From Cyanobacteria bacterium P01_F01_bin.150 (GTDB taxonomy: Bacteria > Cyanobacteriota > Cyanobacteriia > CAKZMO01), in contig JBCCYL010000016.1 in the NCBI GenBank assembly GCA_039189765.1, forward strand, positions 32,860 to 96,859: 64,000 nt of DNA, in the 5' to 3' direction. The notes beneath the pieces were generated by a model. It ran no database searches, was not told the DNA's origin, and saw only the letters and a program-made list of their open reading frames with translations. The translations under genes and the position numbers were made by a program. Positions 1-64,000 of this stretch are shown here, piece by piece (positions within the stretch are counted from its first letter, which is position 1; each line of letters opens with the position of its first letter).

Positions 1-848
1 CCAAACGGACCATCCGGCAACATCTCTCCAGGGGTAATGGTTCCCTCTAAGACAAATTCAGAATCGGCTGGTACTTCTAAATCGACCGTCTTACATTTGG
101 CAAGATTGACCCCAGAACCGCCATACAAGCCAGCAAAAAGCCACTCGGATAAATCTACGGGAATGGGAGTCGCGGCAGCCATGATAATTAAAGGGTCAAC
201 GCCAAGGGCGATCGCCACCTCTAGTTTCTTACCCTTTTCCGCAGCCTTACGAAGATGACGAGCACCCCCTCTCACCGACAACCAATGCACCGTCATTGTA
301 GTCTTGGACTGGAGTTGGAGCCGATAGACACCCACATTGGGAATTCCCGTCTCACAGTCTTTGGTAATCACTAAACCTAAGGTGATGATCTTACCGGCGT
401 CTCCAGGATAGGGCCGAATCATTGGAATAGTGCTTAAATCTAGCTCCGGTTCTTTTACCACCACTCGATGGCACGGAGGCAATAAATCCCTGGCAGGCTT
501 CGCCTTAACCACATCAAACAGAACCTTACCAAAGTCAATGGCCTGGGAAATCTTTTTTGGGGGTTTGGGCTGTTGCAACATGCCTAGCTTTTTACCCAAC
601 AACTCCAACTCTTCAGGTCGCTCCATATTCATGGACCAGCATACCCGCTCCACCGTTCCCATCACATTTACCGCCACTGGGAAGGGAGAACCTTTAACAT
701 TCTCAAACAGAAGTGCCGGTCCCCCTGCCTGCAGCATGCGATTACTAATTTCAGCGATTTCTAGCTCTGGATCAACCAAAGCACTAATCCGACGCAGTTG
801 TCCTCGCTGCTCAATCTGTTTTAGGAATCCCCGTAAGTCTCTTGCCAT
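1..848 (-). CDS. ubiD: UbiD family decarboxylase (5' part; runs off window start)
   Basis: Not in ORF track; manual translation from ATG at 848 gives MARDLRGFLKQIEQRGQLRRISALVDPELEIAEI...PNVGVYRLQ...EGTITPGEMLPDGPFG, typical of cyanobacterial UbiD. Confidence 0.92.
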   Translation of the reverse strand, partial: MARDLRGFLKQIEQRGQLRRISALVDPELEIAEISNRMLQAGGPALLFENVKGSPFPVAVNVMGTVERVCWSMNMERPEELELLGKKLGMLQQPKPPKKISQAIDFGKVLFDVVKAKPARDLLPPCHRVVVKEPELDLSTIPMIRPYPGDAGKIITLGLVITKDCETGIPNVGVYRLQLQSKTTMTVHWLSVRGGARHLRKAAEKGKKLEVAIALGVDPLIIMAAATPIPVDLSEWLFAGLYGGSGVNLAKCKTVDLEVPADSEFVLEGTITPGEMLPDGPF

Positions 849-1050
849 TGATTAATTGACTGAAGGCGATTACTCGCCGCCCCATTAACTACGCTTAAAT
901 TAACTCAGGTCCGTAACGTGTTATTGAGGGAGCAAAGCGTCTCGCAACACAGCCTCGAAAGACAGACCTTTTAATCATTATTAAGGATTAAGGGGCAGGT
1001 TGCAGCAAGCTTGTATTGGTTTTTGGGGAGAAGCATAAATCCGAAGTGCG

Positions 1051-2403
1051 TTAAAAACGCTTCTGGGGACGGTTTCGACCCATAAAAAATCGACCCAGGG
1101 CGATCGCCACCAGAATAGCTGCTCCCAATCCATGTCCTGCTTCTGGCACGGCTGTGGAGTTTGGTGGTCGAGTCGGTGGCTTGGGAGATGGCGGATTTGG
1201 GCGAGATGGTGGATTGGGCGGCTGGGCATTATCTGGCTCACGTGGCCAAAAGGCTGGATTCAGATCCCAACCCGTTACATCCATAAGCCGTCGATCGTTT
1301 TCAGTTAAAAATAGCCGTTGCCCCACATCTGGAGTGGGTTCAAAAATTCCCAAGTAGGTTCCAGTAAACTCATCTGCTTTCCAACTGCTGGCCCGATTGC
1401 CATCTCCGAATATTTGCCCTGTGGAAAAGCTCGCAATTTTGGTTTGACCACCGTCAATGGAAAAATACTTATCAATTTCTTGTCCCTGCTCATCAGCACG
1501 GCCTGTTGTCCAATCAATTAAACTGGTTGAACTATTCAAAGGTGCTAACTCTAAACTATCCGCTGAGAACCGAAACAGATCACTAGGACTAACAAAAGAC
1601 AACACATCATCGTTAAAGGCGACCGGAGGCATTGTGGTTATGTCAGTGTTGAGTTCTATGACATCTACTCCACTCACCATGCCAAGAGTAACTCCAAGCC
1701 CTTGAGTCGCTAGGCCCACAAAATCAAAACTATCCGGATCTATGCCATCCGTCGGGTCAAAATCCCAGGGTGTTGTGGTGTTAAACACCAACATGCCATC
1801 ACTGAGAGTACTCGGAGCACTGCCACAATTAGAGGTGCCACTCCGAGGTAAGCCAAGAGCTTTTGCATTGGCCGTTGTCAGACGCACTGAAGTATTGTTG
1901 CAGTCTCCATCCATATCGACATAAGGTGTTAGATCTCCTGCTTGACCGGATGGATGATTGCGAGTGCCATTGATCAATAGATCAAACTCGGGGTTTAGTA
2001 AGATGTCGAAATCATTGCTTTTGGGCAAAGATGAAATCGCTGTTACGTCATCGGGTGAGAGACCCGTATCATTACTGAGAGCGCTTACAAAATCTTGATA
2101 ACTAACACTAGTACGGTTGGGATTGAATGAACCGAGGGAGTCTGATTGTAGATCTTGAGCAAAAACGCTGATGTCGATCGTAATATCGTCTGTAAAAACG
2201 GACTGCCATGCTTCTCCTGCTCGATTGAGGCCACTGACCATCTCTGGAGACAAAGTAGATACGGCTCCAAAGTTAAATTCCAGAGCCTGAACTGACTGCG
2301 GGCAAAGAGATATTGTAGTGAGTCCAATAGCTAGAATCCCCAGCCGAGATGCCACCAACGAATGCCTAGTGGTGTTGATAATGGAGAGAGGGGAATACCT
2401 CAT
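1051..2403 (-). CDS. PEP-CTERM-anchored NF038122-type metalloprotease homolog, zinc motif degenerate
   Basis: Signal peptide; LTTANAKALGL, WDFDPTDGI, DLFRFS, YFSIDGG motifs; Pro-rich linker, VPE + TM + basic tail; expected HExxH reads QGLGV. Confidence 0.8.
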   Translation of the reverse strand: MRYSPLSIINTTRHSLVASRLGILAIGLTTISLCPQSVQALEFNFGAVSTLSPEMVSGLNRAGEAWQSVFTDDITIDISVFAQDLQSDSLGSFNPNRTSVSYQDFVSALSNDTGLSPDDVTAISSLPKSNDFDILLNPEFDLLINGTRNHPSGQAGDLTPYVDMDGDCNNTSVRLTTANAKALGLPRSGTSNCGSAPSTLSDGMLVFNTTTPWDFDPTDGIDPDSFDFVGLATQGLGVTLGMVSGVDVIELNTDITTMPPVAFNDDVLSFVSPSDLFRFSADSLELAPLNSSTSLIDWTTGRADEQGQEIDKYFSIDGGQTKIASFSTGQIFGDGNRASSWKADEFTGTYLGIFEPTPDVGQRLFLTENDRRLMDVTGWDLNPAFWPREPDNAQPPNPPSRPNPPSPKPPTRPPNSTAVPEAGHGLGAAILVAIALGRFFMGRNRPQKRF

Positions 2404-2711
2404 GCCTATCTGACCTTTTAATGATGAATGCGTTACATCGCGTCGTTATTTTTGACGGCCATCTATGAACAATTGCAAATGAAACCTGTAAGTTTCAGCA
2501 CATACACCCGCTATTCGTTTTCCATACTACTGAGCTGATAATCAGGATGTCTGTTGAATTACAGAAGTTTTATCTTAAGTTCACAGACAAAACCGTTGGT
2601 GTAAGGGATTTCCTCATAGGACGATTTATCGTCTAGTACCGCGTCATCTTTATTTTGAGGGGAAAATCCTGAAGGAATTTTCCCCTCATGTATTTCCTGA
2701 CAGAGTACTAG

Positions 2712-4127
2712 TCAGAATAAGGCAAAATTCATCACCAGACTAATACCTAGTAAGGTTGAATCAAAATCAATTAGGGAGTTGGTTGAATCTCCTAGACGCC
2801 CCCCGCCAAAAACTGTAAGAGTAGTTTCTTCAGAAAGATTAAATTGAAGCTGAGCTAGAAACTGGTGATACGAGTCGTATCGATCTTGTTGGGTAAAGTC
2901 AGTGAGAGCAAGTTGATAGAATAAACTGGCATCCACATCGGTTGTGATCGGATGGGATAACCCCAGGTTAAAACGATTGATGAGTCGGCTTCGTTCATTT
3001 GGATCGGACCAACTGGCTTGCAAATAATAGCTTGAACTAAGTTTAAGGTCAGATGTGAGCTGGTCGGTTCTGCCAACTGAAAGCCTGAGTTGATGGTCAT
3101 TGAGGAAGCGATCGCCTCCATCTTCTGCGAAAAACTGTTGATTGCGCCAACCCACATCCACATAAGTACGGCGATTGAGCCAATGGTATAGCCCTAAACT
3201 TAAATCGAGTTCCCGGTAGTCGAATTCACCATTATTCGCGTATCTTAGTATGCTGCCTTCCACTGCCCCCAATAAAAACGTACGAGATCCAAGGCGAGGA
3301 ACAGCCCTAAGAGTCAGGCCAGACTGTAGGGTTGTATCGGACAATGGCTCCGTTCTAGCTAGTAAATTATCGCCACTGAAAAAGCTTAAATTACCCTGGG
3401 CAAAGACTATTTTTTCTCTTTTTTCAACCGTTGGCTCAGAGGTTTGAGGCATATATCTTAAGCGCAGAATACCCAACTCAGGATCAATTGCAGCTGCACT
3501 GGATGGGGTCCCTGATAAGTCACTAGATAATGGCCGTAACCTTAAAACGCCCAGCTCCGGGTCAATATTATCTATCGTCGAAACAGGATAGTTAAAACCC
3601 GATTGTTCTTCTATCCCAGCATCTACTCCACTCAAGGGCAATTCATGCTCAATATCTGCATTGTCCTTTTCTACCCCCTGGGTATTATCAACTTGAGCTA
3701 AGTTAATCACCGCAGTGTCCACCACAAGCTGCTTATCATCAAGCCCGCCGTGCTCTAACGTCGTCTGCAAATCTGAATAGTAAGTAAATCTGTAGTTGTC
3801 TTCATTTCCATAATGCGAATCTATGCCGACTCTCTGTTCGCCTGAGGGAGGCCGCTCTAAATCGGAATGATTAAACGGTGGAGTGGATGCGAAGCGCCCA
3901 CTCCACCCACTTAAAGCTGGTATCCCGTCTGAGGATAGATAAACATCTCTTCCAGCGTCATCATTTGCTGCTGTGCGTTGATCCTCAATTTGCTGCGTGT
4001 AGGGCAAAGACTGGACAGAAGATTCCTGGGCAACTGCTTGCGATGAGAATGGTAGTAACAATCCAGCACCCATAAAGGACCCTAACAAAGCACGAAGTGG
4101 CAGCGGGGGAAACCAAAGACGATTCAT
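2712..4127 (-). CDS. Secreted protein with probable C-terminal outer-membrane beta-barrel
   Basis: Signal peptide (AVA-Q); duplicated IDPELGxLRLR motif; amphipathic beta-strand C-terminal half ending in Phe. Confidence 0.6.
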   Translation of the reverse strand: MNRLWFPPLPLRALLGSFMGAGLLLPFSSQAVAQESSVQSLPYTQQIEDQRTAANDDAGRDVYLSSDGIPALSGWSGRFASTPPFNHSDLERPPSGEQRVGIDSHYGNEDNYRFTYYSDLQTTLEHGGLDDKQLVVDTAVINLAQVDNTQGVEKDNADIEHELPLSGVDAGIEEQSGFNYPVSTIDNIDPELGVLRLRPLSSDLSGTPSSAAAIDPELGILRLRYMPQTSEPTVEKREKIVFAQGNLSFFSGDNLLARTEPLSDTTLQSGLTLRAVPRLGSRTFLLGAVEGSILRYANNGEFDYRELDLSLGLYHWLNRRTYVDVGWRNQQFFAEDGGDRFLNDHQLRLSVGRTDQLTSDLKLSSSYYLQASWSDPNERSRLINRFNLGLSHPITTDVDASLFYQLALTDFTQQDRYDSYHQFLAQLQFNLSEETTLTVFGGGRLGDSTNSLIDFDSTLLGISLVMNFALF

Positions 4128-4570
4128 ATAACAGCAGTGAATCAGTATTTTTTCAAAATAACGATAAACATTAAGTCAGAACAGGTGATGCTAAAAATCA
4201 TAGTACAAATAACTATCTTTGATGTTCATGTTTCTAATAATATCCATAGGCAATTGTACTGGAAAATACTGTTTTCATTTGATCTCTTTCGATTGTTAAA
4301 CACTCTTGAGCGTTGTTCCTAACAGCTCTAAAGGAGAACGCCCGTATGAACAACCATAATTCCTGTTGGGCTGTAATTACATCTATTTCATATGTTTTGT
4401 CTAAAATTCTCTCTGGGCGGGTTTAGGTTTAAGGCAAAACAGAATTAACGGTGGTGTACCACCCACCTAAAGTTGATACCCATCTGGGCAAAGGTTTTGA
4501 AATACTGTTCAGGCCGCTTTTAAGTCTAATATTGTCAGTAGAATATATGAGATGCCATTGAATTCTTCTA

Positions 4571-5308
4571 ATGGCTAATGAGGAGAAGGGAGATATGACA
4601 GAGGCAGCATCCGATAAAATGGCAGGCCAATTGCTATTGGTCGATGACGAACCGGGTCTAAGGGAAGCCGTACAAGCATATTTAGAAGACAGTGGCTTTT
4701 CTGTTCGCGTTGCTAGCAATGCTACAGAGGGATGGGAAATGCTACAGCAGATGACCCCTGATCTTGTCATCTCCGATATTATGATGCCTCAGGTCGATGG
4801 TTATGAATTTCTGGCTCAAATGAGAGGTGATCAGCGATTTAAGACTTTACCAGTCATCTTCTTGACGGCAAGGGGAATGACTAGCGATCGCATCCAAGGC
4901 TACGATGCAGGCTGTGATGCTTACTTACCAAAGCCATTCGATCCTGATGAACTTGTCTCTATTGTCACAGGAATCATCAAACGACGCTCTGCTCAAGCAG
5001 ACGCTACAGGAGAAGGAACACCTGACATTGCTAAGATGGCGCGTGAGATTGCTGAAATTAAGGCAATGTTGTCCCAAAATGGTGGCTTCTTACAGGCTAA
5101 ACCCACCATGAATATTGACTTTACGCCTCGAGAGAAAAGCGTTTTAGAATTAGTTGTTCAGGGCCTAATGAACAAGGAAATTGCTCGCCAGTTGGATACC
5201 AGCGTGCGTAACGTTGAAAAGTATGTCAGCCGTCTATTTAGCAAAACGGACACTAATAGCCGTACTGAGCTTGTACGCTATGCTCTGGAAAATGGTTTGA
5301 CAAAATAA
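4571..5308 (+). CDS. ycf29: NarL/LuxR family response regulator (Ycf29/Rre1)
   Basis: Receiver (LLVDD, DIMMP, KPF) plus LuxR HTH (FTPREKSVL...GLMNKEIA...SVRNVEKYVSRLF); true start may be 4596 or 4619. Confidence 0.88.
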   Translation: MANEEKGDMTEAASDKMAGQLLLVDDEPGLREAVQAYLEDSGFSVRVASNATEGWEMLQQMTPDLVISDIMMPQVDGYEFLAQMRGDQRFKTLPVIFLTARGMTSDRIQGYDAGCDAYLPKPFDPDELVSIVTGIIKRRSAQADATGEGTPDIAKMAREIAEIKAMLSQNGGFLQAKPTMNIDFTPREKSVLELVVQGLMNKEIARQLDTSVRNVEKYVSRLFSKTDTNSRTELVRYALENGLTK

Positions 5309-5312
5309 TAGA

Positions 5313-5404
5313 TTATACTCTGCACGGCTGAGTGCTGGACCTTTTATAAGGTGTGTCCCCCACGTAGCGGGAGACACATCTCCAAATCTTAGCCGCTAGT
5401 AGTG
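5313..5404. repeat. Short dispersed palindromic element, family A (copy 1)
   Basis: TATACTCTGCACGGCT..GTGCTGGAC..GGTGTGTCC-loop-GACACA..TCCAAATCT.AGCC; near-identical to 55125-55217. Confidence 0.75.
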
Positions 5405-5973
5405 CACATTTTCCTGGAATATAAAGCCGTGCTTTTACCTAATAATCTTCCAAAATATCGGGAATTTGAATCAATGCAAGTGTAGATTAATTTGACTCTC
5501 ATTGCAGTTATTTCTTTATTCCTATGTTTTCCAAAGCAATAGTGCGTGCTTGAGCCGGAACGTGGGGGGGAACTCTGGAACTCTAAGTGCTAGTGTTGCC
5601 AGTAAGTTAGATAGCTGCATGGTTTGTCTCTCTGGAAAGTAAGGTAAGCGTTGCATGATGCTATGCAATAGACATACCTATCTATCTGGATGATGCACTG
5701 TTCTATGAATTGTAGACGAAGCTCGGAAGTAATAGTTTAAGGCTTCATATAGTCATTCCAATCTTTGAGTCTTCTTGATAAATAAGTTCTTGGAATCGCT
5801 CTACACTTCAGTGAAATCAATCAGGGGAAGTTTGCATCTGAGTTGTTTTTCTTCCGTGAAGATGCCGTTAAGTGTTAGCTGGAAGAAAATCACGGGAATA
5901 CTAGCTTTAAGACAATGCATAACAATAGCAAAACTGCCCTTTTGTGTTATCTGGAGCAACTGAGACGATCACT

Positions 5974-7275
5974 ATGTCAGTAGGACCTATGCCAATGCCA
6001 TCACCTCTAGTTGAAACCGAAAATCTTGAAACGTCCCAGGTGTCGATTGCTCAGCCAAATGACGCAACATTTTCTGACAGCCAGATAGATGAACCTTCAT
6101 TTGACGCGAGTTCTGTTAGTGATGGCCCATCTGAGTCTGAACTAGTCAATCTTGATATGGACGTGTCTGAGACAGGCGGAGCCGCAAAGGGACGGCGTAC
6201 AACTGACTTGGTTCGCATGTATCTTCAAGAAATTGGTCGCGTTCGTCTTTTAGGGCGTGATGAAGAAGTCTCTGAAGCGCAAAAGGTACAAAAATATGTG
6301 GCCTTGCTCGATTTGCGTGAGCAAAAGGCAGAGGAAGATGATGATTTAAAGTGCTACAACCACCTGATTGAGACCCATGATCGTCTCCAATGCAATCTGG
6401 GTCATCGGCCATCATGGGGGCGTTGGGCCTCTGTAGTAAGTATGTCTGTCGCCGAACTGAAAGAGTCCTTGGTTATTGGGAAGGCGCGTTGGGCAGAAGT
6501 CTCTGATCTTCCCGTTGCTGAGCTGGAGCAAATTCAGGCAGAGGGGGTCGCAGCTAAAGATCACATGATTAAGGCTAATCTACGCTTGGTAGTTTCAGTT
6601 GCTAAAAAATATCAGAACCGCGGCTTAGAACTTCTTGATTTAATTCAGGAAGGGACTCTGGGTTTGGAACGGGCGGTAGATAAGTTCGACCCTACTAAAG
6701 GCTATCGTTTTAGCACCTACGCCTATTGGTGGATTCGTCAGGGCATTACCCGAGCGATCGCGACCCAAAGTCGCACGATTCGCCTTCCCGTCCATATCAC
6801 TGAAAAGCTCAATAAAATCAAAAAAGCCCAACGTAAAATTTCTCAGCAAAAAGGGCGTACTCCCACCATTGAGGACATTGCCTCAGAATTAAAGATGACG
6901 GCACCCCAAGTGCGTGAGGTGCTGTTGCGGGTTCCTCGTTCCGTATCTTTAGAAACCAAAGTCGGTAAGGAGCGCGACACGGAACTAGGGGATTTACTTG
7001 AAACAGATGGCATGTCTCCTGAGGAGATGTTAATGCGTGAATCCTTGCACCGTGATCTGCAGCAACTATTGACAGACCTTACTACTCGTGAGCGTGATGT
7101 GATTCAGATGCGCTTTGGCTTGAATGATGGTACTCCCTATTCTCTGGCTGAAATTGGTCGTGCCTTGGACCTTTCTCGTGAACGGGTTCGCCAAATTGAG
7201 GCAAAGGCACTTCAGAAGCTGCGTCAACCAAAGCGTCGCAATCGCATTCGCGATTATCTAGAGGCGCTGGCCTAG
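5974..7275 (+). CDS. sigC: Group 2 RNA polymerase sigma factor SigC
   Basis: DLVRMYLQEIGRV, ANLRLVVSVAKKYQNRGL, KFDPTKGYRFSTYAYWWIRQ, region 4; long acidic N-terminus typical of SigC; ATG at 5974 preferred over GTG at 5944. Confidence 0.88.
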   Translation: MSVGPMPMPSPLVETENLETSQVSIAQPNDATFSDSQIDEPSFDASSVSDGPSESELVNLDMDVSETGGAAKGRRTTDLVRMYLQEIGRVRLLGRDEEVSEAQKVQKYVALLDLREQKAEEDDDLKCYNHLIETHDRLQCNLGHRPSWGRWASVVSMSVAELKESLVIGKARWAEVSDLPVAELEQIQAEGVAAKDHMIKANLRLVVSVAKKYQNRGLELLDLIQEGTLGLERAVDKFDPTKGYRFSTYAYWWIRQGITRAIATQSRTIRLPVHITEKLNKIKKAQRKISQQKGRTPTIEDIASELKMTAPQVREVLLRVPRSVSLETKVGKERDTELGDLLETDGMSPEEMLMRESLHRDLQQLLTDLTTRERDVIQMRFGLNDGTPYSLAEIGRALDLSRERVRQIEAKALQKLRQPKRRNRIRDYLEALA

Positions 7276-7710
7276 GCCTTCTGGGGCGTTTGGCATGTTT
7301 CCTCAGGCTTGTTTGGGGTCGAGGTGTCTAACGCTTCAACATAAGAATTGAATTTTCAAACAGCTCAACTCTCTCATGTATCTAAATGGTTGCCAAAATT
7401 TAGTTTGGTAACCATTTTTCGCTATTTAAGTAGAGCAAGGCTTACGCTTAAAGGCTACTGCTTCGGTTTTACCCCAAAATATCCTTATCTTAAGCAACGT
7501 TGGGACATAGAAGGGATCGTGATAGAGTACAAGACCGAACGTATGCCTGAATGTATTATTGGTCAAGGAGGGATAGCATGGCATGAATAATATAGGACTG
7601 ATAGTTTCAGGGACATGGGCTGAATGGATGACGGTGTCAGCATATATTAGCTTTGCTATTTTTATTACCTGGTGTGTTTTAACCCGAAGTTCATAGTCTC
7701 TAATTCCAGA

Positions 7711-7762
7711 CTCTTCAACCCCTAACCTCTTTAACCCCTAACCTCTTCAATTCTTTAACCCA
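7711..7762. repeat. Short tandem repeats (about 8/16-nt period, STRR-like)
   Basis: ctcttcaacccctaac ctctttaacccctaac ctcttcaattctttaac. Confidence 0.6.
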
Positions 7763-7773
7763 CACCTTAACTA

Positions 7774-8187
7774 ATGAATTCTACCCAACCGTATTCCCCC
7801 TTGAACTCCGCGACAATTGAAAACATCACGGCATTAGACAATAAACTATCAAATCGCTTTATTGAACTCGATCCAGAAGGCTACTTTTTAATTTACTTAG
7901 AAAGAGAAGAAGGCTTTATTTGTGCTGCTCACTACCGTAACAGTATCAATACTCAAGGGATTGCCGTTGATCCTGAGACCGGCAAACCTATTCCTTGTAA
8001 GGGGCCAGTTAAGCGAACTCCCTCTAAAATTTACAAAGGCCGAACTGCTAAGGAACTCGGAATAAAACTAACGGAAGAAGCTGACCCTTGTCAAATTGGG
8101 CGCTTGGATCATGCTTTATATTTGGGACGTGAATTCGTTCGTGCTGAAATAGCTCTTATTTCGGGTCAAGAGTATATTCAGGATTAG
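7774..8187 (+). CDS. DUF4346 domain protein
   Basis: RFIELDPEGYFLI...GRTAKEL...DHALYLGREFVRAE...EYIQD. Confidence 0.85.
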   Translation: MNSTQPYSPLNSATIENITALDNKLSNRFIELDPEGYFLIYLEREEGFICAAHYRNSINTQGIAVDPETGKPIPCKGPVKRTPSKIYKGRTAKELGIKLTEEADPCQIGRLDHALYLGREFVRAEIALISGQEYIQD

Positions 8188-8312
8188 CAACTGTCACGTT
8201 TGCTTGAAGCTCTAACACGATACTGGCTCACTTTGCACTCCAGTATCGCGTATGGCAATAGAAGACGTCATGCTTTGTGGATATTCATGGCTGCAAAGCA
8301 TAACTTGTTTTG

Positions 8313-8636
8313 CTACAGCTTGACGGCTGTACCAGTTGCGGTGATCAATAACAAAACACCAGATTCATCTAAATTGATGGTTCCGGTATCAATTTCAATG
8401 CCGATGACCGCATCTGCACCCAGTCGTTGGGCACGTTTAGACAATTCATCCATCGCATCTTTCTGGCCTTTTTCAAAAACCCTTTCATAGGCTCCTGTAC
8501 GGCCCCCAATAATGTCACGAATGCCTGCGAAAAAGTCTCTAAGAGCATTACTGCCGTAAACAACTTCAGCAGTAACAACACCTACGTATTCTTTGACTGT
8601 AATACCTTGCAAGGTATCTGTTGTAGATAAGATCAT
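8313..8636 (-). CDS. YbjQ/UPF0145 family protein
   Basis: MILSTTDTLQG...GIRDIIGGRTGAYE...ATGTAVKL; start reassigned to ATG at 8636. Confidence 0.9.
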   Translation of the reverse strand: MILSTTDTLQGITVKEYVGVVTAEVVYGSNALRDFFAGIRDIIGGRTGAYERVFEKGQKDAMDELSKRAQRLGADAVIGIEIDTGTINLDESGVLLLITATGTAVKL

Positions 8637-9091
8637 TGAACTAACGTGTAAAAAATCGATGGGGTCGTGAAGGAAGGAACGTTCCCCAATTTCTGGTTCA
8701 CCTGAGTTCCTTTGGGATTTACTAGAAAATAAAACCAATTGAGGATGGGTGGGCTGCGCTCGGCCCACCTTTAACTCCGCTATCTTTTTATTAGTAGATC
8801 CCTTAGTAATCTATCTTATTTGCCTGAGCGGTCCACAATTGAAAGACTTTTTGCGCATCTTCTTGCAAAAGCTGAATCATTGGAATTTTACGTTGACTCA
8901 TGGGGTGTTTTAGCTCGTCGTCAATAAAGCCGTGCTTATTGTTAATTGTTCGTTGTCGATCTGTTATTAGGCGGAGCCCTCATATGCAGATTATGAATGT
9001 GCCATACAAAAATAATAGGTGACGCGGGCCATCATTCTTGCGTAATATGGTTTTGCCTGAAATTTTTACAGAGAGACAACGAACCCAACCG

Positions 9092-9424
9092 ATGGCAATT
9101 CCCCTAGAGTCTAAAGATAAGCAATTTGCGGTGATTGAGGCCAATGCTGAACGCATTGGTGCGATCGCTCGTAGCGGCTACGATACAAACAACGAAAAAG
9201 GTACTGTCGTTATTTTTCGGCAGCAAGAAAACAATACGAACGAGTTAGAAGATTGGCAAATTAAATATCGACCTATTAGTCAAATCGAAGCGTTAATTAG
9301 TGACTGGAGAAACGTTGGGCTTCAAGATATGCTTATTCGCTACAACCCAGAGGTGTCAGTCGTTTGTACTTTCTTGTATCCGAATGGGGCCCACACTAGC
9401 TATCATTTTGCTATTGATGGCTAG
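9092..9424 (+). CDS. Hypothetical protein
   Basis: 110-aa ORF from ATG 9092 with globular composition; overlaps the convergent M16 peptidase end. Confidence 0.65.
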   Translation: MAIPLESKDKQFAVIEANAERIGAIARSGYDTNNEKGTVVIFRQQENNTNELEDWQIKYRPISQIEALISDWRNVGLQDMLIRYNPEVSVVCTFLYPNGAHTSYHFAIDG

Positions 9425-10751
9425 TATTTAATGTCTCTTCTGGTTTATCGTAGGGATGAATTACCATAGATCTGTATGCCCCTGTATCTAAATACGTTTG
9501 GGCTGCAGCTCTCAAATCATGGGGAGTCAACTTACGAATGTGATTAGGATAATTGATTGCTGGCCCTAAATGACCCACCAGCGTTTGATAGTAGCCGTAT
9601 AATCCTGCCCGATTATCTGGTGTTTCATTGCCAAAGACATAACGATTAGCTACCTGGGTTTTAATCCTCTGTAGCTCAGCATCCGTCACCATATGTTCCT
9701 GCAAATCAATGAGATGTTGAAGGATAATTCTTTCTACAACCGCTACGTTTTCATCCGGCAAGTGCACTGAGATATAAAATATTCCTTGGTGAACATAGGT
9801 CATATTGCTAACCGACGCCCCTGAAATTAGACCTTTTTCTTCCCTCAGCTCTTTAATGAGCCGTGCTGTACGACCACCGCTTAGTACTGACGCAAGGACA
9901 TCTAGAGGGTAGGTTTGGCTTAATTGCTCCATGCCAGGCACTCGCCACATCATCATTAGCCGAGCCTGAGATAAAGAGGCGTCGTAGTACTCATGCCGCG
10001 CTACCGTCTGAAAAGATGGCTCTGGGATATGTTGGATAGACGGATATGGAGCATCAAGAAACTTTGTCCTAGCGCTGAATACATCGGCGCGATCGCACCC
10101 ATCAATTACAATATTGATCAAATCATCAACGGGCAAATTACCGACTGCGACCACCGTCATGGCTGATGGACGATACCAGTTCGCATGAAAGTCGCGCATC
10201 TGCTGAGGTGTTAAAGATTCAATTACATCTGTGGTCCCTAAAACAGGACGTCTATAAGGAAGCTGATTGAAGGCGACCTGCATTGAACGTAAAAATGCTC
10301 TCCGACTGGGACTATCATTGGAGCGGCGGATTTCTTCAAGAATGATTGGCCGCTCTCGCTCAAAAGCCTCGTCAGGAATTGCCGGATTGAAAACAATGTC
10401 CAATTGCAAGGGCGCAAGGTCGGCAAAATCCCGTGGTGCAGCAGTAATGTAGTAATGCGTGTACTCTTGACTGGTTGCAGCGTTTGTAATGGCTCCCCGC
10501 TGTTCTACTAACTGTTCAAATTCTCCATTTTTTAATCGCTTAGTTCCTTTGAACATCATATGTTCAAGAAAATGTGCCATTCCATTAAACGGCTCTGATT
10601 CTACGGCTGATCCAACATTTAGCCAGACACTCAGATTCACTGCCTCTACAGGAACCTGTTCTGCAATTATGGTTAAACCATTGGGAAGATGGCGAACGGT
10701 GGGAACATTGATTTGAGGCAAGGAAGCAGATTCAACTACACTAAGTGCCAT
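9411..10751 (-). CDS. M16 (pitrilysin) family zinc peptidase
   Basis: Inverted zincin motif GMAHFLEHMMFKGT, NAATS, RLIKELREEKGL. Confidence 0.92.
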   Translation of the reverse strand: MALSVVESASLPQINVPTVRHLPNGLTIIAEQVPVEAVNLSVWLNVGSAVESEPFNGMAHFLEHMMFKGTKRLKNGEFEQLVEQRGAITNAATSQEYTHYYITAAPRDFADLAPLQLDIVFNPAIPDEAFERERPIILEEIRRSNDSPSRRAFLRSMQVAFNQLPYRRPVLGTTDVIESLTPQQMRDFHANWYRPSAMTVVAVGNLPVDDLINIVIDGCDRADVFSARTKFLDAPYPSIQHIPEPSFQTVARHEYYDASLSQARLMMMWRVPGMEQLSQTYPLDVLASVLSGGRTARLIKELREEKGLISGASVSNMTYVHQGIFYISVHLPDENVAVVERIILQHLIDLQEHMVTDAELQRIKTQVANRYVFGNETPDNRAGLYGYYQTLVGHLGPAINYPNHIRKLTPHDLRAAAQTYLDTGAYRSMVIHPYDKPEETLNTSHQ

Positions 10752-10868
10752 AAACTTTACTAAATATTTGGCTACGCTTATTTACCTATCTTAATGTTTT
10801 TAGGTGCGGAATCGTCCGAATTTTTGGGGAAATTCAACTTTCCTGATCTTTTACCAGGTTAAGTGCAT

Positions 10869-12611
10869 TTACTTGGCTATGTTTTCACTCAGGGCATCAA
10901 TAGGACTACTTTGTACTTGGCTCCCTTGAATAGTAGTGTGAAAATGCCAATTAGGATCAGTTTGAGGATAATCGCTGCGGTAATGACCACCTCTGCTTTC
11001 CGTTCGCCATAGTGCACTCTTCACTATTAGCATAGCAACATCCAACAAATTAGCCGTTTCTGTTGTTCTTTGAAGCATGATGCCTACTTCTTGTGTAGGG
11101 AGGCGATAGGGTAAATGGATATGATTATTCATCACCACTTGATATAGATTGGTCAATGTCAGGCGCGATCGCCACTCGTTCAGGGTGTTGACTGCCGTAT
11201 CCAAATCATCCTGACATCGACAGATTCCAGCGTTATTCCACATTAATTGAGGTAATTGCTCTCTAATCGTGCTGACAATTTTCATTTCATATGAGACCTG
11301 CTCCATAACAGGTGTTAAATCCAGAGTTTTCATGTCGTCTGTCGAATTCACAACTGCTGGCTCTCTAGTCTGTTCGGGGCCTTGATGCTGAGGAGCTGAA
11401 AGGTCAATTGATGCAAGCTGACTAGCAAAGACTAAACACTCTAGTAAAGAGTTGCTGGCTAGTCGATTTGCGCCGTGCACCCCTGTACTTGCCACCTCCC
11501 CAACCGCATACAAACCTGGAATGGATGTGTGGTTCATAATGTTTGTTGCCACCCCTCCCATCCAATAATGGGCAGCAGGCGCAATTGGAATAGGTTCCTG
11601 AAGGACATCTATGCCCCAGGCTGCACACTTGCTAATAATGTTTGGAAACCGTGACCGCACCGTTGTTCGCTCAATTGGGTCCAAGTTGAGGTAAGCATGG
11701 GTATGGGTTTGTAAGTGACTAAAGATCGCACGACTCACAACGTCTCGTGGTGCCAGCTCCCCAGCCTCATGATACTGGAAGGCAAAGCGATCGCCCTTTT
11801 CATCTACCAAATGTGCGCCCTCTCCTCGAACGGCTTCACTAATTAAGAATCGGGGTGCCCCATCCTGGGTTAGTGCCGTGGGATGAAATTGAAAAAATTC
11901 TAAATCTCGAACAATCGCCCCTGCTCGCCATGCCATGGCTACGCCATCCCCTGTACTGACGGATGGGTTTGTCGTTTGAGAGAAAACCTGGCCGCCACCG
12001 CCCGTCGCTAAAATGACGACCGATGCTCGGAGCCAACGGATTACTCCATCAGACAACAGCCGAATACCCTGACAGCATCCAGTCAATGGATTGATCCAAA
12101 GATTCAGGGCAAAGGAATGGGGAAAAATGTGGATATTGGGATGTTCAAGGACCTTTGATGCCAGGGTACTGACAATCGCCTTACCCGTCGTATCTGCGGA
12201 GTGAAGTACCCGAGGTCTTGAATGGGCTGCTTCTAGCGTCATGGCCAACTGCCCGTTTTTTCGATCAAATGAAACGCCAAGACTCAGCAAATCATCAATG
12301 GCTGTTTTGGCCTGTTCAACTAAAAACGATACGGCAATGGGATCACACAAGCCTGCCCCTGCTTTTAATGTATCTTCAAAATGTAGATTGGTCGTATCAG
12401 TGGGGGCGATCGCTGCTGCCACTCCTCCTTGAGCCCAATTACTTGATCCCTTATTCACGACATCCTTTGTCACCAATCCGATTTGCAAATGGGACGGTAA
12501 GCATAACGTTGCATATAGCCCAGCAGCTCCGCTACCCACGACTAGAACGTCTAGAGCATCTCCATTTAAGACGTCTAAAGAGGTAGATGCGGTCGATTCA
12601 GCTTGTAACAT
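10869..12611 (-). CDS. nadB: L-aspartate oxidase
   Basis: GSGAAG FAD motif, WAQGG, EAAHSRPRVLH, QFHPT, HYWMGG, GVHGANRLASNSLLE, ESRGGHYRSDYP. Confidence 0.96.
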   Translation of the reverse strand: MLQAESTASTSLDVLNGDALDVLVVGSGAAGLYATLCLPSHLQIGLVTKDVVNKGSSNWAQGGVAAAIAPTDTTNLHFEDTLKAGAGLCDPIAVSFLVEQAKTAIDDLLSLGVSFDRKNGQLAMTLEAAHSRPRVLHSADTTGKAIVSTLASKVLEHPNIHIFPHSFALNLWINPLTGCCQGIRLLSDGVIRWLRASVVILATGGGGQVFSQTTNPSVSTGDGVAMAWRAGAIVRDLEFFQFHPTALTQDGAPRFLISEAVRGEGAHLVDEKGDRFAFQYHEAGELAPRDVVSRAIFSHLQTHTHAYLNLDPIERTTVRSRFPNIISKCAAWGIDVLQEPIPIAPAAHYWMGGVATNIMNHTSIPGLYAVGEVASTGVHGANRLASNSLLECLVFASQLASIDLSAPQHQGPEQTREPAVVNSTDDMKTLDLTPVMEQVSYEMKIVSTIREQLPQLMWNNAGICRCQDDLDTAVNTLNEWRSRLTLTNLYQVVMNNHIHLPYRLPTQEVGIMLQRTTETANLLDVAMLIVKSALWRTESRGGHYRSDYPQTDPNWHFHTTIQGSQVQSSPIDALSENIAK

Positions 12612-12664
12612 TATGCTTATTTAAGGTATCAATACATTCAATCCAATCTGAGCAGAACGAAAGT

Positions 12665-13639
12665 TTAGCTCATAGCCAGCATCCTTTGAATTGGGCGAAG
12701 CGCTGCTATACGGACGGATTCAGGCATCTCAATTTCTGGAGTTTTATTCTTCATCGATAGATACAACTTCTCTAGAGTATTCAAACGCATGTGAGGGCAT
12801 TCATTGCAGGCGCAGTTGCTGGTAGAAGGAGCTGGAATAAAGGTCTTATCTGGGGTTGCTTTCTGCATTTGATGGATAATGCCAGGCTCGGTTGCCACGA
12901 TAAATGTTTGGGTTGGACTTTGCTGGCAATAGCTGAGGATAGCTGTAGTGGAGCCGATGTAGTTAGCATGTCGCAACACCACGTCTTCACACTCAGGATG
13001 GGCAACGACTTCAGCATCAAAGTGTTCCATTTTTAAGCGTACAATTTGCTTTTCCGAAAAGGTTTCGTGGACAAGGCAACTCCCTTGCCACAGAACCAGG
13101 TCTCGCCCTGTTTGCTCCATGACATAACGTCCCAAGTTCTTGTCTGGCGCAAAAATAATTGGCTGATTTTCAGGTAATTGCTGAACAATCTTAACGGCAT
13201 TGGAGCTGGTGCAGATGATATCACTCAGAGCCTTGATCTCTGCCGTACAGTTTATGTAAGAAATAACCAAGTGGTCCGGATATTTTGCTTTGAATTGGGC
13301 AAACTGGTCTGGAGGACAGCTATCGGCCAAAGAGCAGCCCGCTTCCAGCGCAGGGAGTAAGACTAATTTGTCGGGATTGAGGATTTTAGCTGTCTCTGCC
13401 ATAAAGTGAACTCCAGCAAAAACGATGACATCTGCATCGGTTTCAGCGGCCTTACGAGACAATCCCAACGAGTCGCCAATGTAATCTGCAATATCCTGAA
13501 TATCAGGTTCCTGATAATAATGGGCCAGAATAATCGCATTCAATTCTTGCTTTAGGGATTCAATGGCCTCAAACAAGTTGTAAGGGATTGGATTCTGCGG
13601 AAGAAATGTTGAAGCTGGCTTTTGAATTGTGGAAAACAT
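12665..13639 (-). CDS. nadA: Quinolinate synthase
   Basis: [44 protein letters not shown]. Confidence 0.97.
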
Positions 13640-13694
13640 ATGGTGAATGTGATTCGAGCAGATTGTTCTGTTGATTCCAGTATGTTGAGATTCA

Positions 13695-14483
13695 GTGTGT
13701 AAGTATCTGACCTTACTATGGTCCGTGACGCTATTTCAAGATTTTCATATCTTATATCCTGCCACTCAACACTATATTTGGCATGGAGTGCAGACAGGCC
13801 TGTTCTACCGTTGCATCCTACTAAAAAGTTCTTTGAATAACTCATTAACTTTGAATAACTCATTAATAAGATTAGAAACAACTCCAGTTCCATATATATC
13901 CGTTTGGCTGATCCCAACTGAAACTGATCGAGCATTTCTACAGTCTTTGATCAGCCAGATAGCCCAACAGTATCAAAGCGTAGCGTTTTGCCCGCACGTC
14001 ACTCTCTTTAGTGTGCCAGTTACAAAGATTAACCAGAATCTTGTGTCGTCGCCTCTTTCTTCTCCCTGGGATCTCTCTGAAATTGACTGGGACGAGCATC
14101 TATCGATTGTTTTAAGCAAATTTTCACCCTTCTTCTTAAAGACGATCCACATAGGATGGGGGCGGACGTTTGCTAAGACTGTGTTTGTGCAACTTGAGAC
14201 AACTTCCACCTTATTAGCATTTATTCAAGCTATGCGAAACAGCATTACTCAAGGTCCGGCTACACAGGCGATAGAGCAGATTATTGATCCTCATATCAGC
14301 CTTATCTACAAGCACTTGGATAATAAGAGAAAAGTAGCGATCGCTCAGTCAACAACGTTGCATCAACACACCTTTGGTTTTAGCGAGTTTCAAATTGTAA
14401 AAGCCCCCTCACAATTTGAAACGCAAGAGGATGTGCAGGCACTCCGCTGTATTTATCGTCAAACTTTAAATAATGGCCCCTGA
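13695..14483 (+). CDS. 2H phosphoesterase / cyclic phosphodiesterase-like protein (true start probably near 13830-13880)
   Basis: SVWLIP start motif and two HxT/S motifs, PHVTL and PHISL. Confidence 0.75.
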
Positions 14484-14828
14484 CTTGAATGCTCTGTTTT
14501 TGGTATTGTGTTTTACATAAATCTCTTAAATTCATCCATTCTCAAATTCATTAGCCAGCGCTTCATAAATTGGGTGAGTTCACTAGGATTTGTCATAAAA
14601 ATAAAGAGTAGAAATTAAAATTATTAAATCTACCAATAAAGCAATAAAAACAATCTAAATTCTAATTGAAAACTAAAAAGAATCTATATTTAATATTTTA
14701 TTTGGGATCGTTAGAGATCTGCCATGCCAAGGGTTTTAGCGGCCTAGCCACATAAGCTTTGCGGTTTTTACTTAGCTCACAATGGAGACGCTGAAATTGG
14801 ATGATGATGCGTTTCTATTGGAGAGGTC

Positions 14829-15182
14829 ATGAGAGATTTTGAGTCAGTTGTATCCGTATGCCGCCATTGTCAAAGCTACACTTTGGAGGGGCGACGGGGA
14901 GGACATTGTAGCCAACTAGGAAGCCTTATGAAAGGAGACTGGAAGGCCTGTCCTCTAGCGATCCCAGCTTTTTCTCCATCGTGGGAATCACAGTCGGGGA
15001 TCAAATATGAACTGGCTCAACTGATCAGAGAGCAGAGGCAACAATTAGAAATGCTAAATCCTCGACAAGATGATCGGGATCCGGTTGAAGTATTAGAAGC
15101 CTGTATCAATACGCCCGATCCCCCAGACCCCCAGACCCCCAGACCCCCAGACCCCCAGACCCGAGTGAAGAGTTTGGGCTGA
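14829..15182 (+). CDS. Conserved cyanobacterial Cys-rich hypothetical protein
   Basis: CRHC..Y..EGRRGGHCSQLG...WKAC.LAIPAF; RBS GGAGAGG; C-terminus contains a CCCCAGAC repeat. Confidence 0.75.
   Translation: MRDFESVVSVCRHCQSYTLEGRRGGHCSQLGSLMKGDWKACPLAIPAFSPSWESQSGIKYELAQLIREQRQQLEMLNPRQDDRDPVEVLEACINTPDPPDPQTPRPPDPQTRVKSLG
15118..15162 (+). repeat. Octamer tandem repeat (C)CCCAGAC, about 5 copies, inside CDS
   Basis: ccccagaccc ccagaccccc agacccccag acccccagac. Confidence 0.8.
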
Positions 15183-15300
15183 GATAGAAAAACACCCACT
15201 AACGTACCTAGAAATCTCCAGTAAGTTGTTAACAGAACCTTCGTAAATCCTCAACAAATCTCTAATTAAGTTAGGTTAACAAAGGGTATTTCTTGTTTAA

Positions 15301-15380
15301 AGGGTATTAACTTTAGGCAGATGGTGTGGGCGAGCTGCGCTCACACCATCGTTAATTTTGTTTTTCCTTAAAACGAAATT
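15301..15380 (+). repeat. Dispersed hairpin element, family B
   Basis: GGGTAT(T/C)AACTTTAGGCAGATGGTGTGGGCG-loop-CGCTCACACCATCGTTAATTTTG...AAAACGAAA; also at 22863-22943 (+), 26700-26772 (-), partial 4418-4481 (-) and 37803-37845 (-). Confidence 0.75.
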
Positions 15381-15392
15381 TCTCTCTTGCAT

Positions 15393-16412
15393 TTAGTAAC
15401 GAATCCGGGGATCTACCCAAGCATTCAATATGTCGATAAGGATGCTTGCGATCGCGACAATCACCGCAAAGAAGACAATAATTCCCTGAACAACTGCATA
15501 GTCTCTAGCAGCAATTGCCTCGTATAAGCGCCCGGCCAATCCTGGCCAGTCAAACGTAACCTCAGTGAGAATGGCTCCTCCTAGAAGCGAGGCAAAGGTT
15601 AGCCCTAGTACAGTGATGACAGGGATCAAAGCATTTTTTAGAGCATGAACAGTCACAATGCGACGTTCCGTAATTCCCCTCGCTCTGGCAGCCTCGACAT
15701 AATCAGCTCGCAGCGTTTGCTTAAGATTGACTCGCACAATGCGCTCAAAAATCCCGCTGAGTAATAAGCCTAGGGTCAAACTAGGTAAGGTGAGGTGATA
15801 AAGAGCAATAAAAAATTGTTCGACTTGACCATGAAAAAGGGTATCTAGCAAATAAAGACCCGTTGGCCCGTCAGGTGGGCGAGTGGTCAACGGGAATCGA
15901 GTTCCCAATGGAAACCACTTTAGTTGCACGCCAAAAATCAATTGTAAGATCATCCCAAACCAGTACATTGGAACTGCATAAGAGATGATCCCAAATAGTC
16001 GTCCCCCTGCATCAATGGCTGTGTTCGGCTTGGAGGCGGCGATCGCGCCAATCGCCACTCCGACCAAAGCAGCGACTAACATACTGCATACGGCTAATTC
16101 GACCGTTGCTGGAAAGTGAGCTTGAATAATCTTCACTACTGGGCGGTCATCCAACGACACCCCCAGATCAAACCGTAGCAGATCGCCAATATAACGAATG
16201 TACTGTATCCAAATCGGTACATTGAGTCCCAGACGCTCTCGCATTGCTTCCCGTGCCGCTTCCGGAGCCTTTGGCCCCAGTGCAACATCTACAGGATCTC
16301 CTGGGGTAGCCCTCATCAGCAAAAATACAAAGGTGGCAATAGTCCACAACATAAGTGGAGCTAAAAGAATACGTGTAAAAACGTAATATGCAAGAGCTTT
16401 TAAGCGAGACAT
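15393..16412 (-). CDS. Peptide ABC transporter permease (DppB/OppB family)
   Basis: PGDP, HFPATVELA, DYVEAARARG (EAA loop), AIAARDY, VDPRIRY; start reassigned to ATG 16412. Confidence 0.92.
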   Translation of the reverse strand: MSRLKALAYYVFTRILLAPLMLWTIATFVFLLMRATPGDPVDVALGPKAPEAAREAMRERLGLNVPIWIQYIRYIGDLLRFDLGVSLDDRPVVKIIQAHFPATVELAVCSMLVAALVGVAIGAIAASKPNTAIDAGGRLFGIISYAVPMYWFGMILQLIFGVQLKWFPLGTRFPLTTRPPDGPTGLYLLDTLFHGQVEQFFIALYHLTLPSLTLGLLLSGIFERIVRVNLKQTLRADYVEAARARGITERRIVTVHALKNALIPVITVLGLTFASLLGGAILTEVTFDWPGLAGRLYEAIAARDYAVVQGIIVFFAVIVAIASILIDILNAWVDPRIRY

Positions 16413-16788
16413 AGGCTGGGATGGCTGAATAGTTGCGGTTTCATGGCCTGAAACCAAATAAATGATCGTGAAAGGGCTGTATGCTTTCACAACTCGCCTA
16501 AAGATGATACTAGATGTAACGACATCAAGAGTTATTCCAAGGATGTTTGGGTTCGTTGAAAATATTCATGCATCTTTAAATAGTTCTAGAAGGCTTGTGT
16601 TGCAATTGATCCCACTTCCATGTTGGGTTTACCGCCCCTAAAATAGCTAGATTTGCCTACTGCCTGTATGGAAGTTAAGAGGTTAGATTGGGGCTATGAA
16701 TCTTTTGTTAGGTGCATTTATCGCCACCACGAGTAAGACGTATTTGCACCTTTTCTAAACGTGTCATTTGAACAAGGATGATAGCTTT

Positions 16789-17037
16789 ATGACCACTTCC
16801 ATCGTTGAAGGGAAAACAGTTCATGCCATTGAAGATCGGCTAGAGATTGCCATTTCTCAAGCCCATGAGGCATGCAGTATCGATTCCCACTCTCCCGGTT
16901 GTGCTACAGCTTGGGATATTGTCGAAGAACTCCAGGCAGAGATTGCGCATAGACGCCAAAATAAACCCATGAATGCATTTGAGCGTTATTGTCATGAAAA
17001 TCCGGATGCTGATGAATGTCGCATATATGATGTTTAG
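16789..17037 (+). CDS. cp12: Calvin cycle regulator CP12
   Basis: N-terminal Cys pair, AWDIVEELQAE, C-terminal YCHENPDADECRIYD. Confidence 0.93.
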   Translation: MTTSIVEGKTVHAIEDRLEIAISQAHEACSIDSHSPGCATAWDIVEELQAEIAHRRQNKPMNAFERYCHENPDADECRIYDV

Positions 17038-17117
17038 ACGCTAAAGCATTCTCCGATGATGAGGACGCATTCGTTTTACTCATCTTCCGAGAAGTTGTTA
17101 TGTGGGTATTCATATAA

Positions 17118-17151
17118 GGGGAGTGAGAGTACACAATAGCTCTCACTCCCC
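17118..17151 (+). terminator. Stem-loop downstream of cp12 (probable terminator)
   Basis: GGGGAGTGAGAG...CTCTCACTCCCC followed by tattcttt. Confidence 0.6.
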
Positions 17152-17750
17152 TATTCTTTAAATTGTTTTATCGTAGAAACTTTCCTCAACAGAAGACAGG
17201 GGAAAGTTTTTCTATTTAAGCGTTGTACAGTTCTGTGCCTTTGTGTTGAGGTATCGGATAGGCAAGTTTCTCTCAATCAACGGGGGAAACTTGCTTAAAT
17301 CTGGATCCGCAGAATTATATGACGTTTGCCACTTTGGCTAGAACATTACTGACCGATTAATCAGCGAAGTCTAACAAGGCTTTTGTCTTAATCAGAGTGT
17401 CTACCACCATACATAATCAGTACATGAAGCGCAAAACACTATGCTAATGAAAATGGCTGTAATTACTTAATTAATTTATTTATTTTATACTTACAATTCG
17501 CAATCCTACTGTGTCAGGCCAGGCAAGTTTCTTTTACCTTGAAGAAGTCAAATCGGGCATCTTTATCTTAAAAATACATTTATTCGTATATAAAAGTGTA
17601 TTTCTAAGCGAAAAAAATAATATTCAAGGCCATCCCAAGAACAATTACCTATGGGGGACTTTAACCTCATTTAGCACGCGAAGAATTTTATGGGTAATTA
17701 ATAATACTTGAAAATCAAGGATTGACACTCCCTCTTTAGGAGAAGGAACT

Positions 17751-18788
17751 ATGACAAAAGTTGGTAACCCCCGTCGGGGCACATTTATTCCGTTCTTAAT
17801 GCGGGTTCCAGATGGAATGGTAATGTCAGGGGAGGATGCTATTCGTCCTTCTGTTAATTCTGCCGAATACCAGCATGCGGAAGAACGGTTTGATAAGGGA
17901 ATTTTATACTATCAGAAAGGGGCCTATCAACCTGCAATCATGGCCTTTCAAGATGCTCTAGAGTGTTACCAAATAGGACAAGATTTGCCAGGGCAAGCAA
18001 AAGCATGGGTTGGGTTAGGGTTGACATCTTACGCGATGCAAGAGTACCACGAAGCGATCGCCTTCTCTAACCATGGCTTGACCATTGCTCGAACAATTGA
18101 TGATAGCTGGACCGAACGGCAAGCGCTAAGCAACCTGGGCAATGCCTATCGTCACTTGTCCAATTACGACCGGGCATTGGACTATAAAAAACAAACCTTA
18201 TGCTTAGCCCAAAGCCTTAAGGATTTACCCAACCAAGCTGCCGCTTGGAGTAATTTAGGCATGTTGTACAAGGCGATGGGCGAAGATCGACAGGCTATTG
18301 ACTGCTATGAAGAAAGCCTGGCGATTGCTCATCAACTGGGCGATCGCCAGATTGAACGGCAAGTGTTGCAAAATTTGGGCAATGTGCATCATAAGTTAGG
18401 AGAACATGAGCACACTATCACCTGCTATGAAAAGCTGCTATGTCTGGTGCGGGCTAGCGGTGACCAATGGGCTGAAATGCGGATTTTAAAGAGCCTGGGG
18501 AGTGCTTACTACATCGTCAAAAACTATGCAAAGTCTATTGCCTTTCACCAGAAGCGCTTAATACTGGCTCGCATGCTCCAAGAGCCCAATCAAGAAATTC
18601 AGGCCCTTGGTATGCTGGGGACCATTCATCAATCCATCGGCAAATATACAGAAGCCATTACTTACCATGAACAACAGTTAGGACTAGCTCAAAAGCTCAA
18701 CCAGCTTCAGGTTGTCCATAAGACTCGGGTAAATCTAAGAAATATTTGCTGCTTAGTCGGTGATTTTGAACGGGCGGGGCAATATTAG
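17751..18788 (+). CDS. Tetratricopeptide repeat protein
   Basis: About seven 40-aa repeats of type ALSNLGNAY...AIDCYEESLAIA. Confidence 0.9.
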   Translation: MTKVGNPRRGTFIPFLMRVPDGMVMSGEDAIRPSVNSAEYQHAEERFDKGILYYQKGAYQPAIMAFQDALECYQIGQDLPGQAKAWVGLGLTSYAMQEYHEAIAFSNHGLTIARTIDDSWTERQALSNLGNAYRHLSNYDRALDYKKQTLCLAQSLKDLPNQAAAWSNLGMLYKAMGEDRQAIDCYEESLAIAHQLGDRQIERQVLQNLGNVHHKLGEHEHTITCYEKLLCLVRASGDQWAEMRILKSLGSAYYIVKNYAKSIAFHQKRLILARMLQEPNQEIQALGMLGTIHQSIGKYTEAITYHEQQLGLAQKLNQLQVVHKTRVNLRNICCLVGDFERAGQY

Positions 18789-18850
18789 CGAAGGAGTTAA
18801 GAAATTGTTCACTACTTATTGCTAAAGCCCATTTCTTCCGGGATTCAACT

Positions 18851-21800
18851 ATGTACTATCAAGTTGGCGGTAGCCTTGCAAGCAATGCCCCGTGCTATAT
18901 TCCCCGTTCGTCTGATATGGAGCTGTATCAAGCGCTTCGACGGGGAGATTTTTGCTATGTGCTCAACTCTCGTCAAATGGGCAAATCTTCCTTGATGGTC
19001 AGAACTCGAGCACGGCTTCAGCAAGAGGGCGATCGCTGCACGATTGTCGATATGAGCAACGTTGGTAGCGAAAATATCACTTCTCTTCAGTGGTACAAGG
19101 GTGTAATAAAAGATATATTTCGGGGCTTTAAACTTCGTCGCAGGGTGGATTTTAATGCTTGGTGGGATAAGAAAACTGAGCTTTCTTTGCCTCAACGCTT
19201 TAGCCAGTTTATTCAGGATATTTTGTTGCCCCAGTTCCCTGAAGATAATCTTGTTATTTTTCTTGATGAGATTGACAGTATTTTAAGTTTACCTTTTGCT
19301 GTAGATGATTTTTTTGCTGTGATTCGGTATTGCTATAATCAGCGAGCCATTAATCCTGCTTATCATCGCATTCAGTTTGCCATTGTAGGTGTAGCTACTC
19401 CAGCAGATTTAATTCGCGATCGCCAGCGCACCCCTTTCAATATTGGTACCCCTATTCCTTTGGAGGGATTTACCCTCGACCAATGTAATCCTCTAATTGA
19501 TGGGTTAACCATTCCTCATTGTAATATCTCCAATATTCTTCAGGAAATTCTAAATTGGACAAACGGTCAACCTTTTCTAACTCAGAAACTCTGCCAGTTG
19601 GTCCTATCAGCTAGTCAAGATACAGTCGCTGACAATCTAATCATCCCGCCAGGCCAAGAAGCCCATTGGGTCAAAAATATTGTCAAAGAGAAACTAATGG
19701 CAGATTGGGAATATCAAGACGAACCCGAACACCTGCGCACCATCCGTAATCGACTTTTAAACCGCCCTGACCGGGCTGGACGACTGCTTGGCATCTATCA
19801 GCAGATTCTGACCGTGACCTCCCCTGCTTCTCCCCTCCCCTGCTCCTCAACATCCCTGCTTCCCGGTTCCCCTGTCCGTGCCGATAACAGTCCTGAACAA
19901 ACTGAATTGCTGTTGTCTGGTCTGGTGATAAAACAAAATGGCATCCTAAAGGTCAAAAATCGCCTGTACGCCCTAGTGTTTGATGCTGCATGGGTGGAAG
20001 AACAGTTGAACAATTTGCGGCCCTATTCCCACGTTTTGTCTGCGTGGGTTGAGTCCGGACAAACGGATGAATCACGGCTCCTGCGAGGAAATGCCCTAAA
20101 GGATGCACAACAGTGGGCGCAAGGGAAACAGCTCAGCGATTTGGATCATCAGTTTCTGGCAGCGTCAATGGAAAGCGATCGCCGTCAAGAACAACAGGCA
20201 TTGGAAGCAGCAAGGGTGGAAGCCCTAGAAGCGCAGTTAATGCAAGAACAGAAGACAGCGCAAATTCAACGTCGCTCTTTAAAGATGGTGAGTGGGGCAT
20301 TATGTCTTGTATTGGGGTTGGGGCTGGTTACCTTTTGGCAATATCGTATGGCCCGCACCAGTGAGCTGAATGCTCGTCTCAGTGCCATTAGGGCACTGGC
20401 CTCTTCTGCTGAAGGCAATTTTGATTCCCATCGTCACCTTGATGCCTTACTGCAAGTTATTCAAGCAAAGGAGAGGCTAGAACTCCTACGTCAGGAATCT
20501 CCCGATCTCGCCGATACGGAGCTGCCCAAACACGTTGAATCAGTCCTACGACGTGTGGTTTACGGTGCAGAAGAAGGCAACCGCATCACCACAGAAACTG
20601 GCATACGCGCCGTAGCGATCGCTCCCAATAATCGCTTTATTGCTGCAGCGGGAGCGGATGGCACGATTTATCGTTGGTCCATCAATGGCCAACCCCAACC
20701 TTCAATCCCAGACGCCCACATCACAGAAATTAATACCATCGCCATCAGTCCAGATAGTAAATGGATTGCTTCAGGGTCTGCCGACAAAACGGTCAAGCTT
20801 TGGCATCAAGATAATCGTTTGTATAAACAATTGGGGACTCATCCTGAAGGCATTCGTAGAGTTTTATTTACGGGGGATGGGCGTTTGGTCTCCGTTGGTG
20901 GGGGGCTGATTCGTCTTTGGACGTTTGACGGCGAAATGATTAATGAATGGCATGGACCTGAAGCGATCGCTATAAATACTCAAAATCAAACCCTTGCGGT
21001 ATTTATTCCAGGAGATAGACGAGGGAGCAGAGTAAGGAATAGACCAGACAATAGACAAGGCAATACTTCAAACAGTCGCCCAGACACTGGTCCAGACAAT
21101 AATCCAGAGGATGTTCAGCATCGATTGATTACATACAGCCTAGACAATCTAGAGCACAGTCCTTTGAGCGAAGTGACTATCGAATCACCTCCTGCCCGTA
21201 TGGCGTTTAGTCCTGATGGTAAGCACTTGGTCTTTACCGATCAGAATCACCAGCTAAACATTATGTCAGTAAATAGCGACGGACAGTTACGCCTTGGCCC
21301 AACAGCAGCAGCCCATACGGTCTTAATTCGTAACATTGATATCAGTGCAGATAGCCAATTTATTACTACGGCATCAGCCGATAATACGCTTAAACTATGG
21401 GATATGAATGGAACCCTACTTCGTATATTTGAGGGGCACCAGGCCGTTGTTTGGCATTCCGTCTTTTTTCCAAAGAATGATGCAGATTCCGCAGAGGCAG
21501 ACCAACGTATCCTTTCTGCTGCCGATGATGGCACTTTGAGAATCTGGCAATGGCAGGTTCCCTGGCTGACTCGTCTCTCAACCGAAAGTCGCCGCATTCG
21601 GCGGGTAGCTTTTAGCCCCGATGGGCAGCATATTGCAGCCGCAAGCCAAGAGTTAGCCTTACTCCATGGACTTACTAATAGTGGGGCCTTAAACTCCATT
21701 CCGACAAAAGACGCACTGTTTAGTTTGGCATTTAGTCCTGATGGCCAAGAAATTGCGACAGGGGCTAGAAATGGAACAATGTCCATTTGGCCTATCGCCT

Positions 21801-22720
21801 CAGAGGCCGAAGACTTTGACAAACAGTCTCTAGAAGAATTTCATGGGCCAGGAACAGTCTGGGGGGTTGCTTTTAGCGCCGATGGCCGGTGGATAGCTTC
21901 AGCGTCAGAAGATACGACTATCAAGCTATGGTCCCGTGACGGCACTTTAGTGCAAACCTTGAGTGGCCATCGTGAAGCGATGCGAGATGTCGTCTTTAGC
22001 CCTGACAGTCGTTTCTTAGCCTCCAGTTCTACCGATGGCACCATTAACTTATGGCCTATTTCATCGTCCACGCCAAACCGTAATCAAGGGCAACAGCCCA
22101 GCCGCCTTGCACAATCGTCACCAATTGCGACAAAGGTTAAAACCTTTACTAATCAGCAAGGGAGTATCAGAGGACTGACATTTAGCCCCAATGGTCGTTT
22201 TCTGGCAGCAGGAACAGTCAATAACAGCATTAACATTTGGAATATTGATGACCCAAGAGAGCCAACATACATCATTCCCCGATTTTGGCGCAATGGCGAT
22301 CGCGGAGATGGTCATCGTGGCGCAATTTGGGATGTGGCCTTTAGCTCGGATGGTCAGCTTCTCGCCTCTGCTTCGCTGGATGGCACAGTCAAAATATGGG
22401 CGATGCCTGAGGCAATTGCTCAATCTTCAACCCCAGCATCTCCTTCAACCTCTCACCCTGATACACCACATTTAGTCAGAACCCTAACAGGACATGATGG
22501 CCCGGTGCGAGGAGTTGCCTTTAGTCCAGATGGACAAACGCTTGCCTCCGCTAGTGATGACAGAAATTTAATTCTATGGCAGCTAGACACGATCCTAGGC
22601 GAGGATGAACTCAATTATGCCTGCCGGTGGATCGATGATTATTGGCACTATCAACTCCAGCCACAAGCTTTAGCTGATACGAGCCTCTCTCCACCAGAGA
22701 TTTGTGGCTACTTCGACTAA
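18851..22720 (+). CDS. AAA_35 (STAND-like) NTPase-TM-WD40 repeat protein
   Basis: YQVGGSL start, LNSRQMGKSSL Walker A variant, IFLDEID Walker B, RTPFNIG, WTNGQPFLTQKLC; TM helix near aa 480-497; many WD40 repeats. Confidence 0.9.
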   Translation: MYYQVGGSLASNAPCYIPRSSDMELYQALRRGDFCYVLNSRQMGKSSLMVRTRARLQQEGDRCTIVDMSNVGSENITSLQWYKGVIKDIFRGFKLRRRVDFNAWWDKKTELSLPQRFSQFIQDILLPQFPEDNLVIFLDEIDSILSLPFAVDDFFAVIRYCYNQRAINPAYHRIQFAIVGVATPADLIRDRQRTPFNIGTPIPLEGFTLDQCNPLIDGLTIPHCNISNILQEILNWTNGQPFLTQKLCQLVLSASQDTVADNLIIPPGQEAHWVKNIVKEKLMADWEYQDEPEHLRTIRNRLLNRPDRAGRLLGIYQQILTVTSPASPLPCSSTSLLPGSPVRADNSPEQTELLLSGLVIKQNGILKVKNRLYALVFDAAWVEEQLNNLRPYSHVLSAWVESGQTDESRLLRGNALKDAQQWAQGKQLSDLDHQFLAASMESDRRQEQQALEAARVEALEAQLMQEQKTAQIQRRSLKMVSGALCLVLGLGLVTFWQYRMARTSELNARLSAIRALASSAEGNFDSHRHLDALLQVIQAKERLELLRQESPDLADTELPKHVESVLRRVVYGAEEGNRITTETGIRAVAIAPNNRFIAAAGADGTIYRWSINGQPQPSIPDAHITEINTIAISPDSKWIASGSADKTVKLWHQDNRLYKQLGTHPEGIRRVLFTGDGRLVSVGGGLIRLWTFDGEMINEWHGPEAIAINTQNQTLAVFIPGDRRGSRVRNRPDNRQGNTSNSRPDTGPDNNPEDVQHRLITYSLDNLEHSPLSEVTIESPPARMAFSPDGKHLVFTDQNHQLNIMSVNSDGQLRLGPTAAAHTVLIRNIDISADSQFITTASADNTLKLWDMNGTLLRIFEGHQAVVWHSVFFPKNDADSAEADQRILSAADDGTLRIWQWQVPWLTRLSTESRRIRRVAFSPDGQHIAAASQELALLHGLTNSGALNSIPTKDALFSLAFSPDGQEIATGARNGTMSIWPIASEAEDFDKQSLEEFHGPGTVWGVAFSADGRWIASASEDTTIKLWSRDGTLVQTLSGHREAMRDVVFSPDSRFLASSSTDGTINLWPISSSTPNRNQGQQPSRLAQSSPIATKVKTFTNQQGSIRGLTFSPNGRFLAAGTVNNSINIWNIDDPREPTYIIPRFWRNGDRGDGHRGAIWDVAFSSDGQLLASASLDGTVKIWAMPEAIAQSSTPASPSTSHPDTPHLVRTLTGHDGPVRGVAFSPDGQTLASASDDRNLILWQLDTILGEDELNYACRWIDDYWHYQLQPQALADTSLSPPEICGYFD

Positions 22721-22812
22721 GGCTATTTCTTGAAATAAATATACCAACAACGATGGGTTACACTGTCGCTAACCCATCCTACAAGCGGTAAATTCTTTTC
22801 CAGAAATAGCCT
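22720..22812. mobile_element. MITE-like element (16-bp TIR) containing a GTAG-type REP hairpin
   Basis: AGGCTATTTCTtGAAA ... TTTCcAGAAATAGCCT; internal GATGGGTTACACTGTCGCTAACCCATCCTAC at 22752-22782. Confidence 0.65.
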
Positions 22813-22862
22813 AATGTCAGGTTGAGGTTGACATCAGTTAGCAGACATTATGCATCAATGTA

Positions 22863-22943
22863 TGGGGATCAACTTTAGACAGGTAGTGTGGGCGCGTTGC
22901 GCCCACACTACCGTTAATTTTGGTTCGTCTTAAAACGAAACCC
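22863..22943 (+). repeat. Dispersed hairpin element, family B
   Basis: GGGATCAACTTTAGACAGGTAGTGTGGGCGCGTTGCGCCCACACTACCGTTAATTTTGG...AAAACGAAACCC. Confidence 0.75.
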
Positions 22944-22970
22944 AATGTATTAATGAGACCATTTCTTAAT

Positions 22971-23168
22971 CTATGCGTCTTGTCGCAAATGAATGACCGT
23001 CGGTGATCGCCAATAGTTGCTTTCTAAAGGGCAGGACTTAACGAAACAGGAATCCACAAATCCCAGCCGTCTTGCCATTTCACTGCCATTTTCAAAGTCA
23101 TGATGAATGGAATGATGGAGTACTGCTCGAAGAGTTGTAGGCTGTCTATTTTTCATGGCTGATTTCAT
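22971..23168 (-). CDS. Possible small hypothetical protein
   Basis: 65-aa ATG ORF directly downstream of, and co-oriented with, the ABC permease; no recognised family. Confidence 0.3.
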   Translation of the reverse strand: MKSAMKNRQPTTLRAVLHHSIHHDFENGSEMARRLGFVDSCFVKSCPLESNYWRSPTVIHLRQDA

Positions 23169-23241
23169 CCGATTAATAAATGTGTTTTAAATTATTAAAC
23201 TGAATTAGGGCATCAACTTTAGGCCATCCTATTGAACCATT

Positions 23242-24096
23242 CTATCCTTTGACACCGCTGCCAGCTTCAGTAGGGACGATATAGCGCTGCATAAATGAAA
23301 AGAAAGTCAAAATCGGCGTAATCGAAATCACTGACCCAGCCGCAATCAACCTCCAATCCAGGGAAAAGGCCCCAGCTAATTTAGCGACACCCAATGGCAA
23401 CGTATAGTATTCGGGCTGATCTAGCAGGATTAATGGCCATAGAAAATCACTCCAAGCTCCGATAAACACAAAAATTGCCAGGGTAACAAGGGCCGGACGA
23501 ATAGATGGCAGCATAACAAACCACCAAATGCCTAGCTCAGAACATCCATCCATGCGTGCCGCTTCTTCTAATTCTTTGGGCACCCCTTGGAACGCCTGAC
23601 GTAGTAGAAAAATACCAAACGCAGAGGCAATCGCTGGAAAGATTAAGCCTAAATAGCTATTTCTCAATCCCAAATTGACCGCCAAAATATATAGTGGAAT
23701 CATTACAATTTGAAACGGAATTAGGATGGTGGTTACAGTTAGAGTAAATAAAGCATCACGTCCCCGAAACTCCAATCTTGCTAGTGGATAAGCCGCTAGT
23801 GAGCATACTAGTAAATTCAGCATCACTGTCAATACAGCCACCAACGTGCTGTTAAACAGATATCGGCCAAATGGGTTGGTCTGCCAAACTCTGACAAAGT
23901 TAGAAAAGGTCGGCGATTCGGGCCAAAGTTGGGGAGGAAACTGAAAAATATCCTCCGTAGGTGCTTTGAATGCCGTGCTAATCAACCATAGCAAAGGGAG
24001 GAGCATAAAAAATGCGATCGCTCCCAATACAATATAGTTGGTTATGCTTTTGAAGATTCCTTTATAATAGGTATCATACTGATTGTTGACAATCAC
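23242..24096 (-). CDS. Carbohydrate ABC transporter permease (MalG-like)
   Basis: YLFNS, AAYPLAR, PKELEEAARMDG EAA loop, WSDFLWP, GVKG end. Confidence 0.92.
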   Translation of the reverse strand: MIVNNQYDTYYKGIFKSITNYIVLGAIAFFMLLPLLWLISTAFKAPTEDIFQFPPQLWPESPTFSNFVRVWQTNPFGRYLFNSTLVAVLTVMLNLLVCSLAAYPLARLEFRGRDALFTLTVTTILIPFQIVMIPLYILAVNLGLRNSYLGLIFPAIASAFGIFLLRQAFQGVPKELEEAARMDGCSELGIWWFVMLPSIRPALVTLAIFVFIGAWSDFLWPLILLDQPEYYTLPLGVAKLAGAFSLDWRLIAAGSVISITPILTFFSFMQRYIVPTEAGSGVKG

Positions 24097-24558
24097 TTGC
24101 TTTGCCTCTTTTCGCTCACTTGCCGATATAAACGAAATCTACCGATTGCTGGACAGTAAACTGCTTCACTAAGTTTGAGCCTACTCAAAAACAGGGTCTT
24201 TGGGGCCATTAAACCGTCCATACAGCATAGTTCCTCTATCCCTCATTCTCAAGCATGTCGCGATTAGGCTAAGTGTAGAAGCACAGAATAAAAGACTCCA
24301 GACTCTTCATAATTTAGCCTCTCCACATCAAGGCCCCTCAGGATAGAAAAGAGATAATTGTGGAGAATAAGTGTTTAGCCTTTAGATCGTTAACATTCGA
24401 GTTATTTAGGGTACATTGAGGCTATCTGGGTGCATTGGATGACAAAAGTAAGATAATTGACCCCTAACCACTCAGTCTTGAGTGACAATGTAGGGTGAAA
24501 TCTTCCATGCTTGAGGTATTTCTAATTCATTTTGAGTCAAGCTCATAGACATCTGACT

Positions 24559-25173
24559 ATGGACCCATACAGTACAGCAGTTCTTCTGATTGGTTTTCAA
24601 AACGACTATTTTGCGCCAGACGGTATTTTACACAGCGTTATCGAAGCCTCGGCGACAACGGTCAAAACAGTTGAGCATACAACAAAGCTACTCCGTTCTC
24701 TTATGGGTTCGGGCGTGCTAGTTATTTCTACGCCCATTTTCTTCACATCGAGTTACGAAGAACTGGTTGAGCCTGTTGGTATTCTCAAAACCATCAAAGA
24801 AGTGGGGGCCTTCCAAAAAGATGGGAGGGGGTCAGAAACTATTGCGGAGTTTGGGCCGTTTAGGGAGCAGATTCTTGAGATCCCCGGAAAACGAGGTCTA
24901 AATGCCTTTATCAACACAAACTTAAACGATATTCTACGGCAGAGAGATATCACCCAATTAGTTATTGCGGGAGCAGTAACGTCTGTGTGCATTGACTCTA
25001 CAGGGCGCTCTGCTTATGAGCAAGGGTATCAAGTATCAGTTTTGAGTGACTGTACCTCGGCTCGAACCACCTTCGAGCAAGAATTTTATTTTGAAAATGT
25101 GTTCCCCCTGTATGCGAAGCCAATGTCCTCGTTAGAGCTATTAGAACAGCTACGTATTCCAGCCCTATGCTAG
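24559..25173 (+). CDS. Isochorismatase/cysteine hydrolase family protein, catalytic Asp replaced by Gly
   Basis: LLIGFQNDYF, GKRGLNAF.NTNL, GAVTSVCIDSTGRSAYEQGY; stop overlaps start of the next kinase. Confidence 0.85.
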   Translation: MDPYSTAVLLIGFQNDYFAPDGILHSVIEASATTVKTVEHTTKLLRSLMGSGVLVISTPIFFTSSYEELVEPVGILKTIKEVGAFQKDGRGSETIAEFGPFREQILEIPGKRGLNAFINTNLNDILRQRDITQLVIAGAVTSVCIDSTGRSAYEQGYQVSVLSDCTSARTTFEQEFYFENVFPLYAKPMSSLELLEQLRIPALC

Positions 25174-26588
25174 AGCTTGATGCCAATAATGAATTAAATA
25201 CGCAGATTCAATATCGCTTAATAGAGAAACTTACCCAGTCAGAACGACGGTATCGTGAGCTGGTAGAAAATCTTCGGGAGATCGTCTTTGAGTGCGATTG
25301 CCATGGAACTCTCTCATTTCTCAATCAAGCCTGGGCCGAAACCCTTGGCTATCCAACATCAGAGTCGCTTGGCAAAGACTTGGGAGATTTTGTGCATCCT
25401 ACTAATATTGGCCAATGGCAAGCGGCCCTCTGCTGTCAGGCCGATACAAATATGGTGCTGCAATTTGTCCATCAAGATGGGCAATATCTGTGGTTAGAAC
25501 TCTCTATGCGTCCCTCTGCCAAAGAAGATTGGTCTGGGTCCCTTATTGACATCACTGAACGCAGACAAGCTGCGCAGATTCTCCAAAAAGCGAATGAGGC
25601 ATTAGAAGACAGGGTCAGGCGACGCACTGCCGAACTCATTCAGGCTAATCATGACTTAACTCAAGCCCTCCAGGAGTTGAGGTGTACCCAAGGACAACTA
25701 ATTCAAACAGAGAAGATGTCTAGCCTGGGGCAGTTGGTTGCAGGTATTGCCCATGAGATCAATAATCCTATTAGCTTTGTGTATGGAAATTTGGATCCGG
25801 CTCAGAGCTATACTCATGATTTATTGTATATTTTAGAGCTTTATCAAATTTGCTACCCGGAACCAGATCCTATTATTCAAGCAACATTAAAAAAACTGGA
25901 TATTGATTTTCTTAAAACGGATTTTCCAAAGCTGATTGAATCTATGCGAATGGGTAGCCAGCGGATTCAAGACATTGTTTTATCCCTGCGTAATTTCTCC
26001 CGCTTAGATGAATCCGAAGTTAAAATCGTTAATATTCATGAGGGTATTGACAATACATTACTTATTCTCAATGGTCGTCTGAAGGCGAATTGTCATACTG
26101 AAGCTATTCAACTAATAAAGGTTTACGGGCCTTTGCCGCTAGTTGAATGTTTTCCAGGGGAATTGAATCAAGTATTTATGAATATATTGTCGAATGCTAT
26201 TGATGCATTAGAAGAGGGCCAAGAATTACTGGTCTCTACCATCGATGATTCATTACAGCCTTCTCAAAACAATGCAATAGGCGAAGCTGTAAGCCAGAGC
26301 TTACTGGAAAAGCGACCGACCATTACTATCAAGACTGAAGTCTGTGGCGATCGCGTCATTGTTACTATTGCCGACAATGGTCCTGGCATCTCCGCTAATA
26401 ATAGATCAAAGCTATTCGATCCTTTCTTTACCACTAAACCTGCTGGCAAAGGGACTGGCCTTGGTCTTTCGATTAGCCATAAGATTATTACTGAACGGCA
26501 TAAAGGAACAATCGAATGTGACTCAGTTCTTGATCAAGGCACTACATTTACAATTCAGATTCCGGCTCGTATTTGCCCATCCTTATAG
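25167..26588 (+). CDS. PAS domain sensor histidine kinase
   Basis: PAS (FLNQAW..TLGY, FVHP), EKMSSLGQLVAGIAHEINNP H-box, ELNQVFMNILSNA, DNGPGI, FDPFFTTK, GTGLGL. Confidence 0.92.
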   Translation: MLELDANNELNTQIQYRLIEKLTQSERRYRELVENLREIVFECDCHGTLSFLNQAWAETLGYPTSESLGKDLGDFVHPTNIGQWQAALCCQADTNMVLQFVHQDGQYLWLELSMRPSAKEDWSGSLIDITERRQAAQILQKANEALEDRVRRRTAELIQANHDLTQALQELRCTQGQLIQTEKMSSLGQLVAGIAHEINNPISFVYGNLDPAQSYTHDLLYILELYQICYPEPDPIIQATLKKLDIDFLKTDFPKLIESMRMGSQRIQDIVLSLRNFSRLDESEVKIVNIHEGIDNTLLILNGRLKANCHTEAIQLIKVYGPLPLVECFPGELNQVFMNILSNAIDALEEGQELLVSTIDDSLQPSQNNAIGEAVSQSLLEKRPTITIKTEVCGDRVIVTIADNGPGISANNRSKLFDPFFTTKPAGKGTGLGLSISHKIITERHKGTIECDSVLDQGTTFTIQIPARICPSL

Positions 26589-26592
26589 CCTC

Positions 26593-26692
26593 ATAAGCAG
26601 GTGGACATAATTAATTTAATGAAAATCGGGGTGGGTGGGGCGCCCCGCGGGCCCCCACACCCCGATAAAAATAATTTTGTCTGGGTGCTTAT
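26593..26692. mobile_element. MITE-like element, family C (copy 1)
   Basis: ATAAGCAggtgGACA...TGTCtgggTGCTTAT imperfect TIR with central GC hairpin; second copy at 53135-53228. Confidence 0.7.
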
Positions 26693-26699
26693 ACCTATA

Positions 26700-26772
26700 G
26701 GCTGGTTCCGTTTTGGAGCAAAATAGATTAACGATGGTGTAAGCACGAAGTGCCCACACCATCCGCCTAAAG
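26700..26772 (-). repeat. Dispersed hairpin element, family B (reverse)
   Basis: CGTTTT...CAAAA.AGATTAACGATGGTGT...CACACCATCCGCCTAAAG. Confidence 0.7.
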
Positions 26773-26796
26773 AGGGTCCCCCCATCGGCAATTCCT

Positions 26797-27279
26797 CTAA
26801 TAGTTCTTCATTGCTCGTTCAATGTCACGCTTGGCATCTTTCTTCTTCAAATCCTCCCGTTTGTCATGGAGCTTCTTACCCTTTGCTAATGCAATAGAAA
26901 CTTTAACCCATCCTTTTTTGAGATAGAGCTTTAGAGGAACTAGGGTCAATCCTTTTTGTTCTACCTGTCCGATTAACTTATTAATTTCTTGCTTATGGAG
27001 CAACAGTTTACGCTCTCGACGGGGTTCATGGTTAAACACTTGGGTTGTTGTTGTGCAGGGGGAAATATGAATATTCTGAAGCCAAGCCTCTCCACGACGA
27101 ATTACAGTAAATCCATCTTTCAGATTGACCCGTCCCTGACGAATCGATTTCACTTCAGTGCCTAAAAGTTCGATACCCGCTTCATAAGTTTCCAAAATAT
27201 GATACAAGTGGCGAGCCTGCCGATTATCCGCCAGCACTTTTTGACCAGGAGGCGATTTAGTTTTCTTTGCTTTTGCCAT
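26797..27279 (-). CDS. smpB: SsrA-binding protein SmpB
   Basis: [39 protein letters not shown]. Confidence 0.97.
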
Positions 27280-27308
27280 GAAAGTTGCCTACTGAAGTTT
27301 GTTTACAC

Positions 27309-27581
27309 TCACCCTACGACCACGCACCACTCATGCAGTTCATAGATAACGCAACCTGCTTTAATCAGTGGATCGCGGTTGACGATATCAGTCGCTTCCT
27401 TTAAATCGTTGGCTTTAAACAATAACATTCCCCCTCCTTTTTCGGCCCAGTAGCCTGTTTTGGCTTCATGCCCCTGTTCAATTAACTCTTGAACGTAGAC
27501 CTTATGGGCTGAAACATGCTGATCAAAGAGGACTTTCTCAACAATTCCTTTCTCTATTTTGACAAACCAAGGCATAGGCAA
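27309..27581 (-). CDS. YciI family protein
   Basis: PWFVKIE...AH..Y...GYW...GGGMLLF...DPLI...YELHEW. Confidence 0.85.
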   Translation of the reverse strand: MPMPWFVKIEKGIVEKVLFDQHVSAHKVYVQELIEQGHEAKTGYWAEKGGGMLLFKANDLKEATDIVNRDPLIKAGCVIYELHEWCVVVG

Positions 27582-27590
27582 ACTGCAATA

Positions 27591-29078
27591 TCAACTTTTA
27601 GGCGATGAGCCTGCTGGACTCTGCCTTAAACGCTCTTCCAATTCTGACTTAACCCGATGCAAAATAGAGGCTTCGTCTAGGGAATTTAAGATAGTCTTAA
27701 TCGATGCTTTGGGTCCATCTTTGCCCCAAGAAGCTCCATTTGCCAAGTATTGTTTGCAGATTTGGCCAATGGCGTAGGTGGCCACACCTGCCACACCTGC
27801 TTGGGCGATCGCCACCGACACATAGGGGGCTAACGATAATCCACCAGTGGCAGGAGCGGCCAATCCCAACGCCCCTTTTAGAGAACTTAAACCCAGAGTC
27901 GTAAACAATTCTGTGATAGAAATGCCCCCCATGCCGACGGCAATATGACGCAGCAGCTTGACGGCACCGTGGTGAGTCATGGGCAGTCCGTAGAGGCGTG
28001 AGAGTGCTACTAGCATTACTACATCCACCACGGCTCCGCTCAGAATGTCTACCACGGTAATTGGGTTGAGCGCGGTGGCGATCGCCTTGGCCATCACAAT
28101 TTGCCAGATTAGATCGTTGGCGGCGCGATCGCGAATCTCCGTCTTGCGCTGTACCAACTGGTCGTGGACCTCATCGGCATAGAGCATCGTATTCAATGCC
28201 ACCAATGCTTTACCTTCTTGCTGTAGTATCTCCAGAATTTTAAGTTTCAGGCCTATCACATCTGGCGTTCCCCGTTTCCGCTTAATCGTTGTACTACCAT
28301 CGGCTTGTTGCACGACTTCTGAGACTAGCGGCGCAGCAGATGCCATAACAATCTCCTCAGGGGACAGTAAATCTTTTACCCGCTGGTCCTTTAAGGTCTG
28401 ATAGAGCTGATGGCGATCGGCATTGGGATATTGATCCACCTTATTAAATACCAGCAAAATAGGCTTGCTAAATTGACGCAGTTCCCTCAGCGCTTCATGT
28501 TCTACTGTCGTCATGTCACCAGCAACCACAAACAGGATTAAATCGGCTTGTTTAGCCACTTGATGAGCAAGGTGCGATCGCGATTCTCCATCCACCTCGT
28601 CAATCCCTGGAGTATCCACTAGTTCTACCCCGTTAATAGTCCACTGAGATTTAGCGATGGTTTTGGTGACCCCGTGCAGTGGCCCCGTTTCAAATATCTC
28701 TTGACCAATCAAAGCATTGAGCAGGGAAGATTTGCCGCGTCCCACTAACCCAAATACTGCAATCTGGACCACTGATTGTTCCAAACGGCCCAACATAATA
28801 CGAAGCTGACCAAGGGTTGGGTCCAGCCCTTGACGCTCACGGGGGGTTAAATCCAGGCGCTCGAATAAGCGGGTAAACGCCTGCTGGGTATTTTGAATAT
28901 CAAGTTCTGTTTGATAATTTGTTAACGATTGCAGCGCCTGATCCCAGTCCTGATCGCTTGAGGCTGTCTCATGCGATATTTCTCCACCATCGTCAATGGA
29001 CGAATGTCTTAACGACTGGATAACGTTATCCCACTCATCATTGGTCCCGTGGGCAGGGGTGGACATATGATTTTCCAT
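27591..29078 (-). CDS. Era-like GTP-binding protein with DUF697 C-terminus
   Basis: GLVGRGKSS (G1), DTPG (G3), NKVD (G4), hydrophobic DUF697-like region. Confidence 0.88.
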   Translation of the reverse strand: MENHMSTPAHGTNDEWDNVIQSLRHSSIDDGGEISHETASSDQDWDQALQSLTNYQTELDIQNTQQAFTRLFERLDLTPRERQGLDPTLGQLRIMLGRLEQSVVQIAVFGLVGRGKSSLLNALIGQEIFETGPLHGVTKTIAKSQWTINGVELVDTPGIDEVDGESRSHLAHQVAKQADLILFVVAGDMTTVEHEALRELRQFSKPILLVFNKVDQYPNADRHQLYQTLKDQRVKDLLSPEEIVMASAAPLVSEVVQQADGSTTIKRKRGTPDVIGLKLKILEILQQEGKALVALNTMLYADEVHDQLVQRKTEIRDRAANDLIWQIVMAKAIATALNPITVVDILSGAVVDVVMLVALSRLYGLPMTHHGAVKLLRHIAVGMGGISITELFTTLGLSSLKGALGLAAPATGGLSLAPYVSVAIAQAGVAGVATYAIGQICKQYLANGASWGKDGPKASIKTILNSLDEASILHRVKSELEERLRQSPAGSSPKS

Positions 29079-29250
29079 AGCCCCATTTTAGAACAGGGAG
29101 AATCGTTTACATATCTACAGGTAAATGTGAATTTTATTAAAGCAATCTTAAGGAATTTACTTTTTGTCGTAGATTTGAAAGTATAAGTTTGAGCTTTAAT
29201 TGGCCGCAAATTCTCTAAATTTCTTCCCTTTTGCCAGAGGCTTATATCCT

Positions 29251-31110
29251 GTGTCTGAGGATCGAGTTGATATCAAACCAGAGCGGAGTCCTTCTGCTAT
29301 AAGTCCATCAGAGGATAATCCCCAAGCTCTATTAGAAGGATTTAAATGGCAGTATCAGCGGGCAAAGCTGTTTTCTGAAGTTACCCTCAAAATACGCCAG
29401 TCTTTGAATCTAAGCGAGATTCTCAATACGACTGTGGCTGAAATCCAACACTTTCTGGCCGCCGATCGCGTTTTGATTTATCAAGTGCTAGCAGACAGCA
29501 CTGGCAAAGCGATTAGTGAATCTGTGCTGCCCCCCCATGTAGCACTTTTAGGGATGGAGTTTCCGGAAGAGGTGTTTCCGGCAGATTATCAGAATCTGTA
29601 CGCCGAAGGTCGGGTGCAGGCGATCGCGGATGTCCATAGCCCAGAATCCAACTTAGCGGAGTGCTTGGTGGAGTTTGTAGAACAATTTGGCATTCAGGCC
29701 AAGCTAATTGTGCCGATTCTAGTCGGTTTGCGTAGCGTTTCTGTAGAACCGGATAGTCCCCCCCTCAAAAGCCGCCTGTGGGGGTTGCTGATTGCTCATC
29801 AGTGTGGGGGACCCAGAAAGTGGGCTGAATTCGAGCTGGAGTTGATGCAGCAATTGGCTGACCAAATTGGGATTGCGATCGCTCAGGCTGAATTGCTGGA
29901 AAATTTAGAGACAATTGTTGCCATCCGTACAAGAGAACTACGGCAGGCTAATCAAAAACTACAGCAGGAAATCGCCGATCGGATCCAAGCGGAAAATGCT
30001 TTGCGACGCAATGAGGAACAGCTGCGTCTGATTACCGACGCTCTACCCGTGCTTATTGCCTATGTGGATACTAAACAGCGCTATCGTTTCAACAATGCTG
30101 CCTATACTGACTGGCTGGGTAAATCATTCCAAGCCTTACAAGGTAAACATCTTAAAACGATTTGGGGCGATCGCATTTACGAACGGATGCGGCCATGGGT
30201 AAAGAAAGCCCTCGCAGGAGAAACCGTCAGCTATGAAAATGATATTCACTTTGCAGGCCAGATGCCTCGGTCTGTAGATATCACCTACGTGCCTCACCAA
30301 GATGACAAAACGGGTGCAATTAAAGGCTTTTTTGCCCTAACGAGCGATATTAGCGATCGCAAAGCGGTTGAACGAATGAAGGATGAGTTTATTTCAGTGG
30401 TGAGTCACGAACTACGCACGCCGCTGACGTCCATCCATAGTGCTCTTAAGCTCCTCGCGACGGGACAGTTGGGAAAACTTTCAACAGATGGCCAGCAAAT
30501 GCTGGGTATCGCAGATGAAAACACCGATCGCTTAGTCCGTCTGGTAAACAATGTCCTAGACCTCCAGCGGATTGAATCGGGCGCAGTCACCATGGATCGT
30601 CAAATGTGCGATGCAGCGGAGCTAATGGTGAAAGCGACTGAAGCAATGCAAGCGATGGCGAGACAATACCAAATTGAGCTACTGACGACCCCCATGTCCA
30701 TTGATTTGTGGGTGGACGCAGACTACATCGTCCAGGCCCTTACTAATCTGCTCAGCAATGCCATCAAGTTTTCCACCCCTCAAACCACAGTGTCCTTGAG
30801 TGTTAAGTGTCCTAGGCCTAGAAAACGACGTAGGAGTAAAAAGAGTCGAACCCCAACCACTGTGGAGTTTAGGGTACAGGATCAAGGGCCAGGAATCCCC
30901 AAGGATAAATTGGAAAGCATTTTTGAGCGTTTTCACCAGGTGGACTCATCCGATGCTCGTAAGAAAGGAGGCACAGGATTGGGGTTAACGATTTGTCGAA
31001 AAATTATTGAGCAACATGATGGTGAGATTTGGGCTGAAAGCGTTGAAGGTGAAGGAAGTACGTTTATTTTTACATTGCCCATTCCATCGCTAACTATTCA
31101 GTCCCGTTAA
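29251..31110 (+). CDS. rcaE: Green/red cyanobacteriochrome histidine kinase RcaE (GAF-PAS-HK)
   Basis: GAF with EFPEEVFP..YQ.LYAEGRVQAIADVH...LAECLVEFVEQF (chromophore Cys-Leu), PAS, SHELRTPL; synteny with rcaF/rcaC/pcyA/cpc; GTG 29251 preferred start. Confidence 0.88.
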   Translation: MSEDRVDIKPERSPSAISPSEDNPQALLEGFKWQYQRAKLFSEVTLKIRQSLNLSEILNTTVAEIQHFLAADRVLIYQVLADSTGKAISESVLPPHVALLGMEFPEEVFPADYQNLYAEGRVQAIADVHSPESNLAECLVEFVEQFGIQAKLIVPILVGLRSVSVEPDSPPLKSRLWGLLIAHQCGGPRKWAEFELELMQQLADQIGIAIAQAELLENLETIVAIRTRELRQANQKLQQEIADRIQAENALRRNEEQLRLITDALPVLIAYVDTKQRYRFNNAAYTDWLGKSFQALQGKHLKTIWGDRIYERMRPWVKKALAGETVSYENDIHFAGQMPRSVDITYVPHQDDKTGAIKGFFALTSDISDRKAVERMKDEFISVVSHELRTPLTSIHSALKLLATGQLGKLSTDGQQMLGIADENTDRLVRLVNNVLDLQRIESGAVTMDRQMCDAAELMVKATEAMQAMARQYQIELLTTPMSIDLWVDADYIVQALTNLLSNAIKFSTPQTTVSLSVKCPRPRKRRRSKKSRTPTTVEFRVQDQGPGIPKDKLESIFERFHQVDSSDARKKGGTGLGLTICRKIIEQHDGEIWAESVEGEGSTFIFTLPIPSLTIQSR

Positions 31111-31154
31111 TCAGAGTCCTGGGCATTGGTGCCCTATTTAGTCAAAGGTAAATC

Positions 31155-31529
31155 ATGAATCATAAACGCGTTCTGATTATTGATGATGAAGAAGCAATCC
31201 AAACGGTCGTTAAATTTGGTCTCAAAATGTCGGTGGGATGGGAAGTCCTTACTGCAAACTCGGGGCCGGAAGGCATTGACTGTGCCCAGACTGAACAGCC
31301 TGACATTATTCTGCTGGATGTAATGATGCCAGAAATGGATGGACTGACGACGTTTCGACGCCTAAAACAGCATCCTGATACCCAAGCGATTCCAGTAATT
31401 TTGCTCACGGCTAAGGCGCAAGCCTCTGAGAAACGGGTATTTCAAAGAACAGGAGTTAATGGGGTGATTACTAAACCGTTTAACTCCCTTGATTTGGCGG
31501 GAGAGATTAGTCAAATTTTGAACTGGTAG
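31155..31529 (+). CDS. rcaF: Single-domain response regulator RcaF
   Basis: 124-aa receiver (IIDDE, LDVMMP, TKPF) between rcaE and rcaC. Confidence 0.85.
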   Translation: MNHKRVLIIDDEEAIQTVVKFGLKMSVGWEVLTANSGPEGIDCAQTEQPDIILLDVMMPEMDGLTTFRRLKQHPDTQAIPVILLTAKAQASEKRVFQRTGVNGVITKPFNSLDLAGEISQILNW

Positions 31530-31537
31530 GATAGACC

Positions 31538-33115
31538 ATGCGGATTTTGCTCGTTGAAGATGATGATGTGTTGCGATCGCTCTTGACTCAGCGATTGAGG
31601 ACAGAACATTATGCCGTTGATGCTGCTATTGACGGCCATCAGGGCTGGGAGTACGCTTCAACCTATGATTATGATCTGCTGATTCTGGATGTGGTTTTAC
31701 CGAGAATAGACGGAGTTACTCTTTGTGAAACGCTTCGTAACCAGGAATACACCATGCCTATCTTGCTCTTAACGGCTCAGGATACTCGCGATGCCAAACG
31801 TATAGGCTGGGAGGCTGGAGCTGATGATTATGTGGTTAAGCCTTTTGACGAAGATGAACTAGTGGCACGAATCCGTGCGCTATTGAGGCGTAGTAGTGCC
31901 AATCCCTTACCCACCTTAACTTGGGGACCGCTTTGGCTAGATACCAACACCTGTGAGGCCAGCTACAACGAAGCGGTCTTATCTTTGACTGCCAAAGAAT
32001 ATACTCTATTGGAGATGATGCTGAGGGATAGTCAACATGTTTTTAGCAATGAAGACATCATCGAAGGGCTTTGGGCTTCAGAAGACTTTCCCACAGATGC
32101 CACCATTCGCTCTCACATTCGCAGACTGCGGCGAAAACTCAGCGCAGCCGGGGCACCTACGGACTTAATCGCAACGTCCCACGGCCGAGGCTATTATCTA
32201 AAACCCATTGAAGGCATGGATGACAGGGCGCTGGATAGCGGTAAACCTCCAATTCTGGTCTCCGCATCAATTGAGCAATCATCTTTACCAAATGGTTCAG
32301 TGTCTAAAAACGCTACTATTAAGCCTCGCACGTCTTTGCTTTCTAGCCAGTATTCTCAGGTATTACAGCAGACTTGGTTAAACTACAGAGTAAGGTGTTT
32401 CCAAAAAGTGAGTGATTTGAAGGGGGCGATCGCCCAACTCACCACCAACGCCTTGAACGCCCAAGCTCAAGCAGAAGCCTATCGTATTGCCCATACTCTG
32501 AGCGGTACCCTTGGCACTCTTGGATTAACGGATGCAATGCATTGTACAAGACAGATTGAGCAAGTACTGCATCCCGATTTGTATATAGAATCCCAACAGG
32601 TCCAGAGTCTGCAAACTCAGATAGCCCAGCTTGAAACTGTCCTACAGACTGTTTCATTTGATCAAAATGGCTCGTCTGAGTTGTCTTCATCGGTTTCATC
32701 TCAGGTTACAACGCTTCATTCCACAGCTAAATCGACTCGCTTGATGTTAGTGGATGACGATCCTATTTTTCTAAAAACCATGTTGGGACAACTCCAAGGC
32801 TACGGTTTTAGAGTCTCTATTTTGGATGATCCCCAGCAATTTTGGGTGGTCCTAGATCACGTGGTTCCAGAGGTATTAATTTTAGACGTACAAATGCCCC
32901 ATCTCAATGGTTTGGAACTGTGTAAAACGTTACGGCTAGCTCCTGAATGGCAGAAACTGCCGGTCATGTTTTTGAGTATTTTGGGAGATGCTGAAACCCA
33001 GCATAAAGCGTTTGCCGTGGGTGCCGATGATTATTTATCTAAACCTATTAGTGCTCAGAATTTAAGCGATCGCATTCGCCAACGCCTCCAGCGCATTGAA
33101 GTTATTATTTCTTGA
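31538..33115 (+). CDS. rcaC: Multidomain response regulator RcaC (REC-OmpR wHTH-Hpt-REC)
   Basis: N-terminal receiver, IRSHIRRLRRKL...GRGYYL wHTH, AHTLSGTLG Hpt, C-terminal receiver. Confidence 0.85.
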   Translation: MRILLVEDDDVLRSLLTQRLRTEHYAVDAAIDGHQGWEYASTYDYDLLILDVVLPRIDGVTLCETLRNQEYTMPILLLTAQDTRDAKRIGWEAGADDYVVKPFDEDELVARIRALLRRSSANPLPTLTWGPLWLDTNTCEASYNEAVLSLTAKEYTLLEMMLRDSQHVFSNEDIIEGLWASEDFPTDATIRSHIRRLRRKLSAAGAPTDLIATSHGRGYYLKPIEGMDDRALDSGKPPILVSASIEQSSLPNGSVSKNATIKPRTSLLSSQYSQVLQQTWLNYRVRCFQKVSDLKGAIAQLTTNALNAQAQAEAYRIAHTLSGTLGTLGLTDAMHCTRQIEQVLHPDLYIESQQVQSLQTQIAQLETVLQTVSFDQNGSSELSSSVSSQVTTLHSTAKSTRLMLVDDDPIFLKTMLGQLQGYGFRVSILDDPQQFWVVLDHVVPEVLILDVQMPHLNGLELCKTLRLAPEWQKLPVMFLSILGDAETQHKAFAVGADDYLSKPISAQNLSDRIRQRLQRIEVIIS

Positions 33116-33133
33116 TATAAAACGTGCCATTAA

Positions 33134-33151
33134 TTGCACAGAATTTGCACG
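33134..33151 (+). promoter_or_regulatory. L-box (RcaC site) upstream of pcyA
   Basis: TTGCACA-GAAT-TTGCACG versus consensus TTGCACA-N4-TTGCACA. Confidence 0.85.
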
Positions 33152-33195
33152 ATGAATCCGTCATCCTATAGGAACAGTCGTCAAGTATTCGACCT

Positions 33196-33936
33196 ATGAC
33201 TTCTTCAGTATTATCTCTTCGACAGCAACAGCATCCGCTGATTTGTCAGCTAGCTGACGCGATCGAACGTATTTGGGAGGACAAGCTAGTCCTTGATCCT
33301 TATAGCATTCCTAAGGACTTAGGCTATATTGAAAGCCACCTTGAAGGAGAGAGGCTGATTATTGAAAATCGGTGTTATCAAACTCCTCAATTTCGTAAAA
33401 TACATCTAGAACTTGCCCAAATAGGAAACGGCCTAGATATTCTTCACTGCGTGATGTTTCCTCATTCAAGCTATTCATTGCCTATGTTTGGATGTGACAT
33501 TGTAGGTGCTAGAGGGAATATAAGTGCAGCTATTGTAGATTTATCTCCCATTCAAACCAATAAGCGTCTGCCTAATCGATATTATTTAGCCCTTTCTCAG
33601 CTACCTAATTTCAGCTTTAAGCATCATCGTGAACTGCCTGATTGGGGTGATATTTTTTCTTCATTCTGCACGTTTATTCGTCCTGTAAATCATACTGAAA
33701 ATCAGGCTTTTTTACAGCGAGTTCAATATATTCTTCGTATTCACTGTAATATTGCTAATAAGACTCAGCCTGTCTGCACTACAGTAGAAAAAGAGGAAAT
33801 TATTGCTGGTCAAGCTTACTACTGTAGTAAACAGCGTAAAAATGATAAGACACGTTACGTTCTTGAAAGGTCCTTTGGCCCAGAATGGACAGAACGCTAC
33901 ATGAGTACAATGTTATTTGACACGATTGCAGTATAG
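33196..33936 (+). CDS. pcyA: Phycocyanobilin:ferredoxin oxidoreductase
   Basis: LIIENRCYQTPQFRKIHLELA, DILHCVMFP, PMFGCD, YCSKQRKNDKTR. Confidence 0.95.
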   Translation: MTSSVLSLRQQQHPLICQLADAIERIWEDKLVLDPYSIPKDLGYIESHLEGERLIIENRCYQTPQFRKIHLELAQIGNGLDILHCVMFPHSSYSLPMFGCDIVGARGNISAAIVDLSPIQTNKRLPNRYYLALSQLPNFSFKHHRELPDWGDIFSSFCTFIRPVNHTENQAFLQRVQYILRIHCNIANKTQPVCTTVEKEEIIAGQAYYCSKQRKNDKTRYVLERSFGPEWTERYMSTMLFDTIAV

Positions 33937-34211
33937 TTTTACTTAAAAAATAACCTCTCCTTAGTTATTTTTTAAGGACGAAGCAAGGATATCCTAAGTG
34001 CAAAAGGGATATCCTTTTTTTTGATGATTTTAATGACTTAACTATTAAATTAATGTCATGGATTTACCTGCACTCTACAATACCATTAAGGGATTTGCGT
34101 GAAAATAATATACCGCTTGCATAGGATGGGAAAAATGAACGTAATTATCCTGATTTTTTGTCTTAAAATCAAGACTTGTGTTTTACAAAAATAAATCTTA
34201 TTCCAGGAATT

Positions 34212-34229
34212 TTGCACAAAAATTGCACA
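34212..34229 (+). promoter_or_regulatory. L-box (RcaC site) upstream of cpcB
   Basis: Perfect TTGCACA-AAAA-TTGCACA about 300 bp upstream of the cpcB ATG. Confidence 0.9.
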
Positions 34230-34525
34230 GATTAATTGCTTCAATTAAATCAGTGGTTTTGCTGAGTTTTTAATTAAGTCAATTAAGTTCAATTTAGGCT
34301 ATTTTAATTGACTGCATAATTTTAAGCTTCGGTATTTGAGTAATGTCTAAGAATTCTCATCGTTTTAATTGGCTTCAGATTCTGATAATTGCTGGAGTGT
34401 CCAGTCTTGCTCACAGTAAGTAAGGGAATGTGGTTTTGGATTGTAAGACGATATTTTTGAGGAATTATTCAACGATTAAACTATCCGATTGAATACTGTT
34501 TTTTGTACGACAGGGAGATACTTGC

Positions 34526-35044
34526 ATGTTAGATGCCTTTACAAAAGTAGTTTCTCAGGCAGATGCGCGGGGCGACTATGTTAGCGATGCTCAGATTGAT
34601 GCTCTTGCCCAGATGGTTAGTGATGGCAATAAGCGAATGGATACGGTAAACCGCATCACCAGTAATGCATCCGTTATTGTCACGAGTGCGGCTCGGTCTC
34701 TGTTTGATGAGCAGCCCCAGTTGATTGCTCCTGGCGGTAATGCATATACCAATCGTCGGATGGCGGCATGCTTACGAGATATGGATATTATTCTTCGCTA
34801 CATTACCTACGCCATGTTTACAGGTGATGGCAGTATCTTGGATGATCGCTGCCTTAACGGCTTGCGGGAAACCTACTTGGCTTTAGGGGTGCCAGGGGCA
34901 TCTGTCGCTGAGTCCGTAAACAAAATGAAGGCCGCTGCGATCGCCGTTGCGAATGATCGAAACGGGGTCACTCAGGGTGACTGTAGCTCCTTAATGGCCG
35001 AGCTATCCACCTACTTTGATCGTGCAGCTCAGGCTGTAGGCTAG
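34526..35044 (+). CDS. cpcB: Phycocyanin beta subunit (inducible cpc2 type)
   Basis: [39 protein letters not shown]; 172 aa. Confidence 0.97.
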
Positions 35045-35099
35045 GTCTGCTCTTTTTCCTTTTGTTTACGTTCATATCTATTTGAGGTTTTGACGCATC

Positions 35100-35588
35100 A
35101 TGAAAACGCCTTTAACTGAAGCCGTTGCATCCGCTGATTCCCAGGGGCGCTACCTGGGGTCTACTGAAATTCAGGTTGCTTTTGGTCGTTACCGCCAAGC
35201 ATCCGCTAGCTTACAAGCTGCTAAGTCTCTAAGCAGCAATTCCAAGTCCTTGTCTGAAGGTGCTGCTGATGCAGTTTATCGGAAGTATCCCTACACGACT
35301 CAGATGGATGGCCCTAACTTTGCCTCCACTGCCCGAGGCAAAGATAAGTGTGTGCGAGACATTGGTTATTACTTGCGCATGGTAACCTATTGCCTCATTG
35401 CTGGCGGTACTGGTCCTATGGATGACTACCTGATTGCTGGAGTCGCTGAAATTAACCGCACATTCGATTTGTCCCCAAGCTGGTACATCGAAGCATTGAA
35501 GCATATCAAAACAAATCATGGCTTGACGGGTGATCCCGCTGTTGAAGCCAATTCTTACCTTGACTATGCCATCAATGCCCTGAGCTAG
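35100..35588 (+). CDS. cpcA: Phycocyanin alpha subunit
   Basis: [40 protein letters not shown]; 162 aa. Confidence 0.97.
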
Positions 35589-35897
35589 GGAAACAGTTTG
35601 GTCCGAATCACTCCCTTTTTCCACATATCATCTTGCCCCCATATCCCCCGATGATAAGCGTTCAAGCGAGGTGCCTCTGATGGTTTTCGTCCTTAAGCCC
35701 TTCTAATGCTCAGGGCGATCGCCATCACCCAACGGGAGTCATCGTCGTGATGAGGGGACATGGTCCGGGCCTTCCTGCATTTGAATTTGAATAACTTACA
35801 AGGAGCCGTTGGCTTAAAACTTGATCTAAAGGGATACCAGAACAAAAAGTGCTCTGGTATCCCTCCTTAAAATGGTCTTTGACAAGGAGCTTACACT

Positions 35898-36716
35898 ATG
35901 ACCAGTGCCTTGACCGCACGTCAGTTAGGGTTCGAACCGTTTAATTCTAGTTCACCAGTGGAATTGCGATCGCCAGGAAACGAGGGAGATGTTCAGGCGG
36001 TCATTTGCGCTGCTTATCGCCAGGTCTTTGGCAATGAGCACATTATGCAGTCTCAGCGTTTAACTAGTGCTGAATCGTTACTGAAGAAAGGAAGTATCTC
36101 AGTTCGTGATTTTATTCGCGCCCTTGCCCTATCCCCTCTGTATCAGGAGAAATTTTTCTCTGGAGTGTATCAAATTCGCTTTATTGAGCTGAACTTTAAA
36201 CATTTGTTGGGGCGTGCGCCTGATGATCAGGCGGAAATTTCTGAACATGTCAATCTTTACACCGAACAAGGCTATGAGGCAGAAGTCAATTCATACATTG
36301 ATTCTGTCGAGTATCAGAATAATTTTGGTGAGATGATTGTGCCTTACCATCGGGGCTTTAGTACCCAGCTGGGGCAAAAAACGGTGAGCTTTAATCGCAT
36401 GTTCCAGCTCTATCGAGGCTATGCTAGCAGCGATCGCGCCCAAGGAAATCGTAAGGGATGTCTAACGGAAGAGCTTGCCACAAACTTGGCATCTCCTGTA
36501 CGTACCAGCACTTTGGGTGGGGAACTAATGGGTACCACTGCTGGTGCTGGTCGCGGTCAGCTCTATCGGATTCGGGTCAGTCAAGCGGCTAGTCCTCGTA
36601 CAACTCAAATTCGTCGCAGCGTGAGTGAGTATCTAGTGGCCTATGATCAGCTTTCCACTACTATGCAACGCCTGAATCAGCGCGGCAGCCGCATTGTTAG
36701 CATCACTACCGCCTAG
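35898..36716 (+). CDS. cpcC: Phycobilisome rod linker (CpcC family, CpcH-like)
   Basis: [30 protein letters not shown]-terminal CpcD-like domain. Confidence 0.9.
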   Translation: MTSALTARQLGFEPFNSSSPVELRSPGNEGDVQAVICAAYRQVFGNEHIMQSQRLTSAESLLKKGSISVRDFIRALALSPLYQEKFFSGVYQIRFIELNFKHLLGRAPDDQAEISEHVNLYTEQGYEAEVNSYIDSVEYQNNFGEMIVPYHRGFSTQLGQKTVSFNRMFQLYRGYASSDRAQGNRKGCLTEELATNLASPVRTSTLGGELMGTTAGAGRGQLYRIRVSQAASPRTTQIRRSVSEYLVAYDQLSTTMQRLNQRGSRIVSITTA

Positions 36717-36779
36717 GGCCTTTTCATAACGAATAGGTAATTCATATATTTGCTGTGACTTAATTTCAGGAGTTCTTTT

Positions 36780-37646
36780 GTGGCTATTACAACTGCGGCA
36801 TCCCGCCTAGGTAGTGCGGCCTATGCCGATGCTTCTCCCCTTGAATTACGACAGGACGCGTCGACCAAGGAGGCAGATCAGGTCGTTCGGGCGATCTATC
36901 GTCATGTCTTTGGCAATGACTATATTCTGGAAAACGATCGTTTGATTGAACGGGAGTCCCTCCTGGTCAATGGTCAGCTCTCGGTACGTAATTTTGTGCG
37001 TGCCCTGGCAAAGTCCGAACTATATAAGAAAAAATTCCTTTATCCCCATTTCCATACGCGGGTGATTGAATTGAACTTTAAGCATCTTTTGGGGCGTGCA
37101 CCCTATGATGAATCAGAAGTGATTGAACACCTGGATCGATACCAGAATCAAGGCTATGAGGCCGACATTGATTCTTACATTGATTCCAATGAGTATGATG
37201 CTAGCTTTGGTGATTTTACCGTCCCATACTATCGAGGGTTCAGCACCCAAACCGGCCAAAAAATGACCGGATTTCCCCGTATCTTTAAGCTCTATCGGGG
37301 ATATGCTACGAGCGATCGCTCCCAAATTGCAGGTAAAACCTCTCGCTTAGCCAAAGAATTAGGGCTTGGTTCGGTTTCTGCGGTGGTGAGTCCAGCTGGA
37401 AGTAGCTCTGGATGGGCATACCAAGCCTCTGAGCGAGATGTGAAACCCAAAACAGCTTTTGCCCCTGCTATGTATGGAGGTGCTCAACTTTATCGCATTG
37501 AGGTTGCTGGAACATCTCTGCCTCGATATCCCAAAATTCGACGCAGTAATAAAGAGTTTTTGGTTCCCTACAATCAGCTCAATAATACGCTGCGACGGAT
37601 TTACAAATTAGGAGGCAAGGTCGCTAGTGTCACTGTTGTGAAATAG
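36780..37646 (+). CDS. cpcC: Phycobilisome rod linker (CpcC family, CpcI-like)
   Basis: [39 protein letters not shown]. Confidence 0.92.
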
Positions 37647-37890
37647 GACAGCTCATATCTCTTTCCTACTCCTTCCTTATGTGGACGCTTTATCACGTTG
37701 TTATGGTTGTGCTTTGTGCCCCATAGCCGCATACTCCCTTGAATCATACGTTCCTCGTTCACTGAACCAGGTTTAGTATCGAGGGTTCAACATAAGGTGG
37801 AACAAAATAAACGATAGTGGAGGCGTGTCGTGCCCCCACTATCGCCTGAATACAATTGATATCCAATATCGACAAGGAGATGCATAGATT

Positions 37891-38160
37891 ATGATGGGCA
37901 ATTCAGTTTTGAATGTTACTCAGACAATGGATAATCGCATGTTTGTTTATGAGATCTCAGGATTAAACCAGAACGACCAAACGGTTCAATCTGTCTCTCC
38001 CATTAGAAGCAGCAGTACGGTATTGTTCCCGGTCCCATTTAAGCGCATGAGTGCGTTTATGCAGCGGATCAACCGTCTGGGAGGAACGATTGTCGCGATT
38101 CATTCATCTTGGGAAACGGCGATGAAGTCGAGCGCTCAGGTTTCTGGGGGCGATTCATAA
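37891..38160 (+). CDS. cpcD: Rod-capping linker CpcD
   Basis: RMFVYEISGL...IRSS...VPFKRM..FMQRINRLGGTIVAI. Confidence 0.88.
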   Translation: MMGNSVLNVTQTMDNRMFVYEISGLNQNDQTVQSVSPIRSSSTVLFPVPFKRMSAFMQRINRLGGTIVAIHSSWETAMKSSAQVSGGDS

Positions 38161-38469
38161 CAAGCAGAGTAATCAATCATTACGGTCATTTGTCGTTAAA
38201 TCGAGGCCATTTGTCGTTAAATCGAAATTGATCGTTAATGTTTCTGCCTCATCCATATAAGATGACGCAATTATGTACCAATATTAGGGCACAGATGATA
38301 CATTGTTTGCAACGGTGTATCATTTAGCCAGGATTGGGAGACGCTAGGTTAACAATAGGTCCAGCGATAGAGCCGGAAATAACTCAGCAACGAGTCGACG
38401 ATTTGGTCGATTATTTGGCCCTGGCATACATCGACTCTCTATCTTGACTTACCCCTTTGCATATATCTT

Positions 38470-39039
38470 TTGTGGAGCAGTGACGTGACTCAATCGACTA
38501 AGCCAAACTTATCCCAGCTGCAATCCGAAGTGACAAGATTGCGTGATGAACTGCAAACTCGCGACCAGCTAGTTCAGCAGCTTTCCCAAGAGCTATTTCG
38601 GTTGGTCAAAGGAAATGCTAGCTTTACGCCTGCACCTGAGGTATCTGAGCGCCATCAGGCAGAAGTGCGTTCGCTCCGGGAACAGCTTAAGGGTGTTGAA
38701 GAGCAGGTAAGCTTTTACCAGACTCAAATTGCCACTCGCGATGGGGAAATTGAGAAGCTGCGCTACACGGTCAGAACCCTTAATTACCGCACTAAGACCT
38801 TAGAAAAGGTGATTCAGGAGATGCCTCGAATTTACAAAGAGAAGTTTTCTGAGCGCATGGTACCCATTAAGGAAAAGGTGGCGCGAATTCAGCGAGAAAA
38901 TCGTCAGCTCCATGCCGAACTACAGAGCGTTAGCTATCGGCTTGCGGTTAGGAGCCGTCGTACTAGCTATCTTGACTTGCCCAACTTTCCTCAACTTGGA
39001 ACCTTAAAGTCTTCAGTGCCTGCTCTGGGTGATGCGTAG
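38470..39039 (+). CDS. Conserved cyanobacterial coiled-coil protein (Npun_F5560-like)
   Basis: RDQLVQQLSQELFRLVKGN...LHAELQSVSYRLA...DLP. Confidence 0.75.
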   Translation: MWSSDVTQSTKPNLSQLQSEVTRLRDELQTRDQLVQQLSQELFRLVKGNASFTPAPEVSERHQAEVRSLREQLKGVEEQVSFYQTQIATRDGEIEKLRYTVRTLNYRTKTLEKVIQEMPRIYKEKFSERMVPIKEKVARIQRENRQLHAELQSVSYRLAVRSRRTSYLDLPNFPQLGTLKSSVPALGDA

Positions 39040-39075
39040 TGGCGGAGTGTTGGCTTTGAATTTATACGCTGTTAA

Positions 39076-39504
39076 ATGAGCGATCGCCCTCTTCAATCTT
39101 TTAACCCATCTCGTTGGGCCTACAATATCGCCGGGGCAGTTGTCCTGGCGATCATTGTCGCTGTTGGTCTATGGACAAAGCTGGGGTACGACGGTTGGGG
39201 TAAGGCTTGGGTCAATGATTTTAGCGGCGATATTCTATATGAGATGGCCTGGATTATATTCTTTGGCTTGCTTTGGCCCCGTATCAGTAGCGCCAAGCTT
39301 GCCTGGAGTGTTTTCCTGGGGACTGCTTTAATTGAATTTAGTCAGCTTATTCCGTTTCCGCCCAGCCTAACGTCTAATCTTTTCTGGCGGTTGCTAATGG
39401 GCACAACTTTTGTGTGGTGGGATTTTCCCCATTATGCTGTGGGCTGTGTAATCGGTTGGGGAATATTGCAGGGGTTGCGCGATCGCTTTCTTTTTTCCAA
39501 ATAG
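39076..39504 (+). CDS. DUF2809 family membrane protein
   Basis: GDILY, IEFSQL, RLLMGTTF.WWD..HY..G. Confidence 0.8.
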   Translation: MSDRPLQSFNPSRWAYNIAGAVVLAIIVAVGLWTKLGYDGWGKAWVNDFSGDILYEMAWIIFFGLLWPRISSAKLAWSVFLGTALIEFSQLIPFPPSLTSNLFWRLLMGTTFVWWDFPHYAVGCVIGWGILQGLRDRFLFSK

Positions 39505-39566
39505 CTCACGGCGAAATAGGATAGACGGTCTTGTGGGTTGGGGCGATCGCGATCGCCCCTCAGCCA

Positions 39567-40193
39567 TCAGTCTTCAACAAGAATATGCATCAGAATGCGA
39601 CCAAGGGACATCAAATCATCCGGGACACGGTAAAGGCTGAGGTCTTCAGTTAGATGTTTGGTGGTGCGATCGAAAGTTCCAAATTGCCAAATCTGCCCCG
39701 TACTAATTGCTCCGTACAGCACGGGCTGCGTTGTGTCTGTCCATTGATCCAACGCGATCAGCTCGGCCCCAAGCTGCGTAAATCCGGTGTACAAGTTTTC
39801 ACGTTTGGCTTCAATAATAAGCAGGTTATGGGCTTGAAAATAATAATCTAAAGTCCCTTTTAGCCAATTATTGATGTTTAAGGGATATTCCACCCGTACC
39901 TTCTGGCGGGTGCGACGACAAATCTGGCTAAGAATCGGCGCAATCAAAAATTCACGACGGGCTTGTTCGCTGCTAATTGTCGTAAATTGAAACGCTGCAT
40001 TTAATTGTTCGCTCAACTCCGTCCAATCCAATTCTCCCTTATATTGGGGCAACGATAACCGCTGGCTGGCAATCGTACATCCCAAATCCGCTAGAATCTC
40101 ATCTCGCTCATAGGGCAGTTCTGCATACCGGGAAAAGGTATAACTCTCGTCCGGTTTCAGAACTTTGGGTTTACTGGTGCTTGAATTGGACAT
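39567..40193 (-). CDS. PD-(D/E)XK / HsdR_N-like cyanobacterial hypothetical protein
   Basis: SEQARREFLIAPIL, EYPL, GTLDY, IIEAK, YGAISTGQIWQFG. Confidence 0.75.
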   Translation of the reverse strand: MSNSSTSKPKVLKPDESYTFSRYAELPYERDEILADLGCTIASQRLSLPQYKGELDWTELSEQLNAAFQFTTISSEQARREFLIAPILSQICRRTRQKVRVEYPLNINNWLKGTLDYYFQAHNLLIIEAKRENLYTGFTQLGAELIALDQWTDTTQPVLYGAISTGQIWQFGTFDRTTKHLTEDLSLYRVPDDLMSLGRILMHILVED

Positions 40194-40219
40194 GGGATCA
40201 GCCTAGGATTTTGCAAAAA

Positions 40220-40585
40220 TTATAGGTTTTGGCCGATACGCCAAAGGACGCCTGAGACATCGGTAAATACAAAATCTCGCATTTTCCATGGCTGGTCTTC
40301 AGGCTTGCCTAGCTTAATCGAATACTTTTGCTCTACGCCGCTGTCGTTAATTTTTTGCCACCATGAGTCTACGTCTTCAACGAGGAGATGCATCATAAAA
40401 TTATCGGCATGCTCTTTGATATAGAAGTTCTGGAGCAAAAAACTGACCTTATCAAACGCGAAATAGGCGATATTTTCGTCAGATGACTTTAGCTCAAAGC
40501 CAATATCTGAATAAAAGGATTTGCTTAGTTCAAAGTCTTTTGAAGGAATAAACGCTTTAATTTCGACTATGCGTAAATCAGACAT
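40220..40585 (-). CDS. VOC/glyoxalase family protein (putative gene cassette)
   Basis: FIPSKDFELSKSFY..IGF, FLLQNFY, MMHLLVEDVDSWW, PWKMRDF..D.SGVLWRI. Confidence 0.88.
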   Translation of the reverse strand: MSDLRIVEIKAFIPSKDFELSKSFYSDIGFELKSSDENIAYFAFDKVSFLLQNFYIKEHADNFMMHLLVEDVDSWWQKINDSGVEQKYSIKLGKPEDQPWKMRDFVFTDVSGVLWRIGQNL

Positions 40586-40769
40586 AGTTACTTCTTCTTC
40601 TGCAAAAACGATTTATACGAAACATCAGGAGCTTACGCCTCTGAGCTTGTCGTTCATGCGTACTATATCACGATTAGGACACCATCGCGTGCTCACACAG
40701 AAATTTTCCGTTTTGATGGACCCCGTATGTAAGCGATAGAATCATTCTTTTCGAAGTCTTTAGGCATGA

Positions 40770-40835
40770 GAATACCAACTTTAACCCTCATCAGTACCGC
40801 TTGTTGATGTCTGGTGCAGCGATTTATTGGGTTCC
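40770..40835 (-). other. attC-like site, left arm only
   Basis: Minus strand ACCCAATAAATCGCTGCACCAGAC...AAGCGGTACTGATGAGGGTTAAAG; loop region resembles the 42624-42707 site. Confidence 0.55.
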
Positions 40836-41020
40836 TTGTGCCAGCGTAGTAGCCACTCCATATCTTCAGTGCTCTCTTCTATGTCCTCCCTTGCCTTGAA
40901 TGTAGTCCAAGGCTCGATACTCTCGTACCAAAGTGAAATGTGCGATAGATTTCTTGTTGCTGGAGCCTGTCCATCTTCTAAGCTTCGTCGGTGGTTAAGC
41001 ATGTGGCCTATAGTGCCCAA
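40781..41020 (-). pseudogene. Probable gene remnant reading into an attC-like site
   Basis: TTG-start 79-aa ORF ending ...EPNKSLHQT, the typical translation of an attC left arm. Confidence 0.4.
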
Positions 41021-41035
41021 CTAATTCTTTAATAT

Positions 41036-41500
41036 TTATTTGCCAGCATATTCCATTTGAATGTGCGTATCCGTTTCACCTGTGTCTCGGAATCCGAGCC
41101 TTCGATAGAGGTGCTGGGCCGGATTAACTTTGAATACCTGAAGCCCCAATGGCTTTCTCTGTTCAATAGCCTGATGAATTATACGCTGGAGCAAGTGTGA
41201 ACCCACTCCACACCTTTGTCTTGCCGGGATGATCTCAATTCGAGCAATGTAGAGAGCGTCGTCTCGATCCTGCAATTCATACATCCCAATGCTTTGACCA
41301 TCTTGCTCGATGACCTGTATCACATCTGGATTGAAGCCTTTTTCGAAGAAGGAACGCTGAAAGCCATCATCCCATCCGTAAACAGCACTCACGTATTGAG
41401 CCATGGCCGCTTTTTTAAGTTCCCAAAGAAACGCTTTATCGTCGTTCGTTGCTGTGCGCGTGGTGATCATGGTTGTCTGTTCAACGTTATTTATCGACAC
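41036..41500 (-). CDS. GNAT family N-acetyltransferase (putative cassette; start may be 41470)
   Basis: [38 protein letters not shown]. Confidence 0.88.
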
Positions 41501-41858
41501 GCAGTATTTTTTCCATCTTCTTGCCTTTGGCCAGCTCGTCGACCAGCTTGTCTAGATACCTGGCTTTTTGAATCAATGGGTCTTCGATCTCTTCTACTCT
41601 GTAGCCACAAATGACGCCCTTAATAAGATGGGCATTTGGATTTAGCTTGCAGTTCTTAAAAAAGGTCTCAAAGGTCACTTCATCGTCAATCAGGGTTTTT
41701 AATTTTTTTTCATCGTAGCCAGTAAGCCACTCGATGACTTCGTGTAGCTCTTTTTGGGTTCTGCCTTTCTTTTCAACTTTTGCAATGTAGAGAGGGTAGA
41801 TTGACGCAAAGGTCATCTTTGCAATGCGTTCGGCTGTGCCGGGAGGTGGCTGTTTCAT
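41487..41858 (-). CDS. DUF2200 family protein
   Basis: [31 protein letters not shown]...[15 protein letters not shown]...[13 protein letters not shown]. Confidence 0.9.
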
Positions 41859-41912
41859 GGCAATTTAGTGTTCAGGTAGGTATTGAATAAGGTGGCGATC
41901 GGTTTAATAGTA

Positions 41913-42008
41913 GCTGTATAAAATCTGGCATCATAGGGCCGCTGCGGTTGATGCTCCCTTTTTGAGATGCGCGATTGGCGGTTCTTCCACGTTCCATTGT
42001 TATGCGGC
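41913..42008 (-). other. attC-like site (degenerate R')
   Basis: Minus strand GCCGCATAAC...AACCGCC...GCGGCC...TTTATACAGC; outer arms complementary. Confidence 0.55.
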
Positions 42009-42032
42009 AAGGGTAACGATCGAGTTTTCGTG

Positions 42033-42593
42033 TTATGTAAGTCGCTTTATCATGCCAGCACATACCATTGCAGTCTGTTTATCGAAAGAGTAGCTGTTTT
42101 CCGGATTCAGCATGGAAAATCCTTTATTGCGATAAAACTTGACAGCGTTTAGTGACGAATTCAGTACAATGGCATTTTTTCCACAAGAAATGGCTACGGT
42201 CTCTAGCTGGTTGTACATGAAAGTGCCGACGCCAGGGGTATCAGCTGAACCGTAGAGGTTGCCAATTCTTGCCAAAACCGCTGGTGTTATATCCTCCGGG
42301 AGTTTTGAGCCTAGCACTTGCTCAAGATCCGCTTGTGTTGTTCGAAGCTTAATCGAGGAAAACCCAACAATGCCTGAGTTGTTGGTCGCACAGAAAAATA
42401 ACTCATCGTTGCCCAATAGCGATTCCCTCCAATCGGCGACGCGCTCCTGTGTAACGTCGGGAGACCATGCACGTAGAACTTTCTCTCTATAGGGCTCGCT
42501 TGTGCGATCGTTGTGACGAACTGCGCGATAGTGAATCCGGGCGATCGCTTCGGCATCGTGCGGGGCCGCTAGGTAGAGCTTACATTCAGTCAT
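42033..42593 (-). CDS. GNAT family N-acetyltransferase (putative cassette)
   Basis: DAEAIARIH..AV, GIVGFS, GVGT, SSLNAVKFYRNKGF. Confidence 0.82.
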   Translation of the reverse strand: MTECKLYLAAPHDAEAIARIHYRAVRHNDRTSEPYREKVLRAWSPDVTQERVADWRESLLGNDELFFCATNNSGIVGFSSIKLRTTQADLEQVLGSKLPEDITPAVLARIGNLYGSADTPGVGTFMYNQLETVAISCGKNAIVLNSSLNAVKFYRNKGFSMLNPENSYSFDKQTAMVCAGMIKRLT

Positions 42594-42623
42594 GGGTGTG
42601 AAGGTGAAGAATTGAATGTATCC

Positions 42624-42707
42624 AAATAACAGTGAAAAACAGCGGCTGCAGATATCCTTAGACTCTCTTCAGTAGCTTTGTCCGTCTGCTGCTCTGAGGT
42701 GTTAGCT
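42624..42707 (-). other. attC-like recombination site
   Basis: Minus strand AGCTAAC-ACCTC-AGAGCAGCAG ... CCGCTGTTTT-TCACT-GTTATTT, 84 bp, 18 bp after the UDG-like stop. Confidence 0.65.
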
Positions 42708-42725
42708 GGCACATCAATGAGCCAC

Positions 42726-43502
42726 TTATGAGTTCATCACAATATCACCGAGCCTTTGTTTCCAAAAACTAATACGATTTTCTCGTGTTGCTGGTTGCCC
42801 CATAAGTTTACGCCACTTACCATTGTTGGCACCACTAGGATGAGGGAATTCTAAATGATTAATGCTCAACTTGAGTGACCCAAGTGTTCTACTTGCAACT
42901 TTTCCCCATGTAATGACAACAGGGGGCTTGAAAATTTCTACTTCAGTGCTTAAAACCTCTGCAAATCGCGGATAATCTTTCCTGCTTAAAGGGATTGCCT
43001 TGTCCTTATCAGTTTCGCTAACCCAGACTTTAAAGATATCTGTAAGGTAAACTCTATACCCCTCATCCAACAAAACCTTAATCAAATCGAAGTAAAGCCT
43101 TGTATTACGCAGTTTTTCTCGACAAACTTTTAAGTGCATTCCATATGGTGTTGCAATCCCGATATCCTCTATCCTCTTGTCACTTTTTCTCAAAGGGTCT
43201 TGACCTAAGATTACAATTGTTTTTTTATTAGAATAATTATCGTTCTTTTCGAGCAAACTGGGGATATCAACACCAATTACCAAGGCTTCATTGTAACGCT
43301 TCTGAAAATCTATATCACTCGAACAAAATATATTTCGAGGAAGACTAATCTCAGAAGTAAATCCTTCGAGGTCAAACTCTTGCCTCATAGTGTCGTACAT
43401 ATTTATGCATTTTTCTTTGGAGATATTGAGTATTTTCGATATTGTCTGATGAAGTAAATCAAGCTCTGAATTGCTAAATTCTGAAAAAAGATATTCTGCC
43501 AT
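42726..43502 (-). CDS. Uracil-DNA glycosylase superfamily protein (putative cassette)
   Basis: ILGQDP motif 1, YLTDIFK, VVITWG, FPHPSGA motif 2; AT-rich. Confidence 0.75.
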   Translation of the reverse strand: MAEYLFSEFSNSELDLLHQTISKILNISKEKCINMYDTMRQEFDLEGFTSEISLPRNIFCSSDIDFQKRYNEALVIGVDIPSLLEKNDNYSNKKTIVILGQDPLRKSDKRIEDIGIATPYGMHLKVCREKLRNTRLYFDLIKVLLDEGYRVYLTDIFKVWVSETDKDKAIPLSRKDYPRFAEVLSTEVEIFKPPVVITWGKVASRTLGSLKLSINHLEFPHPSGANNGKWRKLMGQPATRENRISFWKQRLGDIVMNS

Positions 43503-43535
43503 TTCAAGAAAATATATTCCTGCTGTTTCTATATT

Positions 43536-43769
43536 TTGCCCCTAATTTGCCTAGTCCGTCTGCTGATTGTCGGAAACAGTTTCGCTGGCAAAAACACATT
43601 AGGTGCTCAACTCGCCTTGGTGCTTGATGTACCTTTTGTCGAGTTAGATGCCTTAAATTGGGAACCCAATTGGGTTGGATTGAACGATACTGACCCTGAT
43701 GAATTGATGAGGCGTATGCAAAAAGCTACGGAGGGCGATTTCCTTACAGCAAGGCAAAGCCTTTCTTGA
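43536..43769 (+). pseudogene. N-terminal fragment of adenylate-kinase-like / FlaR-type P-loop protein
   Basis: RLLIVGNSFAGKNTL...VPFVELDALNWEPNW; truncated at the HIP1 insertion at 43740. Confidence 0.7.
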
Positions 43770-43786
43770 ATGCCCTTCGGGCTATA
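43740..43786. mobile_element. 47-nt HIP1-inserted double-hairpin element (copy 1)
   Basis: GCGAT[TTCCTTACAGCAAGGCAAAGCCTTTCTTGAATGCCCTTCGGGCTATA]CGC. Confidence 0.8.
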
Positions 43787-43814
43787 CGCACCCTCAATAT
43801 CCAGCAAGAGCGAT

Positions 43815-43861
43815 TTCCTTACAGGAAGGCTTTGCCTTTCTTGAATGCCCTTTGGGCTATA
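43815..43861. mobile_element. 47-nt HIP1-inserted double-hairpin element (copy 2)
   Basis: GCGAT[TTCCTTACAGGAAGGCTTTGCCTTTCTTGAATGCCCTTTGGGCTATA]CGC. Confidence 0.8.
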
Positions 43862-43889
43862 CGCACTCATGATGTTCAACAAACGTTAT

Positions 43890-44241
43890 TTATGTCAACG
43901 CATTAATGGTGATAAGACCGCCTTCTACAGCTTGAATCTGCAAGTCGTAGCCATAAGGGATCAGTTTCAGCTTCATTAACGGGAATATTGCAATATTTTC
44001 CATCCCAGATAACCGTTGCTGCATAAACCTCGAACGTTGCTTCGCTGCCATCCCCTAAGGTTCCACGATCGATGCCTGTCCAAGGCAAATTTAGGAGAGT
44101 AATGATTTCACGTGGCAAGCTCAGAAAACCTGTGTAGCCTGTATCAATGACAGCGTCAATCAGTTGCGTTTGACGATTATCGTTGCCAACAACTAATGGC
44201 ACTGTTGCCTCTCGGTTCAGATTCACAACCCCTTGCATCAT
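43890..44241 (-). pseudogene. Clan AA (retropepsin-like) aspartic protease, frameshifted near C-terminus
   Basis: AVIDTGYTGFLSLP; after ETDPL the family-like tail YGYDLQIQAVEGGLITINALT* is in another frame and the usual LxGM segment is missing. Confidence 0.75.
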
Positions 44242-44513
44242 AAGGGTTCTCTCAAACTTCTTGAGCCAAAACGATGAACGGCTCGATGTCCAACACGGAC
44301 AATCCAAGGCTGGGCATCGGGAAGTCGCTCAAACAATCGATCAGTTGCGGCCAAGATTTCATCAGCAACCTCAAAAACTCCGGTCTCTATATCAATCGCC
44401 ACAATCTTGCCATAATTATCTTCTTCGATTTGGGGGCGCACCTGAGCTTCATAAATCTCATCGCCCCGTCGTGCAAATTCTTCTTTACTGTAGCGGGGTT
44501 GTCGGACCGTCAT
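44238..44513 (-). CDS. Small partner protein of clan AA protease (DUF5678-like)
   Basis: MTVRQPRYSKEEFARRGDEIYE..VRP...GKIVAIDIETG.FEV...PDAQPW..RVG; ATGA overlap with protease gene. Confidence 0.8.
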   Translation of the reverse strand: MTVRQPRYSKEEFARRGDEIYEAQVRPQIEEDNYGKIVAIDIETGVFEVADEILAATDRLFERLPDAQPWIVRVGHRAVHRFGSRSLREPL

Positions 44514-44667
44514 TGGCTTAACCTCGATTTCAGCATTGCCTCTCGATTTTACCCTGAGCTATGAAGATAGGTACGGGTAAAATCAAGTAGGAGCTGGATT
44601 TCTTGTTTCAGCCCAAACTATGAAGTGGCGATCGCACCCTCAACACCTAGCAAGAGCGATCGGCGCA

Positions 44668-44783
44668 ATGTCCCTTTTGTCGAGTTAGATGCCTTAAATT
44701 GGTAACCCAATTGGGTGGGGTTGAACGATACCAATCCTGACGAATTGATGCGGCGTATGCAAAAAGCTACTTAGGGCGATCGC
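44668..44783 (+). pseudogene. Second, stop-containing copy of the P-loop gene fragment (direct repeat of 43627-43739)
   Basis: CCTTTTGTCGAGTTAGATGCCTTAAATTGG...GGCGTATGCAAAAAGCTAC shared; GAA changed to TAA; ends in intact GCGATCGC. Confidence 0.8.
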
Positions 44784-44912
44784 TCCTCGCTTCGGTTCAA
44801 ATACGAAAATGATTAAAATTCTTTCGCCAGCATTGCCTCATCGATCAACGCGTTGAGGAGCGCGTGTAGTGGCGATCGCCTTTCCCCTAAAAATTTTCGA
44901 CGCCTCAAGCAA

Positions 44913-44978
44913 GAGATCCCCGGGTTCTAACATCAACTTTGGCCTCAGACCGCACACTTTGACAGAACCCCGGGATCT
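44913..44978. repeat. AGATCCC(C/A)GGGTTCT inverted-repeat element, family D
   Basis: AGATCCCCGGGTTCT...AGAACCCCGGGATCT; related to 63220-63277. Confidence 0.7.
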
Positions 44979-45056
44979 GCCCCCCGCAGGCTACCAAGTG
45001 CTGCCACGCGAAGAGCCTGGGGTGCTTGCTCAAGCGTATTCTAGACAGTACTCAAC

Positions 45057-45890
45057 CTATCGACTCAGAAGCCCCATCTTCTGAACTCCCGCTACCATTC
45101 CTCCGATAAATTGACGCACTGGCCCCATTGAATCCATCCGCTTATCCATCCGGTGTTCATCCTCAGTGCGATCGAACTTCCAGTAGCTGCTGATATAGAT
45201 ATTGCCTTGTTTAATACTATGTACATCTTTCATGTACTGCCTGATTTTTTTCATGCTGTTAAACTCACAAGCCACCCAGACATAGGGATCTCCATCTTTC
45301 CAATCCAGAGGCTTAATCTCATCCAAAAGCGCATCTGAATTTTCACCGGGATTACTAATCACCCACTTAACAGTGATGCCCTCCGGCACCGTCAAATCCT
45401 GCTTGTCTGCCTCACTGGGTACCTCAATAACCGCATATCCCTTGGCATGATTAGGGAGTTGCTCCAAATTGCAGCACAGGGCAGGCAGTCCCGACATATC
45501 CCCCGCCAGCAAAAACCAATCAGACTCATTTTTCACCAGCTTTGCAGGTCCCGGACCCGCCATCAATATCCGATCACCGGGCTGGGTAGACTCCGCCCAG
45601 GCCGCCGCTGGCCCATTCTTGTCGCCATGGAGAGAAAACTCGATCGCCAACTCATTTGCGGCTCGGTTAAATGAACGCACGGTATAGGTGCGCCGTAGGT
45701 GTTCTTCTTCAGTCTGATGGCGATCGCTAATTGCTTTGCCATCGGGAGAAAACAGCAGTTTGACATAGCCACTTTCATAATTGTCGGGAAAATCAGCTAA
45801 GTCATCCCCCGTAAACGTTATCCTCTGCATATGGGGCGTAATACTTGCAGATTTTTTTACAACGATAATTTTATATTTCGCTTTAGACAT
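45057..45890 (-). CDS. Siderophore-interacting protein (ViuB/YqjH-like)
   Basis: ITPHMQRITFTG, YVKLLF, RTYTVR, GPAAAWA, GPGP, LLAGDMSGLPA, WVACE, ISSYWK; ATG 45890 with GGAG RBS. Confidence 0.92.
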   Translation of the reverse strand: MSKAKYKIIVVKKSASITPHMQRITFTGDDLADFPDNYESGYVKLLFSPDGKAISDRHQTEEEHLRRTYTVRSFNRAANELAIEFSLHGDKNGPAAAWAESTQPGDRILMAGPGPAKLVKNESDWFLLAGDMSGLPALCCNLEQLPNHAKGYAVIEVPSEADKQDLTVPEGITVKWVISNPGENSDALLDEIKPLDWKDGDPYVWVACEFNSMKKIRQYMKDVHSIKQGNIYISSYWKFDRTEDEHRMDKRMDSMGPVRQFIGGMVAGVQKMGLLSR

Positions 45891-45946
45891 ATGCAGCTCC
45901 ACAAGTAAAAACCAGTTATTGGCAAGATAGCATTGTTTTGCTTAAG

Positions 45947-45961
45947 TGAGAATAATTCTTA
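45947..45961. promoter_or_regulatory. Fur-box-like 7-1-7 inverted repeat
   Basis: TGAGAAT-A-ATTCTTA between divergent SIP and tehB genes. Confidence 0.65.
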
Positions 45962-46080
45962 TTAATCAATGATTGCAACTTGACCAATCTAGTTCCCGAA
46001 TCCGTGTTAGATTTCTTTCCATTCATGCCTTTCTCTCCATTGGGCAATCAGCTCTATTTTATCCATGCAGGAGTTATTGA

Positions 46081-46971
46081 ATGTCAACAGCGATCGCATC
46101 CCTCGTTAAATATAAAACCCTGCCCTCCTGGACCGAGACAACTTTACCCCAGGCATTTCAAACCCGCCACAACACCAAGCAAGGGACCTGGGGCAAAATC
46201 ATCGTAGAAACGGGGCAGCTTCAATACGACGCTCTTAATGCCGCAGGAGAGATTTTGTCCACGGATATTATTACGCCGCAGCACACTGACTTTTTTGTAT
46301 CGCCTCAAGCATGGCACCGGGTTAAGCCGCTGGGAGCACTGCGCTGTTTTGTAGAGTTTTACTGTCGGCCCGAGGACTATTTTCAGAAAAAATATCAGTT
46401 TGCCGCTCCCCACCGGGATGTTCAAACATTAATGCAAGGTGCGTTGGCTAATCGTTCGCCGCTGAATATTCTTGATTTAGGCTGTGGCAAAGGTCGTAAC
46501 GCGACCTATCTATACGCATTAGGCCATCGTGTGACAGCTTTGGACAAAAATGCTGACGCCGTTGATCGGTTACAGACGGTGATGCAGGCCGAAAACGCTG
46601 GCGATCGCTTCCACGCCCAAGTCTACGATATTGAAGCATCGGCGCTGGGCGATCGCTACGACCTAATTCTTTCCACGGTGGTTTTCCAGTTTTTACAGCG
46701 TGGAGCCTTATCTTTGGTACTTGCGGATTTGCAAGCCCATACCAAAACTAATGGCTACAACTTTATTATTGCCCCTGTGTCCTCATCGGATTTCCCCTGT
46801 CCCATTGATTTTCCTTCCACCTTTGCCCCCCAGGAACTGCGTAACTATTACAGCGATTGGCACATTGTGACTTATCAAGAACAGTTAGGCTCCTTTCATC
46901 GCAAAGACAGCAGCGATAAACCCCATAAGGCAATGTTTGCAACTCTGCTGGCTCAAAAAACATATAGTTAA
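46081..46971 (+). CDS. tehB: TehB SAM-dependent methyltransferase with N-terminal DUF1971/YeaR cupin
   Basis: HNTKQGTWGK, PQAWHRV, DYFQKKY, LDLGCGKGRN, STVVFQFL. Confidence 0.9.
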   Translation: MSTAIASLVKYKTLPSWTETTLPQAFQTRHNTKQGTWGKIIVETGQLQYDALNAAGEILSTDIITPQHTDFFVSPQAWHRVKPLGALRCFVEFYCRPEDYFQKKYQFAAPHRDVQTLMQGALANRSPLNILDLGCGKGRNATYLYALGHRVTALDKNADAVDRLQTVMQAENAGDRFHAQVYDIEASALGDRYDLILSTVVFQFLQRGALSLVLADLQAHTKTNGYNFIIAPVSSSDFPCPIDFPSTFAPQELRNYYSDWHIVTYQEQLGSFHRKDSSDKPHKAMFATLLAQKTYS

Positions 46972-47003
46972 AGCTGATAGTTCGCTGCGAAGGAACTCTG
47001 ATT

Positions 47004-47523
47004 ATGACAACACTTCTGAAAACGTTGGGACTAGTTTTTGCATTACTAGCCGTTATTGCATTACCGATCGTGCTTCCGGCATGGCAGGTGGAAATTGTCG
47101 GCGATTGGAGAGTCGTCTTTTTATCGGTTGGCTATTTTACGTTTTTTCTGGGAACGGTTTGGCGGGTTGTGCGATATGAGCTCCATTGGTCTAGTGAGTG
47201 CCGCAATCCTGGTGAGCCAGGTGGCCATTAGCACCCTGGGCAAGTTCTTTGATCGGCTTACGATTAAAGTCGATCATCAGTTAGTGACTGACGGTATCTA
47301 TGGTTCGATTAGGCATCCCATCTACACAAGCTATATTCTTCTATTTCTCGGCTTTTGTACGATGGTCCAAAGTTTGTGGGGTCTAGGTCTGTTGTTAGCT
47401 ACCTGCATTGTGTGGTTTGGTAATCGAATTGCCATTGAAGAGAAAATGTTGGAGGAAGAGTTTGGGGAAGCCTATCAGTCTTACTGTAAACAAACCAAAC
47501 GTTTATTTCCCTACGTTTATTAA
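47004..47523 (+). pseudogene. Isoprenylcysteine carboxyl methyltransferase family protein, frameshifted / internally deleted
   Basis: Hydrophobic N-part in frame 47004; C-part (TLGKFF...HQLVTDGIYGSIRHPIY...EEKML.EEFGEAY..Y...TKRLFP) in another frame; switch near 47180. Confidence 0.75.
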
Positions 47524-47534
47524 TCAGTAAAAAT

Positions 47535-47745
47535 ATGTTTGCATCCACTCCTCAGCGTGGTTTTGGGGTTGAGCGACGCCCCTCATCCTCCTCACTGGCC
47601 TAGTCATTGGCATCGCCCTGCTTGCACTATGCTGGCTGGCAAGTATTGGTTTGGGAGTGGCTGATATTATCCCGACAGAGGTTGGGAACGCCCTGTTTGC
47701 CTTTGATCAGACCTCCACTAACCACCTTATTATTCGCATCCAGGT
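47535..47745 (+). pseudogene. 5' remnant of FecCD-family iron-siderophore ABC permease
   Basis: Manual translation LGIALLALCWLASIGLGVADIIPTEVGNALFAFDQTSTNHLIIR resembles a FecC/D N-terminus; frameshifted and cut before RLPR. Confidence 0.6.
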
Positions 47746-47885
47746 GCATAATCCTGGCCCATCAACCGTAAGGAATATCAGACGGACGAATTTCTACCTA
47801 ACACCCTGTGCGAGGGACTTGGGCAGAAAACATCCATCCAACAAGGTTCTTTTCGGCAATTATATTTCTTTTGAACAGGAAGAAT

Positions 47886-48887
47886 ATGACAATGATGGTG
47901 ACTCTTCCAATCAATTCTATTCGCGTAGACTATCCACGATGGATCAGCCCCCACGGGGATTTAATGGTCCAACAGCTAGGAGCTTTTACTCAAAAGTACC
48001 AGCTCTATCAAAGCTTGCATTTACCACAAGATTTAGTGTTGCCAGTACATTCGCAAATAAATGATTACATGTTCCCTCGGGCAAACGTTGAACAGCTCTA
48101 TTTGACTGGGTTAACAATGGTCTACTTCACTTTAGTTGATTACATTTACGACAACGATCAAGGTACGACCTCAGCGAGAAAAATTCCTAACATTTACCAA
48201 AACCTTGTACATAATCTTATTGGCTTGTTGAAAGGACAACAGGAGAATAATTCGAATAATTTTGAACAAGCTGCTAGTAGTATGCTTGAGGAATTTTCAA
48301 ATGTTGATCCTGATTGGTATGTAGTATTTATGCAACAACTGATGACATATTTGGATGCTGTCATCATGTCACGCTCGCTTGCACTAGATGCAACAAGCCT
48401 GTCGTTAGAAACATACTGGGAAGTGCGATCAATGGATACTGGTGGTTTCTGGTCAGCCAATTTGATTGAGTATGCCCACGGTTGTTACTTAACCCCGGCA
48501 CAACGCTCTTTGGAGCAAGTTAAATTAGCCACTAGTGATATGACACGTCTTTGTGGGACTATTAATGACTTTTTTTCTTACCCAAGAGAAATTGCCAATG
48601 AGGAGCACCCTTTTAATGCGATTCATATTCTAATGATGAATGAAGGCAAAAGTTTAGAAGATGCTTGTTACCATCTGATTGAATATTTTCATATGTATTT
48701 AGAGCGTTTTATAAAAACCACTGATGCGATTGAAACTTATGGAGATCCCTCACTTAACAGTTACGTACAAGGGCTACGTGAATTTATCTCAGGCATGTGG
48801 CACTGGCATCAAGAATCTCCTCGCTTTCGGCATCCAAACGCATTATTTGAGGAAATGCGTGGTTATCCTCATGCTTCGTCTTACTAG
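47886..48887 (+). CDS. Class I terpene synthase/cyclase family protein
   Basis: DYIYD (DDxxD variant), R..DTGG effector region, NDFFSYPRE (NSE motif), WHQESPRF (WxxxxxRY variant). Confidence 0.8.
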   Translation: MTMMVTLPINSIRVDYPRWISPHGDLMVQQLGAFTQKYQLYQSLHLPQDLVLPVHSQINDYMFPRANVEQLYLTGLTMVYFTLVDYIYDNDQGTTSARKIPNIYQNLVHNLIGLLKGQQENNSNNFEQAASSMLEEFSNVDPDWYVVFMQQLMTYLDAVIMSRSLALDATSLSLETYWEVRSMDTGGFWSANLIEYAHGCYLTPAQRSLEQVKLATSDMTRLCGTINDFFSYPREIANEEHPFNAIHILMMNEGKSLEDACYHLIEYFHMYLERFIKTTDAIETYGDPSLNSYVQGLREFISGMWHWHQESPRFRHPNALFEEMRGYPHASSY

Positions 48888-48974
48888 TGCGCCCGCCTTT
48901 TCTGATAATTTTCCCAAGCTATAGCATTCGTCCAGCTCCAGGCCCCGAACAGCCGCCTCCTGGCGAAAGGTAGC

Positions 48975-49970
48975 CTAACGTTGGACTAATCGCTTCAGCC
49001 TGGATTGTGCTCGTTTCCAGTATAAATACAGCAAACGTCTTTGGGTAAGGCTGACGATATCACTGGGATGTTTTTGGCTGTAATCAAAAAACTGGTTGAC
49101 GTCCTCAAGAATCACCCGCAATCGAGGCAGGATTTGGGGCGTACGATAGGGAGCAAGCAAGTCCTCTTGGTCGGGATAGGACTGCCAGTTTTGAACTACG
49201 TTGAGGATGCGTTGAATATCATATCCGGTGGCATAGGTCGCTATTTTGTGGCAGTTGAAGCCCGGATCTAAATAGTCAGCCAGGGCATGGTTGACGCTAG
49301 AAAAAACCTGACAACCACAGGCGATCGCTTCCATTGGCGGTAGTCCAAACCCCTCTGTCAATCGATGCTGCGCCCAATACTCTGCCGAATCGTACAGATA
49401 AACCTTTGCTCGGTTAAATAGGCCCATTAGGTCGTCTACAAAGCGATCGATGACGACCACATTGCATTTCTCTCGCAACGCAGGCACAAGCTGCTGGGTC
49501 AAATACTCAGACGACTTGCGGGCCTGCACCAACACATCAATATCCCGGTTCAAATGTCGATTGGTGGCGTCCTCAGAGATACAGTTGGGCAGCAAAAATA
49601 TTGGCGCATTGGGAGCAGTATGGCCCCAGTAGCTCATAGTGTTGCGACTAACCGTAATAATCGGCACGCTGGGCGGCACACGGAAGCCATAGCCTGTGCT
49701 GTGAGCATGGTATGTAACAGGATGGGGATGGAGTTTTTTCATCAGCTTGGGGACATCAAACCCCCAGCTCACCACAAAGATACACTGGTCTAAATTAGGC
49801 TGTTGCAGCACATCGTCAATAAAGCCACGATCGTCTTCCCGCTGGCGAAAAGTAATCACTTCAGTTTCACAAACGTGTCGGGCCAGTTCAGCCATTTGGA
49901 GTTCAGCAAACAGCCCCCCACAGTAAAATGCTTGTGTAGTTCCCGGTACCAAAAAATAAAGCTTTCTCAA
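48975..49970 (-). CDS. Glycosyltransferase (GT4-like)
   Basis: EGFGLPPMEAIACGC, FNRAKVYLY. Confidence 0.82.
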   Translation of the reverse strand: MRKLYFLVPGTTQAFYCGGLFAELQMAELARHVCETEVITFRQREDDRGFIDDVLQQPNLDQCIFVVSWGFDVPKLMKKLHPHPVTYHAHSTGYGFRVPPSVPIITVSRNTMSYWGHTAPNAPIFLLPNCISEDATNRHLNRDIDVLVQARKSSEYLTQQLVPALREKCNVVVIDRFVDDLMGLFNRAKVYLYDSAEYWAQHRLTEGFGLPPMEAIACGCQVFSSVNHALADYLDPGFNCHKIATYATGYDIQRILNVVQNWQSYPDQEDLLAPYRTPQILPRLRVILEDVNQFFDYSQKHPSDIVSLTQRRLLYLYWKRAQSRLKRLVQR

Positions 49971-50016
49971 CGTGCTCCCTCTTGCGAAGTCTTCTACTGA
50001 GCTATTTTAATAGCCA

Positions 50017-50152
50017 CTAGTGGCGCACACGTTTTAAACTGTAGGATGGGTTAGCGACAGCGTAACCCATCGAAGAGATTACTGCTGTTGGGTTTCGTTG
50101 CCTCAACCCAACCTACGCTGTTCAAGCAATTTAAGGCGTGTCGTGCAACTAG
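50017..50152. mobile_element. Inverted GTAG-REP doublet within imperfect TIRs
   Basis: GTAGGATGGGTTAGCGACAGCGTAACCCATC (50041-50071) and GTTGGGTTTCGTTGCCTCAACCCAACCTAC (to 50116); outer CTAGTGGCGCACACGTTTTAAA / TTTAAGGCGTGTCGTGCAACTAG. Confidence 0.7.
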
Positions 50153-50183
50153 CCTCTGATAACCAGAGGACAGTCAAGACTTA

Positions 50184-50966
50184 TCATAGTTGACTGGGGT
50201 CAATACCCACTGCTTTTAGCTTTGCAGCAAGGCGATCGCGTTCTTCCTGAATCTGGTCGCGTTCTTCCTGAATCTGGTCGCGTTCTTCCTGAATCTGGTC
50301 GCGTTCTTCCTGAATCTGGTCGCGTTCTTCCTGAATCTGGTCGCGTTCTTCTTGAATTTGGTCGCGTTCTTCTTGAATTTGATCGCGCTCGTTAATAAAG
50401 TCGCCTGGATCTTTGAAGATCTCACCATTGGGATGGAAAACAGCCAGACCATCATCAAACAGCTCAAATCGAATATCCAGGAGAGGGGAAACCCAAGGAA
50501 GCTTGAGAGGAAAAATAGGCATCATTTCTTGATCTGCATTACTTCGAACTAACCCCCAAAATTCATAGGAAATAGGATCGTATACGTAGAATTCTAGAAC
50601 TCCATATTGGTCGTAGAATGCTTGCTTTGCAGTCATTTCTTTAGGCGTGTTGCTGGGAGAGAGAATTTCGAACACGACTTGAGGAGCAACGCCATCTTCC
50701 TCCCATTGTTTGTAGCTACCGCGATAACCATCAGGGCGTCCCAGGGCAACCAACACATCTGGAGCTTGAGCCGGAGCGGGTGGTGTAAGAACTTTGATGG
50801 GATACCACAGTAAATCTCCAGCGACAAATGCCGTTTGGCCTTGCAAGAGATGCTTAAGATTAGAGGCTATACGAACAATCCACTGATATTGCAGAGTGTT
50901 ATCGGACATGGGCTTGCCATCACAATCAGGATACAGAATGTCTTCATAGGTGAGCGATTGAACCAT
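50184..50966 (-). CDS. Uma2 family (DUF820) endonuclease-fold protein with heptad-repeat tail
   Basis: YPDCDGKPMSDNT, APDV, PQVVFEILSPSNT, YGVLEFYVYDP; (ERDQIQE)x7. Confidence 0.92.
   Translation of the reverse strand: MVQSLTYEDILYPDCDGKPMSDNTLQYQWIVRIASNLKHLLQGQTAFVAGDLLWYPIKVLTPPAPAQAPDVLVALGRPDGYRGSYKQWEEDGVAPQVVFEILSPSNTPKEMTAKQAFYDQYGVLEFYVYDPISYEFWGLVRSNADQEMMPIFPLKLPWVSPLLDIRFELFDDGLAVFHPNGEIFKDPGDFINERDQIQEERDQIQEERDQIQEERDQIQEERDQIQEERDQIQEERDQIQEERDRLAAKLKAVGIDPSQL
50236..50391 (-). repeat. 21-bp tandem repeat x7 encoding ERDQIQE
   Basis: tcgcgttcttcctgaatctgg repeated: five identical copies plus two variants. Confidence 0.95.
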
Positions 50967-51329
50967 GATGTGAACCTCAGAGTAATCCTCATGACCTCAA
51001 GTACATTATTACTCAAAATGAGCAAACTGAGAAGCCGCTGACTGCCCCCTAATTTTGGATATATCGGAGTAATGGCATGGGCATCTAGTTTTCGGAGCGA
51101 TACGCACCACCATGATTGAGCAGCATTGATAAGCCAGGATAAGGCAGTCTGTTACCAATCATCTATGAAAAATATGTCTTAAAACTGGTGAACCGTGCGA
51201 GATAACAGGTAATCTTGGAAAGTTGACTAATTTTTTATGCTGGGGACTATCCTAATTTATGGGGGATTTGGGCATCATGGATAATTATTCAACGTTATAA
51301 AAGACTGAGAACGTAGAGCAGGAGTAAAA

Positions 51330-53129
51330 ATGCGTACCCATTACTGTGGTGATCTAAGAGCAACAGATATTGAACAAACGGTGACGTTGTTTGGTTGGGT
51401 CGATCGCCGTCGAGATCATGGTGGCGTTATTTTTATTGACCTGCGCGATCGCACCGGATTAGCTCAAATCGTCAGCGATCCGGAACGGACCCCAGACTCC
51501 TATAAAATGGCCGAGGATCTCCGTAATGAGTACGTAGTGAAAGTCGTGGGTCGGGTATCTAAGCGCCCAGAAGAGTCGTTAAACCCCAAGCTACCCACTG
51601 GAGAAGTCGAAATTTACGCGGAAAGCATTGAGCTATTGAACAGCGTGCGTAAGCAGCTACCATTCCAGGTGTCCATGGCGGATAACGAAAATGTAAGAGA
51701 AGAATTACGCCTGAGATATCGCTATTTAGACCTGCGCCGGGAGCGGATGAACCAAAATATTCGTCTGCGCCATAGCGTTATTAAAGCAATTCGGCGCTTT
51801 TTGGAAGACCAAGAGGGCTTTATTGAAGTGGAAACTCCGATGTTGACCCGATCGACTCCAGAGGGGGCGCGGGACTTTGTTCTGCCCAGCCGTGTTAACC
51901 CTGGTCAGTGGTTTGCTATGCCCCAATCCCCCCAGCTATTTAAGCAGTTGTTGATGGTATCGGGCATGGATCGCTACTATCAGATTGCCCGCTGCTTCCG
52001 GGATGAGGATTTACGAGCTGACCGACAGCCAGAATTTACCCAGTTGGACATGGAGATGAGCTTTATGTCCCAAGAAGAAATTATCCAGCTTAATGAAGAG
52101 CTAGTTTGCCATATTTTCAAAGATATTAAAGGAACAGACTTGCCCCGCCCCTTTCCTCGCATGACCTATGCTGAGGCAATGGACCGATATGGGAGCGATC
52201 GCCCCGACACCCGCTACGATCTGGAGCTGGTGGATGTGTCCGACGTGATCAAAGACTGCAAGTTCAAAGTTTTTTCTGGAGCCGTAAAGTCTGGCGGCAT
52301 TGTCAAAATTCTGCCCATTCCCAACGGTAACGACCATATTTCTAACGTGCGGATTAAGCCCGGTGGCGACTTGTTTAGCGAAGCCGCCGATGCTGGTGCC
52401 AAGGGGCTTGCCTATATTAGGGTTCGAGAAGATATGGCCATCGACACCATCGGAGCCATCAAGGACAACTTGAGCGATGAGCAAAAGCAGGAAATCCTAG
52501 AGCGCACTGGGGCAAAGCCAGGGCATCTTCTATTGTTTGCTGCTGATACCACTGAAACCGTTAATAAGACCCTAGACCGTTTACGCCAGACCGTAGCCAA
52601 GGAACTTGGGTTAATTGATCAGGATGCAGTGAACTTGCTCTGGGTCACTGAATTTCCTATGTTTGAGTGGAATGCTGATGAAAATCGCTATGAAGCTCTG
52701 CATCACCCCTTTACAGCGCCGTTTCCAGAAGATCAAGACAATCTCAAAACCGCCCGCGCCCAAGCCTATGACATTGTCTACAATGGCTTTGAGATTGGCG
52801 GAGGCAGTCTGCGGATTTATCAGCCAGAATTACAGGCTCAAGTATTTGAAACCATTGGACTTTCAGATGAGGAAGCCCAGGATAAGTTTGGGTTCTTGCT
52901 AGAAGCATTTGAGTACGGTACTCCTCCCCATGGTGGCATTGCCTATGGGTTGGATCGTTTAGTCATGCTACTGGCAGGAGAGGAGTCGATTCGGGATGCG
53001 ATCGCCTTTCCGAAAACCCAGCAGGCTCGCTGCCTATTAACTCAAGCGCCATCTCCTGTAGACAAAAAACAGCTTACGGATCTGCATGTGGCGTCTACTT
53101 TCAAACCAAAGAAAAAGGATGATGAGTAG
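51330..53129 (+). CDS. aspS: Aspartate--tRNA ligase
   Basis: [60 protein letters not shown]. Confidence 0.98.
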
Positions 53130-53134
53130 CGCGG

Positions 53135-53228
53135 TGAGTCGGTGGACATAATTAATTTAATGAAAATGGGGCGGTGCGCCCCGGAGGGGTGCACACCCCG
53201 ATAAAAATGATTTTGTCTGGGTGCTTAT
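53135..53228. mobile_element. MITE-like element, family C (copy 2)
   Basis: GGTGGACATAATTAATTTAATGAAAAT...CACACCCCGATAAAAAT.ATTTTGTCTGGGTGCTTAT shared with 26593-26692. Confidence 0.7.
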
Positions 53229-53650
53229 TAGATACAAAGGAGCGGGACAATTTGGGTCCCGCTTGGCCAAACTCTTAAGATCTAAAAATAAATTACTAGA
53301 GGGTATGAACCAATGTTTTAGGACTAGTGCAATAGCGACAGTGGCAGACATATGCACGACGTTACTTGGCGTCTCTAGCAGTTTCAATGCATTATTGCCG
53401 CGCAAAAAAAACTAAGCGATGGCAATAGGATACTCAAGCAAATTGTCAAGTCAAATGATAAATTACTGGTGCAAATTGCTCCAGGTAGTGTGCGATACCA
53501 CCACTTCTTCCAATGCGCTTGCCTCATGGAGCATACACGTACTGCCAGAACTTAGAGAATTGGACGCGATTAAATATCAGCAAAATCTGCATAAAGCACA
53601 TTGAACTTTAATGCATTTTTTGACCTTGTTTAGCTAAGCTATCGCATTGT

Positions 53651-53678
53651 GATGGGTTACGCTGTCGTTAACCCACCT
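53651..53678. repeat. Degenerate GTAG-type REP hairpin
   Basis: GATGGGTTACGCTGTCGTTAACCCACCT, same family as 22752 and 50041. Confidence 0.65.
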
Positions 53679-53709
53679 GGCAATTAGGACATCTCTTTTA
53701 GAAGCAACC

Positions 53710-54474
53710 CTAGACCTCTGCACCTTCGCTTTCCGAAGCATCGCTTGTTGAACTACTGGCCGCAGCTTCAACTTCAGCGTTGTTGGATTCATCGCCAGCC
53801 TGAGCACGATCTTCACGCTTCTTGCGGTCGGCCTTCAACATATCCTCAAGCACCGCTTGAGCCTGCTGTAATTTCTCCAAGTTGCTGCGATAAATATCAA
53901 GATCTTTATCTACCTTTTCTTTGGATAATTTCAGCAATTCACATAGCTTCTGAACTGATGTTTCTAGCTGGGCCTCGTCCTTAACCATGGCCTCGTCAAC
54001 CTTCTCCAAAACCGTCAGCCAACCAATGGCAAAAAGACGGCTGTACTTGAAGCTGGATGCATGGGCGATCGCACCCAATTGAGACAAAACATCCACGCCT
54101 CCCGAGCCATTGGATGTGCCTGCTTGTTCAATAATTTGCCCGATATCGTCCTTAGACAATTGCGAAGCTGCCTGGAGAAGGGCCTCCGCATCACGACGAT
54201 ATTGAGCTGAGTCGGCTCCTTCCGTTGCCTTACACAACGCTGAAAAGATGGAGGACAGGTCTTCGTTGGGACGATAACCTTTCATAAATCGGTCGAAGGT
54301 GGTCACTACGCCTAAGGCATAGATGGAATCATACTGAAAATCAGCATTCACCGAGAGCAGATGCATCTCGACCATCAACTCTTCGACAACCCGTCTGTAA
54401 ATAGAACTGATGGGACGGGTGTGGGTCGTATAAAACGCCCGTTTGGTATCTGAAACAGTGCGGATGTTGCTCAC
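53710..54474 (-). CDS. thf1: Photosystem II biogenesis protein Thf1/Psb29
   Basis: RTVSDTKRAFY..HTRPI.SIYRRVVEELMVEMHLL, FKYSRLFAIG, KDLDIYRSNLEK. Confidence 0.95.
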   Translation of the reverse strand: MSNIRTVSDTKRAFYTTHTRPISSIYRRVVEELMVEMHLLSVNADFQYDSIYALGVVTTFDRFMKGYRPNEDLSSIFSALCKATEGADSAQYRRDAEALLQAASQLSKDDIGQIIEQAGTSNGSGGVDVLSQLGAIAHASSFKYSRLFAIGWLTVLEKVDEAMVKDEAQLETSVQKLCELLKLSKEKVDKDLDIYRSNLEKLQQAQAVLEDMLKADRKKREDRAQAGDESNNAEVEAAASSSTSDASESEGAEV

Positions 54475-54563
54475 CAGTAACTTTATTAATTGCTAAAATC
54501 TACCCTCATTCTCGCGTCTCTCCGCAAGTTTGCCAAGAAATAGGTTTATGATTCCTTAAACAT

Positions 54564-54974
54564 TTACCCTGCAAGGCTCCCTAACGCCCTATTTAGGGCC
54601 TCTTCCTCAGAATCAAAAATTTCAAATACAGAATCCATCATGGTCACTTCAAAAACCAATTTGGCTTCAGGGTGAACACTGCACAGACGGAAACTTCCGT
54701 TGACCTTATCGGCATCACGCATACCTGCGACAAGAGACGTTAAACCTGAGCTGTCAATAAAATTGACTTGAGATAAATTTACGACAAGATGAGGACCTTT
54801 CCTATCTGGATTCTGGTCATCCTGATTATTTGCATTCTGATTATTTGCATCCTGATTCATACAGTCTTGCAATCTCAATCGAAATTGCCAGGCTGTTGTA
54901 ATATCCAGACGACCATCCGGTCGCAAAATAATGATGGTTCGACCATCCTGAGATGTAAGCGTCTCTTGATCCAT
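54564..54974 (-). CDS. STAS domain anti-sigma-factor antagonist
   Basis: GRLDITTA, VNFIDSSGL (phosphoacceptor Ser), LVFEVT; N/Q/D-rich repeat insertion. Confidence 0.9.
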   Translation of the reverse strand: MDQETLTSQDGRTIIILRPDGRLDITTAWQFRLRLQDCMNQDANNQNANNQDDQNPDRKGPHLVVNLSQVNFIDSSGLTSLVAGMRDADKVNGSFRLCSVHPEAKLVFEVTMMDSVFEIFDSEEEALNRALGSLAG

Positions 54975-55124
54975 GATTAAAATGTCAGTATCAAATGGAT
55001 GAAATGGTGATGTAAGCCGAGGTAGTAAAAAAGTTACCTGTAGCTTAACTCAACCTGACAAATAGTGACAAAAAGCAGCTTGTTAACCTACTTTCTAAAA
55101 CATTGCCAATTCGAGTAAAGCTTA

Positions 55125-55217
55125 TATACTCTGCACGGCTAGGTGCTGGACTTTTTCTGAGGTGTGTCCTCCACTGCGCGGAGGACACACCTCCAAATCT
55201 CAGCCATTGGCAGTATA
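55125..55217. repeat. Short dispersed palindromic element, family A (copy 2)
   Basis: TATACTCTGC.CGGCT...GAGGTGTGTCCTCC-loop-GGAGGACACACCTC...AGCC..GGCAGTATA. Confidence 0.75.
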
Positions 55218-55422
55218 ATCACCCATCAATAGGAGAACATCAACGAGGAAACATATGTTTAGATTGCCCACTTCCAAGATAATTTGCACTACTGCATCCT
55301 TTCATCACATAAAGTCACTAAAACAAGGTAGAAGCGGCATGACAGTAGTCTACAGTGTAGGCGACGCTTGTAAGCAAACACCACGGACATCTAACCCAAC
55401 GCTATATTAACGCGAGATCAGT

Positions 55423-56445
55423 CTATCCCAACCAATTTTGCGGCTTTAAGAACACATCGTACAGTTCAGCCTCAGGAGTACTGGCCTCAGGTGAATAATT
55501 ATATTCCCAACGAACTAATGGAGGTAATGACATAAGAATAGATTCTGTACGTCCGTTAGTTTGAAGGCCAAAAATAGTGCCCCGGTCATAAACAAGGTTA
55601 AACTCAACGTAGCGTCCACGACGATAAAGCTGGAACTGCCGTTCTCGATCGCTGTATTCTGTATCACGTCGAGCTTCAATAATTGGAACGTAGGCCGGTA
55701 GAAAAGAACGACCACAACTTTGAACAAAGGAAAAGATATCGTCCCAACTACGTTCTGGAATATCTCCAACCGCATCACTATGCTGTGCCGCAGGGCCTTC
55801 AGCATGGGGACCACGATACAATTTTCCAACTCGACCATCTTGATAGTCGAAAAAGACACCGCCTACGCCTCGGGTTTCGTTACGGTGCTTTAAATAAAAA
55901 TACTCATCGCACCAACGCTTAAAAGTCGGATAGTACTCAGCATGATGCTTATCGCATGCATTCTTAAGAGTTTGGTGAAACTGGACAACATCTTCTTTGA
56001 ACGGATAGTAAGGGGTCAAGTCAATGCCACCACCAAACCACCACACAGGCCCTGCCTCAAAGTATCGATAATTGAGATGAACGGTAGGAATATAGGGATT
56101 ATTTGGATGCAATACCATTGATGTCCCTGTGGCATAAAAACGATGCCCCGCCGCTTCAGGGCGCTGCACCAGGATAGATGGAGGTAGGTTATCCCCCCAA
56201 ATTTCAGAAAAGTTGACCCCTCCTTGTTCCAGAAGCGCCCCGGATTTAATCACTCGGGAACGCCCACCACCACCTTCGTCTCGCTCCCAACTCTCCTCAA
56301 GAAAAGTGGATTTACCATCCAGCTCGGTCAGCTTTTGGCAAATCTCATCCTGGAGGGTTTTCATAAAGGTACTGACCCGCTTTTGAGAATCAGCAGGCGG
56401 AATATTGCCAGAAACAATAACTTCAGAAGTAGTGGAATTTGTCAT
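55423..56445 (-). CDS. hemF: Oxygen-dependent coproporphyrinogen III oxidase
   Basis: [57 protein letters not shown]. Confidence 0.97.
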
Positions 56446-56733
56446 AGTCTAAAAGGAGATGCCCGCTTTAACAGTGCATCCGGAGGAGCAAACTTATTAT
56501 TTCAACGGTATCTAGCCTAGCTTGAATCGTTACCAAATAAGTGGTTTGGGCGGATGACTGTAACAAAGGCTTAATGGTGTCAGTATCTATGGCCACTGAG
56601 AGTTAGATTAAATGGTCTGTCAAAGCAACCGCCACATAGGCTGATCTAAAAATTTCATCAGTGTCTAAAATAGTTGGGTATGTTCTGGTATGTCCGTCTT
56701 TTTGGTCACAATGTTCATTTGGTTAATAAGTCT

Positions 56734-58230
56734 ATGATTGACCCTCGTTATAACCGAACCTTTGCCGATAAACTTCATGAATGGACAGGGCAGCCAGTAT
56801 TTTGGGCAGCGATCGCTTCCTTAGGGCTACATGGGCTTCTATTTGCAGCCTTGCCTTCTTTTTCATCCGACTCTGCGACTTCAACTGATCGAACCGTATC
56901 GTTGGTTGAGCTGGGCACAGAAGAACTACAGCGTTTACCAGATTTTCCTGAATTAGACACTCCATCATTACCCACTGTAGAAGATCTCTATGATATAGAT
57001 TCAGATCCGCTGGAAGATCTCCTCAATGATTTTGATACAAACGAGCAGGATACTAAGGGTTCCACTTCACCGCTATTTGGTGGCTCTCAGACATCTAATT
57101 CCCCCCCTCTAATCCCCCTTTGGCCCCTCTCTGGTTCACTCTCTGGTTCACTCTCTGGTTCACGTCAGCCTATCAACCGGTCAAATGCTCAAACACCAGC
57201 TTCAGAGCAAAGACCTTCTGCCTCTGATCCACCAAAGCCACCACCACCAGACCCCCAAGAGCTAAAACCCCAGGACCCAGAGGATATTGCAGATGATGCT
57301 CCATCCAATAATCATTCTCCTAATGATGGACAAGAGAATCTCGGTGACGTTAATAACGAAGCTGAGACTACGACGGACGATAAAGATGCTGAAGAACCAA
57401 AGCCCACTCCTGAAGAAATAGATAAGGCGATAAACGAACGATTGTTAGCAGCGATGCAGCATCGCCAAAATGAGATTGTTCAACAGCGCCAAGACATGAC
57501 AGCATACCTTAGCAGTTTTGAACAAATTCATGATTTATTTGATAAATGGAGGAAGGGAGAAGCCGTAGGCCCAATCTCTATTGAGGACACAGCGATCTTT
57601 CCTAAAGAAGCTTGTGTCGCAGGTCAAGATGAGAAAGTCTTGTTGGGCGTTTTAGTGGGTCGCAATAACCGGCCTGTTGACAAACAAGGGGCACCTAACC
57701 CTATCTACATAGATCTCGCCGCATCTAGATTTTTACCCAGCGGAGAAAGGGAGGGAGAAGTTTTTGATCCCGAAGCTTACAGGATTTTAGATGAGGCTGC
57801 TTTTCAATTTGTTAAAGACTACGTCTACGATACACAAGAAGAGGCAAATAAAAAGCGACGATACTTCTTTACGGTGAACTTCCCATACGATCCAGACGCT
57901 TGTGCTGCATATTTTGCAGAACAAGCCGAGGCGGAAGCTGAAAATCTATCAAATACTCAAACTCCTCCTAATCCTGGTGAACAATCCAACACACCTGTAA
58001 ACCAAACCCAAGAACCGCCAAATAATTTGTCCCAGCCCTCTGATAATGAAGCACCTCCAGAGTCTGGACAAGTGTCTCCTACAGATGCTGAGGCCCCTGT
58101 TACAGATGCTACGCCTTCTACGTCCGATGACAACATATCATCCGATCAACAAGAACTGCCTGACGAGAGTGAAGCAGCCGATGATGCGGACACACCACAG
58201 GCATCTGATTCATCGGCTCCTCCAGAATAG
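56734..58230 (+). CDS. Membrane-anchored Pro/acidic-rich protein (TonB-like architecture)
   Basis: AIASLGLHGLLF anchor (SxxxH), long Pro-rich linker, FPKEAC...ILDEAA C-domain. Confidence 0.6.
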   Translation: MIDPRYNRTFADKLHEWTGQPVFWAAIASLGLHGLLFAALPSFSSDSATSTDRTVSLVELGTEELQRLPDFPELDTPSLPTVEDLYDIDSDPLEDLLNDFDTNEQDTKGSTSPLFGGSQTSNSPPLIPLWPLSGSLSGSLSGSRQPINRSNAQTPASEQRPSASDPPKPPPPDPQELKPQDPEDIADDAPSNNHSPNDGQENLGDVNNEAETTTDDKDAEEPKPTPEEIDKAINERLLAAMQHRQNEIVQQRQDMTAYLSSFEQIHDLFDKWRKGEAVGPISIEDTAIFPKEACVAGQDEKVLLGVLVGRNNRPVDKQGAPNPIYIDLAASRFLPSGEREGEVFDPEAYRILDEAAFQFVKDYVYDTQEEANKKRRYFFTVNFPYDPDACAAYFAEQAEAEAENLSNTQTPPNPGEQSNTPVNQTQEPPNNLSQPSDNEAPPESGQVSPTDAEAPVTDATPSTSDDNISSDQQELPDESEAADDADTPQASDSSAPPE

Positions 58231-58280
58231 ATAGCGCCTGATTCAGATGATGGCTAATCACTGCAATAAAAGCAATGGCA

Positions 58281-60620
58281 TTATTGGGGGATGGTAACAA
58301 TAAATTCTGTCCCTTCTCCTACCTTACTTTTACATTCAAGGCTGCCCCCATGTTTTTCGGTGATAATTTGATAACTGATAGATAAACCCATTCCGGTGCC
58401 TTTACCCACTGGTTTAGTTGTGAAGAAGGCGTCAAAAAGGCGCGATCGCACCTCTTCTGTCATGCCAGAAGCATTATCAATAATGTGGATCATTAAGGAC
58501 TCTGCTGCCATATGTGTCTGGATTCGAATCATGGGTTCAAACGTCACAGTCCCCTCATCTCGAAGCTGCTGTACAGTTTTTTCATCCAATGCATCAATAG
58601 CATTACTCAGCAGATTCATAAACACTTGATTGAGCTGACCGCCATAGCAGTTAACTGATGGGATGTCACCGAAGTCTCTCTGAATAGCGATTTCAGGCCG
58701 ATCCGATCGTGCTTTGAGGCGATTTTGTAAAATCATTATCGTGCTGTCTAACCCTTCATGAATATTCATCGGGGCCTTTTTTGCCCCATCCATCCGAGAA
58801 AAGTTACGCAGGGATTTAACAATTTGCTTAATGCGATCGGCCCCCACCTTCATGGAGGCAAGAGTCTTGGGTAAATCTTCTGTAACAAAATCGATGTCTA
58901 ACTCATCCAAAAACGAATCAATCGTTTCTACTGGATGGGGATAGTGGGTACGATACAGCGAAATCAATTCCAGCACGTCCTGAACATAGCCATCTGCATG
59001 CCGAACGTTACCATAGATAAAACTTACTGGATTGTTAATTTCGTGGGCCACTCCAGCAACTAATTCTCCCAAGCTAGACATCTTTTCACTCTGAATCATT
59101 TGAGCATGGCTCTGCCTGACATTCCGTAGTGCCTGCTCTAACTCCTGGGCCTGCTGTCTTAGCTGCATTTCAGATTGCTGAAGTGCATATTGGGCACGTT
59201 GGCGGCTAATTTCTGCTCCTACACGAGTAGAAAAAATCTTAAGGACATAATTTTGTAAACTCGTATCATCCATCATTGGCTGCGTATCCAATAGCGCAAT
59301 GTGGCCAATAATACCGCCCGACGGTTCACAAATTGGGATTCCCACGTAGCTTTCAGCTTGAAGGTCTTGCAAAAGTTTCATTTCTGGAAATTCTTGCTGA
59401 ATCCCATGGTCACATCGATAAATCTCCTTTCGCCCAAAGACTAACTCACAAGGAGCATCTGCAATGGTGTAGTCCTTCAGATGACTAAAGCAATCGCCTC
59501 GCCAAAACGCCAGAGATTTAACTTTGTCCCCATCAACAGCGATTACTTCACTGATGATGACATAGCGCATTTGGAGGGCATTGGCGATCGCCTGAGCACA
59601 GGATTGGAAGAAGGTTTGACCCGCTTTGGGGGTGGTACCTTCCACTATACATTCCAGCGCTTCTTCCCGGCGTTTACTGATACTCACATCGATAAACACC
59701 CCATCCCATACCACTCTCTGGTTCACCTGATAGGACGACCTTGCTCCCCCCTGGAGCCATTTCACTTTGCCAGACGGCAATAGTAAACGCCCCTCCCAAT
59801 TCCATGGCTGTAAAGTTTTAGCAGAATGGAGCAAACTGGCGCGCAGGTTTTGACAATCATCAGGATGCACTCGTTCAAACATCAAATGACTATTGGCCTG
59901 TAGCGCTTCTGGAAATACCCCAAACACATCCATACAACCAGAACTGGCATAGGTAAAGGTAAGCGACTGGTTTCTTTCCTCGATAGTCAAATCCAAACAC
60001 ATTTGATAAATCATGCCAGGAATATTATCTGCCAGGTTCTGTAACCGGACCCGGCTATCCTGCAACTCCTGCTCACGCTGATCAATCACATGGGCCAGTT
60101 GTTTATTTAGGGCTTGCAAAATATTTTCTGTTTGCTTACGAACCGAAATGTCTCGCACAATGACACAACAGTAAGCCATGCGGTTGCAGTTGTCTAAAAT
60201 CTGCTCTCCTTTGGCACGATCATCCACAGCAGAGAGACTCAACTGATCAACAGATGGAAGCGCTTCATCAATATAGGTAAATCCCATATTCACTGCCATC
60301 TCTTTGCCATGGTGCGTCAGCAACAGGGTATCCATCTCAAAGCCTTTTTCACGCTTAAGCAAGGACCAAAATGGCGGCCAATCGTTTTCAGAAAAATGAG
60401 GAGCAATACTATACAACGTAAGAGCGGCAAGGCTGGCATTGTCATATCCCAAGCGCTGACACCCTGAACGGTTTAGATAAAAAACACGAGCTTTTTCATC
60501 TAAACAGAAAACAATATCCGTGATGTATTCAAATGCAAACGACGCCATGGGAAATGAGTGACGACAAGATAAAGCTTCATGAAACTGTGTTGGATGTTCG
60601 AAAGACTCTTTCGTCTGCAT
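58281..60620 (-). CDS. PAS-PAS-GAF sensor histidine kinase
   Basis: Two PAS domains, GAF (PCELV...AESYVGIPI...GHIALLD), GVAHEINNP, FFTTKPVGKGTGMGL. Confidence 0.92.
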   Translation of the reverse strand: MQTKESFEHPTQFHEALSCRHSFPMASFAFEYITDIVFCLDEKARVFYLNRSGCQRLGYDNASLAALTLYSIAPHFSENDWPPFWSLLKREKGFEMDTLLLTHHGKEMAVNMGFTYIDEALPSVDQLSLSAVDDRAKGEQILDNCNRMAYCCVIVRDISVRKQTENILQALNKQLAHVIDQREQELQDSRVRLQNLADNIPGMIYQMCLDLTIEERNQSLTFTYASSGCMDVFGVFPEALQANSHLMFERVHPDDCQNLRASLLHSAKTLQPWNWEGRLLLPSGKVKWLQGGARSSYQVNQRVVWDGVFIDVSISKRREEALECIVEGTTPKAGQTFFQSCAQAIANALQMRYVIISEVIAVDGDKVKSLAFWRGDCFSHLKDYTIADAPCELVFGRKEIYRCDHGIQQEFPEMKLLQDLQAESYVGIPICEPSGGIIGHIALLDTQPMMDDTSLQNYVLKIFSTRVGAEISRQRAQYALQQSEMQLRQQAQELEQALRNVRQSHAQMIQSEKMSSLGELVAGVAHEINNPVSFIYGNVRHADGYVQDVLELISLYRTHYPHPVETIDSFLDELDIDFVTEDLPKTLASMKVGADRIKQIVKSLRNFSRMDGAKKAPMNIHEGLDSTIMILQNRLKARSDRPEIAIQRDFGDIPSVNCYGGQLNQVFMNLLSNAIDALDEKTVQQLRDEGTVTFEPMIRIQTHMAAESLMIHIIDNASGMTEEVRSRLFDAFFTTKPVGKGTGMGLSISYQIITEKHGGSLECKSKVGEGTEFIVTIPQ

Positions 60621-60984
60621 TCCTAGGTGTCCTCAGTTTTCAGCCTTTGACGTAGTGGTTGGCTGTGCCGAACACCACTCTAAAAACGAAAGAAACTTAA
60701 AGTGTTCATCAGGATTCAGAGCAAAATCCAAATCCATCTTGCATTGATGTATCTAACTATACTTTGAGTCTCTAACGCGATATGCGTTACGGTTTTGTCA
60801 GTCCCTGAGTCAGTAACAATAGTCTGCCCATTTCTACAAGAGAATTCAACGATCCACATCACAATTCTTTCATTAAGCTTTGCATCAATTTAGTCCAGAG
60901 TTAGGGATACTTTGGGAACACTTCTGATGAATGTTTTTGGGTACCTATGCTTTCTTATCTATTCTCGCTACAAGAGGTGATTCG

Positions 60985-61650
60985 GTGAAAAGCGAAATTC
61001 GCTATAAGCCAGCTTTTGCAACCTTATTCATTACCCTTAAGCCAGGGGAAAAGCTGGTTGCAGAAGCTGGAGCAATGGCTAGCATGGCCGGGCAACTGTC
61101 CATGAAGACTGAATTTTTTGGGGGCTTGTTACCTGGATTAATGAAGTCCTTTTTTGGTGGGGAGTCATTGTTTGTCAATGTTTTTTCAAATGCCTCCCAG
61201 CAGCCCCAGGAACTCGTCCTTACCCAGGCCAGTATTGGTGACATTGTTCGGATTGAGATCAATGGCAATGAAATGTGTTTTCAGCCTGGGGCGTATATTG
61301 CCCATACACCTGGCGTCAAAGTGGAACTCCAGTGGGCTGGATTTGCTAGCTGGTTTGCAGGAGAAGGATTGTTTAAGCTGAAAATGGGCGGCAAAGGCGT
61401 TGTCTTTTGTGGAGCCTATGGTGGACTATCAGAGGTTCGAGTACAGGATGAACTGATTGTTGATAATGGTCATTTAGTCGCCTATGAACCCAAGATTAGG
61501 ATGAATATCAAGCTATCTGGAGGACTCATCGGTTCAGTCACCTCTGGAGAAGGGTTTGTAAACCGTGTCAGTGGGCGCGGCAAAATTTATCTCCAGTCTC
61601 GCAGCGTAGATGGTCTGGTGCGTTTCCTTAGACCAAAGTTACGCGGGTAA
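60985..61650 (+). CDS. TIGR00266/AIM24 family protein (1)
   Basis: AEAGAM, GGESLF, GEGLF, VDNGHLVAYE, GEG.V...G.G..YLQSR; GTG 60985 with GAGG RBS. Confidence 0.9.
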   Translation: MKSEIRYKPAFATLFITLKPGEKLVAEAGAMASMAGQLSMKTEFFGGLLPGLMKSFFGGESLFVNVFSNASQQPQELVLTQASIGDIVRIEINGNEMCFQPGAYIAHTPGVKVELQWAGFASWFAGEGLFKLKMGGKGVVFCGAYGGLSEVRVQDELIVDNGHLVAYEPKIRMNIKLSGGLIGSVTSGEGFVNRVSGRGKIYLQSRSVDGLVRFLRPKLRG

Positions 61651-61739
61651 GTTACGGGGCTAATCTATGCAGTTAATTGATGCAAGTAGATTACAAAGCT
61701 AATCTATGCGCTCACTCAAAACACCAGAAGATATCAACA

Positions 61740-62417
61740 ATGAAACTTGATTTACTACATCAGCCAGATAGCGCGATCGCCAAAATTACCATGGCTCCCC
61801 AAGAAGAACTGGTAGCAGAAGCGGGCGCAATGGTGGCCATGAGTCCCTATATGAATGTCAGTACGACCCTACGACAAGGCAAGGGCGGCGGCATTTTAGG
61901 GGGGCTAAAACGGATGGTGGCGGGGGAATCTCTATTCCTTAGCGTATTCCGTTCTGGCAACAGTGATGCTGAACTATTTCTTGCCCCTAAATTAATGGGC
62001 GATATCCTGCCCTATCAGCTCAAGGGAACCGAACTGGTCGTGCAATCCACAGGCTATATGGCCAGTACTCCTCAAGTCGATATCGATTTAGGATTTCAGG
62101 GCTTTAAAAGTTTATTCTCTGGAGAATCCCTCTTTTGGCTGAGTATGAGTGGTTCGGGCGTGGTGCTGTTGAGCGCCTTTGGGGCAATTTATGAAATCGA
62201 TGTGGCAGGTGAATATGTGGTGGATACCGGGCATATTGTGGCCTTTGAAAAGACCCTTGATTTCTCCATCAGTAAAGCAAATCCGAGTTGGATCGGATCG
62301 TTTCTGGGCGGTGAAGGGCTAGTCTGTCGATTTAGAGGTCAGGGTAAAGTATTTTGCCAAACCCATAATCCAGGAGCCTTTGGTCAACTTGTCGGTAGCA
62401 AACTCCCTCCCCGTTAA
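61740..62417 (+). CDS. TIGR00266/AIM24 family protein (2)
   Basis: AEAGAMV, AGESLF, VVDTGHIVAFE, GGEGLV. Confidence 0.9.
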   Translation: MKLDLLHQPDSAIAKITMAPQEELVAEAGAMVAMSPYMNVSTTLRQGKGGGILGGLKRMVAGESLFLSVFRSGNSDAELFLAPKLMGDILPYQLKGTELVVQSTGYMASTPQVDIDLGFQGFKSLFSGESLFWLSMSGSGVVLLSAFGAIYEIDVAGEYVVDTGHIVAFEKTLDFSISKANPSWIGSFLGGEGLVCRFRGQGKVFCQTHNPGAFGQLVGSKLPPR

Positions 62418-62430
62418 GACTCATCTTTAA

Positions 62431-62468
62431 GGTGGGATATGGGGGCGCGAAGCGCCCCCATATCCCAC
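62431..62468. repeat. GC-rich hairpin between AIM24 genes
   Basis: GTGGGATATGGGGGCGC-GAA-GCGCCCCCATATCCCAC. Confidence 0.7.
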
Positions 62469-62507
62469 TAAATTCTTACATGCATTTATACGGAGATACC
62501 AATAGCT

Positions 62508-63215
62508 ATGGCCACAACGCAATACACCATTGAACATAATCCATCCTATGCCCTGCTTAAACTTAGCCTTGGTGCCGAACAAACGGTGATGGTAGAGGCG
62601 GGAGCCATGTCCGCTATGGATAGCTGCATTGAAATGAAGTCTAAGGCTAAAGGTGGCTTGATGGGCGGCTTGGGCCGAATGTTGGGGGGGGAGTCTCTAT
62701 TTATCAGCGAATTTACCGCTAAAGGCAAACCGGGTGATGTGTATGTTTCTCCAGGAGTTCCCGGCGATATTCAACACTACTATCTGGATGGCTCTCGAAA
62801 CCTTATGGTTCAGTCCTCTGGTTTTGTGGCTGCTGACCCAACCGTGACCATTGATACTCAATTCCAGGGATTTAAGGGCTTTTTTAGTGGCGAATCTCTA
62901 TTTTTGCTCAAGGTGACTGGCGAAGGAAACTTTTGGTTTAGTTCCTTTGGCGCAATTTTAGAAATTCCGGTGGACGGAGGCTATGTCGTCGATACAGGTT
63001 ATATTGTGGCCTTTGAAGATACGCTTAGCTATGACGTGGAGCTTATTAGCGGTCTTTCATTTAACGGCCTAAAAACAGGAATTTTGGGAGGCGAAGGCTT
63101 TGTCGCTCGATTTAGCGGCAAGGGTCGCCTGTGGATTCAGTCCCGCAACCTCTATCCGTTTATTAATTTTCTCAATCCCTTCCGCCCGGTGAAAAGTAGC
63201 AATGATAGCGATTAG
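62508..63215 (+). CDS. TIGR00266/AIM24 family protein (3)
   Basis: VEAGAM, GGESLF, VVDTGYIVAFE, GGEGFV...WIQSRN. Confidence 0.9.
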   Translation: MATTQYTIEHNPSYALLKLSLGAEQTVMVEAGAMSAMDSCIEMKSKAKGGLMGGLGRMLGGESLFISEFTAKGKPGDVYVSPGVPGDIQHYYLDGSRNLMVQSSGFVAADPTVTIDTQFQGFKGFFSGESLFLLKVTGEGNFWFSSFGAILEIPVDGGYVVDTGYIVAFEDTLSYDVELISGLSFNGLKTGILGGEGFVARFSGKGRLWIQSRNLYPFINFLNPFRPVKSSNDSD

Positions 63216-63219
63216 CATT

Positions 63220-63277
63220 AGATCCCAGGGTTCTTAAAGAACCCTGGGATCTCGCCCACTAAAGAACCCTGGGATCT
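63220..63277. repeat. Family D palindrome plus extra half copy
   Basis: AGATCCCAGGGTTCTTAAAGAACCCTGGGATCT then TAAAGAACCCTGGGATCT. Confidence 0.75.
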
Positions 63278-63322
63278 GGCCCACCCAAAGTGCTTAAGTT
63301 AGTGCTATCGTTCCCGATTCCT

Positions 63323-64000
63323 ATGTCTATTGAAATACCGTCCGGAGCCGCAGCCTATAGCGACAACAATCCACCGCCCAAAAATCGGCAGTTGTTGGTG
63401 CTGTTTGGTTTATTTCTAGGCACCATTATCCTGATTGTCTGGGGGGTGGGATGGATTGCCAGCAGCGTAGTGTGGCTGATTCCTCCCAGTGTGGAGCAGC
63501 AGTTGGGGCAGGTGATTGTGCCCATTTATGAAGCGCAGGCCCAGCCATCTTCAACCCAAGATCAGTTAAATGCCCTATTGGATCGCTTGGAAACGAATCT
63601 AACGGCGGATATTCACAACGGACGAGATTATCAGGTGCTGTATGTGCCTGAGGACGTGGTAAATGCGATCGCCATCCCCGGTGACCACATCATCATCTAC
63701 GACGGTCTGCTTCAGGAAATGGATTCGGAAAACGAATTGGCAATGGTGCTGGGCCATGAGCTGGGCCATTTTGCCAACCGCGATCATTTACGCGGACTGG
63801 GGCGACAGCTTGCCGTGCGATTAGCGTTAGCTTATGTTTTTGGGGATGTGGGGACGATTGGGGCGATCGCCACCTCCAGCACGTCCATCATTGCCAATGC
63901 CCAGTTTTCCCAACAGCAGGAATACCAAGCAGATGAGGTCGGGCTAACGCTGCTTAACCAGCTTTACGGTCATGCGGCGGGAGCCACCGACTTTTTTCAA
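63323..64000 (+). CDS. M48 family metalloprotease (runs off window end)
   Basis: Not in ORF track; ATG 63323, TM segment, VNAIAIPG, ELAMVLGHELGHF, FSQQQEYQAD in frame. Confidence 0.9.
   Translation, partial: MSIEIPSGAAAYSDNNPPPKNRQLLVLFGLFLGTIILIVWGVGWIASSVVWLIPPSVEQQLGQVIVPIYEAQAQPSSTQDQLNALLDRLETNLTADIHNGRDYQVLYVPEDVVNAIAIPGDHIIIYDGLLQEMDSENELAMVLGHELGHFANRDHLRGLGRQLAVRLALAYVFGDVGTIGAIATSSTSIIANAQFSQQQEYQADEVGLTLLNQLYGHAAGATDFFQ

Follow-up and report, generated by a model that had tools for sequence, protein, structure and literature searches.

The small dispersed repeats (SDRs) of Nostoc were reportedly proposed by Elhai and colleagues in 2008 as perhaps the smallest of mobile elements, and the abstract of that study is said to place one family, SDR5, exclusively within HIP1, the octamer GCGATCGC. 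SDR families are also said in that work to occur nested, or embedded in minitransposons. In later papers citing Elhai et al. 2008, SDR5 is given a length of 21 nt and is stated to insert after the third nucleotide of HIP1 and before the fourth, and SDR-like repeats are stated not to have been found outside of the Nostocaceae. Our full-text search of the literature returned no paper that explains how SDRs move, that extends them beyond the Nostocaceae or that describes a composite long form. A different group of short repeats, the REPs, is built from a unit that is palindromic and bears GTAG (or CGTC) as a tag on one side, and GTAG-tagged REPs are reported from cyanobacteria by Di Nocera et al. 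2013.

Here we describe a 47-nt element that is present in two copies within a 64-kb stretch of cyanobacterial DNA (the window; all features are given on the + strand). We compare its filled sites with empty counterparts in the same window and with relatives in other genomes, and class it as a longer and composite relative of the Nostoc small dispersed repeats, present in a different cyanobacterial lineage.

Two copies of a 47-nt element split HIP1 at the same point

The two copies, E1 (43740-43786) and E2 (43815-43861), are identical at 42 of 47 positions and differ at position 11 (C/G), positions 17-19 (AAA/TTT) and position 39 (C/T). As read from the sequence, each is directly preceded by the left HIP1 half GCGAT (43735-43739 and 43810-43814, respectively) and directly followed by the right half CGC (43787-43789 and 43862-43864), and a 20-nt spacer S (43790-43809), defined by sequence comparison, separates the two filled sites. 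An earlier note on this DNA had claimed two 47-nt copies that split HIP1 at one point without target duplication, and we confirm this; the junctions are exact to the base and no target bases are lost. GCGATCGC is regained by excising exactly these 47 nt and not by excising any shifted set, which makes GCGAT^CGC an unambiguous insertion point. Intact HIP1 octamers occur 63 times in the window versus 0.57 expected. The two ends of the element (TTCCTT... and ...GCTATA) do not form an inverted repeat, and the 47 nt contain no ORF.

The element is composed of a 5' module X (22 nt, two hairpins), a module B (23 nt, a third hairpin) and a terminal TA. In E1, module X (43740-43761) contains hairpin A (43740-43752, with one C/C mismatch) and hairpin 2 (GGC-AAA-GCC, 43753-43761, its loop inverted relative to E2), while module B (43762-43784) contains a linker and hairpin 3 (GCCC-TTC-GGGC, 43772-43782) and is followed by the TA at 43785-43786. 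The corresponding parts of E2 are hairpin A at 43815-43827, hairpin 2 at 43828-43836 and module B at 43837-43859, which includes hairpin 3 at 43847-43857.

A 47-nt pattern allowing up to 3 mismatches matches the window exactly twice, at E1 and E2 (0 expected from 100 shuffles), and finds no third copy in the 64 kb. E1 scores 61.4 bits to family model R1 and E2, which is nearer to the family consensus, scores 70.4 bits; with filters off, the next best R1 match in the whole window reaches only 12.3 bits. A module-X model (R2) returned E2 as its sole match in the whole window, apart from a weak hit at 488-506, inside an ORF, that looks like chance.

Empty counterparts lie in paralogous sequence within the window

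E1 adjoins a truncated adenylate-kinase-like P-loop gene (ORF 43536-43769), one piece of which (frag1, 43627-43739) ends in the GCGAT of the E1 site as codons G-D, and homology of this piece to intact relatives of 195-208 aa ends at HIP1 (G-D-R). The setting of both copies is a dead gene remnant amid rearranged fragments. Undisturbed versions of the sites are found 0.9 kb away in paralogous sequence. To the left of E1, the empty counterpart is frag2 (44668-44783), a paralogue of frag1 with two in-frame stops that is 90% identical over the 113 nt corresponding to 43627-43739 and that ends in an intact HIP1 at 44776-44783. To the right of E1 and to the left of E2, the counterpart is 44628-44663, where a spacer S' (44636-44655) lies between GCGATCGC (44628-44635) and GCGATCGG (44656-44663). 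Here the CGC, spacer and GCGAT of 43787-43814 recur at 44633-44660 with 89% identity, and S and S' agree at 17 of 20 positions. The empty states that had been proposed to lie nearby are therefore present, at both the intact HIP1 and the repeated spacer, and the HIP1 halves can be assigned to the target since the paralogous sites carry them without an element.

No match to a transposase, reverse transcriptase or HUH enzyme was obtained for the 46 of 52 window ORFs (at least 130 aa) that were scanned; with no enzyme encoded nearby, movement would presumably occur in trans. The plasmid collection PLSDB gave no match to 43735-43864 by blastn (E up to 10) and none to window positions 32000-56000 by megablast, and the window corresponds to no known plasmid. 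The AspS protein of the window is 88-90% identical to proteins of Leptolyngbyaceae-type metagenome-assembled genomes (MAGs), which indicates that the host genome is Leptolyngbyaceae/Elainellaceae-like.

The adjacency of E1 and E2, which are the sole copies in the window, could also reflect a single ancestral insertion, after which the unit GCGAT-E-CGC-spacer underwent a local tandem duplication of 75 bp, with E2 copied from E1. A 75-nt period does score 83% over 75 nt and the 20 nt that follow E2 match S at 11 of 20 positions, a level with a P of about 0.005 versus random 20-mers that is reached by 3 of 124 HIP1-following 20-mers; being above chance, it leaves room for an old duplication. However, high identity spans only about 60 nt of the 75-nt period, with the rest at 8/15 to 11/20, and S agrees far better with its empty paralogue (17/20) than with what follows E2 (11/20), even though E1 and E2 share 42/47. 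The paralogue moreover has a HIP1 or HIP1-like site on both sides of its spacer and no element, so a duplication would require two later precise excisions, and it would leave the family in other genomes unexplained. We consequently regard tandem duplication as an unlikely origin of the pair.

Relatives occur in several orders and at more than one target

To survey relatives, a 17-mer from the middle of the element was scanned against species-representative genomes, which gave 97 loci, none of them from the source genome; sorted by record title, 44 of these are cyanobacterial and 53 are not. The 3' arm of hairpin 3 with its CTAT-like end continues in 40 of the 44 cyanobacterial loci versus 1 of the 53 others. 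The titles of the records with relatives name Elainellaceae, Leptolyngbya, Symploca and Nostocales MAGs. Long forms account for 32 of the 44 cyanobacterial loci (31 with at least 50 bits to R1, plus L078, in which about 120 nt are nested in the loop of hairpin 3) and are found in filamentous cyanobacteria of several orders, with the core of the element conserved across orders. The prospect raised in the earlier note, that only the two window copies exist as a product of local duplication, is not the case given these 32 long-form relatives elsewhere.

HIP1 is cleanly split in only two of the 32 long forms from other genomes (L045 and L004), while 20 occupy the loop of a REP doublet at GGGTT^CGT and the remainder lie inside other repeats. 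In all, 28 of the 32 reside within larger repeats: a REP/MITE context accounts for 20, and the other 8 form three groups whose members have flanks in common. Left flanks are of several kinds (GCGAT, GGGTT(A/T), GGGTA, GCAAT), and the right flank starts with CG in most of the listed long and short forms and with CA in a few. The proposal that the element targets HIP1 therefore holds in part, for the window, L045 and L004, but not for the copies in REP loops and other repeats; what the note had named as counting against it, copies without GCGAT/CGC flanks, has been half realised. These sequence comparisons indicate that HIP1 is a recurrent target and that there are other targets as well. L043 and L045 carry the element at one homologous place. 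Near 8618 in L043, a paralogue retains GCGAT with the following 4 nt missing, which makes it an unclean test of the empty site for this copy.

The window also contains a GTAG-tagged REP-doublet repeat (50040-50117, with GTAG...CTAC ends) whose second loop, at 50095/50096 (GGGTTT^CGTT), shows in its empty state the site at which Elainellaceae genomes have short or long forms. By eye, spacer S and the right arm of this doublet have CCTCAAC...ACCTA in common. The same REP-doublet position is observed in three states: empty (window), filled by a 24-nt short form (L081) and filled by a 47-48-nt long form (L055, L067, L075). The hairpin A sequences of the short and long forms are unrelated, so the insertions at this position were independent. 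As judged from these sites, insertion recurs at T^CG inside palindromes and hairpin loops, including both HIP1 and the REP-doublet loop.

Modules X and B also occur separately

The earlier suggestion of a longer or composite element is borne out by the separate occurrence of both its 5' and 3' modules. For example, plasmid pNPUN01 of N. punctiforme carries X alone as a 21-nt repeat at 3 sites in 200 kb, two in GCGAT^CGC and one in GCAAT^CGAT with a compensatory stem change. A length scan of these 200 kb for GCGAT-N(15-60)-CGC was by itself too noisy to define families, with only the 21-nt insert recurring cleanly, and the long-form model R1 found nothing there at E up to 1. X alone is additionally found in L003, L049, L061, L078 and L081. 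Module B alone occurs at 11 loci within transposase genes, where it interrupts the reading frame, and it is found repeatedly at tryptophan codons (TGG then C) of IS5- and IS630-family transposase genes. These B-only inserts are unclean in that one target base is replaced, with a net gain of 23 nt and a broken frame. Across orders the X+B junction is conserved and hairpin A shows covariation, so the composite behaves as a propagating unit and not as a one-off nesting event.

Compensatory changes maintain hairpins A and 2

Hairpins 2 and 3, the two that had been noticed from the sequence at the outset, do form the minimum-free-energy fold of each copy, but the energy of that fold is not in itself significant (z of -1.4 to -1.9 for E1 and E2). 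The report of AAA in one copy and TTT in the other as loop of the first of these hairpins is correct for positions 17-19, and the difference is a loop inversion, since reverse-complementing either 13-mer gives the other. Hairpin 3 likewise exhibits loop inversions across copies (TTC/GAA and TTT/AAA). Hairpin A, at the 5' end, was revealed by cross-genome comparison (TTCCT-TAC-AGGAA in E2) and has the best covariation support, with both-side changes in 4 of 5 pairs and 93.8% of cells paired versus 84.3% when shuffled, a level reached by 0 of 500 shuffles. Two pairs differ between E2 and the Elainellaceae copies by a swap at both bases. In hairpin 2, the outermost bases pair in all of 14 sequences, as GC in 9 and as CG in 5. 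Because the search pattern partly dictates hairpins 2 and 3, the invariance of these two in A1 is uninformative. The pattern of compensatory change thus argues that the hairpin structure is under selection, for hairpins A and 2 in particular. Mismatches in the E orientation comprise 2 G/T versus 6 A/C, one of the latter from the mis-registered L048 row, which are too few to point to an RNA strand.

Rfam offered no RNA family for the element at or near a gathering score; the best overlap, to a miRNA model, scored 18 bits versus a gathering score of 84 and merely reflects an inverted hairpin pair, and L043, L045 and L004 gave no gathering-level match.

Discussion

Comparison with SDR5 is supported by the insertion point, at least as it is worded in a paper citing Elhai et al. 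2008, since GCG^ATCGC is GCGAT^CGC on the opposite strand and is thus the same phosphodiester that is interrupted by E1 and E2. As SDR5 is described, both are tiny non-coding repeats that lie inside HIP1 at one point without target duplication. Additionally, the architecture of the 22-nt module X equals that of the 21-nt HIP1-splitting repeat of pNPUN01, which fits the published description of SDR5 and serves as a proxy for its sequence, the match being one of description and not of sequence. The hairpins of our element, like the structure described for SDR5, are supported by compensatory changes. The differences are also clear. Our element is 47 nt long instead of the 21 nt given for SDR5, with an extra third-hairpin module and only its 5' module at about 22 nt; its family is not exclusive to HIP1 (2 of 32 cleanly split elsewhere); and its host is Leptolyngbyaceae/Elainellaceae-like, with relatives (Elainellaceae, Leptolyngbya, Symploca) outside of the Nostocaceae, to which such repeats were stated to be confined. 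With other SDR families it shares modules of 21-27 nt, nesting (L078) and embedding in small inverted-repeat elements, and it differs from them by an X+B composite that is conserved across orders.

Like REPs and REPINs, which are thought to move as single-stranded DNA, the element is a short, non-autonomous hairpin repeat with a conserved unpaired tag beside a stem, and the loop of the GTAG-tagged REP doublet is its commonest home in other genomes. In contrast to them, it has no GTAG or CGTC at either end (the nearest is ATAG beside hairpin 3, on the other strand) and consists of three different hairpins, not of one palindrome or an inverted doublet. The PATEs of the IS200/IS605 family, which are moved by TnpA, have a defined short target and do not duplicate it; they lack terminal inverted repeats and carry a hairpin close to either end, and IS608 has guide sequences. 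Our element also has hairpins near both ends and neither target duplication nor terminal inverted repeats, the absence of which excludes a MITE. However, its left flank is not constant (GCGAT, GGGTT, GGGTA, GCAAT), its hairpin A begins 0-2 nt from the end, which leaves no room for guide sequences of the IS608 type, and its 47 nt are far under the known minimal ends.

We think it reasonably probable that E1 and E2 are copies of a non-coding, non-autonomous micro-element of the SDR type, a composite of X, B and TA that is moved in trans. Such an element would consist of an X of about 22 nt, with a hairpin A of variable sequence followed by a GGC-NNN-GCC hairpin, and a B of about 23 nt, with a linker followed by a GCCC-NNN-GGGC hairpin. 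Each copy would have inserted into its HIP1 octamer at GCGAT^CGC, or be able to exit from it precisely, presumably through an enzyme encoded elsewhere. The moving form may be a folded single strand, either single-stranded DNA acted on by an enzyme of the HUH/RAYT type or RNA that a reverse transcriptase copies back, with a slight leaning to the former. The target may be recognised as T^CG in a sequence that is able to extrude or open, and our preferred mechanism is the insertion at T^CG, guided by structure, of an intermediate that is single-stranded.

An alternative that dispenses with transposition is the copying of repeat-borne donors through homologous recombination, gene conversion or template switches during replication, with short flank similarity as the guide and the hairpins as pause sites. 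The sequence that follows E1, CGCACC(C)TCAA, is similar to the one on the right of REP-borne copies, with blastn reaching 11 nt past the element, so recombination with such a copy could deliver E without transposition. Residence of 28 of 32 long forms in larger repeats would allow for passive amplification, loop inversions as seen here and in hairpin 3 are of a kind that has been attributed to intra-hairpin template switching, and the base replacement at B-only inserts also suits this account. It is countered by the left flank of E1, which is ordinary kinase coding sequence with no similarity to repeats, by the unrelated flanks of the HIP1-split sites in the window, L045 and N. punctiforme, and by the base-exact HIP1 junctions, and we consider copying of this kind improbable. 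That E is instead an immobile structured RNA or DNA signal (a regulatory hairpin cluster or protein-binding site) under selection together with its HIP1 halves is very improbable, for although the compensatory changes in hairpins A and 2, the core conserved across orders and the homologous place in L043 and L045 would suit such a role, there is no Rfam family match, the window copies lie in a dead gene remnant amid rearranged fragments, other copies break transposase frames or occupy loops of other repeats, and the empty paralogous sites put the HIP1 halves in the target.

Returning to the trans-mobilised SDR-type element, this locus offers a clean comparison of filled and empty sites within one window as well as a longer three-hairpin form with a junction conserved across orders, evidence for the same T^CG insertion point in HIP1 and in REP loops, and a modular scheme (X, B and X+B) open to modelling and to genome-wide counts. 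If the element were only a passive passenger of larger repeats, it would be an annotation curiosity. A broader and quite speculative reading, to which we attach little probability, is that HIP1 and the loops of REP palindromes are landing pads of one structure-guided T^CG insertion system that acts in trans in several orders and shuffles X, B and X+B, with micro-elements that may parasitise or silence larger mobile elements. Were this reading true, there would be a link between the abundance of HIP1 and such recombination chemistry. What purpose HIP1 serves, and which enzyme moves elements that are too small to have recognisable ends, are questions that this locus makes more testable.

Two 47-nt inserts at split HIP1 sites

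The cyanobacterial palindromic octamer HIP1 occurs intact (GCGATCGC) 63 times in the window against an expectation of 0.57. At 43735-43864 two further octamers are each interrupted by a 47-nt sequence, E1 (43740-43786) and E2 (43815-43861), such that the region reads GCGAT, 47 nt, CGC, a 20-nt spacer, GCGAT, 47 nt and CGC. E1 and E2 differ at 5 positions (42/47 identical), and no other window sequence fits their joint 47-nt pattern when up to 3 mismatches are allowed (0 matches expected). HIP1 is regained solely by deleting exactly these 47 nt, and the insertion point is therefore GCGAT^CGC with no base duplicated or lost. Empty sites are present 0.9 kb downstream. Specifically, the sequence left of E1 has a 113-nt paralogue (90% identical) that terminates in an intact HIP1 at 44776-44783, and the CGC-spacer-GCGAT segment lying between E1 and E2 is repeated at 44633-44660 (89%), where it is flanked by intact GCGATCGC and GCGATCGG. 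The earlier note's account of two 47-nt inserts, their split point in HIP1 and the empty paralogues proved right in all details checked.

Two insertion events, or a single one then copied to the adjacent HIP1, would explain this pair more simply than duplication. A duplication that predates the divergence of the paralogues would require two exact losses of the element. A recent 75-bp duplication does not fit, as it predicts that the sequence after E2 is as spacer-like as E2 is E1-like, whereas the spacer and the 20 nt that follow E2 agree at 11/20 positions, against 42/47 for the elements themselves and 17/20 for the spacer and its empty paralogue; the 11/20 match is above chance (P ~0.005 versus random window 20-mers) and is reached by 3/124 sequences that follow an intact HIP1. 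The right flanks of E1 and E2 are weakly alike and both also resemble the flank of copies residing in REP loops, a likeness that may reflect target preference or may reflect recombination with a repeat-borne donor.

Genomic surroundings

Running into E1 is an ORF (43536-43769) that corresponds to codons 1-70 of an adenylate-kinase-like P-loop protein, with a weak match to SKI. Relatives that are intact (195-208 aa) contain the motif ...AT-x-GD-(R/S/A)-WVVAGSY..., and kinase homology in the window ends exactly at the G-D-R codons, which are the HIP1 holding E1. A second kinase fragment has two in-frame stops and also terminates at its HIP1. HIP1-bounded blocks are ordered fragment, HIP1, spacer, HIP1 at 43627-43864 and, 0.9 kb away, in the permuted order HIP1, spacer, HIP1-like, fragment, HIP1 at 44628-44783. 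The permuted blocks and truncated kinase fragments thus place E1 and E2 in rearranged non-functional DNA with HIP1 at the breakpoints, and the permutation, together with loss of homology exactly at HIP1, suggests rearrangement through recombination at HIP1 sites. Between the rearranged blocks, the minus strand of 43903-44513 contains two overlapping small ORFs of 134 aa (with a D-T-G motif) and 91 aa, and both gave no Pfam match at E <=0.01.

The remaining window is ordinary chromosome, with sigC, nadB/nadA, smpB, the phycocyanin operon and aspS among its genes. No transposase, RT or HUH match was obtained among the 46 scanned of 52 window ORFs of >=130 aa (12 scanned with NCBIfam only; the six outside the scan start at 21247, 35229, 41036, 41216, 42033 and 47651). 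The window AspS is 88-90% identical to MAG proteins labelled Leptolyngbyaceae or 'Cyanothece sp. SIO2G6' and ~83% identical to those of Elainellaceae, which indicates that the host is a non-heterocystous filamentous cyanobacterium outside the Nostocaceae.

Relatives in other genomes

We searched 185,579 species-representative genomes with an exact 17-mer taken from the element's central part and free of HIP1 bases, a search that is confined to species representatives, overlooks copies that have diverged and fixes GCC at the junction between the ~22-nt 5' part (module X) and the ~23-nt 3' part (module B). This returned 97 loci against a chance expectation of ~70 (hand estimate for 596 Gb, both strands), and record titles, sorted by hand, divide them into 44 cyanobacterial and 53 other loci. 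The match extends through the 3' arm of the last hairpin and a CTAT-like end in 40/44 of the former versus 1/53 of the latter, so the non-cyanobacterial loci are chance matches while the cyanobacterial loci constitute a family. Two matches 75 nt apart occur in no locus, and the source genome is therefore absent from the 97. Classes were assigned to the 44 loci by eye and by score against R1, a model of the long-form (X+B) family. Long forms in a shared repeat context account for 20 loci from four Elainellaceae MAGs, and 12 other loci are also long forms (L003, L049, L078; L048, L044, L061; L018, L028; L073; L043, L045, L004). Eleven carry module B only (L002, L087, L033, L057, L022, L039, L079, L054, L024, L010, L059) and one, L012, is odd.

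Hairpins and separable modules

An alignment of 19 long forms (A1) reveals three hairpins. Hairpin A has 5 bp and a 3-nt loop (TTCCT-TAC-AGGAA in E2, with a different sequence elsewhere), and 4/5 of its pairs exhibit changes on both sides; for example, two pairs are swapped on both sides between E2 and the Elainellaceae copies. Its columns pair in 93.8% of cells versus 84.3% when shuffled, a value reached by 0/500 shuffles, and pairing falls to 43-62% when partners are shifted by one column. Hairpin 2 (GGC-NNN-GCC) and hairpin 3 (GCCC-NNN-GGGC) are largely set by the search pattern in A1. Alignment A3 combines short forms with the module X segments of long forms, and across its 14 sequences hairpin 2 has an outer pair that is G-C in 9, C-G in 5 and unpaired in none. 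The first hairpin of the earlier note, AAGGC-NNN-GCCTT, is hairpin 2 with two extra A-T pairs; this extended form competes with hairpin A and is favoured by the thermodynamic fold of the window copies. On these aligned copies, the hairpins of the element are shown to be under selection. Complementary loops occur in hairpin 2 (AAA/TTT in E1/E2) and across copies in hairpin 3 (TTC/GAA and TTT/AAA), which looks like repeated loop inversion.

The element had been proposed to be longer or composite, and this is borne out by the occurrence of X and B each alone beside X+B long forms. Module X alone, consisting of hairpins A and 2 plus AA or TA and usually then CG, is present at L003, L049, L061 (two copies), L078 and L081. 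In the 200 kb examined of Nostoc punctiforme plasmid pNPUN01, which contain 102 HIP1 sites, a 21-nt insert of module-X type occurs twice at GCGAT^CGC, and a third copy, at GCAAT^CGAT, carries 4 substitutions, among them a compensatory change in the stem. We infer that this repeat is SDR5 (small dispersed repeat 5 of Nostocaceae), as matched to the descriptions in citing papers. The same plasmid region (L098-L101, 0-200 kb) also contains, at least three times, a second HIP1-linked insert composed of GCGATCGC, 19-22 nt rich in GGCGGGCGG-like sequence and ATCGC.

Module B alone (~24 nt, one hairpin) occurs at 11 loci, all within transposase genes. For example, reading frames flanking the insert at 9990-10016 of L033 match Pfam DUF4096 at profile positions 1-44 upstream and 47-75 downstream, with the gap falling at P-W of a conserved motif. 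Compared with the protein families, 24 nt replace one base of a TGG codon (then C), a net gain of 23 nt, and the frame shifts by +2 in every case. Two different tryptophans of IS5-type (DUF4096-type) genes are hit, as is, in L010, one tryptophan of what we take, by eye and from sequence motifs, to be an IS630-type gene. The GCC left of module B is imposed by the search pattern and is no evidence of target. L002 and L087 represent a single interrupted IS that is present both on the chromosome and on a plasmid in one Stenomitos assembly. In the long form L078 (~10018-10140), the loop of hairpin 3 contains ~120 nt made up of additional small hairpin modules, which is a nested insertion into the loop.

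Target sites

The window contains at 50040-50117 a GTAG...CTAC-ended, REPIN-like stem-loop doublet; such GTAG-tagged repeats, including their nesting in longer palindromes, are described for cyanobacteria in Di Nocera et al. 2013. This doublet resembles parts of a multi-copy Elainellaceae MAG repeat (83-94% over 34-69 nt); in those MAGs it lies within a longer palindromic element whose ends are TAAGTAGG...CCTACTTA. Alignment A2 captures three states of one position in its second loop: empty in the window, where the site GGGTTT|CGTT falls between 50095 and 50096, occupied by a 24-nt short form in L081, and occupied by a long form of 47-48 nt in L055, L067 and L075. Hairpin A is unrelated between the short and long forms, which are therefore independent arrivals at one site. 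At L009, L042, L050, L056, L083, L085, L092 and L095 a second, 26-nt insert is located ~70 nt left of the long form on the opposite strand; it has hairpin 3 as in the long form (GCCC-GAA-GGGC, then TATAC) and adjoins a HIP1-like GCGATAGCG, and Elainellaceae repeat copies that lack it coexist in the same MAG.

Targeting of HIP1, as claimed in the earlier note, holds for the window pair and for long forms in L045 (47 nt) and L004 (45 nt), but not for the 20 long forms in Elainellaceae repeat context. L043 shares the right flank of L045 and has a decayed left flank. The ~600 nt right of the element in these two loci are present three times in L043 (8618-9125, 9982-10603, 11381-11965), resemble by eye the C-terminal part of cysteinyl-tRNA synthetase, and have the element in one copy only. 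CG follows the element in most of the long and short forms listed, the preceding base is usually T or A, and the empty sites of the window indicate that these flanking bases belong to the target. In our reading, the preferred target would be T^CG located within a palindrome or the loop of a hairpin, with HIP1 the commonest such sequence. HIP1 is the only context with recurring sites of unrelated flanks (the window twice, L045 and N. punctiforme).

Discussion

The observations comprise exact duplication-free indels at a fixed HIP1 point, separable modules and an element without coding capacity. A MITE was rejected for want of inverted ends or duplication, and a tagged REP for want of a GTAG tag. 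We lean towards E1 and E2 being an SDR-type composite micro-element that inserts at HIP1; granting this, any single enzymology is doubtful. The element would be mobilised in trans, with a folded single strand as the moving form. RAYT and IS200/IS605 TnpA families insert site-specifically without duplication, and such an HUH-type enzyme acting on single-stranded DNA hairpins would suit elements residing in REP loops, the drawback being that the element has no GTAG tag and no space for guide sequences. Alternatively, a nick in HIP1 could be where an RNA intermediate is copied back, a route that Elhai and colleagues reportedly proposed in 2008, and the constant CG on the right could then be the priming microhomology. 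Mismatches in the given orientation (2 G/T versus 6 A/C, one of the 6 from the L048 row, which is mis-registered) do not discriminate between the strands.

No Rfam family matches the element. Its closest known system, compared through the descriptions in citing papers, is SDR5, which according to these is 21 nt long, occurs in heterocystous strains and lies within HIP1, between its nucleotides 3 and 4. The two share insertion point, lack of duplication and hairpin logic, but differ in the element's 47-nt length, extra module, non-exclusive targets and host lineage. Since full-text searches yielded only passing citations of the 2008 SDR work, one of which states that no SDR-like repeat had been found outside the Nostocaceae, we file the element with the known SDR-type repeats as a differing form.
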